Below, in pieces: positions 1 to 64,000 of a DNA stretch of 64,000 nt. The notes beneath the pieces were generated by a model. It worked only from the letters and a program-made list of their open reading frames with translations. It had not been told where the DNA came from and did no database searches. This DNA is from a virus: IMG/VR virus record IMGVR_UViG_3300021961_000020, one strand, 5' to 3'. Both the position numbers and the translations under genes were made by a program. Positions within the stretch are counted from its first letter, which is position 1. Each line of letters opens with the position of its first letter.

Positions 1-912
1 GGATCTCTCGTCAAAACCCGTAAACAGTGAGATTTTGTAATAGCCCTCTCTGATGTTTGATACTTCAGAAATAGGACCAGATGCAGCATTAAAGTTTGGA
101 TTAATTGGATCGTTATCTTGGAAAAGAGTTTCTCCAATCAGATTGACAGGATTTCCAGAAATTAACTCTACAGAGATAGTTTTCCTACGAACATAATTTG
201 CGTAAGACGGTTTGATCAGGAATTTTTCAAGATCATTAATTTTAGGATCAATTCCGAATAATGCCTTGAAAAGGATTTTGAACGAACTTTCGGTTCCCTT
301 TGCTTCGTATAAACTTCTTGCTTCTTTTAAAAAATTATTGATATTGAGGTCAGGAGAAAGAGTTACGCCCTCCAGTCCAGGAGCGTACATTGCTTTCAAC
401 TTTTTATAAAATTCCTTTAGGAAGAGAGCACTTACATTAATGACAGTAGATCCAGAAGTATGAGGTGCTGCGACTGTCTTTTGCCAGGCTACATTACCAT
501 CATTTCTGGAATTATATGTGCTAATTCCACTAAATCCTCTAGTACACCCAACAAAGGATGTGCTGGTTTTATCTGTGTAGGTGATAATTTCATTATCTAC
601 CTTTAAAAGTCCATGACTTTTCGGATATCCATCAGTACTGCTAACATAGACAGTATCATCGGTCGTAGAGAGATCCGCAGTCAGATTAGTAGAACCTCGG
701 ATTACATCCGTGGTTAAATTATCTAACTTAATGTATGCATCAATATTTTCAGCAATATCTGCAGGACCACCTTGATAGTCCTGAGAGATATAGTACTGTT
801 TTAGGAATTCGACAAACGCAGGGTTCTCCGAAACTGCAAATTCAGGTACAGCTTCACTTACTACTTGATAAGTCTTGATTCTGGGACTTAAAGGCGAATT
901 TGTCTCGATCAT
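1..912 (-). CDS. gp7: Baseplate wedge initiator gp7-like (partial, runs off window start)
   Basis: ATG at 912-910 directly after the gp6 stop; reads MIETNSPLSPRIKTYQVVSEAVPEF...FLKQYYISQDYQGGPADI, the typical cyanophage gp7 N-terminus; frame open where spot-checked; absent from the ORF track because it has no stop in the window. Confidence 0.85.
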   Translation of the reverse strand, partial: MIETNSPLSPRIKTYQVVSEAVPEFAVSENPAFVEFLKQYYISQDYQGGPADIAENIDAYIKLDNLTTDVIRGSTNLTADLSTTDDTVYVSSTDGYPKSHGLLKVDNEIITYTDKTSTSFVGCTRGFSGISTYNSRNDGNVAWQKTVAAPHTSGSTVINVSALFLKEFYKKLKAMYAPGLEGVTLSPDLNINNFLKEARSLYEAKGTESSFKILFKALFGIDPKINDLEKFLIKPSYANYVRRKTISVELISGNPVNLIGETLFQDNDPINPNFNAASGPISEVSNIREGYYKISLFTGFDERS

Positions 913-913
913 C

Positions 914-2833
914 CTACTGTCTAATTAGCGATCCGTTGGAGTAGCTAGAAGTGACTTGATATCCAATGCCAGAAATTTGCTGACCAGAAGAAATCGTATC
1001 TCTCACGATATTTATCTCAGAGTTTGAGAGGTCTAGACTCAAGTAAAGATCCTTAAGACCAATAACATCATTTGATTCTGGATATGCTTGAACCTCTACG
1101 GTATCGTTGCCCTTAAGGGTGCTTGTAATATTGACCGCATTGATCAAAATCTCCCCTTTAAGGTAATCTACAGTTCCTGCAGACTTAATAACAACTTCTG
1201 CAAACCCACCCTCAACTTTGGGTGGTTTGAAAATAGCAATATCGCCATATTGACCATCACCTCTAGGAATATCGGTCAAATAGACAATTTCTGTGCTACC
1301 AGCAATCGTGAATCCTGTAGATTTAATGGTTCCTCCACCAGACAGAATGTGGAAGCGGTTACCAAAGCACAATTCATATTGCGCGACCTGATTGACGAGG
1401 CATTTCAGGTCTCTACGAACTTTAACACGCATAATGTTCGATGTGATCGAACTATTTGCACGATCTACGACCCTTTGTGCCTCAGAATACTTAAATCTGC
1501 CACCAAACTTATTAAGATTTGCAGAACCACCGTATTCTGTCAATGCCTGAAGAATTTCTGCCTTCAATTCGCTGGCATCATCGAAAACACTGTTGTTGTA
1601 ATAAACAGCAGTGTCAAGTTCAACATAGAGAAGTTTCAAATCTTCGATTCTTTGATTAATTCCAGCAATCGAGTAACTCTTGAGTTGTCTTAAAATGTTT
1701 TGTTTGGTAAAATCGGACAAAAATGTGCCGTTTCTAGGTTTGATACTCAAAACCACCGTTCCGAACTCTGGGGGATCTAATTCTTCCCCACCGACAACAG
1801 AAACTGACTCAGTATTCGGATAAATGGACTGAACGATCGCTTCATAATCGCGTGGTGTGACCGCTCTGTTCTGCGCTGAGTACATTCTAGGGGCAAAGTA
1901 CCTAACAGAGTCCACAGACTCGATATCTGCCCCATTACGGGCACTCTGAGAGGTGATTACACTTACTACTGAACGAGGAGCAATGCTAGATCCAGCGTCA
2001 TTTACAATATTTCCCGAAAATGCAAAATTTCTACCTTCGTTTCCTGCTTTTCCATCAGTAATGATGTAAGAAATGTCTACAGTATCTCCAACTTCTAACT
2101 TAGTTCCAAAAATTCCATCACCGAAGAGTAATTCGTAAGTCTCATTCGACGATTCTTGAATTAAGAAGATATTTGAGTCGGATTTTATATCAATAATGTT
2201 ATCTACCTTGGAAAAAGCAAGACCAGCAGATGCTCCAGACTTTCTAACTGTTACTCTGAGGGTGCCAATGTCAACAAATGGGTTTTCAATCAAAAATCTT
2301 TGATCTGTACTCCCATCAACGACCCATTGCTTAGTTAAAAGTGTCCCTTGATATACAGTTAGACCAGAAAATCTTGCAGTGCGCGGAGGATTTGCACCAG
2401 CAACACCTCCAGCATCAATCGGACTGGCAACCGTTACATCTTCTGGGATAGAAAAGACATAAGAAGTATTATTTACGCTTCCAACTACGACTAATCCGCG
2501 CTTAAGGGTTACTGTTGTGGAGTTTCCGTCAAAAGGATAGTTAAAATCAATAACTGCTTCCGCGCTTTTTCTAGATCTGGGTACATATCCAATGTTTCTT
2601 GCGAGAGAAACGACATTTTCTCTTAAAGTTGCAGAGTCAAGGAACGATTCATTAGCAACCATGTTGCTATTGAACGCGGTAATGTAGGTATTGTATGCCA
2701 ATATGTCAATTAAAATCGACATATTAGACCCTTCGAAGTCAAAATCAGAAAAATCTGAATTTGATTTCAGGTAATCTTTGATCGACTGCTTAATTTGGTC
2801 GAAATCTAGGTTAGTATACTTGAAGGATGGCAT
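914..2833 (-). CDS. gp6: Baseplate wedge subunit gp6
   Basis: LDFDQIKQSIKDYL...DFDFEGS.MS.LID.LAYNT, RAVT..DY motif; lies between gp25 and gp7. Confidence 0.95.
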   Translation of the reverse strand: MPSFKYTNLDFDQIKQSIKDYLKSNSDFSDFDFEGSNMSILIDILAYNTYITAFNSNMVANESFLDSATLRENVVSLARNIGYVPRSRKSAEAVIDFNYPFDGNSTTVTLKRGLVVVGSVNNTSYVFSIPEDVTVASPIDAGGVAGANPPRTARFSGLTVYQGTLLTKQWVVDGSTDQRFLIENPFVDIGTLRVTVRKSGASAGLAFSKVDNIIDIKSDSNIFLIQESSNETYELLFGDGIFGTKLEVGDTVDISYIITDGKAGNEGRNFAFSGNIVNDAGSSIAPRSVVSVITSQSARNGADIESVDSVRYFAPRMYSAQNRAVTPRDYEAIVQSIYPNTESVSVVGGEELDPPEFGTVVLSIKPRNGTFLSDFTKQNILRQLKSYSIAGINQRIEDLKLLYVELDTAVYYNNSVFDDASELKAEILQALTEYGGSANLNKFGGRFKYSEAQRVVDRANSSITSNIMRVKVRRDLKCLVNQVAQYELCFGNRFHILSGGGTIKSTGFTIAGSTEIVYLTDIPRGDGQYGDIAIFKPPKVEGGFAEVVIKSAGTVDYLKGEILINAVNITSTLKGNDTVEVQAYPESNDVIGLKDLYLSLDLSNSEINIVRDTISSGQQISGIGYQVTSSYSNGSLIRQ

Positions 2834-2837
2834 TTTT

Positions 2838-3236
2838 TTACCTAGTTGACTCTAGAATAAACTCAAATTCTTGACTATCAAAACTTTCGCCAACAATATC
2901 GTAGGCAATTCTAATATCAAAGGAGTTATCATCTGGACTTGGGTTAACTTGGACCTTAGTATTGGCAATTCTTCCCTCAAAACCAGATAAGACATCGATA
3001 ATTTGTTGAGAAATTACCCCTGCCGAACCATAATCCACAAAATCAAAGAGAGAACGAGTCACATCCGTCCCAATATTGGACGCAAATGGTCGTTCTCCTA
3101 CAATTGTTTGCACTAAATTCCTAACAGCACGCTTAATTGCCTTCTCATTCTTGAGAATAGGCAGATCTCCTGTAACAGGATGCGCTTTAAAGGTCAAATC
3201 AATGTCCTTAAACGCCCGTGAGTTAGACTCAGCCAT
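2838..3236 (-). CDS. gp25: Baseplate wedge subunit gp25
   Basis: FKDIDLTFKAHPVTGDL...AIKRAVRNLV.T..GERPF gp25 signature. Confidence 0.93.
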   Translation of the reverse strand: MAESNSRAFKDIDLTFKAHPVTGDLPILKNEKAIKRAVRNLVQTIVGERPFASNIGTDVTRSLFDFVDYGSAGVISQQIIDVLSGFEGRIANTKVQVNPSPDDNSFDIRIAYDIVGESFDSQEFEFILESTR

Positions 3237-3259
3237 GAATTGGCACTATATATCGAGAT

Positions 3260-3267
3260 TATTTATA
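3260..3267 (-). promoter_or_regulatory. T4-type late promoter TATAAATA
   Basis: Exact T4 late consensus on the minus strand, 24 bp upstream of the gp25 start. Confidence 0.75.
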
Positions 3268-3502
3268 CCTTCTTCCCGTAGCTTGGTTCTGTACCATACT
3301 CCCAATCGTCGTAATCTTCATCATTACGAATCTGTTCGTGGAGTAAAGTCTGTTTTTTTAAGTCGTGTTTGTGATCTCCGACTACTTCACGCAATAAATT
3401 GTCGGATTTTGGGTCTGTAATAAGATATTCGGTTCCAAAATCTTCCCGCATCATGTCACGATTGTGGTCGGGAACAGGATGATTAGACATTTTGTCCTCC
3501 AA
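3263..3502 (-). CDS. Hypothetical acidic protein
   Basis: ORF; GGAGG RBS before the ATG at ~3490 suggests that is the true start. Confidence 0.7.
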   Translation of the reverse strand: MEDKMSNHPVPDHNRDMMREDFGTEYLITDPKSDNLLREVVGDHKHDLKKQTLLHEQIRNDEDYDDWEYGTEPSYGKKV

Positions 3503-3549
3503 AAGTTCGTTTTGAGAACTTTTAAAGGGGTTGCTATCCCTAAAATTAT

Positions 3550-4320
3550 TTATTCTGCGTTAATACAGCGAGGATCGCACTCATATTGACCGCAATTAGG
3601 GCATGCAACCCTTACAAGTGATTGAGTAAAGTCGTCTGGAATGTCTGGATACATGGAATTTAGGTAATCCTGTTGAATTTCTTCCTCAGTTTTCCAAAAA
3701 TACTCAGTATTATCACCCAATCTACCCCATCTTACACCTTGTTCGACTTGGAAAATGTGTGTACTGACCTTAAAATCAGGAACGAGCGGCGTTTCGGGGG
3801 TGAGAGACAGGTCATAGATCCTTGTTCTATTGTTAGGATAGAGACAAAACTGCCCATTGTCAAGTTCTATGCAATTATGAGACTTATGTTCGTCAGGAAT
3901 TTCACTGACATTGCAGTTTGTAGTGTCTAAGTCAGGGTGAAAGTTATCTAAGGTGAACTTGTATGCCCCTTTAAGGGTCCCGAAATTGCGTGTGCGTACC
4001 TCGAAGTCCATTGAAGTGATAAAGGACTTCTCAAGGCATCTGACGCCATAGTCCATACAGTTCCAAAACTGTAGATTAGGGAGGTCTAGATCAGGGTCAG
4101 GCAGTTCGGGACGCGCCAAAAAGGCAGAAATAGGGAGTTTGTCATACATTGCACCATACTTAGGCAAGTATGTCTCAAAATAAAAAGCGCGTCCAGGGAT
4201 CGACTTAACCGATACCCAGACGCCCTCTACAAATTCACCATATCCATCGTGGAAATCTCTAAGGTATTCTTTACGAACCCAGACTTTCTGCGGGGGAAGA
4301 TTGATGATTAGTTGACTCAT
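3550..4320 (-). CDS. Conserved phage hypothetical protein (NLPPQKVWVRKEYL family)
   Basis: 256-aa ORF in the operon, overlapping the upstream ORF end. Confidence 0.8.
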   Translation of the reverse strand: MSQLIINLPPQKVWVRKEYLRDFHDGYGEFVEGVWVSVKSIPGRAFYFETYLPKYGAMYDKLPISAFLARPELPDPDLDLPNLQFWNCMDYGVRCLEKSFITSMDFEVRTRNFGTLKGAYKFTLDNFHPDLDTTNCNVSEIPDEHKSHNCIELDNGQFCLYPNNRTRIYDLSLTPETPLVPDFKVSTHIFQVEQGVRWGRLGDNTEYFWKTEEEIQQDYLNSMYPDIPDDFTQSLVRVACPNCGQYECDPRCINAE

Positions 4321-4474
4321 TGTCTTGTGTGTAAGTTGCTGGATGGAAATTACAATACTCGTTGAAGGTAATCTTCATCTCTTTATTACTTAGGTTACAA
4401 TGCTGTGCTGCCTTAGGAAGATTCCATTTGGCAGTGAACAGCATTTCCATTGCTTCACGAGTTTCTGGTCTCAC
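4271..4474 (-). CDS. Hypothetical protein
   Basis: GTG start coupled to the upstream TGA (GTGA overlap). Confidence 0.7.
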   Translation of the reverse strand: MRPETREAMEMLFTAKWNLPKAAQHCNLSNKEMKITFNEYCNFHPATYTQDNESTNHQSSPAESLGS

Positions 4475-4617
4475 TTACCTTGACCACGATACTTCTTCTT
4501 AGCCGAGTTACGCGCCGTCGCGCTATATTTTGTATTCTTAGAGTTGCCTTGACGAGTGTTTTTGGGTTTGTGCTCAATGATCTTTTTGTTGGTCAGAGAG
4601 GACTTCATTTTAGCCAT
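4471..4617 (-). CDS. Small highly basic protein (48 aa)
   Basis: Read by hand: MAKMKSSLTNKKIIEHKPKNTRQGNSKNTKYSATARNSAKKKYRGQGK*. Confidence 0.75.
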   Translation of the reverse strand: MAKMKSSLTNKKIIEHKPKNTRQGNSKNTKYSATARNSAKKKYRGQGK

Positions 4618-4768
4618 TTTCTTTCATCCTATAAGAAATATCGTGGAGAGCAGGAACTCCTGTTTCGTAATGATTATACGCGAGTTCCTGCATAATGTCA
4701 AAGAATTCGTCTTCACTTACATCGGTGTACCTCTCAGTACCTTCTATGTAGATCGTGTAGACTGTCAT
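4610..4768 (-). CDS. Small hypothetical protein (52 aa)
   Basis: Read by hand: MTVYTIYIEGTERYTDVSEDEFFDIMQELAY...; stop overlaps the next start. Confidence 0.7.
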   Translation of the reverse strand: MTVYTIYIEGTERYTDVSEDEFFDIMQELAYNHYETGVPALHDISYRMKENG

Positions 4769-4774
4769 ATTATA

Positions 4775-5527
4775 TCAGATGACACGCATCTTTTCGTGAC
4801 CGACTCTAATACGAGGGTCGCACCAGATCTCGTAACCTGCTTCGATAGCGTCGAGACAGAAACTCACATCCTCGCCGCACATGTCCTGAACATCGCCAGA
4901 CTCAAAGACTTGCATCTTCGGAGCAAACCAGGGATACTTCATCTCAGGGTTCTCAAAGACTCCATGCTTAATGAGCACCCATCCGAAACCAGTGTAGTCA
5001 ACCGTGAAGGGCTTCTTACGCTTGGACATCGTTTCGCCAGTCTCGTGATTCATGACGCCACCGTTGTTACGGAAGTCACCTTCCTCCAACCAGTGTGCTA
5101 CAGAGGTGGTACGACCGTCTTCAGTCATGTACCAACCAGCAGCAATGTCCTTGTCCATGAGAACCAGCTGCAGGAACTTCTCGGTGTTGAAGACAATATC
5201 CGAGTCAATCCACAGTTGGTAGTCATACTTAAGTTTGCCATCCCAGGGAATCTGATCAGGACCCCGAAGGACATTCGCGCCCAGACACTTACAACGAGCA
5301 AAGTTAACCATGCTGCTGTAGTCTTGGGAAATCTGAATACTTGCCCCCATCTGAACCAGATCAAAGCTCAGTTGAAGGAAAGACTTCAGGAATTGAAAGG
5401 AGCAACCACGACCAGGAAGACAGAAGACGATTGCTTTACCACGGAGCATCTCCCGTGCGGCATCATAATCCCATTCTTGTTCTTTCTGTTCTGGCGCTTT
5501 TGCTTTTACAGTAAATCCTTTAGCCAT
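4775..5527 (-). CDS. Conserved GT-A glycosyltransferase-like protein
   Basis: F-ARC motif, DxD (LWIDSD), GFGWVLI, GED.SFC and GH near the C-terminus, typical of GT2-like folds. Confidence 0.65.
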   Translation of the reverse strand: MAKGFTVKAKAPEQKEQEWDYDAAREMLRGKAIVFCLPGRGCSFQFLKSFLQLSFDLVQMGASIQISQDYSSMVNFARCKCLGANVLRGPDQIPWDGKLKYDYQLWIDSDIVFNTEKFLQLVLMDKDIAAGWYMTEDGRTTSVAHWLEEGDFRNNGGVMNHETGETMSKRKKPFTVDYTGFGWVLIKHGVFENPEMKYPWFAPKMQVFESGDVQDMCGEDVSFCLDAIEAGYEIWCDPRIRVGHEKMRVI

Positions 5528-5550
5528 AATGTGTGTACTAGTACTTCATC

Positions 5551-5579
5551 ATTCTAACAGTATTATGTAGGTTAGTCAA
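5551..5579 (-). promoter_or_regulatory. Sigma70-type promoter TTGACT-N17-TAGAAT
   Basis: -35 at 5579-5574 and -10 at 5556-5551, 24 bp upstream of the 5527 ATG. Confidence 0.8.
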
Positions 5580-5743
5580 TATGACGCCTCTCTGAATTTT
5601 TTATCTTCTACTGCAACAATCTCATGGTCCACAATATCAATCTCATCATTCAGAACTTTCTCTGCAAGAGAGTGATTACTGAGACTATGAGCGACGACTT
5701 TGTTGTCTTTATCGTAGACATGAAAGATAGTATCATTCGTCAT
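5576..5743 (-). CDS. Small hypothetical protein (55 aa)
   Basis: Read by hand: MTNDTIFHVYDKDNKVVAHS...; GAGGAG RBS. Confidence 0.7.
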   Translation of the reverse strand: MTNDTIFHVYDKDNKVVAHSLSNHSLAEKVLNDEIDIVDHEIVAVEDKKFREASY

Positions 5744-5912
5744 GATATTCCTCCTCTAGGAACACTCCATCGGCATCGAGATTCATGATGATCTCAGTGC
5801 CTTCATACCAATCCAGTTCATTACAGAAACTCTCAGGTAGACTTACAACATACTCACTGAAAACTGGATCGAACCTTATGGCGGTTTTAATTCTGTGAGA
5901 TTTTTTTTCCAT
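5733..5912 (-). CDS. AbrB/MazE/SpoVT-like DNA-binding protein (59 aa)
   Basis: Read by hand: ...YVVSLPESFCNELDWYEGTEIIMNLDADGVFLEE matches the xIPxxxxxxLxxxxGDxxxxxxxxxxIxL pattern. Confidence 0.6.
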   Translation of the reverse strand: MEKKSHRIKTAIRFDPVFSEYVVSLPESFCNELDWYEGTEIIMNLDADGVFLEEEYHDE

Positions 5913-6262
5913 TCTATGAACCTGTGAGTCAATTTTATATATGGAAAATTTTTTTTATTAGAGTGATATAGCTCTCTCGAATTTGGTTCGTTGTAGGTTA
6001 GAAGGACCCATCGAATTTAAACCACTGTCTTATAAGAATCAGTGTGATACTCAGTGATACTCAGAGCACTGCATGTAGGTCCCCCTCAGTGTTACTCAGA
6101 GTGTCACAGAATGACTGTCAGTTCTTTATAGTCTATGGCATGTGATTGGAGTGCCTGTGCTGTCTACCTGCACATTCTACCATGTACTGCCAGACTATGC
6201 AATGTGTCTCAGTGGGTCTCATTGGTCCTGTGTGGGATTTTGTACTTTTGTGGGGGTAATAC

Positions 6263-6291
6263 TTGACAATCTGCGAGTTCCATAGTACACT
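6263..6291 (+). promoter_or_regulatory. Plus-strand sigma70 promoter TTGACA-N17-TACACT, opposite to gene flow
   Basis: Perfect -35, 17-bp spacer, TAnnnT -10; no plus-strand gene follows. Confidence 0.6.
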
Positions 6292-6395
6292 CGCTAAGTC
6301 AACATCCTCTGAGCACCTTTTTGACACATTTATTACTCAATGAACAAAACACGCAACTACATTTTTTTAACTATTTTAAATGTTTCCGCATAACT

Positions 6396-6425
6396 CACTC
6401 AGAGGACACTCAGAGACACTCAGAG
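6396..6425 (+). repeat. Three direct CACTCAGAG repeats (6396, 6407, 6417); further ACTCAG(AG) copies at ~6049-6101
   Basis: Read directly; spacing 11 and 10 bp. Confidence 0.85.
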
Positions 6426-6430
6426 GGGTG

Positions 6431-6616
6431 CTATTTGCTGTCTAGGACATACACTTCGCATTGTTGTTCAGGGTACACCAAGAGGCAACAATAGGTCTCT
6501 CCGTTAATACCATCAGACGCATACTTCTTGAAACAGATTGTTATGTATGCGTCGCTGATGAAATTAACAAATCCACTCAATCCTTTGTAAGTTACTGACT
6601 GTCCTTCAATGAACAT
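6431..6616 (-). CDS. Hypothetical early-region protein
   Basis: ORF, last of the minus-strand run. Confidence 0.65.
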   Translation of the reverse strand: MFIEGQSVTYKGLSGFVNFISDAYITICFKKYASDGINGETYCCLLVYPEQQCEVYVLDSK

Positions 6617-6783
6617 GAGTTGACAAGTTGATAATCAGTGGAGTCTAATAGGTCTGCGATATGTGTAGGCAATTTGCCCTTACTTCCCCAGACATGTCTA
6701 TACTGAATGATGAGTGCTCTGAGCATACTTAACTGCTGGTGAGTTAGTTGTACTGTTAAGATAGACTCTTGAGATGTCATCAT
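6592..6783 (-). CDS. Hypothetical early-region protein
   Basis: ORF overlapping the next; start uncertain. Confidence 0.5.
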   Translation of the reverse strand: MMTSQESILTVQLTHQQLSMLRALIIQYRHVWGSKGKLPTHIADLLDSTDYQLVNSCSLKDSQ

Positions 6784-6948
6784 TTTTTGCGTCGTCGATT
6801 GTTTTGTAATAATGGAGAATCTCTTTGTATAGAGAATCAGGATAATAATAAGGCGACTGACTTACCATGTGGTGAGACATTCAATTTTAGGATATGAGGG
6901 GACATTTTCATCGACAGTATAATCGTCTTGAAGAATGTTCCCTTTCTT

Positions 6949-6959
6949 ATTATACCACA
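6949..6959 (-). promoter_or_regulatory. Extended -10 promoter TGTGGTATAAT
   Basis: Consensus extended -10. Confidence 0.6.
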
Positions 6960-7028
6960 GATGATCAGGAATGTCATCCATTAGGGCATCAACTTTGTCG
7001 AAATAAATCCAATCGATCTTAGACATGT

Positions 7029-7313
7029 TTAATACTCCTCTGAAGAAATGATTTCCAGGTTGGTGACATCAATGTCCTCTGACATTATATCACAAATACG
7101 GGCGATTTCCTTAGATGATGATGCATTGAGATTGAACACAAAAACATCATCTTCATGGCGATTGATTATGATATTCACATGTTCTTCATATTTAGAGATG
7201 AAGTTAGCAACTGTGTGGGGGTCATCTTGACTGAATTGAATTGCGATTTGAGAGTTAGCGCCATTGTGAAACTTGATACCCTCAGCGAGTTTTTCAATCG
7301 AGAGACGAGACAT
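7029..7313 (-). CDS. Hypothetical protein
   Basis: ORF in a tightly packed array. Confidence 0.7.
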   Translation of the reverse strand: MSRLSIEKLAEGIKFHNGANSQIAIQFSQDDPHTVANFISKYEEHVNIIINRHEDDVFVFNLNASSSKEIARICDIMSEDIDVTNLEIISSEEY

Positions 7314-7316
7314 AAT

Positions 7317-7565
7317 TTAATCGGAAGAACGACGGGAATTGATGAAATCAGAAATGTGCAGTTCTGCTTCTTTCAGTGTATCATACTTTGCGAGTTCTGA
7401 ATACTGATCTTCTTCTCCTCTGACATGAATTGTATAACGAGGAGATGCATCATTGTCATAACTCACTTTGAACTCAGGAAAACATTCATCGGGCGTTCCA
7501 TATTCATTCTCAGTATAACATTCGAGAACAAATGGAGGTTTATCTAATCTGAGAAAGTTTGTCAT
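7317..7565 (-). CDS. Hypothetical protein
   Basis: ORF in a tightly packed array. Confidence 0.7.
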   Translation of the reverse strand: MTNFLRLDKPPFVLECYTENEYGTPDECFPEFKVSYDNDASPRYTIHVRGEEDQYSELAKYDTLKEAELHISDFINSRRSSD

Positions 7566-7599
7566 TGTTGAATGTGAAATGCGATGTAATTATGTAGTT

Positions 7600-7899
7600 T
7601 CACTCTGCATTGAGATCAGGAATGAAAGTCCATTCATAATGTCCATCCTCAGGATCTTGATCATCTACAATGAACTCAGAATGAATAGCATCAGCATTTC
7701 CAATGTTATCATCCTCCACATGCAAATAGAGTTGATTCAGCAAATGTGCGGACATTTGATCAATGCTCTCTTGACGATCGTTGATATGATCAAAATAACG
7801 AATCTCGCCCGTTTGAATATCATCGAGGACATTCAGCAATTCTTGACCATTAGATGCGAATTGATCGAGGCACTGAATGAAGAATTGAGTTTGAGTCAT
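7600..7899 (-). CDS. Hypothetical acidic protein
   Basis: ORF. Confidence 0.7.
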   Translation of the reverse strand: MTQTQFFIQCLDQFASNGQELLNVLDDIQTGEIRYFDHINDRQESIDQMSAHLLNQLYLHVEDDNIGNADAIHSEFIVDDQDPEDGHYEWTFIPDLNAE

Positions 7900-7901
7900 G
7901 A

Positions 7902-8066
7902 TCAGTTAGCGGTGGATTGAATGAGGTTAGCAGTCATGTGAAGTGCTTCACCAGTATTGTAACGAACGCCAGGAAAGACAATAAAACAAACAACGAAGAT
8001 GATGCCAATGAGTTTCACTTTTTTAGGATCAGGTTTTTTGAATGTGAGATGCTTACGGCGTGACAT
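7902..8066 (-). CDS. Small single-pass membrane protein (54 aa)
   Basis: Read by hand: MSRRKHLTFKKPDPKKVKLIGIIFVVCFIVFPGVRY... Confidence 0.6.
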   Translation of the reverse strand: MSRRKHLTFKKPDPKKVKLIGIIFVVCFIVFPGVRYNTGEALHMTANLIQSTAN

Positions 8067-8068
8067 AA

Positions 8069-8392
8069 TCAGGCGAAGATGTAACCGTTCTCGAAAGGAC
8101 GCACCACATTGTTGTCACGAATGAACCACTCATGATTCTTCTGAAAGATACCATCTTTGAGTGCATCTGCATGTGCATTGATGATAGCATTGAGGCGAGA
8201 TTTGGTGGTGACAGACTGCCAACCGCCATCAAACACTTCGAGGAAGTTATCACCCACAGTGGCAATATGATTGCCGTGCAGATATACTTTGCTGGTGTCA
8301 TTCTCTGCGATATACTCTACACTAGTGTTCGCAGATTTCCAGGAGATGCACTTCTGGATTGCGGCGTTCATTTGTGCTTCGATCTTGCGCAT
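8069..8392 (-). CDS. Conserved marine phage early protein (MRKIE...YLHGNHIA...TTKSRLNA)
   Basis: First gene after a promoter cassette; recognisable family of unknown function. Confidence 0.8.
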   Translation of the reverse strand: MRKIEAQMNAAIQKCISWKSANTSVEYIAENDTSKVYLHGNHIATVGDNFLEVFDGGWQSVTTKSRLNAIINAHADALKDGIFQKNHEWFIRDNNVVRPFENGYIFA

Positions 8393-8442
8393 GGTTTGAG
8401 AGTGTTAGTGAGTGGGGGTCGGTGTCCCTCCCCCTGATGTAC

Positions 8443-8503
8443 ATAGTATGGCACCTCTAGGGGGTCTGTGGGGGGTTTGGTGGACAGTTTGTCCTACTGG
8501 CAC
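8443..8503 (-). promoter_or_regulatory. Early promoter cassette: GTGCCAGTAGGACAAACTGTCCAC palindrome plus TACTAT -10
   Basis: Motif at 8480-8503, -10 at 8448-8443. Confidence 0.75.
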
Positions 8504-8519
8504 ACCCCAGAGCATTTCT

Positions 8520-8783
8520 CTACACATTGCCCCCGATAATACCATTCAGCACACTATCATCATAGAGATCTAAGATTTCATCTTTGAGTTCTTCCTCTGT
8601 ACAATCTTTGTATGCATCCATTAACAAATCATGGCACATTTGAATGAGATCATTCATGTCCATTTGATCAACAATCATCTCGCAATAGTTAGATTTGAAC
8701 TGTTGAAGTTGCTCGGGAGTCATCATGCGTGGTTGACGAAGTTTTTGATGAAGATATACAGAAGGATCACAATACAGATCCAA
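8520..8783 (-). CDS. Hypothetical acidic protein (true start probably MMTPEQL)
   Basis: ORF. Confidence 0.65.
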   Translation of the reverse strand: MDLYCDPSVYLHQKLRQPRMMTPEQLQQFKSNYCEMIVDQMDMNDLIQMCHDLLMDAYKDCTEEELKDEILDLYDDSVLNGIIGGNV

Positions 8784-8796
8784 ACAATGAAACTAA

Positions 8797-9117
8797 TCAT
8801 GCTAAGATTGCCATTTCCATGTTGAGATTGTTGACACAAACTACACCACAGTAGTATGCATCCAACCAGTTATCAAAGGTCTCGATAACTTTACTCTCAG
8901 AAGAGAGAACATTACCACTCTCGTGATATTCTGTGATTTGGTATTGGCAGACAACAAATTGATCGACCCATTCGCTATCACTCAGCACAGCAGTGTGGAT
9001 GATAGAAATATCATCGTTTTCTTTGAAACGATATACAGAACGAGAGTTCATGTGTGTGGCGCGGAGTTCATCGCCCCAGACAGTTTCTGCTTTCCAACCT
9101 TGAGAAAAAAGTGACAT
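8797..9117 (-). CDS. Hypothetical protein
   Basis: ORF. Confidence 0.7.
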   Translation of the reverse strand: MSLFSQGWKAETVWGDELRATHMNSRSVYRFKENDDISIIHTAVLSDSEWVDQFVVCQYQITEYHESGNVLSSESKVIETFDNWLDAYYCGVVCVNNLNMEMAILA

Positions 9118-9153
9118 TTGTGTGTTAGTTAAGTGTGCGTGAGTTAGTGTTAA

Positions 9154-9390
9154 TCAGTCGTCCAATCCTTGAGTGGTGTCCCACATATCGTAGAACAAAT
9201 CCCATGCAGGACCATCAGCAACAAAGGAGGAACATTCTGCCTGATCGCATACCCAATCGTATGCCATATCGATGTCTGCGTTGTTAGCGTAGACGAAAGA
9301 TTGCAGACCTTCGATTGCACTAATGAAGGCAGGATCTTGCACCAGGGAGATGTAGACTTTGCCTTCAGGATTTCGGAGAATGGTGTTCAT
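9154..9390 (-). CDS. Hypothetical protein
   Basis: First gene after a promoter cassette. Confidence 0.7.
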   Translation of the reverse strand: MNTILRNPEGKVYISLVQDPAFISAIEGLQSFVYANNADIDMAYDWVCDQAECSSFVADGPAWDLFYDMWDTTQGLDD

Positions 9391-9437
9391 TTGAGAGAGT
9401 TAAGGGATTGTGGGGAGCGGTCCCCCCCGATGCAACT

Positions 9438-9495
9438 AATATAGGGCATTGGGGGGCGCTGTGCGCGTTTAGTGGACAGTTTGACCAACTGGCAC
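9438..9495 (-). promoter_or_regulatory. Early promoter cassette: GTGCCAGTTGGTCAAACTGTCCAC plus TATATT -10
   Basis: Motif at 9472-9495, -10 at 9443-9438. Confidence 0.75.
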
Positions 9496-9662
9496 ACCTC
9501 AGAAGAGGTGAGTCCATTGTTTATGCTTTGCTGCTGTAATCCTTCCCTCTGCTAACATGTTGTCGCACACATTACAGAAAACTTGAAACTTTTCCTCACG
9601 GGTAAGTGTATGCGGTTGAGCACAAGTTGCGATGACTTTGAGCATTTGTGCCTTGGAAGTAA

Positions 9663-9878
9663 TCATGGAAAAATAGGAGTGAGGATGTGACGATAGTCGA
9701 TGGATTTGATACAGTAACCTGCGGCAGATGTGATTTCTTCGACTAGATCATCGCCATCATCTGCCTCCCAGAAAGTTCCAACATAGTCATCACAAAAGTC
9801 CTCAGTTTCTTGTTCAGTCATAGGATACAAATCATCCCCAAAGTCAAACTCAATGTAAGTGATTTGGAATTGCATCAA
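9663..9878 (-). CDS. Hypothetical acidic protein
   Basis: ORF; ATGA-type coupling. Confidence 0.7.
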   Translation of the reverse strand: MMQFQITYIEFDFGDDLYPMTEQETEDFCDDYVGTFWEADDGDDLVEEITSAAGYCIKSIDYRHILTPIFP

Positions 9879-10159
9879 ACCATCTCCAATTTAGGGGCGT
9901 TGGTAACTTCGAAGTTGTTGAAGTCTTTCATTCTTACAGACACATTAGGGGGCAACATGCTGAAAGAGTCATACAAAACCCAGTCATCTTCATGCTCTGC
10001 AATAACAGCAAAACCGAAGATTCCTGCGGTTGGCATCATAAACAAACCATGCTTTTCTGCATCTTTGAGTGATGCAAACCCTCTTGCAGTTATAGTCCAG
10101 GTGATGCCAGATTGATCACCACCAAAGTATGCACAAATGAAATCAGTCATGTTAATCAA
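9875..10159 (-). CDS. Hypothetical protein
   Basis: ORF. Confidence 0.7.
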   Translation of the reverse strand: MINMTDFICAYFGGDQSGITWTITARGFASLKDAEKHGLFMMPTAGIFGFAVIAEHEDDWVLYDSFSMLPPNVSVRMKDFNNFEVTNAPKLEMV

Positions 10160-10323
10160 CCTCCGAACATTTCTTCGAACAGTGGAGTTTCTTGAAACTT
10201 TTGCTGATCATACTGATCACGAACCATCCAGATCTCTTGCTCAATCCATGCAAGTTCTGCGCGTTTCTTATCAAGTTTGACGCGAAGATCGTAGAGTTTT
10301 TGATTGCGTTCAGTGAGTGTCAT
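10156..10323 (-). CDS. Small coiled-coil protein (55 aa)
   Basis: Read by hand: MTLTERNQKLYDLRVKLDKKRAELAWIEQEIW... Confidence 0.65.
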   Translation of the reverse strand: MTLTERNQKLYDLRVKLDKKRAELAWIEQEIWMVRDQYDQQKFQETPLFEEMFGG

Positions 10324-10361
10324 TGCAGGAAAAGCGGAGAGTTTAATGCGGTTTTTGCGGA

Positions 10362-10604
10362 TCAGAAGGGGTTAGTCCAGCGATCGTATTGTGAGTCGGT
10401 GATGTAACCTTCTTTGCAAAGTTGATCGGTGAAGTTATTCCATGCTTCACGCTTAGCGATAGTGTCGCCTTTCCACTGAGGTTTCTGAATTGTGAACACT
10501 TTCCAGTTGTAGCGGAATTGTGTGAGTGCTTGTGCTTTGGTAGTCATCAGAGTTAAGAGCGGTGGGGGTGGTTCCCTCCCCCTGATGCCTATAGTATGGC
10601 ACAA
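10362..10604 (-). CDS. Hypothetical protein (true start probably MTTKAQ)
   Basis: The upstream part of the ORF reads through the promoter, so the annotated start is too far upstream. Confidence 0.7.
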   Translation of the reverse strand: MCHTIGIRGREPPPPLLTLMTTKAQALTQFRYNWKVFTIQKPQWKGDTIAKREAWNNFTDQLCKEGYITDSQYDRWTNPF

Positions 10605-10652
10605 AAAAACGCCCCTGAGGGGCGCTGGTGGACAGTTTGACCAACTGTCTAC
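10591..10652 (-). promoter_or_regulatory. Early promoter cassette: GTAGACAGTT-N5-AACTGTCCAC plus TACTAT -10
   Basis: Near-perfect 10-5-10 palindrome at 10628-10652; -10 at 10596-10591. Confidence 0.75.
10602..10624 (-). terminator. Rho-independent terminator CGCCCC-TCA-GGGGCG-T7
   Basis: 6-bp GC stem plus T-tract directly after the stop of 10649..10939. Confidence 0.8.
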
Positions 10653-10939
10653 CCAAATGCTGCCATGAGCGGATTTAGGTTAAGTTTCATGGCAGTGTAG
10701 GGGCGAGTATCATTAATGTCCACAATCTTTCCTACTTGCGTTGAATTAATTGGGGCGTAATATTGTTGTGTCTTTGGGGCATAAAATCCCCAGATAGTGC
10801 TAACCTGATCGCTGTTATAACTGTACCTCCGATGATGAAGCAACCAAATACTAAGCATGCCCCTTTTGAAAGTTTTGACGGTGTAGGTATATCCTTCTGG
10901 GGCATCATGTATAAAAGAGGGAGGAAGTTCGAGTGTCAT
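10649..10939 (-). CDS. Conserved cyanophage hypothetical protein
   Basis: ORF with TIWGFY motif. Confidence 0.75.
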   Translation of the reverse strand: MTLELPPSFIHDAPEGYTYTVKTFKRGMLSIWLLHHRRYSYNSDQVSTIWGFYAPKTQQYYAPINSTQVGKIVDINDTRPYTAMKLNLNPLMAAFG

Positions 10940-11256
10940 TCGTCAGTGAGATGATCTTGGCATGCTATAGTATTTGGGTCACATTGTACATTCTCAGGTT
11001 TAACAAATCCTTGCATCCGACAATAAAGATCAGCAGACTTCATCAAACCTTTTTCATAATAATCAACCCATGATTTCAATTCATCAACTACATCATCATA
11101 GAACATTTCAGGTGTCAGATTCTCATCACTAACATATTCTGCAATAATATCACAGAGACGATCTTTCAGATGTTGACGATAATCAGAATGTGTAGATGTA
11201 GGCACAGGATCACTCCAAAAGTCTTCCAAATCCTTGTCAGTTGCAGTAGTAATCAC
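10936..11256 (-). CDS. Hypothetical acidic protein
   Basis: ORF; ATGA coupling. Confidence 0.7.
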   Translation of the reverse strand: MITTATDKDLEDFWSDPVPTSTHSDYRQHLKDRLCDIIAEYVSDENLTPEMFYDDVVDELKSWVDYYEKGLMKSADLYCRMQGFVKPENVQCDPNTIACQDHLTDE

Positions 11257-11441
11257 TTACAAATCTCCATGAGTTTATCCATAACAGGGCGAAGATCTTC
11301 CTCTTCAGTAGCACTGAGATCGATAAACATTTGCTCAATACACCAGAGCATCAAATCTGCTTGAGATTTGGTGACTTCAATAGTATTGAAAGTTGAGGTT
11401 GTCATTGATAGTTGAAAAGAATGAACTACAGTTGTATTTAA

Positions 11442-11678
11442 TCAGCAACAAGCGGGAGAATAGTTGCTGGGTTCGGTGAGGAAATCAGTCACCTCATAGT
11501 TAAGATCAAGACGAGCATTGACAGTTTCGATCATCTCTTTTTTGCTCATCAAACGCATGGATTTGGTTTGCTCATCGCCCATGAACTTGAGAGTATAAAC
11601 AAACTTGTTGGAGAGAATAGCGTGAGGGCGAAACTCAACAACCATAGCGCGGGATTGACCTTGTGAAGTGAGTTGCAT
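11442..11678 (-). CDS. Hypothetical protein
   Basis: First gene after a promoter cassette. Confidence 0.7.
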   Translation of the reverse strand: MQLTSQGQSRAMVVEFRPHAILSNKFVYTLKFMGDEQTKSMRLMSKKEMIETVNARLDLNYEVTDFLTEPSNYSPACC

Positions 11679-11702
11679 TTGATCGGTGTTCCTTTGACTC
11701 TC

Positions 11703-12242
11703 TTATAATACGGGAGGAGGGGGGGCAATGGGGTGAATGGTGGACACCTCGGCAACTGGCACAACAGTTTTGAACCGACTTGCATAATTGTATGCATAAC
11801 GGGTACGATTACCGTGGATTCCCCACCCTAACCAATACCACGATTTGTCCATATAATACTCGATAGATCTACCAGACTTCTTTAGAATCGGTTCGAGTTG
11901 TTTCCACTGAGATTCATTAACCATGTACCGAAGTTGTCCATCGAGACTGTTAGGATTGCAGTTGTACTTACGGCAGAATCTACCTAATCCAAAATAGCGA
12001 TTCTCTGTAGTCCATTGAATCAAACCAAAACCACCACGCATGCATCGATTGTAGGGAACTCTTGCTCCACCTTCACAGATATTGGTCTTAAATCCACTTT
12101 CTGCCTTTATATTGCCCATGACAGTTGCGAGAGCATTAACACCTCTAATTCCTCTCTTTTGTAGAAACTTGAGTGTTGCTTTCTCATTGTCGTTGCAATT
12201 AACGCATTGGACAATGGGGGCAGGAGGATGATCGTAAAGCAT
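11703..12242 (-). CDS. Phage tail lysozyme-like muramidase (Phage_lysozyme2-type)
   Basis: ATVMGNIKAESGF catalytic Glu motif, GGFGLIQWT..R, GQL.Y. Confidence 0.75.
   Translation of the reverse strand: MLYDHPPAPIVQCVNCNDNEKATLKFLQKRGIRGVNALATVMGNIKAESGFKTNICEGGARVPYNRCMRGGFGLIQWTTENRYFGLGRFCRKYNCNPNSLDGQLRYMVNESQWKQLEPILKKSGRSIEYYMDKSWYWLGWGIHGNRTRYAYNYASRFKTVVPVAEVSTIHPIAPPPPVL
11705..11762 (-). promoter_or_regulatory. Early promoter cassette: GTGCCAGTTGCCGAGGTGTCCAC plus TATTAT -10
   Basis: Motif at 11740-11762 inside the 3' end of the lysozyme gene; -10 at 11710-11705. Confidence 0.7.
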
Positions 12243-12364
12243 TAAATCCGCCGTGTGTTATTCACGGAGTATAGAACATCTCTATATCGACTATAAAAAC
12301 TGAATTGCTGTCGATTAGAGCACAAAAGGTAGAACAGCAAAGTTCATTGCCATTCTACCATAAT

Positions 12365-12550
12365 TTATTTCATTTGTGCAAGTATGTTTTTCTCTATTTC
12401 TTTCAACCAACGCGCTTTACCTGGCGTTTTAGATGTAACAACGATTGCACCATTAGGACCGTGCCATGTATAATGACTGCCGATCCTATGTAACACAAAC
12501 TCATACGATTTCATGAGTTTTCGTAGATCTTTGTCGATTTTGGGGTTCAT
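12365..12550 (-). CDS. HicA-like toxin/mRNA interferase domain protein
   Basis: Start moved to MNPKIDKDLRKLM (track starts at 12652); contains F.L.R.GSH.TW.GPNG..VV. Confidence 0.65.
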   Translation of the reverse strand: MNPKIDKDLRKLMKSYEFVLHRIGSHYTWHGPNGAIVVTSKTPGKARWLKEIEKNILAQMK

Positions 12551-12648
12551 AATGAAGAGAGTGCGGGGGGACTCGATCCCACCTTTCCAATATACAGCAA
12601 AACAGACCCCAGGGCGAGGTCTGTCAACAAATCGAAACAATAAATTAG

Positions 12649-12852
12649 TCACCCATATGTACGCATGAAATCATCAAGAGTGAAGATGTCATCGGTACAA
12701 GTTTCTGCAACTAATTCATCGTAAGACATATCTTTGAGCATCTCTTGATGCTCTTCTAAAGATAGATCTTCTTCAGGATCAAAGTCATCATGACATAAGA
12801 AATCATACTCTGCCTGAAGTGCATCAATTAACTCCTGCTTAGTATAATTCAT
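12649..12852 (-). CDS. Hypothetical acidic protein
   Basis: ORF. Confidence 0.7.
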   Translation of the reverse strand: MNYTKQELIDALQAEYDFLCHDDFDPEEDLSLEEHQEMLKDMSYDELVAETCTDDIFTLDDFMRTYG

Positions 12853-13097
12853 AGATTGAGTGATCCTTTACTCTTAGACTTTTTACTAGCAGTCTCTAAT
12901 TTCTTGATATAGTTCATGGCACTGTGATAGTCTCTACAGAGTTTATCCTGCTGACCATCAACAATGACCATGAACTTTTTGCTTTGAATGACACGGATAG
13001 CAGCAAATCTACCATCCTTGCTAACATATCCTTCGTAAGGATTGTCAGCGTCTAAAATGCATGAATTGATGCAATAGAAGTCCTGATAATTAGACAT
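12849..13097 (-). CDS. Hypothetical protein
   Basis: ORF; ATGA coupling. Confidence 0.7.
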   Translation of the reverse strand: MSNYQDFYCINSCILDADNPYEGYVSKDGRFAAIRVIQSKKFMVIVDGQQDKLCRDYHSAMNYIKKLETASKKSKSKGSLNL

Positions 13098-13254
13098 TCA
13101 TGTTGATCCGCATCACTTGCACATTTCCATATTGTTCTTTAATAATTTGCTCTGCACCTTGGCGACTTTGAGCGGGAACTCTTACAGTCTGCATACCAGT
13201 ATTGACAGAGTAAAATGTCACATCAGCAGTGCGAGTGTTGTTGAAACCGAACAT
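13090..13254 (-). CDS. Small hypothetical protein (54 aa)
   Basis: Read by hand: MFGFNNTRTADVTFYSVNTGMQTVRVPAQSRQGAEQIIKEQYGNVQVMRINMNV*. Confidence 0.7.
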   Translation of the reverse strand: MFGFNNTRTADVTFYSVNTGMQTVRVPAQSRQGAEQIIKEQYGNVQVMRINMNV

Positions 13255-13256
13255 GA

Positions 13257-13424
13257 TTAAGATTTAGATGGAACAGTAGTCAGAACTTTTTCAATTTTGC
13301 CATTAGGAAAAGCATCTTGAAACTTTTCCTTTGCTAGACTTACAGATTCTGCCATGATAACAGTTTCACGGACAGGACCAGAACCGTCAATACGGTAAGT
13401 AATAGTGTGCGCGAACTTTGCCAT
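13257..13424 (-). CDS. Small hypothetical protein (55 aa)
   Basis: Read by hand: MAKFAHTITYRIDGSGPVRETVIMAESVSLAKEKFQDAFPNGKIEKVLTTVPSKS*. Confidence 0.7.
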   Translation of the reverse strand: MAKFAHTITYRIDGSGPVRETVIMAESVSLAKEKFQDAFPNGKIEKVLTTVPSKS

Positions 13425-13430
13425 TTTCTA

Positions 13431-13598
13431 TCAACCTTTAGATGTACCGAGAATAGTTTTGATGGATACTACTTCTGCTGTAGGTTCCTCAGAAAGAAGA
13501 ACACGCTGAGCAGCAGCAGGAGAGTTTTTCATGATGGTTTTCTCTTTTTGAACACCATCTACAGTGTAAGTTACTACTTGTTGAAAATTGTTTGCCAT
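13431..13598 (-). CDS. Small hypothetical protein (55 aa)
   Basis: Start moved to MANNFQQVVTYTVDG, just after the helicase stop. Confidence 0.7.
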   Translation of the reverse strand: MANNFQQVVTYTVDGVQKEKTIMKNSPAAAQRVLLSEEPTAEVVSIKTILGTSKG

Positions 13599-13602
13599 GA
13601 GT

Positions 13603-14874
13603 TTATGCGAATGAATGAGCGGGGAGACCATCAACAAAGATGAGATCAATAACTTTCTGGAGACGATTTCTCGTTGCCAGTGATGCTTTGCCACAAAGAG
13701 GAACAGTTACAACACCGTGAGATTTACGGTACATTTGATACTGACCAGGGACAAGTTTGCCCTCCGCAATATCTTTTGCATCATCTTTATGTAGGCGAAT
13801 AACACGCCCAATAGTTTGTGCCATCTCAATGATGGGCAGATTACGCAGTAGAATAGTATGCGTCAGACCAGGCACATTGATACCCTCAGAGAGAATAGAA
13901 TAGTGGAAAACGATGAACTTTTTGTCATCATCACGACCCCATTCGTTGAGAGTCTCGAAGAACTTCTCACGACCAACTTTCTCACGGTTGACATATGCAC
14001 CGTGCTTGCTGGTGATGTGAAGAATGTCGTAACCCATCTCGTTGAGAGTGTCGAGAATGTCTGTACGAGAAAGCATCTGCCACAGCACACGAGTATTAGG
14101 TGCAGCAACAAGAACTTTAGCAGATTGTTCTGCATCAAGATCGTCAATGATGTTGAGCACCATCTCACGATCTACATCAGCAGCGTTATGCTTGTTACGC
14201 ACAAGTTCAGTCTCATGCACAACAAGTTGTGGGGGAATGATGCTACCATTGGCAACAAGTTCGGGAGCAGGAACAGTCTCCAGAGTATCACCGAAGACGA
14301 GTTTATTGTTCATGCCATTGGCATAAGGATTGCGAGAGAACTTGGGAGTCGCAGTAAAGAAGAAACTGTTATCTGCACTCATGGAAGTAGCAGCAACACC
14401 GACAAAGTGTGCTTTCTGAGTTGCATTGTGTGCCTCATCACAATACATCACATTGACAGCGATACCGCTATCAACAATGCGATGGAGACTGTGATAGGTA
14501 GTGAAGATCAGTTGATGCACATTAAGATTCTGACAAATCTCATTGTAACGAACAATGTTGTTTGCTTTGGTAGTCTTAACATGCACAGTCTCTCCACTGT
14601 GAACATGCATCACAGTAAAGTTCTCTTTGTAGACATACCTGTCAGTATGATCAAGATACTCCATGAACTCGGAGCAAAGTTGATTGGCAAGAAGAATACG
14701 AGGAGCAACAACAACAATAGTTTGTGCTTGTTCTGCATTATCAAGACGACGCACACAATCTTCCATCATGATGACAGTCTTGCCGCCACCAGTAGGAACA
14801 TAGACACAACCTTTCTGCGCGTCCTTGAGTGCATCAAGAGCGCGAGATTGGTGGGGTCGGAGAGTAAAAGGCAT
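13603..14874 (-). CDS. SF2 DEAD/DEAH-like helicase (type III restriction Res-like)
   Basis: PTGGGKT Walker A, DEAH, TAT, SEGINVP, QTIGRVIR. Confidence 0.9.
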   Translation of the reverse strand: MPFTLRPHQSRALDALKDAQKGCVYVPTGGGKTVIMMEDCVRRLDNAEQAQTIVVVAPRILLANQLCSEFMEYLDHTDRYVYKENFTVMHVHSGETVHVKTTKANNIVRYNEICQNLNVHQLIFTTYHSLHRIVDSGIAVNVMYCDEAHNATQKAHFVGVAATSMSADNSFFFTATPKFSRNPYANGMNNKLVFGDTLETVPAPELVANGSIIPPQLVVHETELVRNKHNAADVDREMVLNIIDDLDAEQSAKVLVAAPNTRVLWQMLSRTDILDTLNEMGYDILHITSKHGAYVNREKVGREKFFETLNEWGRDDDKKFIVFHYSILSEGINVPGLTHTILLRNLPIIEMAQTIGRVIRLHKDDAKDIAEGKLVPGQYQMYRKSHGVVTVPLCGKASLATRNRLQKVIDLIFVDGLPAHSFA

Positions 14875-14894
14875 GTGTTTTTGTCGATGATGTA

Positions 14895-14952
14895 ATCATA
14901 GCAGGTCCAGATCCTTCCCAGACCGCATGGTGTGCGGTTTGTCTGCTGTCAC
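14895..14952 (-). promoter_or_regulatory. Degenerate early cassette GTGACAGCAGACAAACCGCACAC plus TGC-TATGAT
   Basis: Motif at 14930-14952, 30 bp from the extended -10 at 14900-14895; directly upstream of the helicase. Confidence 0.6.
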
Positions 14953-15159
14953 AGCGTCGAGCAGTGCCCGTTTGTTATAGTATTCAATCTCTCGCATATT
15001 ATATGCGCGATTTCTATCTTTTTCTGACATGATCTTGGTCGATTCTTCCCACCAAGGATGCTCATATTCCTTATTCATATTGATCTCTACCCACTCTTTG
15101 AGTGCAAAATAGCGATCTTTCCAGATTTGTGCCTCTTCAGTCATTCTGCGTCTCTCCAT
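14896..15159 (-). CDS. Hypothetical protein
   Basis: ORF. Confidence 0.65.
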   Translation of the reverse strand: MERRRMTEEAQIWKDRYFALKEWVEINMNKEYEHPWWEESTKIMSEKDRNRAYNMREIEYYNKRALLDAVTADKPHTMRSGKDLDLL

Positions 15160-15656
15160 TCTTTCCTCATTTTAACATATTCTGGGTCTGTTGCGACAAT
15201 ATCGCGCACAGTCTTAAAAATAGACGCTGCTTGTGCCTTTTCATTGGTCAAAGCATCTTTTTCTTGCGGAAGAATAGGTGCTCCTCCTCTATCACCAGTG
15301 TGATAGTAGGGAGGTTTGGTTGCATACTTCTGACCAGATTTATGATTAGCATAACGACGAGCGCGTGTGAATCCCATTTCTAGAAACTTACGGCACATAT
15401 CCATGCCAATAAAGTCTTTGTTCTCTTTATACATTGAGAACAGACCATAGATTGCGCGGGATGACTTTTCTGCTACTTCAATATTCCTGAATCTCCAATG
15501 TTCGCAAATAATGTGAGTGTAAGGGCGTACCAATAGCACTCCTTGCTCTCCCCTTCCAATACGATAAAGTCCACGAATTTCTGGATCTGTAAAGTCAAGA
15601 TTCTCATAATCGAGATCATAATCAAACTCTTTCATCAAATGCCTCAGGATAAGCAA
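15141..15656 (-). CDS. DUF4385-like conserved protein
   Basis: YRIGRGEQGVLLVRPY...HWRF...DMCRKFLEMGFTRARRYANHK signature. Confidence 0.8.
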   Translation of the reverse strand: MLILRHLMKEFDYDLDYENLDFTDPEIRGLYRIGRGEQGVLLVRPYTHIICEHWRFRNIEVAEKSSRAIYGLFSMYKENKDFIGMDMCRKFLEMGFTRARRYANHKSGQKYATKPPYYHTGDRGGAPILPQEKDALTNEKAQAASIFKTVRDIVATDPEYVKMRKEWRDAE

Positions 15657-15800
15657 TGGGTTGAAGTTTGGTCAGAATGTTACTAAGTTGATAATACTCA
15701 GGACTATCAATAGGAGCACCAAGTAAGGTCTTTTGATACTTCCTACATGCATGAAACATCAGTCTAAGATCATCAGTTGTGAAGTTTTGCAAGTCTAACA

Positions 15801-16004
15801 TTAATCATACTCCTTGTCATTAAGATAACGAATGACCGCTAATACTCTTTCGTTTGGATATAGATGTCTGATGTATTGTTCTGCATCTTCATAATCAATA
15901 GCATCAGTCACATCATGATAACGAGTGCAATGGAATTGCTCGTCCCAGGTTTCTACTGAATACATTTTACTCGAAGATAGGTTTAACTGGAGGATTCCAT
16001 TCAT
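15801..16004 (-). CDS. Hypothetical protein
   Basis: ORF; start uncertain. Confidence 0.6.
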   Translation of the reverse strand: MNGILQLNLSSSKMYSVETWDEQFHCTRYHDVTDAIDYEDAEQYIRHLYPNERVLAVIRYLNDKEYD

Positions 16005-16191
16005 CTCTCACTGCTTTCATCACATGTTTGGGAACACCATAATAACCCATGTGCATCCAAATGCAGTCAATATAGCGCAAATCTTCACGATCCGCGTCAA
16101 GAGTGAAAGCATCACAATACTGGACGATATCATAAGGAACTTGGACCTTTTTCCAGGTGATAGGTTCTTCAATAAAGAATGGTACGGTCAT
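15967..16191 (-). CDS. Hypothetical protein
   Basis: ORF. Confidence 0.7.
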   Translation of the reverse strand: MTVPFFIEEPITWKKVQVPYDIVQYCDAFTLDADREDLRYIDCIWMHMGYYGVPKHVMKAVRDEWNPPVKPIFE

Positions 16192-16332
16192 TTCTTATAG
16201 TGAATGATGTAATTGTTTTGCTCTCAATATGGGCAAGACATGATTCTAACACAAACCATTCAGAAGCGTATGAATCAACTCTGTGCTCTGAGATAGAACC
16301 ATCCACATATTTTACCCTAATGAGATACTTAT

Positions 16333-16704
16333 TCATTCAGGATCTGATTTGTTAAATGCCACTGAACTCTCAGGATGACACCATTCATCATGCTGTGCCA
16401 TTGCTTCTTTGAGTGCTTCTGTTACATTCTCTTTGAAAGAACGATAAGGAATGAACAACTCATCATCCTCAGTCTTATAGTCCTGGTGTGTTTCTTTGAA
16501 CTTACGATCTACATCATACAGGAGATTTGATACGATGTCATTGATGACTTCAATAGACTTTGCGGTAAGTCCGTTCCAGGATGTATTGGGGAACATATCA
16601 TCCTTGACACGATCTAGCAGTGCTTTCTTACAATGCCACTGACTATCAAAGATTTGGGTAAATGCTTCCCAGTCATGTTGGGATTTGAAATGTGGGATAC
16701 TCAT
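16333..16704 (-). CDS. Hypothetical protein
   Basis: ORF. Confidence 0.7.
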   Translation of the reverse strand: MSIPHFKSQHDWEAFTQIFDSQWHCKKALLDRVKDDMFPNTSWNGLTAKSIEVINDIVSNLLYDVDRKFKETHQDYKTEDDELFIPYRSFKENVTEALKEAMAQHDEWCHPESSVAFNKSDPE

Positions 16705-16946
16705 TTTTTCTCCTTAACTACTTGATTCCATGCTTCTTTAAACTTACGATCCCAGTTGTCAGTATAAACGGGGAGGAAAGCATTGAGAGCAAGAGATACA
16801 TCTACCATTTTATCATAGTTATTGCTATCTACTGCTTCTTGTAGTTGTTCCATCATAAAACTGATGGAATTGATGTTGGAAAATGCTTCTTCCAACTTGT
16901 TCATCACATCCCAGTGTTCAGAGATTTGGTTGTTCATAAGGTACAT
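16701..16946 (-). CDS. Hypothetical helical protein
   Basis: ORF. Confidence 0.65.
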   Translation of the reverse strand: MYLMNNQISEHWDVMNKLEEAFSNINSISFMMEQLQEAVDSNNYDKMVDVSLALNAFLPVYTDNWDRKFKEAWNQVVKEKK

Positions 16947-17298
16947 CCTTCACAGATTGAATAATGCCGTTGTCAAATAGAATTAACTTTCTAGGAAATG
17001 GTGCATAGTAAGCATCCCACTTTGCGGGGTAAATCTCAATGACCTTGAATATACTAATTGCTCTAACTACTCCATGTCGTCCATTGGGAACAGTTTTGAA
17101 TAGATTCCATGGAGTATTTCTTTCTTCTTTTGGTACATCAACAAAGTCATGAGTTCCAGAGTAATCAACTTCAAATAATTCACCAGCAGGACTAATCCAA
17201 TACTCACACATACAACACTCTAGATCTTTCGTCTGCAAGTCCTTTGAGAATCCAGGACCGAGATCATACGATGATCTAACAGTGTCGTACATGCCCAT
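16918..17298 (-). CDS. Conserved phage protein (MGMYD...LQTKDL family)
   Basis: Recognisable N-terminal motif. Confidence 0.75.
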   Translation of the reverse strand: MGMYDTVRSSYDLGPGFSKDLQTKDLECCMCEYWISPAGELFEVDYSGTHDFVDVPKEERNTPWNLFKTVPNGRHGVVRAISIFKVIEIYPAKWDAYYAPFPRKLILFDNGIIQSVKDVPYEQPNL

Positions 17299-17299
17299 G

Positions 17300-18004
17300 T
17301 TACTGATAAATGTGAAACATCATTCCATGATAACCAGAATTGTACTTTTTGCCAGATCCTTTCATCTGTAGGTGAAACAATTTGTCACCATCAAAAGTAC
17401 GAAACTCAAGAGTCGTGTTATTTAGTTTCCATTCACCAGTTTGAGTCAGTTTGTCAAGATCTGCAATAGAAATGAACTTAACATTGTTAGTCTTTTTGTT
17501 ACGCCAGATCATCGTAGAGACAGGATAACCATCATCAAGACCACGACGCACAATGACATCGAATATATCCATCTTATTGGCGTTCATAAACCCCAGGAAG
17601 GCGTCTTTAATGTGCTGAGGGATATTCTCTGCATAGACGCGATTCTGACGCTTCTCAGCGTCACTCAGGGCAATGTCCTTATACTGAAGGTGAACCAAAG
17701 ACATACCAAGATTGTTAGGCATGCCAAAGAACATCCTAATGAAAGACTCACAATCAGTACCCTGAAGTCCGAAATGCTCAACAAACTTACGGGAAGAGAG
17801 TAAGGCAACTTGGGTGTGATTCTTGCTGACATTCTTGACAGAATAGGCAATACCTGAATCGTTGTCATAAACATCAACCTTAGTCGCAGGACGACCGTCA
17901 GTTACATGATCGCCACCGAACAATTCATTCAGATAAGCAGGCAAATCGTCCTCATATTTGTGACCCTCTGCCTTTGCTAGTCGTCCCGCTTCGATAGCGT
18001 TCAT
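17300..18004 (-). CDS. HinP1I/MspI-like PD-(D/E)xK endonuclease
   Basis: G..AK.EG.KYE.DL, K.DV, Y.VK, and C-terminal LQMKGSG...MMFHI parallel the R.HinP1I layout as recalled. Confidence 0.6.
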   Translation of the reverse strand: MNAIEAGRLAKAEGHKYEDDLPAYLNELFGGDHVTDGRPATKVDVYDNDSGIAYSVKNVSKNHTQVALLSSRKFVEHFGLQGTDCESFIRMFFGMPNNLGMSLVHLQYKDIALSDAEKRQNRVYAENIPQHIKDAFLGFMNANKMDIFDVIVRRGLDDGYPVSTMIWRNKKTNNVKFISIADLDKLTQTGEWKLNNTTLEFRTFDGDKLFHLQMKGSGKKYNSGYHGMMFHIYQ

Positions 18005-18025
18005 GTGTCCTCCGTTGATGCTCTT

Positions 18026-18083
18026 ATTATAGCAGCATCAGCAGGGTGTGGTCACTTTTTGGTCCGCTTCTTGAACTGTCCAC
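18026..18083 (-). promoter_or_regulatory. Extended -10 TGCTATAAT with upstream GTGGACAGTT and AAGTGACCAC boxes
   Basis: -10 at 18031-18026, boxes at 18083-18074 and 18057-18048; GGAGG RBS before the ATG. Confidence 0.7.
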
Positions 18084-19452
18084 CCATAATTGGATCTAAT
18101 CTAATCTCTCCATGCTTCTCAGGAGGATCGATCAATGGAGACATGAGAGGAAACTTATGTGCATAAGGTGCGCCTAATCCATATGCTGCCTGAACAAAAC
18201 TTTGATATGCTCCTAACATTCTGTAGGGTTCATCTGAGTCAGGAGACATTCTCTGACGCAGGAAGTATTCATCCTCTGCTTGTCTCCTAAAGTAATCAAG
18301 TCTGATATTCTCATGGCGGGGAATCTGCGCAAGTTTCTCATACACTTCAGCACGATTGAGAGAGTGCAGTTGATGATTCTCCAGAAGTGCGCATGCACTC
18401 AGTCTAGTCTGCTCCCAGAACTTTGACTTGTATCTAGAACCAAACTGCATGTAAAATGCCATGACAGTGGCAGTATCAACCTGACTATCTTCCCATCTCT
18501 CCTCTACCTCAAGTCTGTGGAAGTTTGATTGCTGTCTATCAGGATCATAGAACAAATACTCTCCAAGAGCATTAGCAATATCAGACTCAGTGTAACTATT
18601 GAAACCAGTGAAGTCGTCGTTAATACCTAACGCACGACCACATCTTGCGTATTTGTTATTCTTGTGAATGGCATACTCAGATACTTTATGATCCGATTCG
18701 TTCTTTCTATAAGAACAATGCTTCTTAACTTCACAGTGAGCATTAAAGTCTGCTACTGCTTCTTCTTCAGTTGTAATATCACTATCGTAAGAATAGATCC
18801 ATGTTTGTGCATCTTGTGTGGGAATACCAGTTAAGTAACCATGCTCACATGCAACATGCACAGTATAATCCCACTCACCAGGCAACTTACGATTAACTGT
18901 CAGTTTTGTATCTGTTGGGTTGAAATATGCATCTTTATATGCTTTCTTATCCCATAGTGCTCCCTTCACACAATCAATAACAAAACTGTATGCTTCACCA
19001 TCGATGTATGCATTGTCATCATCAAAAGTGAGTGACTTAATTCTCTTATCAATCAGTTTTACTTTACGATGCTGATTGGTAACATTCTCCCAGAAGAAGT
19101 CAACAAACTTACCTTCATCAAAGTGCAATCCAATTTCAGTGGGATCAAACATTGTATAGAAGTTCTTGTCTCTACGATTACCGAGACCAACAAACTTCAT
19201 GCCAAGTTTTTGTACTGCATCAAATCTTTGATAATAGTCGATTGCACTAATTGTGGTGTTTTGAGCAACAGAAGTAACCCAAATTGGACTCGTTTGGACT
19301 CCGAAATTGGGAACTTGATGAGAGCAATCCCGTATCCATGTAATTTCGTCATCTTGATATACACTATCCTGAAGGTCTCTATGACTGATAAGTTGAACCA
19401 GAGTGATCACAGCATCTGCACCAGCACCAATAATAGCAATTTTTCTACTCAT
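18052..19452 (-). CDS. Divergent tryptophan-halogenase-like flavoprotein
   Basis: N-terminal IAIIGAG Rossmann motif, HFD, F.IDC, ACEHGY...IP, overall length. Confidence 0.65.
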   Translation of the reverse strand: MSRKIAIIGAGADAVITLVQLISHRDLQDSVYQDDEITWIRDCSHQVPNFGVQTSPIWVTSVAQNTTISAIDYYQRFDAVQKLGMKFVGLGNRRDKNFYTMFDPTEIGLHFDEGKFVDFFWENVTNQHRKVKLIDKRIKSLTFDDDNAYIDGEAYSFVIDCVKGALWDKKAYKDAYFNPTDTKLTVNRKLPGEWDYTVHVACEHGYLTGIPTQDAQTWIYSYDSDITTEEEAVADFNAHCEVKKHCSYRKNESDHKVSEYAIHKNNKYARCGRALGINDDFTGFNSYTESDIANALGEYLFYDPDRQQSNFHRLEVEERWEDSQVDTATVMAFYMQFGSRYKSKFWEQTRLSACALLENHQLHSLNRAEVYEKLAQIPRHENIRLDYFRRQAEDEYFLRQRMSPDSDEPYRMLGAYQSFVQAAYGLGAPYAHKFPLMSPLIDPPEKHGEIRLDPIMGGQFKKRTKK

Positions 19453-19484
19453 CAGTCTTCAGAAATCTTTCTATTCGTCGTTAT

Positions 19485-19637
19485 TTAGTTCAGAACAGGT
19501 AAAATGTCATAACTCTCGATTCCCTGCTTCTTCAGTTCTTCAATCCACCAAAGAACATCCTCTTGATTGTAAAAGACTGCTTTCTGAAAGGATGAATAAC
19601 CTTTCTTGGGACGCTTCCACTCAACTGCAAATTTCAT
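19485..19637 (-). CDS. Small hypothetical protein (50 aa)
   Basis: Start moved to MKFAVEW. Confidence 0.65.
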   Translation of the reverse strand: MKFAVEWKRPKKGYSSFQKAVFYNQEDVLWWIEELKKQGIESYDILPVLN

Positions 19638-19677
19638 ACTCAAAGCTATACTTGTGGTGATCTTTGACAAAGATAGT

Positions 19678-20856
19678 CTACTTGGAATCCCAGGACTTGT
19701 CAACCGTGATGTTAGCAAGACGAAACTCATCGTCAACAAACTTCATCATGGACTTGTCATTGTGGACGACATAACCTTCAGGAGAAGTAGGATTGCGACC
19801 GATGAAGGTTTGGATGTTACCAACTTTGTTGAGTTGAGTAATAACCATCTTCTTAGCAGTACGGATAGAGATATATGCAGCAATCAGGAAATAGAGTTCT
19901 TTCTGATGATGAGAGATGAACATGAGACCATTGACTTTCATGTCATCATACTTATTCTGTGCAGCAAGAGTCTTCTTCTTTGCTTTCTCTGCATCAAGAG
20001 TCTGTCTGTAGAATACAGCAAACTCAGCAATGATCTTCTTGGTGTCAAGAACACCGCGACCAGAACGAATACGCTGATTGAAGAAACGCTTGAGTAGCAG
20101 ATTCATCATGAAAGTAGTTTGTCCCTCAGTTTGAATAAGATCGAGGAACTTAGAGCATTGCTTCAGCGCACCATTTGCTTTGTTGATGTGTGTGTTGAAG
20201 AGGAACACATCGCCTGCATCAAATAGAGCAGCACCAGTGGCATCAACAAAATTCGCACTGGCAACATAAACATCTTGAGTGCAAAGATACTTAGGTGCTT
20301 TCTTCTGCGGTACAACTTGTGCAGTCTGTAGAGTATCGCCCTTGTAAATCGTATGAAACACGATGCCAACCTTGGCGAGATGCACCGCATTACCTTCTCT
20401 GGAATTACGATTAACAGCGTAAGTGATAGTATTAGGAGTAAAGCAAATAACTCGCTTTCCACCGACAACACCGCTTCTCTTATCTTCTTGAGTGAAGAGT
20501 AGGTCACCTTGAACAATACCTGTGATGTTGAGTTGAGGTAGATACTTGAGGCAATCTTTGAGTTTGCTTGCAAGTTGACCAGTGTAGAAACGATCTACAT
20601 CGGTGTCATCAAAACAAATCTTTGGATTGACTTTATTGAACACAGACTTAGTGCCAACAAAGAAACGACCGCTGATGGGTTCCGTGCCACAAACAACGGC
20701 AGGAGCACCATCCCACTTTGTAGTGATACTCAAATCACTATCTTTGCCAGACAACATGTCACTGAACTGACGCAGGAAGTTGATAACATTGAACCCGCCA
20801 GCGGTGCCGCTGTTCAGGATCTCGTCTTCCAGGTGCTCTAGGTGAGTGTTCTTCAT
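19678..20856 (-). CDS. Conserved myophage protein with ligase-like nucleotidyltransferase motifs
   Basis: Start moved to MKNTHLEHLED, after TATAAT; KWDG, QGDL and EGYVV motifs. Confidence 0.75.
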   Translation of the reverse strand: MKNTHLEHLEDEILNSGTAGGFNVINFLRQFSDMLSGKDSDLSITTKWDGAPAVVCGTEPISGRFFVGTKSVFNKVNPKICFDDTDVDRFYTGQLASKLKDCLKYLPQLNITGIVQGDLLFTQEDKRSGVVGGKRVICFTPNTITYAVNRNSREGNAVHLAKVGIVFHTIYKGDTLQTAQVVPQKKAPKYLCTQDVYVASANFVDATGAALFDAGDVFLFNTHINKANGALKQCSKFLDLIQTEGQTTFMMNLLLKRFFNQRIRSGRGVLDTKKIIAEFAVFYRQTLDAEKAKKKTLAAQNKYDDMKVNGLMFISHHQKELYFLIAAYISIRTAKKMVITQLNKVGNIQTFIGRNPTSPEGYVVHNDKSMMKFVDDEFRLANITVDKSWDSK

Positions 20857-20862
20857 GCTCTT

Positions 20863-20907
20863 ATTATAGGTCCTGACAGGGGTTGTGGGGTGCTCAGTGT
20901 GCCACTT
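20863..20907 (-). promoter_or_regulatory. TATAAT -10 with half-site AAGTGGCAC ~31 bp upstream
   Basis: Same spacing as the other cassettes. Confidence 0.55.
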
Positions 20908-20909
20908 CT

Positions 20910-21512
20910 TCATTTGAACCCAGGACCATTTGCCCAGACCACCAGGGAGCGGCGAGTCCCACCAGTCACAGGGGTGACACGATGTAAGACATAACTCGGA
21001 AATACTATTACAGAACCGCGTTTGTTGTTGCCAATATGTATATCTCCGTCATTGAATTGCAACTCTCCACCTTCATATTCTGATGGATCTGATAGTTGTA
21101 CTGACATGCTCAACTTCCTCGGTGGCATGTCAGACATCATCATATTGTCTACATGCCAATTATAGCATGAATTATCGTCATGATATACAGTATATTGCAA
21201 ATCTTCGTGGAATCCATGAATATCATATCTCCAATACATTCCATTCATGCATCTAAGGATTCTTCCTAATTTCTCATAGATCCACTCACTATCTTCCTCC
21301 AATGTAATCCATGCATTTTTAGACTTTCTGATGCTTTCTACTACCGTCGTATTATCATCATTAGATCCTACTGTAGATGATCTAGGACCCAAAGATTCTC
21401 CATACTGGACAATACGATCACATTCCTCAGGAGTAAATCCATCCTCCCAAGATTCATAAAGAGTTTCACCCATCCCAAAGTTGGGAGGAGGACATAATTT
21501 ATAGATTCCCAT
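20910..21512 (-). CDS. 2OG-Fe(II) oxygenase (PKHD/prolyl-hydroxylase type)
   Basis: WHVD (HxD), YEGGEL, VFPSY.LHRVTPV..G.R.SLV.W. Confidence 0.9.
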   Translation of the reverse strand: MGIYKLCPPPNFGMGETLYESWEDGFTPEECDRIVQYGESLGPRSSTVGSNDDNTTVVESIRKSKNAWITLEEDSEWIYEKLGRILRCMNGMYWRYDIHGFHEDLQYTVYHDDNSCYNWHVDNMMMSDMPPRKLSMSVQLSDPSEYEGGELQFNDGDIHIGNNKRGSVIVFPSYVLHRVTPVTGGTRRSLVVWANGPGFK

Positions 21513-21521
21513 GATAAAAAG

Positions 21522-23222
21522 TTAGTAAATTACTCTGATGTCTCCAGATCCACCCTCATTGGGTCCGTTAATTACCTCATAATACTGATTAGATGAAGGT
21601 CCAGTGCCTTTAACAGCACGACCAGCAGCACCACCACCGCCAGGAACTGCCTGCCCAATAAATGAACCACTTCCGCCAGGAAGTCCCCAGTTTCCACCCG
21701 ATCCTCCAGGTCTTCCAGGTGTGCCAGGTTGTCCAGGAGTTCCAGCGGTTCCAGGTGTGCCAGGTTGTCCAGGTTGACCGTTACCTCCTCTGCTTCCAGG
21801 AGTTCCAGGAGTTCCAGGTTGTCCAGTTCCTCCAGGTTGACCAGGAGTACCAGCAGAGCAACCAGCAGCACCGCCAGGTTGTCCAGCCCTTCCAGAACCG
21901 CCAGGAGTGCCACTGCCGCCAGGTTGTCCACTTCCACCAGGAGTGCCAGGTTGACCAGACCCACCGCCACCTCCAGGGGTGCCAGGAGTGCCAGGAGTGC
22001 CAGGTTGACCCGTTATAACACTCGTTGGATAGTTCCATCCTCTACCACTTGTAGAGATGCCTAAAACGCCTTTGATACCGCCAGTGCCATTGTATCCGCT
22101 GGCGCCGCCAGCGCCACCAGATCCGCCGCCACCACCAGATCCACCAGAACCACCAGATCCTCCGCCGCCACCAGCACCGCCAGCACCACCAGAACCACCA
22201 GAACACCAAGTTCTTGCCTGTGCCTGAGATCTTTGCTGTGCTCCGCTTCTTTGTTGGTAACTTTGTCTATTCTGCCAACCTGCCCTTCTTTGTCTGGGCC
22301 AACCACCATTCGGGCGTCTATCGTTTCTTCTATTTCTCTCAGTTCTTCTTTGTTGGAAACCTCTTCTTTGTTGATAAGATGCTCTCTGTTGACCAGGAGA
22401 ACCAGGAGCACCGTTAGCACCAGAAGATCCACTAGATCCATTAGATCCACTAGACCCAGGACTACCAGAAGAACCATTAGATCCTCTTACACCAGCAGCA
22501 GCACCAGATCCATTAATACCATTAACGCCATCAATACCATCAATTCCGCCGCCACCACCAGCATAAATGCGAGCATCTGAACCCTCACATTCTACAAATA
22601 CTTTACGAATTGCAGGTGCTCCAGGATTATCGACATCGATAGCATGCCCTCCAGGTTGTCCACCAGTTGCACCACCAGCAGAATAGATTCCGTAACCAGG
22701 AGGAGTATTTGCTACAAATACTTTTAGGTTAGATGTTGCCTGATCGACAATCAAAGATGCTGTGCCAACAGTAGAACTAACGATTCTACCTTTTAATGTA
22801 AGATATTTGGTGATATTTTTATTTAAATTTCCATTCCAAGATGCATCAACAGATGGAGTGGTAGGACTACTTAAAGTAGCAGCGTTAAAGTTCTCTTCCT
22901 GAGTTGCAGATGCCTGCTCAATGACATACTCTTTAATAACACCTCTCAAGTCTTGAGGTGAAATAGCACCAGTAGTTCCGACACCTACATTTTCGGTTGC
23001 ATCCAACACATAAGGAAGGTGCGCTGAACCAGTAGATGATGGATATTTGCCAGTTGCATAATCATATGGTGCATCAAGATCAGTAACTCGATGCAACTCA
23101 CGAGCAGAAATTGGTGCTGTTGTGTCACCAATCGCTGCTCTAATTTCACCATAAGAGATGCGAGTCCCAGGAGTACCTGTTAGGAGTTGTTGAGTTTTTT
23201 CGCTCCAATCTCCAAAAGCCAT
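21522..23222 (-). CDS. Glycine-rich tail-fibre tip adhesin (gp38-like/collagen-like)
   Basis: IYSAGG..GG.PGGHAI...RIYAGGGGG and terminal GGAAGRAV; lies after the long fibre genes. Confidence 0.65.
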   Translation of the reverse strand: MAFGDWSEKTQQLLTGTPGTRISYGEIRAAIGDTTAPISARELHRVTDLDAPYDYATGKYPSSTGSAHLPYVLDATENVGVGTTGAISPQDLRGVIKEYVIEQASATQEENFNAATLSSPTTPSVDASWNGNLNKNITKYLTLKGRIVSSTVGTASLIVDQATSNLKVFVANTPPGYGIYSAGGATGGQPGGHAIDVDNPGAPAIRKVFVECEGSDARIYAGGGGGIDGIDGVNGINGSGAAAGVRGSNGSSGSPGSSGSNGSSGSSGANGAPGSPGQQRASYQQRRGFQQRRTERNRRNDRRPNGGWPRQRRAGWQNRQSYQQRSGAQQRSQAQARTWCSGGSGGAGGAGGGGGSGGSGGSGGGGGSGGAGGASGYNGTGGIKGVLGISTSGRGWNYPTSVITGQPGTPGTPGTPGGGGGSGQPGTPGGSGQPGGSGTPGGSGRAGQPGGAAGCSAGTPGQPGGTGQPGTPGTPGSRGGNGQPGQPGTPGTAGTPGQPGTPGRPGGSGGNWGLPGGSGSFIGQAVPGGGGAAGRAVKGTGPSSNQYYEVINGPNEGGSGDIRVIY

Positions 23223-23234
23223 GTATACTTAACC

Positions 23235-25952
23235 TCAGACAAGATTTAGGGTAGCAGAACCAACACCAGCAATCGTGATGAATACTTTGGTTCCAGTGCT
23301 ATCTAATTCAATATTTAGTGCGGAAGTAGCGGAGGAAACATAAGATCTGAAAATACTTGCATCTCCCCAATATGTTCCTTGCTGGGTTGCATACTGGTGT
23401 TTATTATATGCCTGGTTATAAAGCATATGTGCTGTACCAAATCCAACAGCACTAGAAATTCCAGGGAATGTAGGTCCAGGTTGAATTTCATTATCTACAT
23501 TATCACGAATTAGAAAAGATCTCGCAGAATCACTGCTAACTATACCACCAAGGAATCCAATTTCTTCAATATATTGAATTGGATCATGCATTCTACTGCG
23601 AACTGACATAACACCAACAGACTGAGAGGTGTTATCAAGATATTCTAACCTGTTTCCACCATCGCCAGAGGCATAATTGAACCAGAGACCACCAGTTTTT
23701 GCTCCGTCTGGAGATGTCCCGTTTGTTCTGGAAAGAATAATACAACCAGGCGCTTCTCCAAGGTCTATTGTAGATCCTGGTTCGGCAGTATTAAATCCAA
23801 CTCTAACAAGACCGCTACCAGCAGTAGCATCAGTACCACCGACTCCAGTATGGTTGCCGAAGAATGTTACATCCTTATAAACTTCAACGCGGTTGCTATC
23901 TACAAGGTCAACTTTAGTACCAATACCAATACCACCTTCAAATATTGTACCGCCACCGATAAACTCTCCACCAGTATCTCTTCTTAGTCCAACATAGAAA
24001 TCAATATCAGAATCTCTTCCGCCACTTGTTGTGCCGATACCGATACCAGCAGCACCGAGCATTGCGATCTCAGCATTATCATAGAAAGCGATACCTTCTT
24101 GTACGCCAATGCTGGTAGTATTGAATCCAATCTTATTCAGCAGCAGTGTAGTCGATGTGCCGTCAGTAATACTGAGGTTAGCAACAGTTGTAATACCACC
24201 AGAAGAAATCAGATTGATACACTCAATAGTTCCACTGGATTGAATATCTCCACAAGAAACAATGCCAGTAACTCCATCGAGTTCGATAGAACCAAATGTA
24301 GCGATAGCACCACCAGTATAACTGAAATTACCAGTGATAATGATGTCAGAACAGGAAACTGTTCCAGTTGTAATAATTCCACTAAGATTAGCAAACAGAG
24401 TACCAGCAGCAGATACTTGAGTGGTTGCACTTCCAAACTGAAGAGTTGAAGTATTGAGGACACATGTTCCTCCAACAGTTACAGCACCAAAGGATGCAGA
24501 TTCTGAAACTGTTTGAGTGATGCTGCCAGTGATAGTTGTATCGTTAAGGATTGCACTAGAACTAGATGTTCCAGACATAATCCCAGTGACAATCAACTCA
24601 TTGACCGTGGCATCAGTGATATCAAGAGAACCACCGAATGTGCCACCAACGGAGAGATTTCCACCAACTACAAGATCACCAGAGAAAGATCCGTCACCGT
24701 CAAAGTCACCGTCTCCAATAACACCAAGACCCTTACCAAGTGCAGATGTTGTGTTACCAACACCGATGAAGTTGGTTGCTTTTAGTTCTCCACCAAATGT
24801 TGATATACCAGTATTTCTAATATAGATTGTGTTAATACCAGGAGATGTAATTTCATCAACGATGATATCAGGAGTGCCAGTTAATCCTTGTGCTAAACCA
24901 GCAACACCAGTGATGTCACCAATAACATTACCAATAAATCCACCAGAAGCACCAACAGTTCCAGTGAATGTACCAGTTCCTACTACATCAACAGCATAAT
25001 TTGTTCTTGCTCTAGATGTTCCTACACCTACATTACCTTCTCTAGTAACAACAACTCTAGGAACATAAGTTGTATTGTTATCACCCCAGATCTCAATCTG
25101 TCCACCTTCTGTACCAGCGGTGCCAGTTACACTACCATTGTAGAGAATGGCAGACTTAACACTGCCAGATGTTTCAATGAATCTGATGCCAGTGCTTCTA
25201 TCAAGATTGGCAAAGTTCCCATTGAAATCAATAAACTTATTAGATCCTCTTAAAGTTAATCCACCAGTGGTGCCAATCATGACGCCAGTGGCAATATTCA
25301 GGTTGCCAAAGGATCCAACACCACTAAACTCAGCGTTACCACTACCAGTGACAGTTTGAACACCAGTAATAGACCCAACCATGGAAAGATTGCCCTGTTG
25401 GGCATTTCCAGTTAGAGTTAAATTCTTTGCACTTAGTCCTTCAAATGTACCAACACCACTAATTGCATCGACTTCAATCAGGTCACCTACCGCAAAATCT
25501 GCTTGCGGGAAAGTAATAGCAACACCTACAGGTCTAAATGCATAGATTGTAGTTCCTGCTCCAGGATTATCATTCTGCCACACCGATGTGGGAAGATTGG
25601 TCAGTGCAGCACCATCACCAACAAAAGCAACAGCAGTGACTGTACCATCAGCATCGATAGTTACACCCGTTGTGCCTACACCAACTTGGAAGGTTGCCTC
25701 TGGAACTGTTGTACCGATACCGACCGAATAACCTACAGCAACATTAACATTACCGTAATGAGTTTGATAACCAACTACCTTTACATCTCTAAGTGTCGTC
25801 TGATTCTCAATGATAGCATTGCCACGAACATCTAATTCTTCTCGCGGAATAGTCGTGCCGATTCCGACCAGACCATTCTGCGAGATTAGATCATTTGCAT
25901 CAACTTGGATACCATCTCTAAAGTTGATGATTGTCTTATAATTCGTAGGCAT
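23235..25952 (-). CDS. Tail fibre/virion structural protein
   Basis: Repeated VGIGTT.P motifs; Gly/Thr/Val-rich beta-strand composition. Confidence 0.75.
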   Translation of the reverse strand: MPTNYKTIINFRDGIQVDANDLISQNGLVGIGTTIPREELDVRGNAIIENQTTLRDVKVVGYQTHYGNVNVAVGYSVGIGTTVPEATFQVGVGTTGVTIDADGTVTAVAFVGDGAALTNLPTSVWQNDNPGAGTTIYAFRPVGVAITFPQADFAVGDLIEVDAISGVGTFEGLSAKNLTLTGNAQQGNLSMVGSITGVQTVTGSGNAEFSGVGSFGNLNIATGVMIGTTGGLTLRGSNKFIDFNGNFANLDRSTGIRFIETSGSVKSAILYNGSVTGTAGTEGGQIEIWGDNNTTYVPRVVVTREGNVGVGTSRARTNYAVDVVGTGTFTGTVGASGGFIGNVIGDITGVAGLAQGLTGTPDIIVDEITSPGINTIYIRNTGISTFGGELKATNFIGVGNTTSALGKGLGVIGDGDFDGDGSFSGDLVVGGNLSVGGTFGGSLDITDATVNELIVTGIMSGTSSSSAILNDTTITGSITQTVSESASFGAVTVGGTCVLNTSTLQFGSATTQVSAAGTLFANLSGIITTGTVSCSDIIITGNFSYTGGAIATFGSIELDGVTGIVSCGDIQSSGTIECINLISSGGITTVANLSITDGTSTTLLLNKIGFNTTSIGVQEGIAFYDNAEIAMLGAAGIGIGTTSGGRDSDIDFYVGLRRDTGGEFIGGGTIFEGGIGIGTKVDLVDSNRVEVYKDVTFFGNHTGVGGTDATAGSGLVRVGFNTAEPGSTIDLGEAPGCIILSRTNGTSPDGAKTGGLWFNYASGDGGNRLEYLDNTSQSVGVMSVRSRMHDPIQYIEEIGFLGGIVSSDSARSFLIRDNVDNEIQPGPTFPGISSAVGFGTAHMLYNQAYNKHQYATQQGTYWGDASIFRSYVSSATSALNIELDSTGTKVFITIAGVGSATLNLV

Positions 25953-25980
25953 TATCTTTTAATGAGGAACACCCTTTTAC

Positions 25981-28900
25981 TTATTTATCCTTTAGTTCAT
26001 CAACCTGTTTCGAAAGGTCCTTAACTGCCTCAATCAGGAGAGGAATAAGTTTGTTATAGTGAACGCCCTTAGTTCCATCAGGTTTAGTAGAAACAGCCTC
26101 AGGAAGTACTTTCTCAACATCTTGAGCAATGACTCCAATGTCATGACCCCTGTAACTCTTATGACCTTCCTTCCAGTCATACTCTGTACCACGGATTTGC
26201 ATAACCTTAGCGAGAGGATCTTCCAGGGTGGAGATATTCTCTTTCAGCAGAGCATCAGAAGGAGAACCATAGAAAGCAACAATATCATCATAAACATGGA
26301 GAGGACCACCATTGTATGTGAATCCAGCACCACTCATGTAGACATCACCAGAGAATGTGGTGAATCCATTGATGTTAACTTGCTGTTCAAATGTTACCTG
26401 AGCACTGTATTTAGTGTCAGTTGCAATAGCAACAGCGAATCCAGAAGCAGCATTAAGAACAAGGTCGCCTGTTCCAGGTGCAGATCTGATCTCAGTGTTT
26501 TGTGTGCCAACACCAGCAAGAACATTGTTAAGTTTAGCACCACTCGGGAAAGTACCAGTGATTTCAATAGAACCGCCAAGGTCAACTGTTCCGCTGGTGA
26601 TTAAATCATCAGTGAAGTTGACATCATTGGAGAATGTAACAGGACCATCAAATTGAGACAGAATGTTTTGCTGAGGACCACCCTCAACAATAATTCTTTG
26701 TCTTACGATAACTTCGTCAAATACGACAGAGTTACTAGATGCAGTCTCACCAGTTACAGTGGGAATAGGAATACCGAAGGAAGATTCTTGACCACTGGAA
26801 GAAGAAATACGCTTGTTACCAATGTAGAAGTCACCTTCGTTATTCAGACCAGTGTAGACAATTACACCAGCAGATCTTTCTTGTGCCTGAGACAGATACT
26901 CTTCATCATCAGTCAGAGTTCTATTCTGTACTTGGGGGAGACCAGTGGAGTAGTTACCAGGACCATAACCAAGATATTCAAATGTATGACCAGATGCACG
27001 GAGAATAGAAGGACGACGCAATTCAATGGCAAGAGCATTGACCTTTCTGATTAAAGAACCAGCGGAATGATGAGCAGGGAGAGTTCCCAGCGCACCACGA
27101 ATTACTGTCAATGTATCACCACCACCACCGCTCAGTCCTTGAGAAGAAATTCTCATGATCTCAGCATCAACTTCGATGTAGTCTCCCAGTTTGAATCTTT
27201 GATCTGTTCCAATACCAGAGTTAGGAACTTGCAGTCTGACGGATGTTGTTGTGTTGTTCAAGTCATCCTTAACAGTAGCAATCTCTCCAGCATACAGATT
27301 GTTATATCTAGATCCGATTCTTTCGGAAAGAGCTACAGGTTGATTTTGTCCTTCAAATACACCCTGATACAGTTTATGTCCAGCAGCATAGTTGATATCA
27401 TTTACTGTGGTCGATGTAAATGTATTGATACCAGCAATGGTATCAACAATAAAATCACCAATCTTGTTACTGTTAGTATCGACGACTCTAAACTTAGATC
27501 CTCTTCTGAGTCCATGTGGACGCGATGTTGTAATTGTCGTGATACCAGTTGTAATGTCGAAATGAGTAGAAGCGATAGCAACAGAAGGAGAAACTCTAAA
27601 TGCATACTGACCACCAACAATTAAAGGATCGCCAGATGTTACTGCAATAGCAACGCTTGTCTTAGTTGGTACGGATGCAATTCTATACAGACCATCTGTA
27701 GTTGTGCCAATACCAGTAACGGCAAGAACATCACCAACTGCGGAAGAAATACCAGCAGTGGGAACACCAATACTAGAACCACTAAATCCATCAATAGTGA
27801 GAGATTCGCCACCGACAAATCCAGAACCAGGAGCGGCAATTTCAAGTCCTGTGATTGTAGTAGATCCAACACCAACAGTTACAGTAGCAGTAGCACCGTT
27901 CCAGTTTCCACCATTAAGCAGTTTTACATTATACTTAGTGGTCTCAGCATAACCAACACCAGAAACGAGATTCTCGTAAGTAACAAGACCATTCAGATTG
28001 TGCTGGTTTGTGAATGTTACAGTTACGATACCAGCAGAGAAAGCAGTTACACTAGAGACGGCAAGTCCAACATTAAATGTCTTCAAGAACTTGTCAGATG
28101 CCTCTCTTGTAATAGATCTCTTGAGATCATCAATTTCAACTTTTCCAAGAGGAGCACGCTTAGCAAAAGATCTAGATGCAGAAGGATTAACTACGATATT
28201 ATCTCTGTCCTGCTGAGGATAATAGTAAGTAACATTCTGCTCATACTTCTTAGGAGTAAACTCCTGAGGTGGAGCATAATCAGCAGCAAGAAGTTCGATC
28301 AGATAAACACCATCGTTCTGATCTCTAACATAAGGTTCTACAACTGTAGTACGATATACAGAGAGATTCTTTTGGTTATTGTTAATAGAGAATCTGGGGA
28401 GGAAAAGATTTCTAGTGTTTGTGGTATCTACATAAGTACCAGTGTTTCTCTCTACACCATCATTGTCAGTATTGGGATAAGTAAACTGATATCCATCAAT
28501 AATTCCAGAGACAGTAAAGTATCCGTTGTATCCTCTATTAGGGAGTCCATCAGTATTGTTAGAATCTTGGATATTCTCAACATAAATGATATCACCAACC
28601 TCTACCATGTGCGGCAGTTCGGTTCTAACAGTAACAACAGATGATGTCTCACTAACTTCAGCAATGAACTGATTATTTCTTCTGAAGTTATTGTCGTCGA
28701 GTGTGATAGATGTTGCAGTAGGATCAGCAGTTTTTGCAAATCCAGTCAAACCAGAGTTTTGAATAATGAATCCTGGTGCAGGATCTCTAGAGTTTCCTGC
28801 TTCCTTAGGAATAACATATCTGAACTTATACAGTTTATCTTCAACACTTCTATTATCTTCGAATCTCTCAATGTAAGAGATGTTTGTGCCTGCACCATCG

Positions 28901-31215
28901 GTCAGGTTGATGTTGCTCTGAATCTGAGGGAAGATATTGTTAGAAGTATTAACATGCAAGAACCACTGATTTTGATTCAAGTCCCACTGAATTGGGTGAC
29001 CAATTTCTCCAGCACTCTTATCAGATACTCTACTCTCTAATCTAAGATTACTTCCACCATACAGTTCAATAGGAACATTGTTGATAGCATTAGAGAATGT
29101 CGTTGCTACTTTAATCTGAGTGGGAGATACGACGATAGCATAGTATACTCTATCAAATTCGAGATTTTCGGGAAGATCTCCATCATCACTGAAAATTCTA
29201 ATCTTCTCGCCAGTTACCAGTCCAATGGAACTGACTGTCATTGCGAAGTTTACATTAGGAACACTTAACTTACTAGATTTAGTTCCTGTTCTAGATCCAA
29301 TAGATGCAGTTGCAACACCAGCAATAATATTTTCTGTCATACTGACAGGAGCATCATAAACAGTATTGCCGATGGAAACATAAAGTTTCTCATCGAGTCT
29401 GGCACCAACTCTGAAACCCTGAGACAAACTCAACGGCGGATCATCTTCTCTATCAAATCCGAAGATGTAAAGGTGACTGGAAAGTCCAACATTCTTAGTC
29501 TTACTTACATCCAACTGGTAGAAACTTACAGTATCAACTACACTTCTAGATGTGTTGACATGCTGAGGAGATGCAATGTGTGTTACATATCCTTGGTCAT
29601 CTCTTGGGAATGCTTCATTTCTAAATCCATCAGCAACCAGAGAGAATTGACCGAAGTTGGAGTTAGAGTTGGTGATAGATGCGTCAGCACCACTCTCACC
29701 TACAAAGTGACCATTGAAACCAATGGCAAACACGGAAACAACCTGAATAACAGCGTTGTTTGACATCTTAATGTGGGACTGTTCCCAACCTTGACGGTAA
29801 ATAGCACCAGAATCAAGGTGATAAACAGTTGCAGCATCTGTAGAAGATGACTGAGATGCTAACTCAGCACCAGAAACGGTAGGATAGGTAATACCTTCAT
29901 ACAATCTGGAAACTGGATTATACTTGACAAATGCTCTATCGTCTTTTTGGAGAGAGATGCCCGTGAACTGGGCAACAACCATTGAACGGAAACCTTGAGA
30001 CTTGCTGCCATCGGCATGCATGCCGTTCATACCATAAACGGAACGCAGAGAGATGTTAAAGATATACGGAGATGCACCAGTTACAGTATCAGATTCGATG
30101 GTAACTACAGCACTCGTGATGTTAGACGGAGTTGCAGGTAAGTTATTCGGGAATGTAGGCAGAGAATATGTAAATGTTGTTGCATCTACAATAGATTGAA
30201 CAACGGTAGAAATATTATACTGAGATACATTGACTCCACTAATCTTGATCGGAGTACCAGCACTTAATCCATGCTCTTGTTCAGTGACGACGGTAACTTG
30301 AGATGTGGGGCTAAGACCATCACCAGAGACAATGCTAGCAATCTCCAGGGGATCAGTACCAAGAGCACCAACAATCTCAAATTCAGGACGAACTTTCTCA
30401 AAGTCACCCTGATTCTCGGGCCATTCGTATGTAATAGCACGACCAGATGCCTCTTGGAAGGCATATGTCAGCTTGTAATAATACATGCTGAGGTCTGTGT
30501 GGTCGTAACCCTTAACCTCATTAACACCATCAGCATACTCAAAGCATGTCAGTTTGTGGTGAGAGAATGAAGGTAAAGATCTGTTATCATCATTAAATTG
30601 CTGGTGGTCGGTATATACTAAACGGTCACCTTTACCATCAAACAGAGAGAACTGCCAGAGATAGCAGTTACCAGTGATTCTGAAGATTGCAGAATCAGGT
30701 ACATCATCATCTGTAGGGTTCGGTACATACAGAGGACGGATCTTAGTCTTTCTGAGGTCAAGACCAACAATAGATGTACCACGAGGCACAACACATCCAC
30801 CGTTGACGGAGTTAAATCTATAAAGAATATTATTTTCTACAGTAAGGTCGAATTCGCTAGTTAGAGATAGAGCAAATTCTGAAGTCGCTAATGTTTCAGC
30901 ACCAATGGGAGATACGCCAACTGCTCTACTAGGATCAGAAGGATCTTTTTTAATTGCAAATCCAGGTCTGTTGTCAATGAAGTGATCCCCAGGGAACAGG
31001 AGAATCGTTGTTTTATCGGTAATATCGTTATCGAATCCAGTCTGATATGAGAATCTTGCCGACTCTAATAATGCCCGCTGAATAGTTTTGAAGGGTTTCG
31101 TCAGCGAGTTACCCTGGTTCGTGATACTGTCTGTAGCATCAAGATCATTAGGGTTAACATAAAGAATTTTACCCTCAGTATTCTTGATGAAATTCTCTAA
31201 CTTATTAAGTGGCAT
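25981..31215 (-). CDS. Large tail fibre with C-terminal peptidase S74 intramolecular chaperone
   Basis: SDALLKENI...DIGVIAQDVEKVLPEAV...GVHYNKLIPLLIEAVKDL; N-terminal KPFKTIQRA motif. Confidence 0.85.
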   Translation of the reverse strand: MPLNKLENFIKNTEGKILYVNPNDLDATDSITNQGNSLTKPFKTIQRALLESARFSYQTGFDNDITDKTTILLFPGDHFIDNRPGFAIKKDPSDPSRAVGVSPIGAETLATSEFALSLTSEFDLTVENNILYRFNSVNGGCVVPRGTSIVGLDLRKTKIRPLYVPNPTDDDVPDSAIFRITGNCYLWQFSLFDGKGDRLVYTDHQQFNDDNRSLPSFSHHKLTCFEYADGVNEVKGYDHTDLSMYYYKLTYAFQEASGRAITYEWPENQGDFEKVRPEFEIVGALGTDPLEIASIVSGDGLSPTSQVTVVTEQEHGLSAGTPIKISGVNVSQYNISTVVQSIVDATTFTYSLPTFPNNLPATPSNITSAVVTIESDTVTGASPYIFNISLRSVYGMNGMHADGSKSQGFRSMVVAQFTGISLQKDDRAFVKYNPVSRLYEGITYPTVSGAELASQSSSTDAATVYHLDSGAIYRQGWEQSHIKMSNNAVIQVVSVFAIGFNGHFVGESGADASITNSNSNFGQFSLVADGFRNEAFPRDDQGYVTHIASPQHVNTSRSVVDTVSFYQLDVSKTKNVGLSSHLYIFGFDREDDPPLSLSQGFRVGARLDEKLYVSIGNTVYDAPVSMTENIIAGVATASIGSRTGTKSSKLSVPNVNFAMTVSSIGLVTGEKIRIFSDDGDLPENLEFDRVYYAIVVSPTQIKVATTFSNAINNVPIELYGGSNLRLESRVSDKSAGEIGHPIQWDLNQNQWFLHVNTSNNIFPQIQSNINLTDGAGTNISYIERFEDNRSVEDKLYKFRYVIPKEAGNSRDPAPGFIIQNSGLTGFAKTADPTATSITLDDNNFRRNNQFIAEVSETSSVVTVRTELPHMVEVGDIIYVENIQDSNNTDGLPNRGYNGYFTVSGIIDGYQFTYPNTDNDGVERNTGTYVDTTNTRNLFLPRFSINNNQKNLSVYRTTVVEPYVRDQNDGVYLIELLAADYAPPQEFTPKKYEQNVTYYYPQQDRDNIVVNPSASRSFAKRAPLGKVEIDDLKRSITREASDKFLKTFNVGLAVSSVTAFSAGIVTVTFTNQHNLNGLVTYENLVSGVGYAETTKYNVKLLNGGNWNGATATVTVGVGSTTITGLEIAAPGSGFVGGESLTIDGFSGSSIGVPTAGISSAVGDVLAVTGIGTTTDGLYRIASVPTKTSVAIAVTSGDPLIVGGQYAFRVSPSVAIASTHFDITTGITTITTSRPHGLRRGSKFRVVDTNSNKIGDFIVDTIAGINTFTSTTVNDINYAAGHKLYQGVFEGQNQPVALSERIGSRYNNLYAGEIATVKDDLNNTTTSVRLQVPNSGIGTDQRFKLGDYIEVDAEIMRISSQGLSGGGGDTLTVIRGALGTLPAHHSAGSLIRKVNALAIELRRPSILRASGHTFEYLGYGPGNYSTGLPQVQNRTLTDDEEYLSQAQERSAGVIVYTGLNNEGDFYIGNKRISSSSGQESSFGIPIPTVTGETASSNSVVFDEVIVRQRIIVEGGPQQNILSQFDGPVTFSNDVNFTDDLITSGTVDLGGSIEITGTFPSGAKLNNVLAGVGTQNTEIRSAPGTGDLVLNAASGFAVAIATDTKYSAQVTFEQQVNINGFTTFSGDVYMSGAGFTYNGGPLHVYDDIVAFYGSPSDALLKENISTLEDPLAKVMQIRGTEYDWKEGHKSYRGHDIGVIAQDVEKVLPEAVSTKPDGTKGVHYNKLIPLLIEAVKDLSKQVDELKDK

Positions 31216-31248
31216 CTCTCTTCAGACTGAGATAGTTGTGCTCCTCTT

Positions 31249-31267
31249 ATTTAGACATCAATAAATA
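31249..31267. promoter_or_regulatory. Back-to-back late-type promoters (CTAAATA minus, ATAAATA plus)
   Basis: TAAATA cores between divergent genes. Confidence 0.55.
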
Positions 31268-31288
31268 GCTCGACTATTATTTTTTAGC

Positions 31289-31405
31289 ATGGCACAATCT
31301 GTTCGAAGGAGAAAAAGAGACGACTCTAACGATAAATTCTTTCTCTATGTTGCTTTTCATTCCGTATTGACTGCTATTGTCAACTTATTCAGAGATGACG
31401 ATTGA
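31289..31405 (+). CDS. Small membrane peptide (38 aa)
   Basis: Read by hand: MAQSVRRRKRDDSNDKFFLYVAFHSVLTAIVNLFRDDD*. Confidence 0.6.
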   Translation: MAQSVRRRKRDDSNDKFFLYVAFHSVLTAIVNLFRDDD

Positions 31406-31706
31406 ACACAAGTTCGAACATCAATGGGGTGGCGAAGACACTTGGTACACCAAAGGCAAGAGATGGGCAAACAAACAAAAGTTCCCAATCAATCATCTTG
31501 CCTTAGGTTTTATTGAGTGGTTGTGGCAACATTGGGTTGATGGTAGAGTTGAGATGGAAATGCAGTCTGTTGATAAACAGGCAGAAGAAATTAAAAAACA
31601 ATGGGAAGAAGAACCACAAACTATTGTTAAATCAACACCATCAGAAGTTGATGGACTTGACATTATAGAAATAAAAAGTCCATGGAGTGATAATGGAAAT
31701 ACCTAA
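31395..31706 (+). CDS. Conserved hypothetical protein
   Basis: Start moved to ATG 31395 (MTIEHKF). Confidence 0.7.
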   Translation: MTIEHKFEHQWGGEDTWYTKGKRWANKQKFPINHLALGFIEWLWQHWVDGRVEMEMQSVDKQAEEIKKQWEEEPQTIVKSTPSEVDGLDIIEIKSPWSDNGNT

Positions 31707-32478
31707 CATCGGAATCAGAAAAAATCAGATCAGAGAACTTAACATTCCGCCAGTTCCTGATTACTTAATGACTCCATCATATTCACTTCCAGTTGCTCCA
31801 TCAGTAACTTTAGAAATTGGTACTCCGATTGTTAATGTTCCTGGTTGTGTAGAGACACATGAAGCGAATAATGGATCAAAAACGCTTCAAAGCGATGATC
31901 CTAACGGAACATTAACATTTTGTGATGGAAATGTACCATCATTCAATCCGATTGAGTATTCTCCTAATCAGATGCTGCCTACTCAGCGTCCTAAGGTAGA
32001 TACAAGGCAACCTAAAGCTCCCGAAGCACCTGATCTACCGATACCTAAAACTCCTCCTGCTACTGCTAAGGTGGACTGTCCTACAGCAGCACAGGCAGCA
32101 AAAGAACCTGTAGGAACATATCTTGAAGGGTTCAGAAAGAAAGTTACTGACTATCAGTTGATTGGTAACCAGTGTATTCAGATCACAGAAAAAGTTTCCA
32201 TCCCAGAGCAGGTAATTGCTGGTCTTCCTAGTGCTGGATCTGTTGTAACAACTGGTGGTATTGCCGTGGTTGCTACAGCATCAGCACTTATGGCAAAACC
32301 GCTGGCAGATGTCCTACTAAAGGTCATCAAACCAACGGTCAAGAAAGTTATGAAAAAGATTGCTACTATCAGGGGGAAAACGGTTCCACTTTTAAGCGTA
32401 GCGGAGCGCCGAGATCTTCAGCGCGAACGGACGGAGGCGATTCGGGCACTGAAGAAGGTGCTGAAACCGAAGGGATAG
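31687..32478 (+). CDS. Conserved membrane-anchored protein
   Basis: Pro-rich with paired Cys; hydrophobic segment GGIAVVATASALMA. Confidence 0.75.
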   Translation: MIMEIPNIGIRKNQIRELNIPPVPDYLMTPSYSLPVAPSVTLEIGTPIVNVPGCVETHEANNGSKTLQSDDPNGTLTFCDGNVPSFNPIEYSPNQMLPTQRPKVDTRQPKAPEAPDLPIPKTPPATAKVDCPTAAQAAKEPVGTYLEGFRKKVTDYQLIGNQCIQITEKVSIPEQVIAGLPSAGSVVTTGGIAVVATASALMAKPLADVLLKVIKPTVKKVMKKIATIRGKTVPLLSVAERRDLQRERTEAIRALKKVLKPKG

Positions 32479-33256
32479 AATGTGCATGTGGTTTGATATA
32501 ATTTACATTATGAACCACAACATCCGCACATACCTTATAATAAGGACTCTTTGGATGGAATTGAATTCCTGCCTTCATCAACTCTCCACAGTTTTTGAGT
32601 CTGGCAATTTCAAAGTCGAGTCTCTTATTGGCAATCATTTGCTGCTGTAACTCTATTTGAGTTGCTGCTGCTTCTTTACATTGATCCTGTAATTTCTTGT
32701 CTTGTGGGATGCTCCAGGTAGCACTTACACCTACAGAAAGATTATAGTTATCCTTCTGTCCAGTTCTGGTAGGTACAGTGTAAAGAACATTACCAGGGTT
32801 GTCTAGAGACCCATCATCATTAAGGTCACGCATGTCATATACAGGATCGTTATAGTATGGTTCATAAGGTTTCTGCATTGAACCAGAACCAGTAACGAAT
32901 GGAGTGATATTCAGCGTTGGTCCTTGACATTGAATTCCACCACCGTAGGTGTTGGTAATGTATGGACCTTGGAGGACTTGGATGGCTTGATTAGTGACTG
33001 AGCCAGAAGAATTAGCAACAGGGGCAGCAGTGGCGCTAACGCCACCAACAGTCTCTGCAATACTTTGGGTCGGGAATAATCCACTCAGAATTATTGCGTA
33101 AAGATAGAAGTTGTGTCTGTGACGCTTTTTATTTCTGTGGTTCTTTGAATTATTGTTTGATTGCTTAAACCAGGACCTTGATAAGTTTCTGTGAACTGAA
33201 ATGCCGCCCCTGGTGTTGTTTGTGTGAATGTTGGTTTGCTGGTTACGCCAGTCCAT
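32369..33256 (-). CDS. Conserved putatively exported protein (start uncertain)
   Basis: Signal-like YAIILSGLFPTQSIA segment; four Cys and a coiled coil in the C-terminal half. Confidence 0.7.
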   Translation of the reverse strand: MDWRNQQTNIHTNNTRGGISVHRNLSRSWFKQSNNNSKNHRNKKRHRHNFYLYAIILSGLFPTQSIAETVGGVSATAAPVANSSGSVTNQAIQVLQGPYITNTYGGGIQCQGPTLNITPFVTGSGSMQKPYEPYYNDPVYDMRDLNDDGSLDNPGNVLYTVPTRTGQKDNYNLSVGVSATWSIPQDKKLQDQCKEAAATQIELQQQMIANKRLDFEIARLKNCGELMKAGIQFHPKSPYYKVCADVVVHNVNYIKPHAHSIPSVSAPSSVPESPPSVRAEDLGAPLRLKVEPFSP

Positions 33257-33525
33257 GATGATGTCACCCCATCTATAGTTACATTAGTTGCACCTGTTCC
33301 TGGCGAAAGGTTGCCGTTGACGGTAATTCCACTCCCAGTTGCAGAGTATTGATACCCTGTGTTATAGTCTATTGAATTGATAGTCTCTGTTACGGTACTA
33401 GTCGTTTCGGTGTGACTAGTCATTGATCCTTGAGTAAAGTTAGGAACAACAGGGACTGCCTGAGCAGCCCCATGTAGTGCTCCTAAGATTAATCCAAGAC
33501 CAATCGCTTCTGATAATCTAGACAT
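33091..33525 (-). CDS. Putative secreted protein
   Basis: Sec signal ending AQA, followed by VPVVPNF; Thr/Ser/Gly-rich. Confidence 0.75.
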   Translation of the reverse strand: MSRLSEAIGLGLILGALHGAAQAVPVVPNFTQGSMTSHTETTSTVTETINSIDYNTGYQYSATGSGITVNGNLSPGTGATNVTIDGVTSSWTGVTSKPTFTQTTPGAAFQFTETYQGPGLSNQTIIQRTTEIKSVTDTTSIFTQ

Positions 33526-33540
33526 TACTATCTATCCAAC

Positions 33541-34029
33541 TTATCTGATAGTGATTTCAGACACGAATTGTCCAGTTGCACTTGTACCAGCACCACCAGC
33601 AGTTAGCGACATAACCCCAGCAGAATCGATAGTACCAGCGAGAGAACCAGCCACGCCACCAGCAGTGGTTGTGACACTTCCAAATGCGGGTAAGGTTCCA
33701 ACCACACCGCTACTAACGGTCGTTCCTGTTGGGATTGCGTCTCCGCCGTTGAATGTCTCGCTAAACGAAAATGCACTACCTGCTGTTGTCTGAGTGTATG
33801 TGCCAGCATTCATGGTCGCCGCATCAGTTGCCGAAGCAGGAGCAGTAAGACCGCCAAGAGTAGCAGATACATTAGAACCACTCACAGAATAGGATGAACC
33901 AAGACGAGTTGCCTGAGAGGCAGCAGCATCAACAGTCAGTTGAACACTAGTTGAATGTTTAGTAATAAGATCGGCATGTGCAGGTGCCGCCATCAGTAAC
34001 ATACCAAAAAGCAATACTGCTTTTTTCAT
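33541..34029 (-). CDS. Putative secreted protein
   Basis: MKKAVLLFGMLLMAAPAHA signal peptide; Ser/Thr/Gly/Ala-rich. Confidence 0.8.
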   Translation of the reverse strand: MKKAVLLFGMLLMAAPAHADLITKHSTSVQLTVDAAASQATRLGSSYSVSGSNVSATLGGLTAPASATDAATMNAGTYTQTTAGSAFSFSETFNGGDAIPTGTTVSSGVVGTLPAFGSVTTTAGGVAGSLAGTIDSAGVMSLTAGGAGTSATGQFVSEITIR

Positions 34030-34054
34030 CTATCACCAAAATGTCGGGATATAG

Positions 34055-34891
34055 CTATTTAGATTCTTCAACATCTTCCAATTTTTCTACTTTTCTAGTT
34101 GGTAAAGTATAATCATAATAAAAATATTGTCTTCCATGTCTAGGAACACTCGTCTTCCAACCATCAATATGAACAAAACCACTCTCACTAGATGTTGGAA
34201 ATTCTTCAATTACAGAATCATCTTCACCATCCCATTCCCATGGAGTGCAAGAATCTACAGTCAAAATAGGAATATTAGAACTCCATGCAGACATTCTTAA
34301 GAATGCATCATGCCACCTATCGAAAATTTCAAATGCGATAGGATCCTGATCTTTTCTACCATTTGTTGCATGAAATAGTAAATCTATGTATCCGATGTTT
34401 TGATATTGAGTTGTAATTGGAGCGTACTTTGATTCTTGCCATCCCCACAGATCATTGCAAATTAAACCTCCAGCAAATCCTTCATCACCAAAATCGAACA
34501 TACTTAAAGTTTGCCATTCATGTCTACCTAAAGCAGACTCTCCACTCACAACCATAGTTTTTTTGGTTGCTGCACGAAACCAACCTTCATCATCGTAATG
34601 CCTGATTTGATTTCTAAAAACATCACCATAAACTTCTTCCTCTTGAAACATTGTCCCAAGATGCAACCAAATTTTTGCGTCTTTTTGATGCGATTCAACC
34701 TCTTTTAACGCTTCTTTAACCTCATCAATTTTAGTTTCCCATCCCAACCATCCAGATAATGAACCTTCTGGAGTTAATAGATGTTGAACTTCATTTTCCT
34801 TCGCCCAATCAATTGCTTTTAAAATTTCCTGTTTATTTTTTTGAATATTTGTGCTTACAGGAATTTGGGCACCAGCAACTCTGATAGACAT
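34055..34891 (-). CDS. Carbon-nitrogen hydrolase (nitrilase superfamily)
   Basis: VAGAQ, TPEG (Glu), TK (Lys), LICND (Cys) triad motifs. Confidence 0.8.
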   Translation of the reverse strand: MSIRVAGAQIPVSTNIQKNKQEILKAIDWAKENEVQHLLTPEGSLSGWLGWETKIDEVKEALKEVESHQKDAKIWLHLGTMFQEEEVYGDVFRNQIRHYDDEGWFRAATKKTMVVSGESALGRHEWQTLSMFDFGDEGFAGGLICNDLWGWQESKYAPITTQYQNIGYIDLLFHATNGRKDQDPIAFEIFDRWHDAFLRMSAWSSNIPILTVDSCTPWEWDGEDDSVIEEFPTSSESGFVHIDGWKTSVPRHGRQYFYYDYTLPTRKVEKLEDVEESK

Positions 34892-34914
34892 AAAATTAAA
34901 CTTGATAATTAAAA

Positions 34915-34998
34915 TAGGAACGGGGGGACTTGAACCCCCACGACTATATAGTCAGCAGATTTTAAGTCTGATGTGTCTACCAATTCCACCACGCTCCC
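34915..34998 (-). tRNA. trnL: tRNA-Leu(TAA)
   Basis: GGGAGCG/CGTTCCT acceptor, GGAATTGGTAGAC D-arm, CT-TAA-AA loop, long variable arm, GGTTCAAGTCC T-arm; CCA not encoded. Confidence 0.95.
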
Positions 34999-35008
34999 AT
35001 AAAAAGTC

Positions 35009-35572
35009 TTAAATTGAATTAAGACTCATATTAAATGCCAATGTTTTTCTAATTGTTTTTGACTTATGCATTCCAACTCCATGAAAGAGATGTGAAGGAA
35101 AAATAATTAAGTCTCCGCTACTAATGTTTGGAAAAAAAGTATCAGACATTTCATTAAGGAATATATCTCTTACCCAAATATCAGAAAAATCATTACTATG
35201 TCTATCTAAGAAATAAAATTTGGCAAAATCTATTCCAGAGTTCATAAAAAACACACACGATAAATCACTATCTCCGTGTTGATGGACTTCTTGGAATGAC
35301 CCATAAGTGTATGAAGATATCCAAGGTCTACCCTGAAACTGAAAACATAACTTACGGTTTATGTCGTCACCAAACTGTTTTAGGCAAGGTTCAATAAATG
35401 GAATAATAAAATTATAATCGTCGATATACTTAACATCAACATTACAATTAGTATTCCAACCACAATCACTGTCAAAATTATCCAAATTAGCATCAATAGT
35501 TGATACTAATTTCTCATAGTCTTTGACTTTGTATTGACCGTAAAATGGGTTAAAGAATAAACTGTTAATCAC
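35009..35572 (-). CDS. Putative 2OG-Fe(II) oxygenase
   Basis: HQH..SDLSCVFF, GDLIIFPSHLFHGV, R.TLAFN. Confidence 0.8.
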   Translation of the reverse strand: MINSLFFNPFYGQYKVKDYEKLVSTIDANLDNFDSDCGWNTNCNVDVKYIDDYNFIIPFIEPCLKQFGDDINRKLCFQFQGRPWISSYTYGSFQEVHQHGDSDLSCVFFMNSGIDFAKFYFLDRHSNDFSDIWVRDIFLNEMSDTFFPNISSGDLIIFPSHLFHGVGMHKSKTIRKTLAFNMSLNSI

Positions 35573-35752
35573 TCAGGGTCCTTCATTATGTTCGGTATAC
35601 AATCTTACTAGTTCTTCATCATACGGCATCATAACTGCCGTATTTTCTCCATTGGTGATTGCAATGTGCTCACCATTTTCGACTCTGGACATCAAATTGT
35701 CAAAGTCATCCTGAAACTCTTTAACTGTGTAAAGTGCGTTAGGCGTTTCCAT
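35573..35752 (-). CDS. Phd/YefM-like antitoxin domain protein (59 aa)
   Basis: Read by hand: TVKEFQDDFDNLMSRVENGEHIAITNGENTAVMMP. Confidence 0.7.
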   Translation of the reverse strand: METPNALYTVKEFQDDFDNLMSRVENGEHIAITNGENTAVMMPYDEELVRLYTEHNEGP

Positions 35753-35939
35753 ATTCAGTCAATGCTAGATCAGCATAAATGATTTCTTTTTCGTTGAGAG
35801 TTGCCTTGACAAATTCTAGCATGCCAAGGAACTCCTTATATGTATCACACTCAGCAACCTTTTCATTACCTAAATTGGATACGCAAAGAATTGTCCGTGT
35901 ACAGACATCAACAACGACGCCTTCAATGTACTCATCCAT
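35739..35939 (-). CDS. Conserved hypothetical protein
   Basis: ORF. Confidence 0.7.
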   Translation of the reverse strand: MDEYIEGVVVDVCTRTILCVSNLGNEKVAECDTYKEFLGMLEFVKATLNEKEIIYADLALTEYGNA

Positions 35940-35974
35940 GTGAGAAGTTTTGATTACCCCAGTATTCTAGCAGG

Positions 35975-36727
35975 TCAGGGCTGGAATGTAAAGTTGGTGG
36001 GGTCACCTGGGTAATCGTCCAGTGTCTCACCCTCGTATTCTACCACCATTTCACCCGAACGAGCAACAGTGACAGTATAAAATGTTTTAATTTCTCCATC
36101 AGAGGCAACAATGATTTCATCCTCACTGATACTCTCAACATACAGTGTAGGATCAGGTTTACCGAATGGAGTTAGATCAACAGTAATAGAATCATAATCA
36201 ACCAATCCTTTCCAATAATCAGGTAACTTAATAGTATTATCTGTCTCTAATTTTCCTCTGATGTAAATTGCTGCCTCAGGACCCTCAACACAAACATGTC
36301 TGAGTCTCCATCCTTCTTTGTTCGGATGTTTGATATCAAAACTCTTCCATGCTTGAGTGTTGATCGTTCCTTGAAAGTTTCCATAGAAAGTACCAGATGA
36401 AGTCACATCACTGAAGAATGTGGCATCAAATCCATCTAAACTACCAGTAACCTTTACATCAGTATAAAAAGTTCCTTTCTTTAAAACATGAAGTTCATCA
36501 TCTGTTCTGATCTCACCTTCTGCTTTTACTTTACCACCAAGTTGAGTTAGTCTATTTCTTTTAATCTCAACATCACCAGTAATCTCAGTATTACCTTCCT
36601 GCTCTACCTTACCAATAATGGTAGCACCATCTTGAAAATCAGTGCTCTCACTAAAAGAACATGGCAGTCCAAATCCATTTCCACTTCTACCATCTCTAAG
36701 TTTAATTGTTGTTGCGTTTAAAGTCAT
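35975..36727 (-). CDS. Baseplate hub/gp5-associated protein
   Basis: Beta-helix-like N-half; C-terminal K.FDIKHP...LRH.CVEGPE domain; follows gp5. Confidence 0.6.
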   Translation of the reverse strand: MTLNATTIKLRDGRSGNGFGLPCSFSESTDFQDGATIIGKVEQEGNTEITGDVEIKRNRLTQLGGKVKAEGEIRTDDELHVLKKGTFYTDVKVTGSLDGFDATFFSDVTSSGTFYGNFQGTINTQAWKSFDIKHPNKEGWRLRHVCVEGPEAAIYIRGKLETDNTIKLPDYWKGLVDYDSITVDLTPFGKPDPTLYVESISEDEIIVASDGEIKTFYTVTVARSGEMVVEYEGETLDDYPGDPTNFTFQP

Positions 36728-37362
36728 TTTGTCCCTCCAAGACCAGTAGCAGAAATAACACTGTTTGCAACATTACCAGCGGCATCGCCAGCAACAGCAC
36801 CGACAACACCTGCTGCAAGACCAAGAATAGACGGAGAACTAAATGGACCTAACGCTGCTTCAACTAAGTCACCAGGAACATAAGAACCTGCAAACATTTT
36901 CATACCAAAAGTGTTAGGAACACCGTTTCCTCTCTTACCCTCAATACCTACAGTATTTGCTTTGAGTTGAATTCTAGCACCACCAGTAATATTAACATTG
37001 CGTCCAGCACTTATGTCAATATCTTGCTCTGCATTGAGCATGATGTTCTTAGCTTGGACTCTGACTCTACCACGATCAGCATTGATAACAATGTCACCAT
37101 TAGCAACACTAATTCTAATGTCAGCAACATTAGGTTGGTTCTTATCACCAGCACGAACTTCTAGTGTCTTATCTGCTGCAATCCTTGATAGTCCACCTTG
37201 AGTGTGTGCAATGATAAAACAGTCACCGTCATCACTTTCGGCAAAGACCTTATAAACTTCGGCACCAGCAAGACCCTCCGCTGGGTTGCCACTATCAATT
37301 CTGAAGTGAGCACCTCTAGAGTCAATGACTCTTCTTTTATAATTTTTTGGTTTACTTGCCAT
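36724..37362 (-). CDS. gp5 C-terminal-like spike protein
   Basis: Beta-helical repeats (I.L.A..DI.I.AG.N..I.GG); follows the gp5 N-terminal gene. Confidence 0.6.
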   Translation of the reverse strand: MASKPKNYKRRVIDSRGAHFRIDSGNPAEGLAGAEVYKVFAESDDGDCFIIAHTQGGLSRIAADKTLEVRAGDKNQPNVADIRISVANGDIVINADRGRVRVQAKNIMLNAEQDIDISAGRNVNITGGARIQLKANTVGIEGKRGNGVPNTFGMKMFAGSYVPGDLVEAALGPFSSPSILGLAAGVVGAVAGDAAGNVANSVISATGLGGTK

Positions 37363-39455
37363 TATACGCAGTCGATAGAAGAGACAATTCCAACTTGACG
37401 ATCTGTAGGTAGGATGCCAAAGACAGGTTTGAGAATGGCACCAAATCCAGTATCACTTTCGACTCTGAGATCTGGTAAAGTCTCGTCGAATCTCAAGATA
37501 TTTAGAACCTTAACCTCAGTGATTCCTCCATTGTCATCAACTCTGATGTCAAAGATCGGACTTGTTCCGATACCAGCACCAACGAGAGTAACTCCTTCTG
37601 GAGCAGGAGTGAATACATTTCCAGAGGGAGAAACTCCAGGAATCACAACTCTGTCAGTCTGTTGATATCCAGATCCAGGATTTACTACAACAACCTGAGT
37701 CAGTCCACTATTCGCTGCGTTTTCATTTTCAATAGCAGGATAATTTTCACCAGTTGTTGTCATCACGATTGCAACTACTTGATCACCATTTTCTCCACCG
37801 AGAATTGCTTTAGCATTAGCACCGTATCCAAGACCACACTTATCTCGGAAATTGACCATGGGAGGATATCTATATCCAGATCCAAAGTTTGTCATTTCAA
37901 CACCGATGATGCTACCAGTCCTCTCTACACCGCCGACGATATCTCCAAGAGTAGTTCCACTACCAGAGTCAGCAGCGTCGAGGAAGTACCCCATGATTAC
38001 TTTAGCAGCAGCACCTGCTCCTCCACCACCAAAGATCTCAACATAAGGTCCAGTGCAATTCTCAGGGGGACCAGCATAACAACCGCCAGGAATGACCGAG
38101 GAAGACCCGCTAAGGAGACTTCCATCACCAAAGATGTCCCAGCTACCATATTCTTTTTCAAAGTCATTGGCGAGGTTTGCAGCACCCCTAGAGAAGTTCA
38201 TGGCATTCATGACATACTCAAAGGGATCTTCACCTTTCTCTTTGCTATTTCCGCCTACAGTATACTCTTTGTCTTGAGGACACTTGCCATCGTTAGACTG
38301 ATTGCAATCAAGGAAAGAAGCAATGCTATTGATATTATCAGCAGCACTCAACAGGAAGTCAGTGATATTGAGTACAGGGTCAAGAATTTTAGAGATTCCT
38401 TGCAGAGGTCCACTTATTGCATCGACTAATTGGTCGATGATCTTATTCATGAATGCGCCAACAAACTGAGCACCTAAGCAACCAGCAAAGTTCTTTCCCG
38501 TATCAACCAAATCTCTCAGGAGTCCTTCGATGATTCCAAACAGACCCTCAACTACAGCATTAGCGATACAACCGATTGCTTCTTGTACTGTATAAGTAGG
38601 TGCCAGCATTGATGCTTGAACTGCCACTCCTGCTTTATGTGCAGCAACTGAAGATCCCGTCGATGCAAATACTGCGGCATATGCTGCCTTATATAACTTA
38701 TCTAAACCTTTCTGTCCTTCCTTTTCAATCTTATCAAATAACTTCTCAATCAGAGTTCCTACAAACTGATTCGCAGAAGTTTTGAGGATATCTGCCGTTG
38801 CTCTGATTTCATTTTCTAAGTTTTGTCCAGCGAGAGCAAACTTTTGAACTCTATTGAGAAACTTCTCAATCTCAGTCGTCATCCTGCTGATAGGATTTTT
38901 CTTACATGTATCAGCAGTTTGTACACTTTCACCACACCCTGCTGTATCGCATGTTTTGCCTGTTGTGCCTGCAGTAGGTTGACAAGTTTTGTTCTGCTCA
39001 CAACTCTCGCTTACAAATCCATTAATCGGTTTAGGAGTTACATCAGAATAAGAAGTACCAGGATTAAATGCTGCAGGTTCTCCTTTTCTATTAACTAACT
39101 GAGTTCTGGGAAATACTCCAGTGATTAAAGGAACTTGTTGGGCATCACCATCAAGAAAGAAACCGAATACAATATCACCCTGCTGAATAACAGAAGATGT
39201 AGCATATTGTGCTCCTCCAGATCCAGCAGTTACTGGTAACAATAAATTTGCCCACGGCAATTCTTCATCGGGAAGATCCCCGACATTGAAAGGATGGTGT
39301 CCAGCGATTCTTACCTTACATCTATTCCCAACACCTTTTCCTTCTGATACTTGTTCAGCTTGGGATGCGTTGCTGGGCACTTGTGCGCAGAACCACTGGA
39401 ATCCATCTTTTCCAGCAAAATGACTGTTACCGATTAAAGATTCGATTCCTGCCAT
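37362..39455 (-). CDS. gp5: Baseplate hub gp5 (N-terminal OB-fold) homologue
   Basis: GNRCKVRI.GHH...LPWA...GDIVFGFFLDG..Q.P.ITG. Confidence 0.8.
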   Translation of the reverse strand: MAGIESLIGNSHFAGKDGFQWFCAQVPSNASQAEQVSEGKGVGNRCKVRIAGHHPFNVGDLPDEELPWANLLLPVTAGSGGAQYATSSVIQQGDIVFGFFLDGDAQQVPLITGVFPRTQLVNRKGEPAAFNPGTSYSDVTPKPINGFVSESCEQNKTCQPTAGTTGKTCDTAGCGESVQTADTCKKNPISRMTTEIEKFLNRVQKFALAGQNLENEIRATADILKTSANQFVGTLIEKLFDKIEKEGQKGLDKLYKAAYAAVFASTGSSVAAHKAGVAVQASMLAPTYTVQEAIGCIANAVVEGLFGIIEGLLRDLVDTGKNFAGCLGAQFVGAFMNKIIDQLVDAISGPLQGISKILDPVLNITDFLLSAADNINSIASFLDCNQSNDGKCPQDKEYTVGGNSKEKGEDPFEYVMNAMNFSRGAANLANDFEKEYGSWDIFGDGSLLSGSSSVIPGGCYAGPPENCTGPYVEIFGGGGAGAAAKVIMGYFLDAADSGSGTTLGDIVGGVERTGSIIGVEMTNFGSGYRYPPMVNFRDKCGLGYGANAKAILGGENGDQVVAIVMTTTGENYPAIENENAANSGLTQVVVVNPGSGYQQTDRVVIPGVSPSGNVFTPAPEGVTLVGAGIGTSPIFDIRVDDNGGITEVKVLNILRFDETLPDLRVESDTGFGAILKPVFGILPTDRQVGIVSSIDCV

Positions 39456-39667
39456 CAGTCGTCGTAAACTCTACACTCAAGAGCATTAGGGTTAGCATCA
39501 CAATAAAGTTCTAGAGGAGTGGGATCGTGACTTTCGCCAGGATGATTTTCCTTATATGCCTCTAAATCATGCAATTCTCCTTCTACATGTCTCCTTTGTT
39601 GAGGAGATGTTGTGGGATCTTCGAGGATCTTTTTGTCTTGCTCAATGTGAGCGTCGATGTTTTCCAT
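39455..39667 (-). CDS. cp12: Calvin cycle inhibitor CP12
   Basis: C-terminal PTPLELYCDANPNALECRVYDD. Confidence 0.95.
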   Translation of the reverse strand: MENIDAHIEQDKKILEDPTTSPQQRRHVEGELHDLEAYKENHPGESHDPTPLELYCDANPNALECRVYDD

Positions 39668-40972
39668 TTACTTCTGTCCTGTAGTTCCAAGAGAATCTCT
39701 CACCACTCTCAATCCCGTGTATGATGTAGTAGGTCCAAAAATGTGAGTGATTTCCTTTATAATATATAGACCACTCTGCTCAGTGTCAATATCAGGTTCT
39801 TCGGAAGTATTATCTGGAATTTCAATATAAATGGGTTCTCCAGCAAGTAAACCAGTATTGCATGGAATAAGGAGAGTATAATCCTGAGAGAAGAACCTAC
39901 TATAGTCCGATAATGCCTGTGCCTCACTATTCAAAGGATCCCAGTTAAGAGCAGTTGAGACTCCAGCAAAGGCAGTTCCTGCATCTAGAATACCAAAGGT
40001 AATCCTAGAAGCAAACATTGTGTTGGGAATATTATATGGATCAGCAACCAATGGTGCTTTTTCTGCCTTTCCAAGTCTAATTTCTTTTGGATTTTTAAAA
40101 ACAGATATATTTGGTTGAGTAAACTCAAAAGTAAATGGATTGAAATAGATTCTGTAGATAGAATCCTCACCCTTACCTAGAGAATCAGACAAGTCTCCAG
40201 TTGAATTTGCTTTGATATCTAAAATCTTGTACGCATTAATCAATGGATCTTCAATAGAAGAATCCATGAGTTGACTATAGACATATTTTTTCTTCTGTAT
40301 TGTCTTTTTGTTATCTACAGCACTCTTGATTAATCCATGCATAGATCTAAAGTTAAATCCCTCTCTTGTCTGCCAAAAGAAGAATCCAGCAGACTTACTC
40401 TTTGCACCTACGGGAACACCTTTTTTGCAAAGTTGAGTAATAATCCTGAAAGGTTTCCGCATGTTACCATAAACAGTACACGGAGATTCACACTCTTCAA
40501 TCTCATTAATTGCAAGAGGATCTAAAATCCTGATCATTTGATCGACAACCTTATTGATTGTCATTCCAGTGTATTTTCTAGCGACTCTGACTTGATCGTT
40601 TGTGAGTTGTTCTCTAGATACCAATGAAAGTCTAAAGGACTCAAATTGTTTATCCATAACGATGTCCTTTACATCATTCACATATAGAACATATTCAAGA
40701 GTTGCTTCCTTATCAAGAGCATCATCTAACGGAGTTTTAATCTTAAAGTGAACTCTCTCACCCTTTCTAATCGGGAGTCCATTATAAAATCCTTTTCCAT
40801 CTTTGATATTACCCGTATTCGCAATATCCAGAACTGCACTTACACACGGAGAATGGAGATCTTCAAAATATTGAAAATTGATAATATAACCCAGCAAGGA
40901 AAGTTTGGTGCTTCCATCCTTGGAGTAGATATCAAAAAGTTCGTATTTTGAAGCGCCTGTTACTTCTGCCAT
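39668..40972 (-). CDS. Baseplate hub protein (gp27-like)
   Basis: Position and size; FFFWQTREGFNFRS motif. Confidence 0.55.
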   Translation of the reverse strand: MAEVTGASKYELFDIYSKDGSTKLSLLGYIINFQYFEDLHSPCVSAVLDIANTGNIKDGKGFYNGLPIRKGERVHFKIKTPLDDALDKEATLEYVLYVNDVKDIVMDKQFESFRLSLVSREQLTNDQVRVARKYTGMTINKVVDQMIRILDPLAINEIEECESPCTVYGNMRKPFRIITQLCKKGVPVGAKSKSAGFFFWQTREGFNFRSMHGLIKSAVDNKKTIQKKKYVYSQLMDSSIEDPLINAYKILDIKANSTGDLSDSLGKGEDSIYRIYFNPFTFEFTQPNISVFKNPKEIRLGKAEKAPLVADPYNIPNTMFASRITFGILDAGTAFAGVSTALNWDPLNSEAQALSDYSRFFSQDYTLLIPCNTGLLAGEPIYIEIPDNTSEEPDIDTEQSGLYIIKEITHIFGPTTSYTGLRVVRDSLGTTGQK

Positions 40973-42525
40973 TATTGCCTGTTAATTGCTTTTAGATTCA
41001 AAAGAGCTATTTTGACCGCTTCAAGTTCAGAAGCAGGTAATTCTGGTACTGCATTAGCAACAGTAACAGCCATTGTTTGCTCTCCATATGTAAGCGCATC
41101 TTTGGTATTTAGATCCAACATAGCAACATCAAACGGAATGACTTTTGGCATTTTCGCAATCTCAAGTGATGGCATATTCTTTGGATCGCCAAGAATAGAT
41201 GGACCCAGATAATTAGCAGAAATTTTGGGATCAACTACAACTCTCTTAACGGGACCAACGACTTTTCCACTGAAAGGAGCTGTGGGAGCAAATCCAAAAT
41301 CAAGAGGATCAATTACATTAGATCTTGGAGTTCCAGTTATACCTTCTACTTTTCCAAGTTCCCAGTGAAGGTGAGGTCCAGTAGATCTCTCACCTGTCGA
41401 ACCAACTCTACCAATAACTGTACCCGTAGATACCTTATCACCTTTTTTATATGGACTTGCTTCATTCATATGCCCATAGAAATGTTCAAGTCCATTAGCA
41501 TCTGTAAATGCGATCCAATTTCCATAATTTTTTTCCCAACCGCTATCTTGAATAACAGAATCAGAAGGAACTACAAGTGCTGTGTTATATGCTGCTGGAA
41601 TATCTCTTCCAGCATGTATCCTCCCTCTAGAGGTACTATATCCTGCTTTTTCTCCAATTGCAAATCCAGGCGGTTTTGCTCCTGTTTGCGAAATCAAAGG
41701 AGCTTTTGGATCATATTTTTTAGGAGGTTGACGCCATGGTCCCGAAGGAGTAACGATTACTGGTTTGGGGGGAGTTGCAGGTATCTGAGGTTTAGGTTTT
41801 TGTTCTGCTGGACGCTCTATCGGTGGCGGCGTAACAGGTGGCGGAGTTACTGGAATCATAGGAGTCGTTGGCTTCGTGTCTAGACCTAGTTGCTCTCGCG
41901 CCTGACGATATTCATCTTGACTCATATTGCCAAGATTTGTCAGTTCTTTACTAATGTCGTCGAAACTATTCCCTAGATCCGTTTTAAGTTTAGTCGCAGA
42001 TCCAGTGAACTCATCAAACTCTTTTCTGAGTTTTCCTTCACTATCTAGGAAATCCCAACTTTTAATGTTCTCAGCAAACTGCCTGAATACATCACTAATC
42101 TCTTTGAATACTGACTGAATATTGCTCCAAGTTTGCTGTACAGCGTCCCATAATTTCTGAACAATTCTTGTTACTTTATTGACAATAATAATAACTTCTG
42201 GAAGTTTTTGAACCAGATAATCAAGAAGAATCCATCCAGCAGCACTCAAAAGTCCCTGAAAGATGCTCTTCGCACCCCTCATAATATTATTAACTCCACC
42301 CTTAATAAAATTATTAGACTGCTTTGCTTCGACTATCTTTTCAGCATCTTTTTTCTGTACAGCATCAAATTGCTGAACATTCAATCTATTTTTTTCTGCT
42401 TCTCTAACCTTATCCTTTCGGATATCTTGACCTAAAGATTTGCGGATACCTTGGGTCGTCTGCCTCAAAGAAAGCAGTCCATATTCAACAATATTAAGTG
42501 CTTCATTTGATGGTATTAGTTTCAT
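40972..42525 (-). CDS. Baseplate/tail protein with M23 metallopeptidase domain
   Basis: HAGRD, YGN, YGHM, STGPHLHWE. Confidence 0.85.
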   Translation of the reverse strand: MKLIPSNEALNIVEYGLLSLRQTTQGIRKSLGQDIRKDKVREAEKNRLNVQQFDAVQKKDAEKIVEAKQSNNFIKGGVNNIMRGAKSIFQGLLSAAGWILLDYLVQKLPEVIIIVNKVTRIVQKLWDAVQQTWSNIQSVFKEISDVFRQFAENIKSWDFLDSEGKLRKEFDEFTGSATKLKTDLGNSFDDISKELTNLGNMSQDEYRQAREQLGLDTKPTTPMIPVTPPPVTPPPIERPAEQKPKPQIPATPPKPVIVTPSGPWRQPPKKYDPKAPLISQTGAKPPGFAIGEKAGYSTSRGRIHAGRDIPAAYNTALVVPSDSVIQDSGWEKNYGNWIAFTDANGLEHFYGHMNEASPYKKGDKVSTGTVIGRVGSTGERSTGPHLHWELGKVEGITGTPRSNVIDPLDFGFAPTAPFSGKVVGPVKRVVVDPKISANYLGPSILGDPKNMPSLEIAKMPKVIPFDVAMLDLNTKDALTYGEQTMAVTVANAVPELPASELEAVKIALLNLKAINRQ

Positions 42526-44192
42526 GCCGTCTCAAAAGTAGAAATAGAGAAGGTAAGATTTGTAATATTATATGGATTTTGTGTCATGAAATTAGTGGGA
42601 TATCCAGTACCCACCGCAGCAGTTGCTACAGGTGGAAGTGCTTCTCTTCCCTTAGAAGAATATGGAACAAAAGCAAAAGAAAAATCAGGTTCTGTTGGTT
42701 GGGCAACAGATGATGCTATTTGGGTATTTACTTTCGTGTTTATTCCCTTTGTTTCTTCCATTGCTTGCGCAACCGTTTCTGATGCAGCTACAGGGGAAGC
42801 AGAGGATACTTCCTGAGGTTTAGGTTTGCCAATGGATGTATCTAATTCTTCCTTAAGTTTACCTAAATCTTTACCTTTCAGTCTGCCTGGGCTTGGATCC
42901 CCAACTCGCACTTCAAAGGGAGCCAATCCAGGTATCCTGAATGGTTGATCAATTAGACTATTAAACATATCTTTATCGCCAAATTTGCCAAGCAGTGCTT
43001 CAACAAAATCTCTTCCTTCAGAACTCATTTTAAGTGTTAAGGATTTAACAAACTTCATTGAGTTTATCATTTTGTTATATAAAGAATCACTCTGGGATTT
43101 AAGTTCATCATACCGTGCTTTTTCTTGCGGATTCAACTTAGCGTACTCTCTGGTGCCAATGATTTTTGACATCTCTTCTTCTATAGCTTTAAGTTGAGTC
43201 TGATATGAAGACAAGACACCAACAGCCGCACTTATGTCGTTAATAATTGGTTTATCAGATTGCTTAAGTTTACCAGGATCGTATCTATCAAATATTCCAT
43301 CATCAATCTGCTTGATGTTCTGTTCAATTTCAAGAAGAAGTGATCCTTGAGGGGTGAATTCTTTTGCTCCAGGAACCCATTTCAACCACGGATGTTCTTT
43401 GAGTAATTTTTCTTTTCTTCTTTGCAGTTCTTCTTTAGTTGCTTTCTTTCCTCTTTCAGCGATCATGTCAATGACCATTTGAGTATATGACTCGTAACCA
43501 CCGCGACCCATTCCACTCAATCCCATACCCTTGATAATCTCAAGGAGTTTAATTCCTCCATAAACAGCAGCAGCACCTAACCAAACCCATGGATTTGCCA
43601 TTAAACCGATCAATGCTGGAAGTTTGAATAATAAACTAGTTACAAGACCGCTAATAGCACCAGTAACTAAACCAATTCCACCATTTAACGCAAGACCAAC
43701 ACCTGCTGCGACTGCTAATCCTTTAATTAGATCATTCTTGATTTTCTCTAATTCTTCAGTATCTCCTTTCTGCCATGCTTCTAACGCATCTATTCCCTTC
43801 AGTCCTAACCATCCCATGAACAAAGATTCGAGAGCTTTCATGAACCCATCAAAAGGTCCACGAATCTTTTTACCTAATGCTTGAACAGGTTTAATCAGTG
43901 CCTGCTTAATTGAACTTTCAACGAAGTTTTCCTCTGCGCCCTTCGCAGTTCTATCAATCTCTTTTCTTTTCTTATCAATCTCTTGATTATCTTCTACAGC
44001 ATCTTGCTGACCCCTCTTTACCAAAAGGTCAGCAATGGCACTCAGATTTCTTCTAATGGCAAGAATATTTTTATTAAGAGAATTATACTGCTTCTCAGTA
44101 ACATATCCAGCAGAAGTTCCCTCCCGATCAACATTACCTTCGGGAGTATCTGGTCTACCAGGAGGAAGTAACTTTTGTGGATCAATAGCCAT
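42522..44192 (-). CDS. Helical baseplate hub/tape-measure-like protein
   Basis: Alpha-helical with hydrophobic segments; downstream of gp51. Confidence 0.5.
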   Translation of the reverse strand: MAIDPQKLLPPGRPDTPEGNVDREGTSAGYVTEKQYNSLNKNILAIRRNLSAIADLLVKRGQQDAVEDNQEIDKKRKEIDRTAKGAEENFVESSIKQALIKPVQALGKKIRGPFDGFMKALESLFMGWLGLKGIDALEAWQKGDTEELEKIKNDLIKGLAVAAGVGLALNGGIGLVTGAISGLVTSLLFKLPALIGLMANPWVWLGAAAVYGGIKLLEIIKGMGLSGMGRGGYESYTQMVIDMIAERGKKATKEELQRRKEKLLKEHPWLKWVPGAKEFTPQGSLLLEIEQNIKQIDDGIFDRYDPGKLKQSDKPIINDISAAVGVLSSYQTQLKAIEEEMSKIIGTREYAKLNPQEKARYDELKSQSDSLYNKMINSMKFVKSLTLKMSSEGRDFVEALLGKFGDKDMFNSLIDQPFRIPGLAPFEVRVGDPSPGRLKGKDLGKLKEELDTSIGKPKPQEVSSASPVAASETVAQAMEETKGINTKVNTQIASSVAQPTEPDFSFAFVPYSSKGREALPPVATAAVGTGYPTNFMTQNPYNITNLTFSISTFETA

Positions 44193-44371
44193 CAGATACC
44201 GTTAGCTTGCTGTGCCTTTAGATTCTGCTCTTCAATATAGGATTCTAACAAAGCAAGGTAAATATCCCGTTCAAAGGGATACATGTTCTCAATGTCACTC
44301 AAGGAGTATTTATGATGCTGCATCAAGGCAAAGTTAATCTTATAATAAGATACAATGTCTGAATGCAACAT
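44192..44371 (-). CDS. gp51: Baseplate hub assembly catalyst gp51
   Basis: Read by hand: ...NFALMQHHKYSLSDIENMYPFERDIYLALL. Confidence 0.85.
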   Translation of the reverse strand: MLHSDIVSYYKINFALMQHHKYSLSDIENMYPFERDIYLALLESYIEEQNLKAQQANGI

Positions 44372-44373
44372 CG

Positions 44374-45087
44374 CTAGCTGAAAAAACTTGCCAGTCCCTC
44401 CAAGACGATTTCGTTCTCAACACCAGTATTGGGATTCTCAAACTTAGCAGTATAAGAAAGTCTGGGCATTGTAGAGAAGAATCTCTCAATTTGTTTAAAC
44501 TGAGAAGAATTTAGCTGTTCAATAAATTGAATCCATTCTTTTTTAGTGTGATCCTTCGCGTTCCAAGTTTCTTCCTCAGAATAGATCATTTCAACGCAAT
44601 TAGCGATAACATCAAAAGAAGTATCAATGCTAGTTGCTTCGCCAAAGTTTTCTGAGATGAATTGTGTTAGAGACGGGTATGCCATTCTCAAAGTCAAAGT
44701 TTCATCGACCTTGATATCACGAGTATGGTTAGGATCATCAACAACCTTAATCTCATCAATATAGATAGTCAAGGGAACTTTAGTCTCACCGTCATCCTGA
44801 CAAGTTACGATGACATCAATAGATTCTCCAACTGACTTACCACGGACATTGAGGAACAGATACTCAATATCAAAGGTAGAGAGTTTATCGATATTTACTC
44901 CACGAGTCAAAATACAAGCAGAAAGAACTTCTTTAATTGCACTGGCAATCTGATCAAGTTCATCACTCTCCATTGCCATTACAAGAACTTTCTCTTCCTT
45001 GACAAGGAATGGGCGGTACTTAATTTTTTTTCCAGTAGACGGAATAACCAACTCAAATGTCGGAGTCGCAATCTTAGGTAAAGGCAT
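44374..45087 (-). CDS. gp26: Baseplate hub subunit gp26
   Basis: MPLPKIATPTFEL.IPSTGKKIKYRPFLVKEEK.L. Confidence 0.93.
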   Translation of the reverse strand: MPLPKIATPTFELVIPSTGKKIKYRPFLVKEEKVLVMAMESDELDQIASAIKEVLSACILTRGVNIDKLSTFDIEYLFLNVRGKSVGESIDVIVTCQDDGETKVPLTIYIDEIKVVDDPNHTRDIKVDETLTLRMAYPSLTQFISENFGEATSIDTSFDVIANCVEMIYSEEETWNAKDHTKKEWIQFIEQLNSSQFKQIERFFSTMPRLSYTAKFENPNTGVENEIVLEGLASFFS

Positions 45088-45117
45088 GATATCCTATAGG
45101 ATTTTCAGTATGATTAT

Positions 45118-45912
45118 TTAGGGGGTTCTAAAAACTGTTCCTCTTGTTTCAGATGGAGGACCTGACGCTCTTATATCGAATCCTCTTCTGATGTAAGTCT
45201 CATTAGTCTTTTGAGGTGGTGGTGCAGCTGCTTCTGGTTTAGCAGGTGCAGCAGAATACTCACCATCTCCAGACTGTTGCTCTTTAGATTTATCAGTTCC
45301 TTTAAGACTCTTCACTTCACCAAGAATATATCTATCATAGTTAAATGCTACATTGATTTCAAGAACTCTATTACTATCGTAGGAAATAGCAGTCGGTATA
45401 ATATTAATAGGGAACGCATTGATGAAACTATAAGTTACCGATTGATAGTGATCTCTATCAAATTTGGTAAGTCTCATAACAGGCATTTTATAGTTGTCTG
45501 GATACTGCATTCTTGTGTAGTATGCTCTTTTATCCAAACTAACTTCACCAGCACTGGCAATGTACTGTTGCCAGAGTTCAAAGAATTTAATAACCTTATA
45601 TCCATTATCTACAATGAAGTTGAAAGAACTTTCTGTGTAAATTCTTGTATGAGCATACTTTTGCTGAATTCCCATGTAGTTACCACTGACTTGAGCAGTA
45701 GCAAAAGTTGCACCAGGAATATCAGCACCCTTACAAAGCAATCCCAACTCTCTCTGGATGAAGTAACTCGATACTCTCGAATCCTCTTTTTGGATGTACT
45801 TTCTGAGGGGATCTGGAATGGCAGAAATTTCCAACTCGAAATGATTGGTTGTTGCTACCTTAGTAAACAACCCCAAAATATCGTTAGTTGATTTTCTTCT
45901 AGGGTAACTCAC
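45118..45912 (-). CDS. Tail tube initiator-like protein (gp54/gp19 family)
   Basis: LCKGADIPG, F.NAFPINI..., V.FNY tube-fold motifs. Confidence 0.65.
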   Translation of the reverse strand: MSYPRRKSTNDILGLFTKVATTNHFELEISAIPDPLRKYIQKEDSRVSSYFIQRELGLLCKGADIPGATFATAQVSGNYMGIQQKYAHTRIYTESSFNFIVDNGYKVIKFFELWQQYIASAGEVSLDKRAYYTRMQYPDNYKMPVMRLTKFDRDHYQSVTYSFINAFPINIIPTAISYDSNRVLEINVAFNYDRYILGEVKSLKGTDKSKEQQSGDGEYSAAPAKPEAAAPPPQKTNETYIRRGFDIRASGPPSETRGTVFRTP

Positions 45913-45937
45913 ACTAAATACCTTAGGTTGACTTATT

Positions 45938-46375
45938 ATGATGGCGTATTCTGGTAAATTTCGCCCAAGTAATATTCAAAAATATCGAGGAGACCATCTC
46001 AACATTATTTATCGTAGTTTGTGGGAACGAAAGTTCATGGTCTACTGCGATAAGAATGAGAATATTCTTGAATGGGGAAGTGAAGAAATTGCCATACCAT
46101 ATCGTTCTCCTTTAGATGGGAGAATACACAGATATTTTCCAGATTTCTATATTAAGGTACGCGAAAACACTGGAAAAATCCAGAAGTATATTATAGAAAT
46201 CAAACCCAAAAAACAGTGTATTGAACCACAGAAGCAGAAGAAGCATACTAAAACTTATATTAGAGAAGTGACTGAGTATGCTAAAAATCAAGCAAAGTGG
46301 AAAGCTGCATCAGAATACTGTAAAGATCGTTTACTACAATTCAAGGTCTTAACGGAAGATCATCTAGGTGTATGA
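45938..46375 (+). CDS. gp4: Head completion nuclease gp4
   Basis: YRSLWE, W.SEE..IPY, HRYFPDF, IEIKP. Confidence 0.93.
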   Translation: MMAYSGKFRPSNIQKYRGDHLNIIYRSLWERKFMVYCDKNENILEWGSEEIAIPYRSPLDGRIHRYFPDFYIKVRENTGKIQKYIIEIKPKKQCIEPQKQKKHTKTYIREVTEYAKNQAKWKAASEYCKDRLLQFKVLTEDHLGV

Positions 46376-46719
46376 GTAGATTACAACCTGTCGTGGACGG
46401 ATTCACTGGACTTGAAAGTTCAGATGACATCATGATCCAAGTTCTAGAGGTATTGACTAAAGAAGTCTTACTTCCAGAACCAGGGAATTTCTACACATTT
46501 GTTTATAGAGCAAAAACACCTAATATTGAATACGATGAGTTTCCCTTGATTGCATGTATCGATGTACAAAAATGGGGGTTTGTTGGATTTAGTTTCCACT
46601 GGGGAAAACAAAGAAACTATAGCTGGGAAGAAGTTGTTGGCAAACTACATGTAGTTGAAGCTAATGAACTTGAAGATGCTAGATCATTAGGTTATGCCAA
46701 ATTTAGAATATCCACATAA
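46372..46719 (+). CDS. gp2 (DNA end protector)-like protein
   Basis: YTFVY.AKT...YD.FPLI...GF.G..FH. Confidence 0.55.
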   Translation: MSRLQPVVDGFTGLESSDDIMIQVLEVLTKEVLLPEPGNFYTFVYRAKTPNIEYDEFPLIACIDVQKWGFVGFSFHWGKQRNYSWEEVVGKLHVVEANELEDARSLGYAKFRIST

Positions 46720-46736
46720 ATAGGAAATAAAAAGGA

Positions 46737-47609
46737 ATGGCAGCCCAATCCAACATAATCTTAAGGTATCCATTAGATATTATCGATGTGACGACTGATT
46801 ATATGTCCATCGAAGTAATGGAGTACAAACCAGGAGGAATTCCTTCCTTTAAAGGTAAAGTATCTGATTACGGAGCAAATACCAAAACAAAATCTGGTAA
46901 AGCAACATGCACTATTTTCTTGCCAATGCCAGACAGTATTGCTTCTGTTAATAGAACTGGATGGGGAGAAAGTAGAATAAGTGCTCTTGCAGGTGCAGGA
47001 CTTAAACTTGCTGGAGGTGCTTTAGATGCCGTATCTGGAAAGAAAACTGATCTTATAGGTAGCGTAGTAGATGAAGTTCAAGGTTTAGCAGGGTCTGGAT
47101 CGGGATATGATTTACTTAGGAATTATATCAGGGCAAGATCTCAGATTGGAATCATTAACGGTTTAGCGGGATCAAATATCAGCTTAAACGATGTTCTTGG
47201 AAGACAGTCTGGACAAATCGTTAACCAGAATGTTGAACTGCTTTTCAATGGTGTATCTCTGAGACCCTTCGGATTTAACTGGGACTTAGTTCCTAGGAGC
47301 AAAGAGGAAGCAGATAAAGTAAGAGAAATAATTCAAATTTTGAAGAAAAGTATGTCTGCAAACAGAGAGAATACTTCTTTCCTTAAAACTCCATATGTAT
47401 TCAGGTTGAGATATAGAAAAGGTAGTGGTAACAATGAATTTTTAAACGCATTTAAAATTTGCGCTATGACTGACATTGGAGTCGATTACACTGGTTCTGG
47501 AGCATACTCAACTTATGAAAATGGAAGTCCAGTTCACTATCGGTTGAACTTATCCTTCACCGAACTCGAACCTATCTATCAAGACGACTTCGATAAGGAG
47601 GGATACTAA
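46737..47609 (+). CDS. gp48: Baseplate tail-tube cap gp48
   Basis: LPMP, N.N.ELLFNG..LRPF.F, PYVF, V.Y.L.L.F.ELEP. Confidence 0.88.
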   Translation: MAAQSNIILRYPLDIIDVTTDYMSIEVMEYKPGGIPSFKGKVSDYGANTKTKSGKATCTIFLPMPDSIASVNRTGWGESRISALAGAGLKLAGGALDAVSGKKTDLIGSVVDEVQGLAGSGSGYDLLRNYIRARSQIGIINGLAGSNISLNDVLGRQSGQIVNQNVELLFNGVSLRPFGFNWDLVPRSKEEADKVREIIQILKKSMSANRENTSFLKTPYVFRLRYRKGSGNNEFLNAFKICAMTDIGVDYTGSGAYSTYENGSPVHYRLNLSFTELEPIYQDDFDKEGY

Positions 47610-48256
47610 TGGCTAGCAACTCTTACTTCAGACTATTACCAGACTTTCAATACCTCAACCCAACACAAACGGGTGGGGCTAGAAAGCAGTATGTAGATGT
47701 CAAGAATCTCTTCCTTAGGATGAAGGTTAAAGATTCTGCACTGTTGTATGCTACCAATTTTATCAAGTATCAGGTTTATGAAGGAGATAGACCTGACAAT
47801 GTAGCAGAGGATTTATATGGTAGTCCTTACTATGATTGGGTAGTTCTTCTAACTGCCAACATCATTAATGTCAGGGACGAATGGCCTATTAGTTCCAGAC
47901 TTCTTTATGATTATGCAGCGGATAAGTATGGAGAAAATCTAAACGCAACTAGACACTACGAGACAAGAGAAGTCAAAGATAGCAACGGTAGACTTATCCT
48001 TCCTGCTGGGCAAATCGTAGATCCAGGATTCACAATCCCTGATCCAGATAACATCGGACAAACACTGAATCCTGTCGTAAGTGTGTCTAACTGGTTAGTT
48101 GAGACTAGAAAAAACAATGAAAAAAGGTCCATTAAGGTACTCAAAAAAGAGTTCTTAGGACCTTTCTTAGAAGAAGTTAGAAGTTTCTTGCAATATCAGG
48201 AGTCTTCCCAGTACAATTCCAGCACTGGAAAAGTTGCTTCTGATGATTTAATTTAA
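47609..48256 (+). CDS. gp53: Baseplate wedge gp53 (LysM-like)
   Basis: Y.V.EGDRPD.VA..LYG...YDWVVL..NI.N...EWP. Confidence 0.9.
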   Translation: MASNSYFRLLPDFQYLNPTQTGGARKQYVDVKNLFLRMKVKDSALLYATNFIKYQVYEGDRPDNVAEDLYGSPYYDWVVLLTANIINVRDEWPISSRLLYDYAADKYGENLNATRHYETREVKDSNGRLILPAGQIVDPGFTIPDPDNIGQTLNPVVSVSNWLVETRKNNEKRSIKVLKKEFLGPFLEEVRSFLQYQESSQYNSSTGKVASDDLI

Positions 48257-48657
48257 AGAAGACTGAGTAAACCATTGACGCTTTTCTTAGCGTTAATGGT
48301 AGAGTATGGAACTGCGGGATTATCAAGAAGAACTGGATCCTGTCCCCTCATTCTGGCGACTCTGGTGATCTCCTCGTTCTCCTTCTCCGTTGCCAGATAA
48401 CGATCCTCCAGAAGTTTGGTCGTTATTTCTTTGGCACTTGCAAGATCCACATCCACAGCTGAAGTTGAGTGGTTGTATTTCCATGCGTTTCTAAATGTTC
48501 TAGTGGGCAATTCAGTGTGATCGATTACAGCATACTCTGCTACGGGGACATCCTTTGCGATGATATCCTCGTCAGAGAGCATACACTGTTCCGAAGGGAT
48601 AAGCAGGTTGCAATAACCGTCATCCCCGTTAAAAACGATTACTTTATTGCGAGACAT
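48253..48657 (-). CDS. Hypothetical protein
   Basis: ORF with LP.RTFRNAW motif. Confidence 0.7.
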   Translation of the reverse strand: MSRNKVIVFNGDDGYCNLLIPSEQCMLSDEDIIAKDVPVAEYAVIDHTELPTRTFRNAWKYNHSTSAVDVDLASAKEITTKLLEDRYLATEKENEEITRVARMRGQDPVLLDNPAVPYSTINAKKSVNGLLSLL

Positions 48658-48818
48658 CAGAGAGCAGAAGAAACTACGATGTTTTTTGCGGAGGGAAACA
48701 TGATCAGGACTTTGTTCCTTGCATCAGTATCATCTTTAGCAAATACATCCAATTTAGTAGTATTTGTATTGTTGCCATCATCATAAGTGACGACATAATG
48801 ATTACCTTGAAAAGCCAT
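48657..48818 (-). CDS. Small hypothetical protein (53 aa)
   Basis: Read by hand: MAFQGNHYVTYDDGNNTNTTKLDVFAKDDTDARNKVLIMFPSAKNIVVSSAL*. Confidence 0.7.
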   Translation of the reverse strand: MAFQGNHYVVTYDDGNNTNTTKLDVFAKDDTDARNKVLIMFPSAKNIVVSSAL

Positions 48819-48844
48819 TGATTTAATGAACAATTTCTACTAAC

Positions 48845-50509
48845 TTATTTATTAACAATAAAATCACCAATAACCAAAACATCGATGTTCATTTTTAGAA
48901 AAGATGAAATTGCATGATATGGAGTTTCTACGATTGGTTCTCCATTGTCGTTAAAAGATGTATTAAGAATCACTGGAGTTTCTAACCTACCCAACAAGTC
49001 ATAAACTTTTGGATTTTGATCAGAGTTAACAGTTTGAATTCTGCAACTCTTATCCATATGAGTAATTGCGGGAATTTTGTCAGTCTTAGAAGTTTGGATA
49101 TAGAGCATGTATGGAGTTATAAATCCTTCCTCAAAATATTCAGAAACATCTTGCTCTCTAATAATTCCAGCAAAAGGTCTCCAAGACTCTCTATGTTTAA
49201 CCCTCTCATTCAAAATATCTTTATTTTCCGCAACAGCAGGACTCATGAATATTGATCTAGAACCTAATGCTCTGGGACCATGCTCAGATCTTCCCTGAAA
49301 CCATCCAACAATTTTTTGATTTGATAGCATCACAGCAACTTCATTTGCATCATATGGCACATATGATAATCCAAATGCATCGAGATACTCTTTTATTTGA
49401 TCATTAGAATAATCTCTTCCTAACAAAGATATATTTTCTGGAAGATCTATGGTTTCATTCTCCTCAAAACATCCCCATGCTGCTGCACCAAAGTGAAGTC
49501 CAGCATCATCAGTAAATGGGGGAATGTGAATATTTTTAAATAATCCACTTTCTTTGATGAGGGTATTGGCAACAATATTGAGGAATGTGCCTCCAGCGAA
49601 ACAAGTAGTTTCGTCTAAGTGATATTTTCTCAATCCTTTCAAAAGACTTAGCATTCCATCTTCAAAACTCTTTTGAAGCCACCGTGCTCCTTCTTCTGGA
49701 GTGTCTGGTGGATTAAACCACCCACCTTGAGGAAATGTAATGTATGGGATGCTGTGATCAATTACTGAAAATCCAGATTCAAATCCACCCTTATATTTGT
49801 CTAGGGATCCATATGCAGACAATCCCATAATTTTTCCAACAGACGAAATAAAGTCAGTCCGAGATTCTGTTTTTTTCTGCATCTTCCATGCATATAATCC
49901 AGAAGCAACATGTGAGTAATAATTTCCAAAATTATTCAATTGTTGATCTGGCATATTATAGAATCTAAAAATCTTCTTTTCTTTATTAAAATATCCGATT
50001 GAATTATTTTCAACATAGGGAATCTCACTCCTATATGGATCATAAAGTCCAGATCCACCACCATCAAATGTAAGAAATGTTCCCTCATTATATGGTGAGG
50101 TGAAAACAGTAGAAGATGCGTGAGCTAAATGGTGACCACAGAAACGAATCTTAGCGTTTGGAAAATGTGGTTTGATATTTTTAAAAGTTAGATTCTCATC
50201 ATAATGAAATGGTACTGCAGTATTATAAACGGTAACATAGTAAACTATATCAACATCCTTACCAGTTATCCCAGCATATTCTAAACAATGGTTAATAGAT
50301 TTGTGAGGAAATTCTCCATCATACTTTATTCTACTAAGTCTTTCTTCATTAACACTACATATATGCTTTCCATGAATAAAGATTGTGCATCCAGAATCAT
50401 GGATATCAGCTTCCGTCAACTTACCAGTTTCGGAATTAGTTAAGTTTGCTGCGATAGGATGATTTATATCACCATTAAAATCAGCACCGTAAATACCAAC
50501 AATAATCAT
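48845..50509 (-). CDS. Carbamoyltransferase (NodU/CmcH/TobZ family)
   Basis: HHLAHA, DGGG, GKIMGLSAYG, GPRALGSRS, RPFA, LNTSFN..GEPIV. Confidence 0.93.
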   Translation of the reverse strand: MIIVGIYGADFNGDINHPIAANLTNSETGKLTEADIHDSGCTIFIHGKHICSVNEERLSRIKYDGEFPHKSINHCLEYAGITGKDVDIVYYVTVYNTAVPFHYDENLTFKNIKPHFPNAKIRFCGHHLAHASSTVFTSPYNEGTFLTFDGGGSGLYDPYRSEIPYVENNSIGYFNKEKKIFRFYNMPDQQLNNFGNYYSHVASGLYAWKMQKKTESRTDFISSVGKIMGLSAYGSLDKYKGGFESGFSVIDHSIPYITFPQGGWFNPPDTPEEGARWLQKSFEDGMLSLLKGLRKYHLDETTCFAGGTFLNIVANTLIKESGLFKNIHIPPFTDDAGLHFGAAAWGCFEENETIDLPENISLLGRDYSNDQIKEYLDAFGLSYVPYDANEVAVMLSNQKIVGWFQGRSEHGPRALGSRSIFMSPAVAENKDILNERVKHRESWRPFAGIIREQDVSEYFEEGFITPYMLYIQTSKTDKIPAITHMDKSCRIQTVNSDQNPKVYDLLGRLETPVILNTSFNDNGEPIVETPYHAISSFLKMNIDVLVIGDFIVNK

Positions 50510-50533
50510 ATCACTTTTATTAGTATCTATATT

Positions 50534-50557
50534 AAAAGGGGGAACTTAAGTTCCCCC
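50534..50557 (-). terminator. Rho-independent terminator after gp32
   Basis: GGGGGAAC-TTAA-GTTCCCCC-TTTT. Confidence 0.8.
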
Positions 50558-50570
50558 CAAAATTTATAAA

Positions 50571-51449
50571 TTACTCTTCAGCAAGACGCTGGAAGTAACT
50601 CAGAGCATCATCTTCGTCTTCAGATGCCGAAGAAGTTGCCTTAGGAACGGAAGCGAAATCATAATCATCTTCCTCATCGACAACCTCAGGATCGGGTGCC
50701 TTAGGAGCAGCAGAGATCCCGAGAACATAATCGAGACGCTTCTTCAGTTCGTCATAGGACTTGAACTGAGTGGGATCAACAATCTCTGCAAGAGAGTATT
50801 GCTTCTTCCAGATTGCTTCCATAGCATCGTCGTCATCCAGGAGAGCACCAGGACGAGCAAACTCAGAGGAGTCGTAGTTCCAGTATCCAGCAACCTTCTT
50901 GATCTTGATCTTGAAGTCTGCACCTGCCCAGAAATCGAACGGGTTGATAGGATCTTCGTCTTCAAACTCAGGTTGCATGGCAGACATGATCTTGTCAAAG
51001 ATCTTCTTACCAAACTTATAGAGGAAAACTTTGCCTTCGTTGTCGGGATTTGCGGGATCCTTCACAACATAGATGTTGGCATAGTACGACAGTTTACGCT
51101 TTTGCTTACGAGCGGTTTCTTTGTCGTAGTCAGTGCCACTGTTCCAGAGACTCGTGTTGAGTTCGGAGACAGGATCTTTCTGACCAAGAGTAGTCAGAGA
51201 ATTCTCGATGTACCAACCACCAGTGCCTTGGAAGGCATGGGAGTACATTTTTGCCCACGGAAGGTCTTCACCTTCAGGAGCAGGAAGGAAACGGATCACT
51301 GCATAACCGTTACCTGCTTTATCGACTTCGGGTTTCCAAAGACGATCGTCAGACGCGCCACCTCCCTTGTTGGTTTTTTCTACTTCCTTGACCAGTTTGG
51401 CAGTCAGGGAACCGAGGGAGGACTGTTTCTTAAGGGATGCAAAAGACAT
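50571..51449 (-). CDS. gp32: Single-stranded DNA-binding protein gp32
   Basis: DDRLWKP..DK.GNGYAVIRFLP, YIENSLTT, acidic tail. Confidence 0.97.
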   Translation of the reverse strand: MSFASLKKQSSLGSLTAKLVKEVEKTNKGGGASDDRLWKPEVDKAGNGYAVIRFLPAPEGEDLPWAKMYSHAFQGTGGWYIENSLTTLGQKDPVSELNTSLWNSGTDYDKETARKQKRKLSYYANIYVVKDPANPDNEGKVFLYKFGKKIFDKIMSAMQPEFEDEDPINPFDFWAGADFKIKIKKVAGYWNYDSSEFARPGALLDDDDAMEAIWKKQYSLAEIVDPTQFKSYDELKKRLDYVLGISAAPKAPDPEVVDEEDDYDFASVPKATSSASEDEDDALSYFQRLAEE

Positions 51450-51490
51450 TTGGATTTGGCTTGTGAAATGGATTTGGTTTGTACGGGTCT

Positions 51491-51520
51491 ATTATAGGGC
51501 GGACCCAACGCCCATGTCAA
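51491..51520 (-). promoter_or_regulatory. Consensus sigma70 promoter TTGACA-N18-TATAAT for gp32
   Basis: -35 at 51520-51515, -10 at 51496-51491. Confidence 0.85.
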
Positions 51521-51846
51521 GAAATCTGTTTCCTGACATTTTCGAGGGTTTTCTGCATGTTGGCAAAAAGAACCCCACAGTCCACATCAGATGGGAACCC
51601 CATCATTATAGCAGACTTACGGACATTATCGCGCATTTCTTTTGCGCGAGGATCATCGGAGAGAGTCATCCGTGTGTACAGATTCCTCTGCTTCTCCAGC
51701 AGAGTGTCGAGTTTGTCAAGATGCTTGACCTTATCTTCACGATCCAACTTGTCGAACGCAAACACTTCAGTATAGATTTCTTCCTGAAGTTCATTAATAT
51801 CTTGGATTGCCTCTTGGACAAATTCCGATTCAAAGAAGTCAGACAT
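51517..51846 (-). CDS. Conserved cyanophage protein (DUF1825-like)
   Basis: FFESE.VQ...RM.LSDDP.A. Confidence 0.7.
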   Translation of the reverse strand: MSDFFESEFVQEAIQDINELQEEIYTEVFAFDKLDREDKVKHLDKLDTLLEKQRNLYTRMTLSDDPRAKEMRDNVRKSAIMMGFPSDVDCGVLFANMQKTLENVRKQIS

Positions 51847-51864
51847 TTTTCTCCTCTGCCTGGG

Positions 51865-52434
51865 TTATTTAGATAAAATTGGAAGAATTGTAGCAACTAA
51901 AATGACTCTTCTTTCTTTAGCAGGACTTTGCATAAAATGCTTTCCACTAAAGAGTATAGCATCATCTTCCTTTGGATTATGACTCTCGTATTCAGATCTT
52001 TCTAAATTTTCGCAAAATGTTTTACCACCAGAATCAGTCAAATATAAGATAACATTACCATGAGGATACTGATGATCTATATGAGGTAAAGTATTGTATA
52101 TTTTATCTTGTGGATGGACGCAGTTCAGAGAAATTCTTAGGTATGATGCAAACTCTATACCATTGAAGTCTAAAATTTCATTCAACACACCAATAACTGC
52201 ATGTAATTCGTTAGCATCTGAATGACAAGATTTTGGGTATCTAAATTCGTTTTCTGGTCTTTGTAATATCGTTCTGGTATAAAAGGGGAGGTTTTTTTGT
52301 TCTCCATCCACATTAACAGGATCACTATAATTAGGTGTCGCTGATGGTATGTACGACCACATAATGTCTGTACCAAGAACCCATTGCTTGAACCTTCTAT
52401 AATTTTCGGAGCAAGGATTCTCTAGGACTTTCAT
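51865..52434 (-). CDS. Putative 2OG-Fe(II) oxygenase-like protein
   Basis: PHIDH, ILYLTDSGG.T, distal H and R.ILV. Confidence 0.6.
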   Translation of the reverse strand: MKVLENPCSENYRRFKQWVLGTDIMWSYIPSATPNYSDPVNVDGEQKNLPFYTRTILQRPENEFRYPKSCHSDANELHAVIGVLNEILDFNGIEFASYLRISLNCVHPQDKIYNTLPHIDHQYPHGNVILYLTDSGGKTFCENLERSEYESHNPKEDDAILFSGKHFMQSPAKERRVILVATILPILSK

Positions 52435-52685
52435 AATGGCAACCGTGCTCTCGTGGTCTTTTTCATGAAGTTGAGATCGATAGCATCACGCTTCAATTTC
52501 TCCTTCAAAGGTTTTGAAATAAGTTTGGTAATTGAGTCTACTTCAATACTATTCTCTTCACAGAAAAGAACAATTGCCTCAATATAGTTGATCTTTTCAC
52601 GCAAGACCAGATTCTCAATTTCTAAAGAGAACTTTGTGGCATTCATAAATTTCTTGCCCAAAGCTTTGGTTAGTTCATTTTCCAT
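52431..52685 (-). CDS. gp33: Late transcription co-activator gp33
   Basis: FSLEIE.LV....NYIEAIV.FCEEN.IE...LISKPLKEKL. Confidence 0.9.
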   Translation of the reverse strand: MENELTKALGKKFMNATKFSLEIENLVLREKINYIEAIVLFCEENSIEVDSITKLISKPLKEKLKRDAIDLNFMKKTTRARLPL

Positions 52686-53334
52686 TTAGTTTAAATTCTA
52701 CGAAATTTCTGATGTACTTTGTGAGTAATTTCATGTACTTAAGTTTATCATACTCTTCGTATACTTCACAACTCCCGTCCTCACATGCCATGATGATCAC
52801 GAACTTTTTAACAGGAACACCTGTCAGTTCATAGTACATGCAAGCATAAGCGGCACATTGGACGAAATAACCATCAATCCAATCTCTTGGTTTTGGTTTC
52901 TTACTGGTTTTAAAGTCGATGATCGCCAATTCGCCTTCATATTCAGCGATACAGTCAACAGTGCCAGCAACACCGAGTTCTCTACTATACAAAGAACCTT
53001 CCAAAGTATGAATATTGTCAATCTTATTCAAAGTAGGCTTAGCAATCTTGAATAAGAAGTCTGGAAGAGGTTGAACCTCTGGAAGATCCTGATTCTTAAG
53101 ATAATTTTCAGTCAAAGTGTGCATGTCGGTTCCACGACGGGTTGCCTTCCGAGTGATCTCGTTGGCAACCTCATCACCGACCCGTTTACGCCATTTAGCA
53201 AACTTTTCCCGTTCATAAAAACTGATGATAGAGGTAATGGATACCATCTTTGCATCAGGTGTATCATAGTATCGAACACCATCAATGGTGTCTCTCTCTA
53301 AACGAGGGAGTTCAATTTCAAGATGATTAAACAT
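52675..53334 (-). CDS. PD-(D/E)xK (Cas4-like) exonuclease
   Basis: SIT, RGT.MH, AGTVDC, IIDFKTS, Q..AY. Confidence 0.9.
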   Translation of the reverse strand: MFNHLEIELPRLERDTIDGVRYYDTPDAKMVSITSIISFYEREKFAKWRKRVGDEVANEITRKATRRGTDMHTLTENYLKNQDLPEVQPLPDFLFKIAKPTLNKIDNIHTLEGSLYSRELGVAGTVDCIAEYEGELAIIDFKTSKKPKPRDWIDGYFVQCAAYACMYYELTGVPVKKFVIIMACEDGSCEVYEEYDKLKYMKLLTKYIRNFVEFKLNGK

Positions 53335-54086
53335 TACATACCAAGAGCCAGTTTTGTAGTTAGATATTCCTTACAGAGACCAGAACGAACGATATCGTTG
53401 ACATCAAATTCAATAGACGAGAATGATGGCATTTGTTCCAAGATCTTCATAAAGTCCAGGATGCCGTTACGCTCATATGTTTTTGTAAGGTCAGTTTGAG
53501 TAGCATCACCACAGAAGTGAATCTTGGTGTTCTCACCGACACGAGTAATGATACTATCAAGTTCGTGGAAGTTCAGGTTCTGACACTCATCAACGATGAT
53601 GATAGCATCATCAAGAGTGGTTCCACGAATAAAAGATGTAGACCAGAAAGAAATGGTCTCCTGCTGCTTAAGGTTACCATACAGCATCTCAAAATCAGAG
53701 TCTGTAGGTAATTCAAACATATACTTTACCATATTCTTATAAGGAATTTGGTAAAGAGCAGATTTGTCCTCATGATCTCCAGGAAGGAAACCAATCTCTC
53801 TAGTCGAGACCAGAGAACGAACAATATAGATTTTCTGATAAGGAGAATGTTCGTCTAAAACATCCCTGAGAGCATTATACAGCACAATAAAGGTTTTACC
53901 AGTACCTGCTGCACCATAAGCAAAGATGTTTTTCCCAAGATGATAATCTTTGAACAGCGTTTCTTGATTATCTGTAAGGGGAGTAATATCAACAAGGAGA
54001 TCCGTATTAATCGGTTTCTTCCTTCTCATCTGTTTAGCAGTCATACCAACACCAATAGGTTCAGACGATTTTCTCTTTCTGGGCAT
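53334..54086 (-). CDS. phoH: PhoH family ATPase
   Basis: GAAGTGKT, GFLPG, RG.TL, DECQN, GD..Q.D, VRSG. Confidence 0.95.
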   Translation of the reverse strand: MPRKRKSSEPIGVGMTAKQMRRKKPINTDLLVDITPLTDNQETLFKDYHLGKNIFAYGAAGTGKTFIVLYNALRDVLDEHSPYQKIYIVRSLVSTREIGFLPGDHEDKSALYQIPYKNMVKYMFELPTDSDFEMLYGNLKQQETISFWSTSFIRGTTLDDAIIIVDECQNLNFHELDSIITRVGENTKIHFCGDATQTDLTKTYERNGILDFMKILEQMPSFSSIEFDVNDIVRSGLCKEYLTTKLALGM

Positions 54087-54091
54087 AAATT

Positions 54092-54346
54092 TTAGTCTAA
54101 GGTGAGTTTTTGACGATTGTTACCAGTTTTTTGTGCTTTACGGAGCACATCATTCCATCCAGGTTTGGACTTAAGAAGTTTGTCCTTCCATTCACCAACT
54201 TCTCCTACTCCAGGACAGGTGCTAGGGTCAGAAAAATCTCTAATCCACTCAGGATTATCGACTTTCCACTGATCCCAGTCATGAATACTCATGACTACCT
54301 CTTTAGTTTCACCAGTTACGGTATTCTTTACAGGATAAGTTGCCAT
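54092..54346 (-). CDS. Conserved hypothetical protein
   Basis: ORF upstream of phoH. Confidence 0.75.
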   Translation of the reverse strand: MATYPVKNTVTGETKEVVMSIHDWDQWKVDNPEWIRDFSDPSTCPGVGEVGEWKDKLLKSKPGWNDVLRKAQKTGNNRQKLTLD

Positions 54347-54373
54347 TTCAAAACATAGTGTATGTAATATTTA

Positions 54374-55012
54374 TCAGCACCATTCAAGTGCCTTACCTAC
54401 GGTAGGAAATTGTTCGCAGAAGATTTCCTTACATGCATTGGCAATTTCCATATGTTCCTTCTGGGTGCCATTTGCACTTCTAAGCGTGATGTAATGCACC
54501 CAGGAACGGCAGGAACCCGTCATATAGATCCTCGTGGGGGTTGCTAAGGGAAGCACCATTCTAGCGCACTCCTTGGCGACTCCACAGTCCAACAGGTGCT
54601 GATACAAACTCATGCCTTGCTTGAAATAAGTATCAATCTGCCTGGTAGACAGTTCTACAAACTCAGGATCCAGGTCGTCAATAGAATTTTGACGATTCTT
54701 GGTGTCTTGACGACGAAGTTCTGGGACTGGGATCGCCTCTGAGAGTAGGGAAGAATCAGCATACCGTTGGGAAAACTCTTGATATGTAAAAGAACGGTGA
54801 CGCAGTATTTGAGCTGCGATAGCACGAGTTGTCTCAATCTCAACCGTCATAAACGCTTGTTCAAAGACACTCCAATGACCGTGTTTGATGCAATACTTCA
54901 AGAGTCCTTCAAAACTCGGGTTATCCTGATTGGCAGGATTACTTACCCTGGCGATATACGCCATGGTTTCTTCAGGATTCGGTGTTGCTTGAATCAGTTT
55001 TACGCTCTGCAT
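54374..55012 (-). CDS. thyX: Flavin-dependent thymidylate synthase
   Basis: H.S.FE, RHRSFTYQEFSQRY ThyX motif. Confidence 0.97.
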   Translation of the reverse strand: MQSVKLIQATPNPEETMAYIARVSNPANQDNPSFEGLLKYCIKHGHWSVFEQAFMTVEIETTRAIAAQILRHRSFTYQEFSQRYADSSLLSEAIPVPELRRQDTKNRQNSIDDLDPEFVELSTRQIDTYFKQGMSLYQHLLDCGVAKECARMVLPLATPTRIYMTGSCRSWVHYITLRSANGTQKEHMEIANACKEIFCEQFPTVGKALEWC

Positions 55013-55146
55013 TAAGTTTCCTCATTTCGTTTATTTTAACACCACGCTTTGCTTTTTTTCTAGCTTGGCGCATATATTGTAATTCTTCCTCAGTATACAA
55101 CCAAGGTTGCTTAAGTGCCTCCTTGGCTAGACGCATCACTTCTTTA

Positions 55147-55332
55147 TTATTCATTGGGAACTTCAGCCTTGGTTTGTTTACGAACCTTTTTCAATGCTTT
55201 CAGTTCTTGTTTGATAAGTTGATATGCGGTTTCACTATCAATCTTGTGTCCCATTTCCATGGCACAAACAACATCGACACGGGTGCCAAAATGCATCAAT
55301 GCCCGTTCGAAACTATCTAAATCTTCGTACAT
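55147..55332 (-). CDS. Conserved hypothetical protein
   Basis: ORF. Confidence 0.7.
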   Translation of the reverse strand: MYEDLDSFERALMHFGTRVDVVCAMEMGHKIDSETAYQLIKQELKALKKVRKQTKAEVPNE

Positions 55333-55333
55333 G

Positions 55334-55552
55334 TCATTTACCCGAGTAGTAAACTTCGTAATATTTTAGCAGACCAGCAGTAATCATATTTCCTTGTGAG
55401 ACCCAATCATGGGCACACTCATAAATGCTCTGGTTGCTGTATTTGGGGGATCCGTCACTATTTAACTGAGATCCAAATTTATTCAGCAAGATACTTAGAC
55501 ACTCTTGTCTGAGTTTCATTTTTTGGTCGCTATAGCGCCAATCAGTCTGCAT
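55334..55552 (-). CDS. Conserved hypothetical protein
   Basis: Start moved to MQTDWRY. Confidence 0.7.
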   Translation of the reverse strand: MQTDWRYSDQKMKLRQECLSILLNKFGSQLNSDGSPKYSNQSIYECAHDWVSQGNMITAGLLKYYEVYYSGK

Positions 55553-55706
55553 AACCATCGTCGTCGTCATCGCTACTATAGTATTCTGGCAAATCATCAT
55601 ACCTATTTTCGGTATATGCCCCAGTATCAGAAAAGACTTCAGACTCCAACTCTTGAACTAGTGCTTTAAGAGTAAGGACTAATCCTTTTAAAACTTGTCT
55701 GTCCAT
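55542..55706 (-). CDS. Small acidic-tailed protein
   Basis: Start moved to MDRQVLK. Confidence 0.7.
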   Translation of the reverse strand: MDRQVLKGLVLTLKALVQELESEVFSDTGAYTENRYDDLPEYYSSDDDDDGYAD

Positions 55707-55725
55707 GGAAAAATAAGTTTTCTCA

Positions 55726-55762
55726 ATTCTACACAAAAAAAGAAGGGGTGTCAACCCCTTCT
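55726..55762 (-). terminator. Terminator hairpin overlapping a TTGACA-N17-TAGAAT promoter
   Basis: AGAAGGGG-TTGACA-CCCCTTCT-T6; -10 at 55731-55726. Confidence 0.8.
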
Positions 55763-55921
55763 ATTGAAAATTGGTTGAAAAGTCATTAACTGTTCAAACC
55801 AATCACGCAAGTGTATACGATAGCAAGACCAATACTTACACCCTCTATATGTTAGTTGGTAGCAAGCAGGTGGTCTGCTATCTTTATCCATATCATCATA
55901 ATGATATGTGTAATCTTCCAT
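55751..55921 (-). CDS. Small protein with LTYRG motif (56 aa)
   Basis: Start moved to MEDYTY (TAATG coupling); contains QLTYRGCKY. Confidence 0.7.
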   Translation of the reverse strand: MEDYTYHYDDMDKDSRPPACYQLTYRGCKYWSCYRIHLRDWFEQLMTFQPIFNRRG

Positions 55922-56034
55922 TACTTCACCTTTACTTGGCAATTTCCTGCCATGCAAAGTACAGCTTGATGACGACGATCTTCTTTTTGCTTCTTCTCTT
56001 TAATGAGTTGAAGAAAATTGAGTTTCTGCGTCAT
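55921..56034 (-). CDS. Small basic helical peptide (37 aa)
   Basis: Read by hand: MTQKLNFLQLIKEKKQKEDRRHQAVLCMAGNCQVKVK*. Confidence 0.65.
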   Translation of the reverse strand: MTQKLNFLQLIKEKKQKEDRRHQAVLCMAGNCQVKVK

Positions 56035-56162
56035 TTTGCCTCCTTAACAAACTTGATGCCACGATAGGCTTCGTTGTATGCTTGAGGTTGCTGCTGTTGT
56101 TGCTGTTGCTCACGACGCTCTACAGTGTCGTAAGATTGTCCACGATAAACGACTTTAGACAT
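56031..56162 (-). CDS. DUF4278-like peptide (43 aa, two YRG motifs)
   Basis: Read by hand: MSKVVYRGQSYDTVERREQQQQQQQPQAYNEAYRGIKFVKEAK*; AGGAG RBS. Confidence 0.8.
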   Translation of the reverse strand: MSKVVYRGQSYDTVERREQQQQQQQPQAYNEAYRGIKFVKEAK

Positions 56163-56198
56163 TGGATTACTCCTGAAATACTAAGGTTAGTTAAAACC

Positions 56199-56471
56199 CG
56201 TTCCTTCAGTCGTTTGCGTCCTTGTTATCGAAACATGCTGGGTCTGTATGATTCATCCAGTGAAGGATGAGGTGAGACTTTTCAGTAGGAGTGAAAAGAG
56301 TTGACTCTTCCAATCCCTGCTTTAACCACTTGTAGTCATCACATCTAAGGAAATCCTCAGGAGGAACATGACTAAAAAAGATCAAAGCGAGTGATAACAT
56401 AGGATGAACGCTCCGTTCCGCGACTTACTTGCGTCTCATTCGCTATTCGCAAACAGCGAATGGGATGAACG
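56199..56471 (-). ncRNA. Tandem glutamine-riboswitch-like RNA (glnA/Downstream-peptide classes)
   Basis: Two CGUUCAUC...GACGCAA...GGAACGG units (56471-56414 and 56410-56199), each with a CGUUC/GAACG P1 and a P2 stem. Confidence 0.7.
56206..56400 (-). CDS. Hypothetical 64-aa protein nested in the second aptamer
   Basis: Open frame from the ATG in the P2 5' arm to TGA in the aptamer core. Confidence 0.55.
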   Translation of the reverse strand: MLSLALIFFSHVPPEDFLRCDDYKWLKQGLEESTLFTPTEKSHLILHWMNHTDPACFDNKDAND

Positions 56472-56479
56472 ACAGGTCC

Positions 56480-56509
56480 ATTATAGACCATCTACATGTA
56501 TATAGTCAA
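56480..56509 (-). promoter_or_regulatory. Sigma70 promoter TTGACT-N18-TATAAT
   Basis: Predicted start site ~56473, immediately before aptamer 1. Confidence 0.8.
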
Positions 56510-56542
56510 GTTCTTTTGTAAAATATGATACAATTTTAAAAA

Positions 56543-56600
56543 ACCTTTAGGATCAAAAAATACCTGGGATTTTTTTTCCCGATATTTTGAACCTAAAGGT
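56543..56600. repeat. Imperfect inverted repeat ACCTTTAGG...CCTAAAGGT
   Basis: 9-bp perfect outer arms plus TCAAAA/TTTTGA inner arms. Confidence 0.7.
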
Positions 56601-56618
56601 CGATTTTGGTTTGGAGTG

Positions 56619-56867
56619 TTACTTTTTCTTTGGTGGGTTCCAAAGTTTTGGATTACTTCTACCTTCTGTTTGTGTAAAAGTGATTAGACCTTCCCTGTAC
56701 TTGTCCCAGTAATGATCAAACAGTTCCACTTTTTTATTGCATATTGCAATGTCAAATTTTCTATGCCCTTCCTCATCATAGTATTCAACAAGATAAGCGG
56801 TGCATGGAAGAGATCTGTCTTCAGCAAGACTTGGATCACAATCTTTGTGGATTATCTTAATCTTCAA
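56619..56867 (-). CDS. Conserved hypothetical protein
   Basis: ORF. Confidence 0.75.
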   Translation of the reverse strand: MKIKIIHKDCDPSLAEDRSLPCTAYLVEYYDEEGHRKFDIAICNKKVELFDHYWDKYREGLITFTQTEGRSNPKLWNPPKKK

Positions 56868-57322
56868 TTACGACCACCCCACTGAACATCGGGGTATGCC
56901 TCTTTTACAACATTATGGGTGATACGATACTTCTTACCCAGATTTTTGTCTTTCACCAGACAAATAATTTCTGCTTCATCGGGATGAAGAGACTCAAGAA
57001 GTTCGATAAACAGTGCCTCTCTACGAGTCTGTTTCAGAGTGTCATTGCCACCCCTCACATAGTTGTACAGGGTGCGATACTGACTTGCCAGTTTGCTTTG
57101 TGCCTCTGGAGTAGGTGCATCGTTTGGTCTGAAAGGAACCTCCCCTTCAGGAAGAGCACTCTTGATGCTCTCATCAAAGTTCCAAACAAAAAGGGCAACC
57201 AAAGCAGGTGACCTGTGCTCTTGGAGCAGTTTGATCTTTTCTGGTTTAGTCTTGGCGCTAGATACCGCTTGAAGGATTTCGGATTGAAGCGGATGGGGTG
57301 GCAATTTGCTCATGATTTTCAA
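56864..57322 (-). CDS. Conserved myophage hypothetical protein
   Basis: LPEG..P, RRE.LFIELLESLHP.EA motif. Confidence 0.8.
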   Translation of the reverse strand: MKIMSKLPPHPLQSEILQAVSSAKTKPEKIKLLQEHRSPALVALFVWNFDESIKSALPEGEVPFRPNDAPTPEAQSKLASQYRTLYNYVRGGNDTLKQTRREALFIELLESLHPDEAEIICLVKDKNLGKKYRITHNVVKEAYPDVQWGGRN

Positions 57323-57329
57323 TTAGTAA

Positions 57330-57557
57330 TTACTCGTCTTCGTAGTCGTCGTCAGTGTTTTCAAAACGGAAGGCAATTAAAGAGTCGGGGAGAATGTTTC
57401 CATTTTCATCATACATCTCTGGATGTAGATCTTGGGTGGGTCCATGTCTATCGTGATGATACATCATGTACTCTCTGAGTACCCATCCTAGCATACAACC
57501 AACAATTAGGGCACCCATCACAAGGAATGACCCTACAACTAAACTGACAGCCAGCAT
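57330..57557 (-). CDS. Small membrane protein
   Basis: N-terminal hydrophobic helix, HPEM.DENG motif. Confidence 0.75.
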   Translation of the reverse strand: MLAVSLVVGSFLVMGALIVGCMLGWVLREYMMYHHDRHGPTQDLHPEMYDENGNILPDSLIAFRFENTDDDYEDE

Positions 57558-57568
57558 TTTTATTCTCC

Positions 57569-57760
57569 TTAAGGGTTGTCGTCTTTTCTTACATCCAGAG
57601 AAAATTCTAGATAAAGATGGACTTCCCTCCTGAGGAAGCGAACCATCTTTCCGAAAATTAACTGGAAAGTTTTTGGTTTGTCCTTCCTCTTACCTCCATT
57701 AAGAATAAATTCAACACCACGATTTGTGTGGATATCATTATTTAGTGATTCATCAGACAA
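57569..57760 (-). CDS. Hypothetical protein
   Basis: ORF. Confidence 0.65.
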   Translation of the reverse strand: MSDESLNNDIHTNRGVEFILNGGKRKDKPKTFQLIFGKMVRFLRREVHLYLEFSLDVRKDDNP

Positions 57761-57983
57761 GATTCTGCTCTCTAAAATATGCTACTGTTTCGGCAGCACC
57801 ACCGATGTGTTTTTCATTGTGAACCACTTGAGGGAAGTACTTCGTGTTGAATTCTGCAGTGAATTCATCGATAGTAAAGTCCTCATTGAGAGTGTAGATC
57901 ACATGCTCCTGGTTAGTAATTTCCATGAGCTCTTTCACCTTTCTGCAATACCCGCATCCAGGCATCGAGTATATTGTAAACAT
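57753..57983 (-). CDS. nrdC: Glutaredoxin (NrdC/NrdH-like)
   Basis: CGYC active site, FPQV, HIGG. Confidence 0.85.
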   Translation of the reverse strand: MFTIYSMPGCGYCRKVKELMEITNQEHVIYTLNEDFTIDEFTAEFNTKYFPQVVHNEKHIGGAAETVAYFREQNLV

Positions 57984-58003
57984 AATTGGTTAAACTGTCA
58001 AGT

Positions 58004-61000
58004 TCAAATATATGTAGGTTCTCCGTCCTGACCACCGTAGGTAACGATGCTGAGTTCTCCAAGATCTTCGAGGGCGGGGATACTATTATACACCCTCATG
58101 GTGAATCCGTTAACAGTTCTGTCACTGATTCTTAACTCAACGATACCGCCTGGGAATGCATTGATGCCACTTCCGATACCGATGACTGCATAGTCTGTAT
58201 CATTCATAGGATCAGCAAAGTTCACGGTGTAAATTCCAGTCGAAGTTTGAACAAGAGAACTGATGTTGTGGGAACGATCACCAGGAGTGTAGTCGTTGTT
58301 ACCAACACCCAGATTGCTGTTCATGTACCAGGAGGTAGCACGACCTTCAAACATTTGAGTATAGGTGCAAGTCTTAAGACCAGACAGGTTCTTGAACTCA
58401 CCGACTCTATTTACCTTGTGGAAATCATGGTTAAAGACCTGAACCGAGTTACCCATGTAACCCATTGTGGTTCCGATACCAGCACCATAGTACAGAAGTT
58501 GAGGAGTATTCTCAGTGACGGTGATTTCAGTATAACTTCCAGTCTCAGTTACATTGTCACTAAACTGGTTGGGAGATGTTGTACCAAAACCAACGCCGAG
58601 ACCATCAGGGGAATAGTAGAATCTGATCGGGAAGTTTGCTTGCTGCGCAGCATTCTCAAAACGATATACTTGACCGACTTCAAACCTCAAGTAAGGTGCT
58701 TCATAACCTTGGATGTTGATGGTGGAATCAGATCCAACACCAATGTAACGATGTCTAGAAGACTTTGTACCGAAAGTAACAGGCAGAGGCAGGTACGGAA
58801 GTCTAGACTCTGTGTAGAGGTTCTTAGCGGTGTCTGCTGCACCCGTCAGTGCGGAGAAACTAGAAACAGAAGCAAAGTTAGCATTCAATGCTTGAGTTGC
58901 AACGCCAGCGAACGATGCAAAGGTAGCAAGTCCAGCAACAACTGCCTCAGAAGCAATGCCAGCAAGAGTAGCACGAGGAACTTCATCGACTGCAATGGTA
59001 ACGATACCTGCAGAAACGGAAGAAACTGTAAGAGGACTGGTAAAGTTAATTGTACCAGCAGTACCAACTAAAGATCCATCTTCATTTACAATTACGCCAG
59101 ATCCAGCAGCAACAATGTTGGTTAACTGAGATCCATCTCCAATGAATCTAGGAGCGGTTACATCATTGTAAACTGTAATAGTTGCATTTGTAGAAATTCC
59201 AAGTGCCAATGAAGCCTGAGTTGCAGAATTTGCAAGCAAAGCATTAGTGGCAGATTGAGCATTTGTTGCAAGACCAGCAACAGTAGCGTAATCGGAATAA
59301 GTTGCTCTCTCGGGGATAAAGGATGGATCAAGATTGAGAGCGGTAGTAGCAAGACTTACCGAATCTGGACCAGTAATTGTGACAATACCAGCAGAGATTG
59401 GAGAAACTGTTAACTGACTTCCAAAATCAATTGTAGAAGCAGCACCAATAACAGAACCACTATCAAGAACCTCAACACCAGCACCGATAGCAGTGACTCC
59501 AGTCAGACCAGAACCATCACCGAAGAATTGTGCTGCAGTAATAATACCAGCTGTATTGACGCTAGCGACTGTGCCAACTCCACTAGGACCATCGTCAGCA
59601 GGTTTAGAGTATGCAACGAAAGAAACATTGGGTCTAGATGCTCTAATAAAGAGAGTCTGTCCAGTAGAAATACCAATGTTATCTACTTTAAAATCTTGAA
59701 GTGGTTGCAGACGAACACCGAAGACAATAAAGTCGGACGGTTTTACACTAGTGATGTCTCCAGATGCGATACCAACAGAAACAGCAGTCGGAGTATCGCC
59801 CCTGTTCGTGGCATGAACTGTTGCTAAACTGTTCTCAGTGGCATCAAGAATGGTCAATTCTCTATTGACATTGTTCGGGGGATCGTAACTAGAAGTCAAA
59901 GACTTGCTACGACCATGAACGAGAGCAGAATCTGCGGAAGTATTTCTAAAGAACTTAGTTGTATATGCAGAGAAGTTAATGCCAGGATCAAAAGAGTTGA
60001 CGAAGATCTTATCGCCAGGTTTCATTGCAATGTTTTCAAGATGAGTTGCCTGACCAGGAACAATCTCAATACCATAAGCAATGTAATCGCTGTCTAAGAA
60101 TCCAAAAGAACTAGAGAGTCCAACAGAATAGTTCGACTTAAGATTTGTTTTATTAGAAACAGTAACGGTAACCTCTACGAGTTCTGGTGCTTCAAAGAGA
60201 AGCACGGGAGTTACAACTCCACCTTGAAGACTCGTGACAAGATTTCTAGTTCTACCGAAAACATTATTATCAAATTGTAAAGTAGAAACTGTACGAGTAG
60301 GAGACCAATCAGAGGTACTTTCTACTAAAGAAGATCCATCGGCGTTACTTACATGTCTTACTCTGATGTAATAAGTTACTCCATAAAGAAGTGTTGCCTG
60401 TACTGTCTGTGTTTCAGCAGTACTGTTTTCTCCAACGGAGGACCAAACAGTGCTAGAGAAAGCAGGATCTTCAGATACTTCAAACTCGATTGCTTTAAGT
60501 GTACCCGATGCAGAAACTCCATTAAGAGGAGAATACGCACTAGATCTGAGGACAACGCCAGTAACATTATCAAGAACTATTCCTTCTATTGGATTTAAAA
60601 CTGTTGGTTGTATCGCACCAAATGCAGGGATATTAGTTCTAAACGAAGAAATACCAGAGAACTCAGATGTGTACGAAGTAAATGATGCGCCGTCAGCGTT
60701 AGAAATATGCTGAACCCTTACATAATAAGTTTGAGCGGAAGAAAGATCTACCTCTTGTACGATTTGAGTGTTATTGGTAGGAGTATCATAAACAATATTG
60801 TTAAAGGAAGAATCTGTAGAAACTTGGAATCTTACCTTCTTCAAGGTTCCAGATTCATATGCACCACCGACAGGAGTATATGCACTGGAAGTAAGAGCGA
60901 TACCAGCCCTGAATACACCATCGCTAGCAACACCAACAATGCTAGGAGTGCTAATGCCGCCAGCAGTTGTTCCAATCGCTGCAGTTGGATTTAGATATGC

Positions 61001-62953
61001 TTGATTAGTAGGAGCATTGCCAAGGTTATATACCTGCGTGTGGAACAGGTAATTTGTCTCTGGGTACTGAGCATAAGGATATTGATCCCAAAGAGTTGCA
61101 GATGCATTTCTACTTCCACCATCTCCAGTGACTGTACTCAACCAGTTCTTAACATCCCTAGAAGTAGCACTGGGGAATCTTTGCAGATAACATGCGAGTA
61201 AACCTGCAACTACAGGAGAAGCGGCGGATGTTCCGTTGAAGTATGCATCGTAATGGTTGTAACCATACTCAGCAAAAGAATTGTATCTATAGTAATCTTG
61301 GTATCCAGAGGTAGGAGATCCTGCTGCAAGCATGTCATCGGCAGGAGCCCACACATCGATGCCAGGACCGTAGTTGGAGTAAGATGCCTTTCTTTCTTTC
61401 GGTCCACTATTATACTGAACATAATCATCAAGAGCACCAACAGTAATAACAGGATAGAACTCATCGTATCCAGTAATAACTGGAACAAGTGGATCACTAT
61501 CATCAATAATTGGAGTAGCAGTGTATCCGACACCCATCGGATTCATCCACTCCTTGCTTCCCATCGGGCACATATATTGCCCATAGTTGGTAAACTCAGG
61601 GCGAGTATCTCTGACAAAGTACCATCTATCGTCGCAAGCATCAAGTCTAGAAGGATCATCAGTACCAACACCAATTCTCTGGTCATTGTTACCAGCAGCA
61701 CAAACATGGATGACTCCTTCATCCATCATTTCTTTTCCTGCTGCATCAATTGCTGCACTTCTAGCAGAAGATGTCCAAGAACGATATGCTCCGCTAACTT
61801 GGTTGTTGAAACCATAGACTACAGTTCTAGCATCAATAGGATTGGTGGGATAACCGTAGTTAAAGTAGAGATAGTTTTGTGTTCCTCTCCACCTAGTATA
61901 GTGACTATTATATGCTCTAGCAGCAGCTTGATAACCCCAACTACTATTAACGATCGTTGGTTTCTTTACTCCAAGAGTAGGATCTACTGGTTTATGTCTG
62001 TGGAATAATTTAACCAGATCATAAGCTTCTTCTTGACCAAGACCAACATTACCAGATACTGTAGGTACGGACCAAATGAGTGACTTAAATGCTAAACCAA
62101 ATGCCTTACCTGCAGCAACAGAGGCAGCAGCAGTACCATGACCACTAGTTAAGTTTACATAAGAACTTCTGCCCATACCTGCTCTATCAGCAGTGTAAGA
62201 ACCATTATTGATATTAACTGTACCGATGCTTGCAAACTGGGAGGATCTTTGTGAAGAAAATTCCCACCACTCAATCGCCTTATCGGTGGCAATACCAGTG
62301 ACTCCATCCCATCTAGTGTAGGTATAGTTATTGGTTACGGTAAACCAAGTAGGGTCGATGAGCAGAGGACCATCAAGAACAATGTCTCTTACTCTGCTTG
62401 TTCCATCATCATTTCTAAACTCTGGGTGTGCCGCGAAAACACCAGAGTCCATGACAACAATGTCAACATTGCTGCCATCGTAGACATACTCATAGGCAAC
62501 TCCATCAGGACTGATCTGTTGAGGAGCGATGTACCCATAAATGTTATTGGGATGAGCATCTCCATAAGTGGAGAATCCAGTTCTATATACACCCCAGTTT
62601 GTTCTATTAACTTCCCCAATGGTGCTACCAATACTGGTAATATATCGATATGTCTTTACTTTATCTCCACCAAATCTATCCTGAACAGTGGCATGAACAG
62701 GTTCAGGATACAACTCGGGGTTATCCCTATGAGACAACTCAATCCATGCAATATCAGGATGATTGGCAAGTGTATCTGCTTCCTCTTCCGTTAACTCGTA
62801 AGTAGAACGAGTTGGACTATGATCTTTTGAGTTAGTGCAGCAGACATGACGATCAGGTACACATTCCTCACATGAAGAGAAGGTGAGGAGATTATGAATT
62901 CTATGCCATGCTTCAGGGCTGGTTGCACTAATGGTATATCTCTTGAGAGTCAT
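58004..62953 (-). CDS. Subtilisin (S8) serine protease fused to fibre-like domains
   Basis: VMDSG, GHGT, AAGN and GTSAASP motifs; downstream repeats and fibre-like C-terminus. Confidence 0.88.
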   Translation of the reverse strand: MTLKRYTISATSPEAWHRIHNLLTFSSCEECVPDRHVCCTNSKDHSPTRSTYELTEEEADTLANHPDIAWIELSHRDNPELYPEPVHATVQDRFGGDKVKTYRYITSIGSTIGEVNRTNWGVYRTGFSTYGDAHPNNIYGYIAPQQISPDGVAYEYVYDGSNVDIVVMDSGVFAAHPEFRNDDGTSRVRDIVLDGPLLIDPTWFTVTNNYTYTRWDGVTGIATDKAIEWWEFSSQRSSQFASIGTVNINNGSYTADRAGMGRSSYVNLTSGHGTAAASVAAGKAFGLAFKSLIWSVPTVSGNVGLGQEEAYDLVKLFHRHKPVDPTLGVKKPTIVNSSWGYQAAARAYNSHYTRWRGTQNYLYFNYGYPTNPIDARTVVYGFNNQVSGAYRSWTSSARSAAIDAAGKEMMDEGVIHVCAAGNNDQRIGVGTDDPSRLDACDDRWYFVRDTRPEFTNYGQYMCPMGSKEWMNPMGVGYTATPIIDDSDPLVPVITGYDEFYPVITVGALDDYVQYNSGPKERKASYSNYGPGIDVWAPADDMLAAGSPTSGYQDYYRYNSFAEYGYNHYDAYFNGTSAASPVVAGLLACYLQRFPSATSRDVKNWLSTVTGDGGSRNASATLWDQYPYAQYPETNYLFHTQVYNLGNAPTNQAYLNPTAAIGTTAGGISTPSIVGVASDGVFRAGIALTSSAYTPVGGAYESGTLKKVRFQVSTDSSFNNIVYDTPTNNTQIVQEVDLSSAQTYYVRVQHISNADGASFTSYTSEFSGISSFRTNIPAFGAIQPTVLNPIEGIVLDNVTGVVLRSSAYSPLNGVSASGTLKAIEFEVSEDPAFSSTVWSSVGENSTAETQTVQATLLYGVTYYIRVRHVSNADGSSLVESTSDWSPTRTVSTLQFDNNVFGRTRNLVTSLQGGVVTPVLLFEAPELVEVTVTVSNKTNLKSNYSVGLSSSFGFLDSDYIAYGIEIVPGQATHLENIAMKPGDKIFVNSFDPGINFSAYTTKFFRNTSADSALVHGRSKSLTSSYDPPNNVNRELTILDATENSLATVHATNRGDTPTAVSVGIASGDITSVKPSDFIVFGVRLQPLQDFKVDNIGISTGQTLFIRASRPNVSFVAYSKPADDGPSGVGTVASVNTAGIITAAQFFGDGSGLTGVTAIGAGVEVLDSGSVIGAASTIDFGSQLTVSPISAGIVTITGPDSVSLATTALNLDPSFIPERATYSDYATVAGLATNAQSATNALLANSATQASLALGISTNATITVYNDVTAPRFIGDGSQLTNIVAAGSGVIVNEDGSLVGTAGTINFTSPLTVSSVSAGIVTIAVDEVPRATLAGIASEAVVAGLATFASFAGVATQALNANFASVSSFSALTGAADTAKNLYTESRLPYLPLPVTFGTKSSRHRYIGVGSDSTINIQGYEAPYLRFEVGQVYRFENAAQQANFPIRFYYSPDGLGVGFGTTSPNQFSDNVTETGSYTEITVTENTPQLLYYGAGIGTTMGYMGNSVQVFNHDFHKVNRVGEFKNLSGLKTCTYTQMFEGRATSWYMNSNLGVGNNDYTPGDRSHNISSLVQTSTGIYTVNFADPMNDTDYAVIGIGSGINAFPGGIVELRISDRTVNGFTMRVYNSIPALEDLGELSIVTYGGQDGEPTYI

Positions 62954-63024
62954 GTCTGCGACACTATAAGGGCACCTTTTTTATATTTAGGTATGGTAGA
63001 ATATATAGTAAAAAGAGTCTTGCT

Positions 63025-63816
63025 ATGAACATCGTCACTGGTGCCAACGGTTTTATTGGCAAACACTTTGTCAAATCTATGGACAATGTGTTGGAAATTG
63101 ATCTCGATAATTGCGAAGAATTTCTAGAGCGTTTCACCCGTTGGGAAGATGTGGATATGATTATCCATATGGGAGCATTGTCATCCACAACGGAGAAGAA
63201 TGTTGGAATGATCTACAAATATAATATTGATTATAGCATTAGACTTTTTGAGAAAGCAATCAAGCATGGCATCCCTGTGAAGTATGCCTCGTCTGCTTCA
63301 GTGTATGGTAACCAAGATGGTGTTATCAATCCTCTTAATTATTATGCCCTGTCTAAGATTACTGTGGACTATTGGGTGAAAGAAAACATGGACCGTTTCT
63401 CTCATGTGCAGGGGTTCAGATTCTTTAATGTGTATGGCAGCGGAGAGACCCACAAGGGCGATCAGGCAAGTCTTGTAAGCAAGTTTAACTGGCAGTCCCA
63501 AACAGGTAGGATCCACCCCTTTGCAGACTCTTCTAAGGTGTGGAGAGACTATGTATGGGTGGGAGATATTGTTAATGTTGTTCTGTCTAACAATGCGGGC
63601 AGCGGTATCTTTGATCTTGGTACTGGCGAACCCATCACCATCCAAATGGTTGCGGATTTGATTGCACAAAAAACAAAGGCTGTAGTGGAAGAAGTTCCCT
63701 TTCCACCCAACCTTATCGGCAAGTATCAGTTTTACACCAAGGCAGACATGTCCTGGTTAGATTATAAGTTTAAGACAGTAGAAGAATATGTCAATCGCCA
63801 GCGTGAATTCGAATAG
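63025..63816 (+). CDS. hldD: ADP-L-glycero-D-manno-heptose 6-epimerase-like SDR
   Basis: TGANGFIG, H.GA.SSTTE, YASSASVYG, YALSK, RFFNVYG, YQFYT.AD. Confidence 0.85.
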   Translation: MNIVTGANGFIGKHFVKSMDNVLEIDLDNCEEFLERFTRWEDVDMIIHMGALSSTTEKNVGMIYKYNIDYSIRLFEKAIKHGIPVKYASSASVYGNQDGVINPLNYYALSKITVDYWVKENMDRFSHVQGFRFFNVYGSGETHKGDQASLVSKFNWQSQTGRIHPFADSSKVWRDYVWVGDIVNVVLSNNAGSGIFDLGTGEPITIQMVADLIAQKTKAVVEEVPFPPNLIGKYQFYTKADMSWLDYKFKTVEEYVNRQREFE

Positions 63817-64000
63817 AATCTGAGTCAAAGTGTTGCGTTGAGAACTCAAACAATTCGGAGTCTTCCAACGCAACCATCTGATGTCTGAGACCTACAGGAA
63901 TATGAAACTTATCTCCTGGTTCTAGAACCAGAGTCTCAGCATCTTCAAGACCGTCCACCTCTCCATAGAACAATAAGATGAGACCACTTTGTAAGTAAAA
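63791..64000 (-). CDS. Cupin-domain protein (partial, starts beyond window end)
   Basis: FYLQSG...L.PGDKFHIP.GLRHQM.ALEDSELFEFST. Confidence 0.8.
   Translation of the reverse strand, partial: FYLQSGLILLFYGEVDGLEDAETLVLEPGDKFHIPVGLRHQMVALEDSELFEFSTQHFDSDSIRIHAGD

Follow-up and report, generated by a model that had tools for sequence, protein, structure and literature searches.

The leader element and its genes

The window, a stretch of 64,000 nucleotides from an IMG/VR virus record (IMGVR_UViG_3300021961_000020), belongs to a T4-like cyanomyovirus whose closest isolates are Synechococcus phages, and PhoH, ThyX and glutaredoxin-like open reading frames are found close by in the ORF list. On the minus strand, between positions 56509 and 56160, a promoter is followed by two glutamine-aptamer cores and a DUF4278/IF17-like gene. 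The features of this element are given below, with (1) and (2) denoting segments of core 1 and core 2 and with A2 denoting an alignment of 63 diverse elements. All sequence features that a sequence-only reading of the window had listed are present there.

56480-56509, minus strand: sigma-70-type promoter TTGACT-N18-TATAAT (TTGACT 56509-56504, 18-nt spacer, TATAAT 56485-56480), with 11 of 12 consensus matches
56467-56471, minus strand: CGUUC(1), 5' strand of the outer P1, proposed partner GAACG(2) at 56203-56199; invariant in 63 of 63 aligned elements
56434-56465, minus strand: P2 hairpin of core 1, UCC-CAUUCGCUGUU, UGCG loop, AAUAGCGAAUG-AGA, with a single C/A mismatch; formed in the MFE structure
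56421-56433, minus strand: CGC (56433-56431, linking strand), AAGUA (56430-56426, 5' half of loop E) and AGUCG (56425-56421, 5' strand of P3); P3 covaries
56406-56419, minus strand: GGAACGG(1), AG linker and CGUUC(2), forming the inner P1' hairpin (GAACG/CGUUC, loop GAG); in the MFE structures of 63 of 81 relatives
56393-56404, minus strand: 5' arm of P2(2), UCCU-A-UGUUAUC, containing the nested AUG (56400-56398); pairs with 56229-56219, with covariation
56219-56229, minus strand: 3' arm of P2(2), GAUAACA-AGGA, located in the final codons of the nested ORF; supported in the same way as the 5' arm
56206-56400, minus strand: nested ORF, 64 codons and UGA; in the ORF list, matched by phrog_13397
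56198-56218, minus strand: shared 3' half with CGC (56218-56216), AAA, CGACU (56212-56208, 3' strand of P3), GAAG (56207-56204, loop-E half) and GAACG(2) plus G (56203-56198); (nearly) invariant in A2 and within the RF01739 match of relatives without insert
56170-56209, minus strand: expression platform, CUGAA(G) (56209-56204) with UUCAG (56177-56173), the latter overlapping the AGGAG ribosome-binding site (56174-56170); covariation and MFE
56031-56162, minus strand: downstream gene of 43 amino acids with two YRG motifs, start at 56162 behind AGGAG; DUF4278/IF17-like, phrog_5049

The claimed promoter is found at 56509-56480. Its TATAAT box lies 8 nt ahead of CGUUC(1), and among the relatives with enough upstream sequence TATAAT is located 7-9 nt ahead of CGUUC in 66 of 90, with TTGACT or TTGACA mostly 17-18 nt upstream. 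The transcript is predicted to start within a few nucleotides of the CGUUC of core 1.

The upper stem of the core 1 P2 comprises 11 bp (CAUUCGCUGUU/AAUAGCGAAUG), and the hairpins found at this position in relatives differ widely in sequence and length. Downstream of the hairpin, GACGCAAGUAAGUCGC is followed by GGAACGG(1) (56419-56413), and after the linker of 2 nt (AG) the 5' half of core 2 opens with CGUUCAUCCU (56410-56401). The segment CGUUCANCC occurs just twice in the 64-kb window, both strands counted, and both copies lie within the element. The leader of 334 nt (56478-56145, minus strand) folds with z = -3.2 compared with shuffles, and the long-range helix P2(2) is part of both its MFE and its centroid structure.

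The downstream protein of 43 residues is matched by Pfam DUF4278 with E = 0.015 and 16.1 bits, below the cut-off of 25.3 bits, and by phrog_5049 with E = 2.9e-10. It contains two YRG motifs, and in the relatives YRG-motif genes occupy the same downstream place.

Ahead of this gene, the complementarity between CUGAA and UUCAG pointed out in the sequence-only reading has turned out to be a real helix, which covaries and is present in the MFE structures of 78 of 81 leaders. CUAAA is paired with UUUAG in 36 of 36 cases and CUGAA with UUCAG or UUUAG; the varying pair is G-C in 31, A-U in 17 and G-U in 15 elements of A2. This CUGAA(G):(C)UUCAG helix encloses GGAACGG as well as a small hairpin (56198-56183) located between its two strands, and is at the same time the anti-RBS pairing of a type-I reading. 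Because the dinucleotide CU is common to both, the platform helix and P3 exclude each other.

The long-range hairpin and its nested gene

The element was matched in 403 phage records by BLAST, and pattern scans of IMG/VR contributed more than 150 further contigs, resulting in a total of 143 unique complete elements. The same anatomy recurs in these relatives with compensatory changes and is thus beyond chance. The hairpin of core 2 carries an insert of 140-203 nt in 133 of the 143 elements and is a plain hairpin of 12-27 nt in the other 10. Insertions are also taken up by other loops, namely 63 and 98 nt in the inter-core linker and a module of about 45 nt in the platform loop. In about one quarter of the elements the loop-E segment GAAG is replaced by AAAG. 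Core 1 is kept in relatives that do not contain a nested ORF.

Twelve matches to an 18-mer were obtained in cellular genomes. Five of them are chance matches without aptamer context; the other seven are located on contigs of MAGs or draft assemblies from unrelated taxa, some of these contigs being of phage-genome size, and are interpreted as cyanophage sequence. Among the 18-mer matches, this version of the element is not found on any bona fide cyanobacterial chromosome.

In the window, the arms 56404-56393 and 56229-56219 enclose exactly 163 nt, a loop in which nearly the whole 64-codon gene is contained. The proposal of a long-range P2 around this loop is upheld: both arms are present and their pairing covaries. 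Pairs 1-4 are formed in 133, 133, 133 and 132 of 133 elements, respectively, with three to four pair types each. All five pairs change on both sides within A2, the observed values being reached in 0 of 500 shuffles, and 99% of the cells are paired compared with 28-49% for slid partners. The arms pair with an energy of -11.4 kcal/mol if taken from the same element and of -8.7 kcal/mol if swapped, and the helix is found in the MFE structures of 71 of 81 leaders. Covariation is also seen at the level of the encoded protein. In the ORF family of the window the synonymous replacement of UUA by CUU at Leu2 goes along with a C-terminal replacement of DNK by EAQ, which restores the pairing, and in another lineage a U-A pair of P2(2) is replaced by C-G at the price of an Asp-to-Gly change.

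The nested ORF (56400-56206, minus strand) starts with an AUG in the 5' arm of P2(2) and ends with a UGA (56208-56206) inside AGGACGCAAACGAC-UGA-AGGAACGGG (CGAC-UGA-AGGAACG), that is in the aptamer core. As had been noted from the ORF list, a whole reading frame is contained in one aptamer hairpin with its end in the core, and the coding evidence confirms this. The entropies at the three codon positions are 0.37/0.22/0.67 in the family of the window and 0.93/0.47/1.22 in the largest class, with the other frames full of stops. Of 114 elements, 108 have the AUG 10 nt past CGUUC(2), and 107 use as stop codon the U(G/A)A that the core provides within P3/loop E. Ribosomes probably bind the nested ORF at the GGAG in 56414-56411, a sequence that arises at the linker in 106 of 111 elements with the ORF and in 0 of 10 lacking it. 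The nested ORF is a real gene.

The protein of the window is matched by phrog_13397 (E = 3.5e-42), and gp197 of syn9 matches phrog_504. Alignment A1 (45 proteins) represents one family, in which C20 is invariant and C56 is conserved in at least 90%. Its members agree in profile and in architecture, with a hydrophobic N-terminus, two conserved cysteines and a D-A-N/H-D end. The window protein itself is small and helical (AlphaFold2, mean pLDDT 84.6), and its C-terminal D-A-N-D is encoded by the aptamer core. For the nested protein, Pfam yielded zero matches and Foldseek nothing at E <= 0.001 in the PDB, while BFVD returned solely uncharacterised cyanophage proteins and the ESM Atlas only unnamed viral clusters. 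The 120 top-scoring homologue clusters, out of 394 hits, all end inside the aptamer core, and a free-standing copy of the gene outside the riboswitch is not found among them.

The inter-core helix and the aptamer architecture

The complementarity between AGUCG of core 1 and CGACU of core 2, another observation of the sequence-only reading, corresponds to a real helix, P3, which is paired at all five positions in 143 of 143 elements. Pair 2 is G-C in 124, A-U in 15, U-A in 3 and G-U in 1 of these, and both sides have changed in 18. When variants were sought at this position, AAUCG came together with CGAUU in 24 of 24 loci and AUUCG with CGAAU in 3 of 3, the former in at least four and the latter in at least two nested-ORF lineages. 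The nearest relative with consensus P3 has 84-94% identity in most of the variant lineages and is farther away in the rest. At positions 3 and 4 of P3, the scans of IMG/VR yielded zero variants.

The presence of this helix modifies the earlier description of the element as tandem aptamers. Two cores are indeed present; they are not a simple tandem, as they share a single covarying P3. Core 1 is devoid of a 3' strand of P3 and core 2 of a 5' strand. In an independent tandem each aptamer would be complete and fold alone; here the strands of P3 are split between the cores and the helix they form covaries.

The gathering scores of the two Rfam models are 35 bits (RF01739) and 33 bits (RF01704), and the window stays below both with 15.8 and 13.6 bits, respectively, matching on core 1 only. 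Nine relatives without insert, which represent natural versions of the element lacking the loop, reach 38.4-43.6 bits with RF01739 and thus exceed its gathering score. Rather than falling on one core, their match runs from the 5' half of core 1 to the 3' half of core 2, 38-41 nt being taken as the P3 loop. The claim of a glutamine-riboswitch relative in a phage is thereby substantiated, and homology to the members of RF01739 is established. With RF01704, core 2 of relatives without insert scores 32.1 bits (L005) and 34.0 bits (L038), and core 1 alone gives 13-29 bits on either model (maximum 28.5). The composite of the window is not alignable by RF01739 because the insert in P3 amounts to about 215 nt; covariance-model scans miss the element because an aptamer helix spans a whole gene and the cores are interlocked.

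The elements of an RF01739 three-way junction, namely P1, the P2 hairpin and P3 with loop E (AGUA/GAA), are all found in order. All four CGUUC/GAACG segments are invariant in 63 of 63 elements of A2, so covariation cannot tell which of these strands pair, and the partners in P1 are assigned by model fit and geometry. With the helix of P3 and loop E formed (AGUA-AGUCG with CGACU-GAA), GGAACGG(2) adjoins the junction of core 1 and GGAACGG(1), joined by a single C, adjoins the junction of core 2. We infer an outer core with the canonical three-way junction of type I (glnA), which encloses a permuted inner core. The outer junction would consist of P1 (CGUUC(1):GAACG(2)), the core 1 hairpin as P2, and P3 (AGUCG:CGACU) flanked by AGUA/GAA. 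At the far end of P3 a circularly permuted inner junction would be formed by GGAACGG(1), CGUUC(2), the linking CGC and P2(2). From the shared P3 and the composite model match it follows that the ORF lies in the hairpin of the inner permuted core and is enclosed by the outer P3. A kissing-tandem fold with 1:2 and 3:4 pairing of the CGUUC/GAACG segments plus the inter-core helix was rejected on its deduced geometry.

The glutamine pocket requires CGUUC, CGC and GGAACGG (PMC6698751). Both sets of pocket nucleotides are present in the window, and the nucleotides C1-C5, G18, C19 and G35-G41 are invariant in both cores of the 63 diverse elements.

Thermodynamic folding alone produces P3 and the outer P1 (1:4 pairing) in 0 of 81 leaders. 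Among the MFE structures of these 81, 78 contain the anti-RBS helix, 63 the inner hairpin and 7 the pairing CGUUC(1):GAACG(1), which is also seen in the MFE structure of the window. The nested fold of the window is less stable than the MFE by 5.4 kcal/mol, a cost that ligand and tertiary energy would have to cover. The MFE folds look like a ligand-free OFF state in which the inner junction would already be formed.

Proposed regulation, alternatives and relation to known systems

Taken together, the leader of this early cyanophage transcript is probably a glutamine riboswitch of two cores that houses a gene. In glutamine riboswitches of types I and II, which act as ON switches, the ligand competes with a pairing that occludes the ribosome-binding site (PMC6212724, PMC6698751). 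For the present element we propose the following scheme, in which the binding of glutamine, the sign of the response and the influence of ribosomes are all predictions. In the ligand-free state, CUGAAG would pair just before and over AGGAG and mask the ribosome-binding site of the DUF4278/IF17-like gene. Upon binding of glutamine, P1, loop E and P3 would form instead, releasing UUCAGGAG and freeing AGGAG, which would make the element an ON switch as in gifB. In the bound fold the inner junction would also take up the start region of the nested gene (GGAG and AUG), and this gene would be turned down. Ribosomes translating the nested gene would melt P2(2), and those terminating at the UGA inside P3/loop E would melt the outer core, rendering translation and sensing mutually exclusive. 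Unfolding of the sensor by translation is physically required, since a ribosome cannot coexist with the helices; its passage may act as a reciprocal control, as a timer, or may merely be tolerated, all three being candidate meanings.

In a more elaborate form of this scheme, which we put forward tentatively and consider less likely than not, ribosomes would gate a glutamine switch that has two sites and two outputs. Two domain-swapped pockets sharing one helix would cooperatively turn the IF17-like gene ON and, with its GGAG and AUG buried at the inner junction, the nested gene OFF. Ribosomes loading on the nascent nested ORF would delay or reset folding of the sensor at each termination inside P3/loop E, and the nested gene may have arisen in place.

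The nested gene might instead be a passenger in an insertion-tolerant loop, without regulatory link to a switch that controls the downstream DUF4278-like gene only. The 10 of 143 relatives which work without any insert would fit such a situation, as would the inserts of 63, 98 and about 45 nt in other loops and the occurrence of P2(2) in the majority of MFE folds, whether or not the ORF is there. A passenger, however, would not be expected to have its start and stop codons locked to the aptamer (108 and 107 of 114, respectively) or a GGAG that tracks the ORF (106 of 111 versus 0 of 10), nor would the 120 top-scoring homologue clusters, out of 394 hits, all end in the core with no free-standing copy among them. 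Moreover, a ribosome on the ORF must melt P2(2), P3 and P1. We consider this explanation unlikely. Still less probable are two independent tandem aptamers, in which core 1 (CGUUC(1):GAACG(1)) would regulate the nested ORF and core 2 (CGUUC(2):GAACG(2), type-II-like with CUGAA:UUCAG as P2) the downstream gene. Tandem glnA RNAs have been reported (PMC2864571), each core of the element has CGUUCA, a hairpin, CGC and GGAACGG, RF01704 gives 32.1-34.0 bits on core 2 of relatives without insert, and the MFE structure of the window pairs segments 1:2. This 1:2 pairing, though, is found in just 7 of 81 MFE folds, and with P3 and loop E formed GGAACGG(1) would on geometric grounds not reach CGUUC(1). 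The cores are not independent, since AGUCG:CGACU covaries; core 1 alone scores 13-29 bits whereas the composite passes the gathering score, and core 1 is retained even where no nested ORF exists to be regulated.

Loss of glutamine sensing from a conserved structured leader, which would then serve RNA stability or processing, protein binding or the translational coupling of two small genes, appears very improbable. The scores of the window below both Rfam thresholds point in this direction; on the other hand, relatives without insert pass RF01739, the genes downstream belong to the YRG/DUF4278 type that usually accompanies glutamine riboswitches (PMC6212724), and every pocket nucleotide of the solved structures (PMC6698751) is invariant in both cores of 63 elements. 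The two-core glutamine riboswitch with a gene inside remains the reading we favor.

Individual traits of such a riboswitch are found in several RNA classes. Loops of group I and group II introns house ORFs of homing endonucleases or maturases, in leader-peptide attenuators such as trp the position of the ribosome decides on the RNA fold, and tandem glycine aptamers are known as tandem or cooperative riboswitches. The element shares with introns and attenuators a helix that closes around a coding sequence and an RNA fold set by the ribosome position. Contrary to the intron loops, its host RNA is a predicted metabolite sensor and not a ribozyme; contrary to trp-type leader peptides, the product of the enclosed ORF is a conserved folded protein rather than a codon-rich sensor peptide. 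In neither case are the start and stop codons of the enclosed ORF themselves parts of an aptamer, as they are here. Tandem riboswitches, among them tandem glnA (PMC2864571), resemble the element in having two pocket units in contact on one leader; its units, however, are incomplete alone, domain-swapped via one helix, and nested instead of side by side.

Glutamine-I RNAs (RF01739), exemplified by the leader of gifB/IF17 in Synechocystis (PMC6212724), have in common with the element the P1 formed by CGUUC/GAACG, a P2 closed by UCC/GGA, the CGC, the loop-E AGUA/GAA beside P3, and probably also the DUF4278-type gene downstream and an anti-RBS pairing whose competition with the aptamer would give an ON logic. 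They differ in P3, which in the element is not a hairpin but closes about 215 nt with a second, permuted core and a gene; the element may also have two ligand sites and two regulated genes. If the element is drawn as a glutamine-II RNA (RF01704, the Downstream-peptide motif; PMC6698751), core 2, CUGAA:UUCAG and GGAACGG take the places of P1, pseudoknot and P2. The pocket nucleotides are identical, and glutamine-II RNAs occur in marine picocyanobacteria ahead of short YRG peptides. The P1 loop of known members, however, measures 3-20 nt compared with 163 nt and an ORF in the window, and the element has an extra hairpin in the pseudoknot loop as well as a linking strand that pairs with core 1 (P3).

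Riboswitch aptamers are usually treated as compact non-coding units of 50-150 nt. A covarying aptamer helix that spans a whole protein-coding gene, with two cores interlocked via one helix, runs against this assumption of compactness. Glutamine riboswitches are already known in cyanophages (PMC9964418), as are tandem glnA RNAs (PMC2864571). In a full-text search of the literature and in the Weinberg 2010 supplements, neither a gene inside a glutamine aptamer nor interlocked cores were found described. A census of the Breaker laboratory lists glutamine riboswitches in only two cyanophage genomes and arrives at a rare use of riboswitches by phages (PMC5473149); the element, which annotation has missed, matches 403 phage records. 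It would offer a natural case in which translation and the sensing of a ligand compete for the same mRNA. By way of IF17-like peptides, it may tie early phage gene expression to the nitrogen status of the host in viruses that are among the most abundant of the ocean.

Inverted repeat upstream of the promoter and other RNA features

Directly 3′ of an 82-aa ORF (56619-56867) and about 30 nt upstream of the -35 box of the riboswitch promoter lies the following element:

Window 56538-56601, minus strand: long inverted repeat with imperfectly matching arms, then a U-run

This element looks like a terminator, which would isolate the riboswitch transcript. The miRNA-family matches returned by a permissive Rfam scan are spurious and arise from the same repeat. 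Two other RNA features were located, one in the window and one on a related contig:

Window 34915-34998, minus strand: tRNA gene, anticodon UAA, with a long variable arm (54.8 bits)
L019 (related contig) 1021-1116: PhotoRC-II RNA (57.1 bits)

Nested-protein C-termini and insertions in related elements

C-terminal variants of the protein encoded within P2(2), the long-range hairpin of the second aptamer core (core 2), were drawn from homologues P0096-P0120. Some of these end in DAKAD instead of DAND, from which a core-2 linking strand longer by 3 nt is predicted. Nine other homologues are cut short by five codons, their reading frame being closed by a UAG within the P2(2) 3′ arm.

Many relatives carry a conserved insert in the platform loop, between GGAACGG(2), the 3′ end of core 2, and the anti-RBS strand:

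L002 (syn9) 911-960; also in L018, L058, L094 and L172: platform-loop insert of about 45 nt

It consists of ACGGAUCC, a hairpin and GAGAAGGUUAA, in this order, has no match in Rfam and is absent from the window. GGAACGG(1) and CGUUC(2) are ordinarily separated by a linker of 2-4 nt. The related loci L082 and L122 instead have a hairpin with inverted ends at this place, 63 or 98 nt long, which would fit an insertion in the loop of the inner P1′ hairpin formed by these two segments. One frame of the L122 insert reads like the remnant of a helix-turn-helix protein.

Downstream genes and initiation region

The DUF4278-like gene shares an ATGA overlap with a short reading frame:

Window 55921-56034, minus strand: 37-aa ORF

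Its N-terminus, MTQKLNFLQLIKEKKQ, is similar to MNTLxLIKKQI, with which the products of phrog_545 genes begin; these genes are found downstream of the riboswitch in most other phages. The MFE and centroid structures both contain an extra pairing, which is specific to the window:

Window 56209-56215 with 56147-56153, minus strand: AAACGAC:GUCGUUU

AAACGAC is part of the core-2 linking strand, and its partner GUCGUUU corresponds to codons 4-6 of the downstream gene. With this pairing added, the RBS-masking helix is predicted in both structures to cover the whole initiation region.
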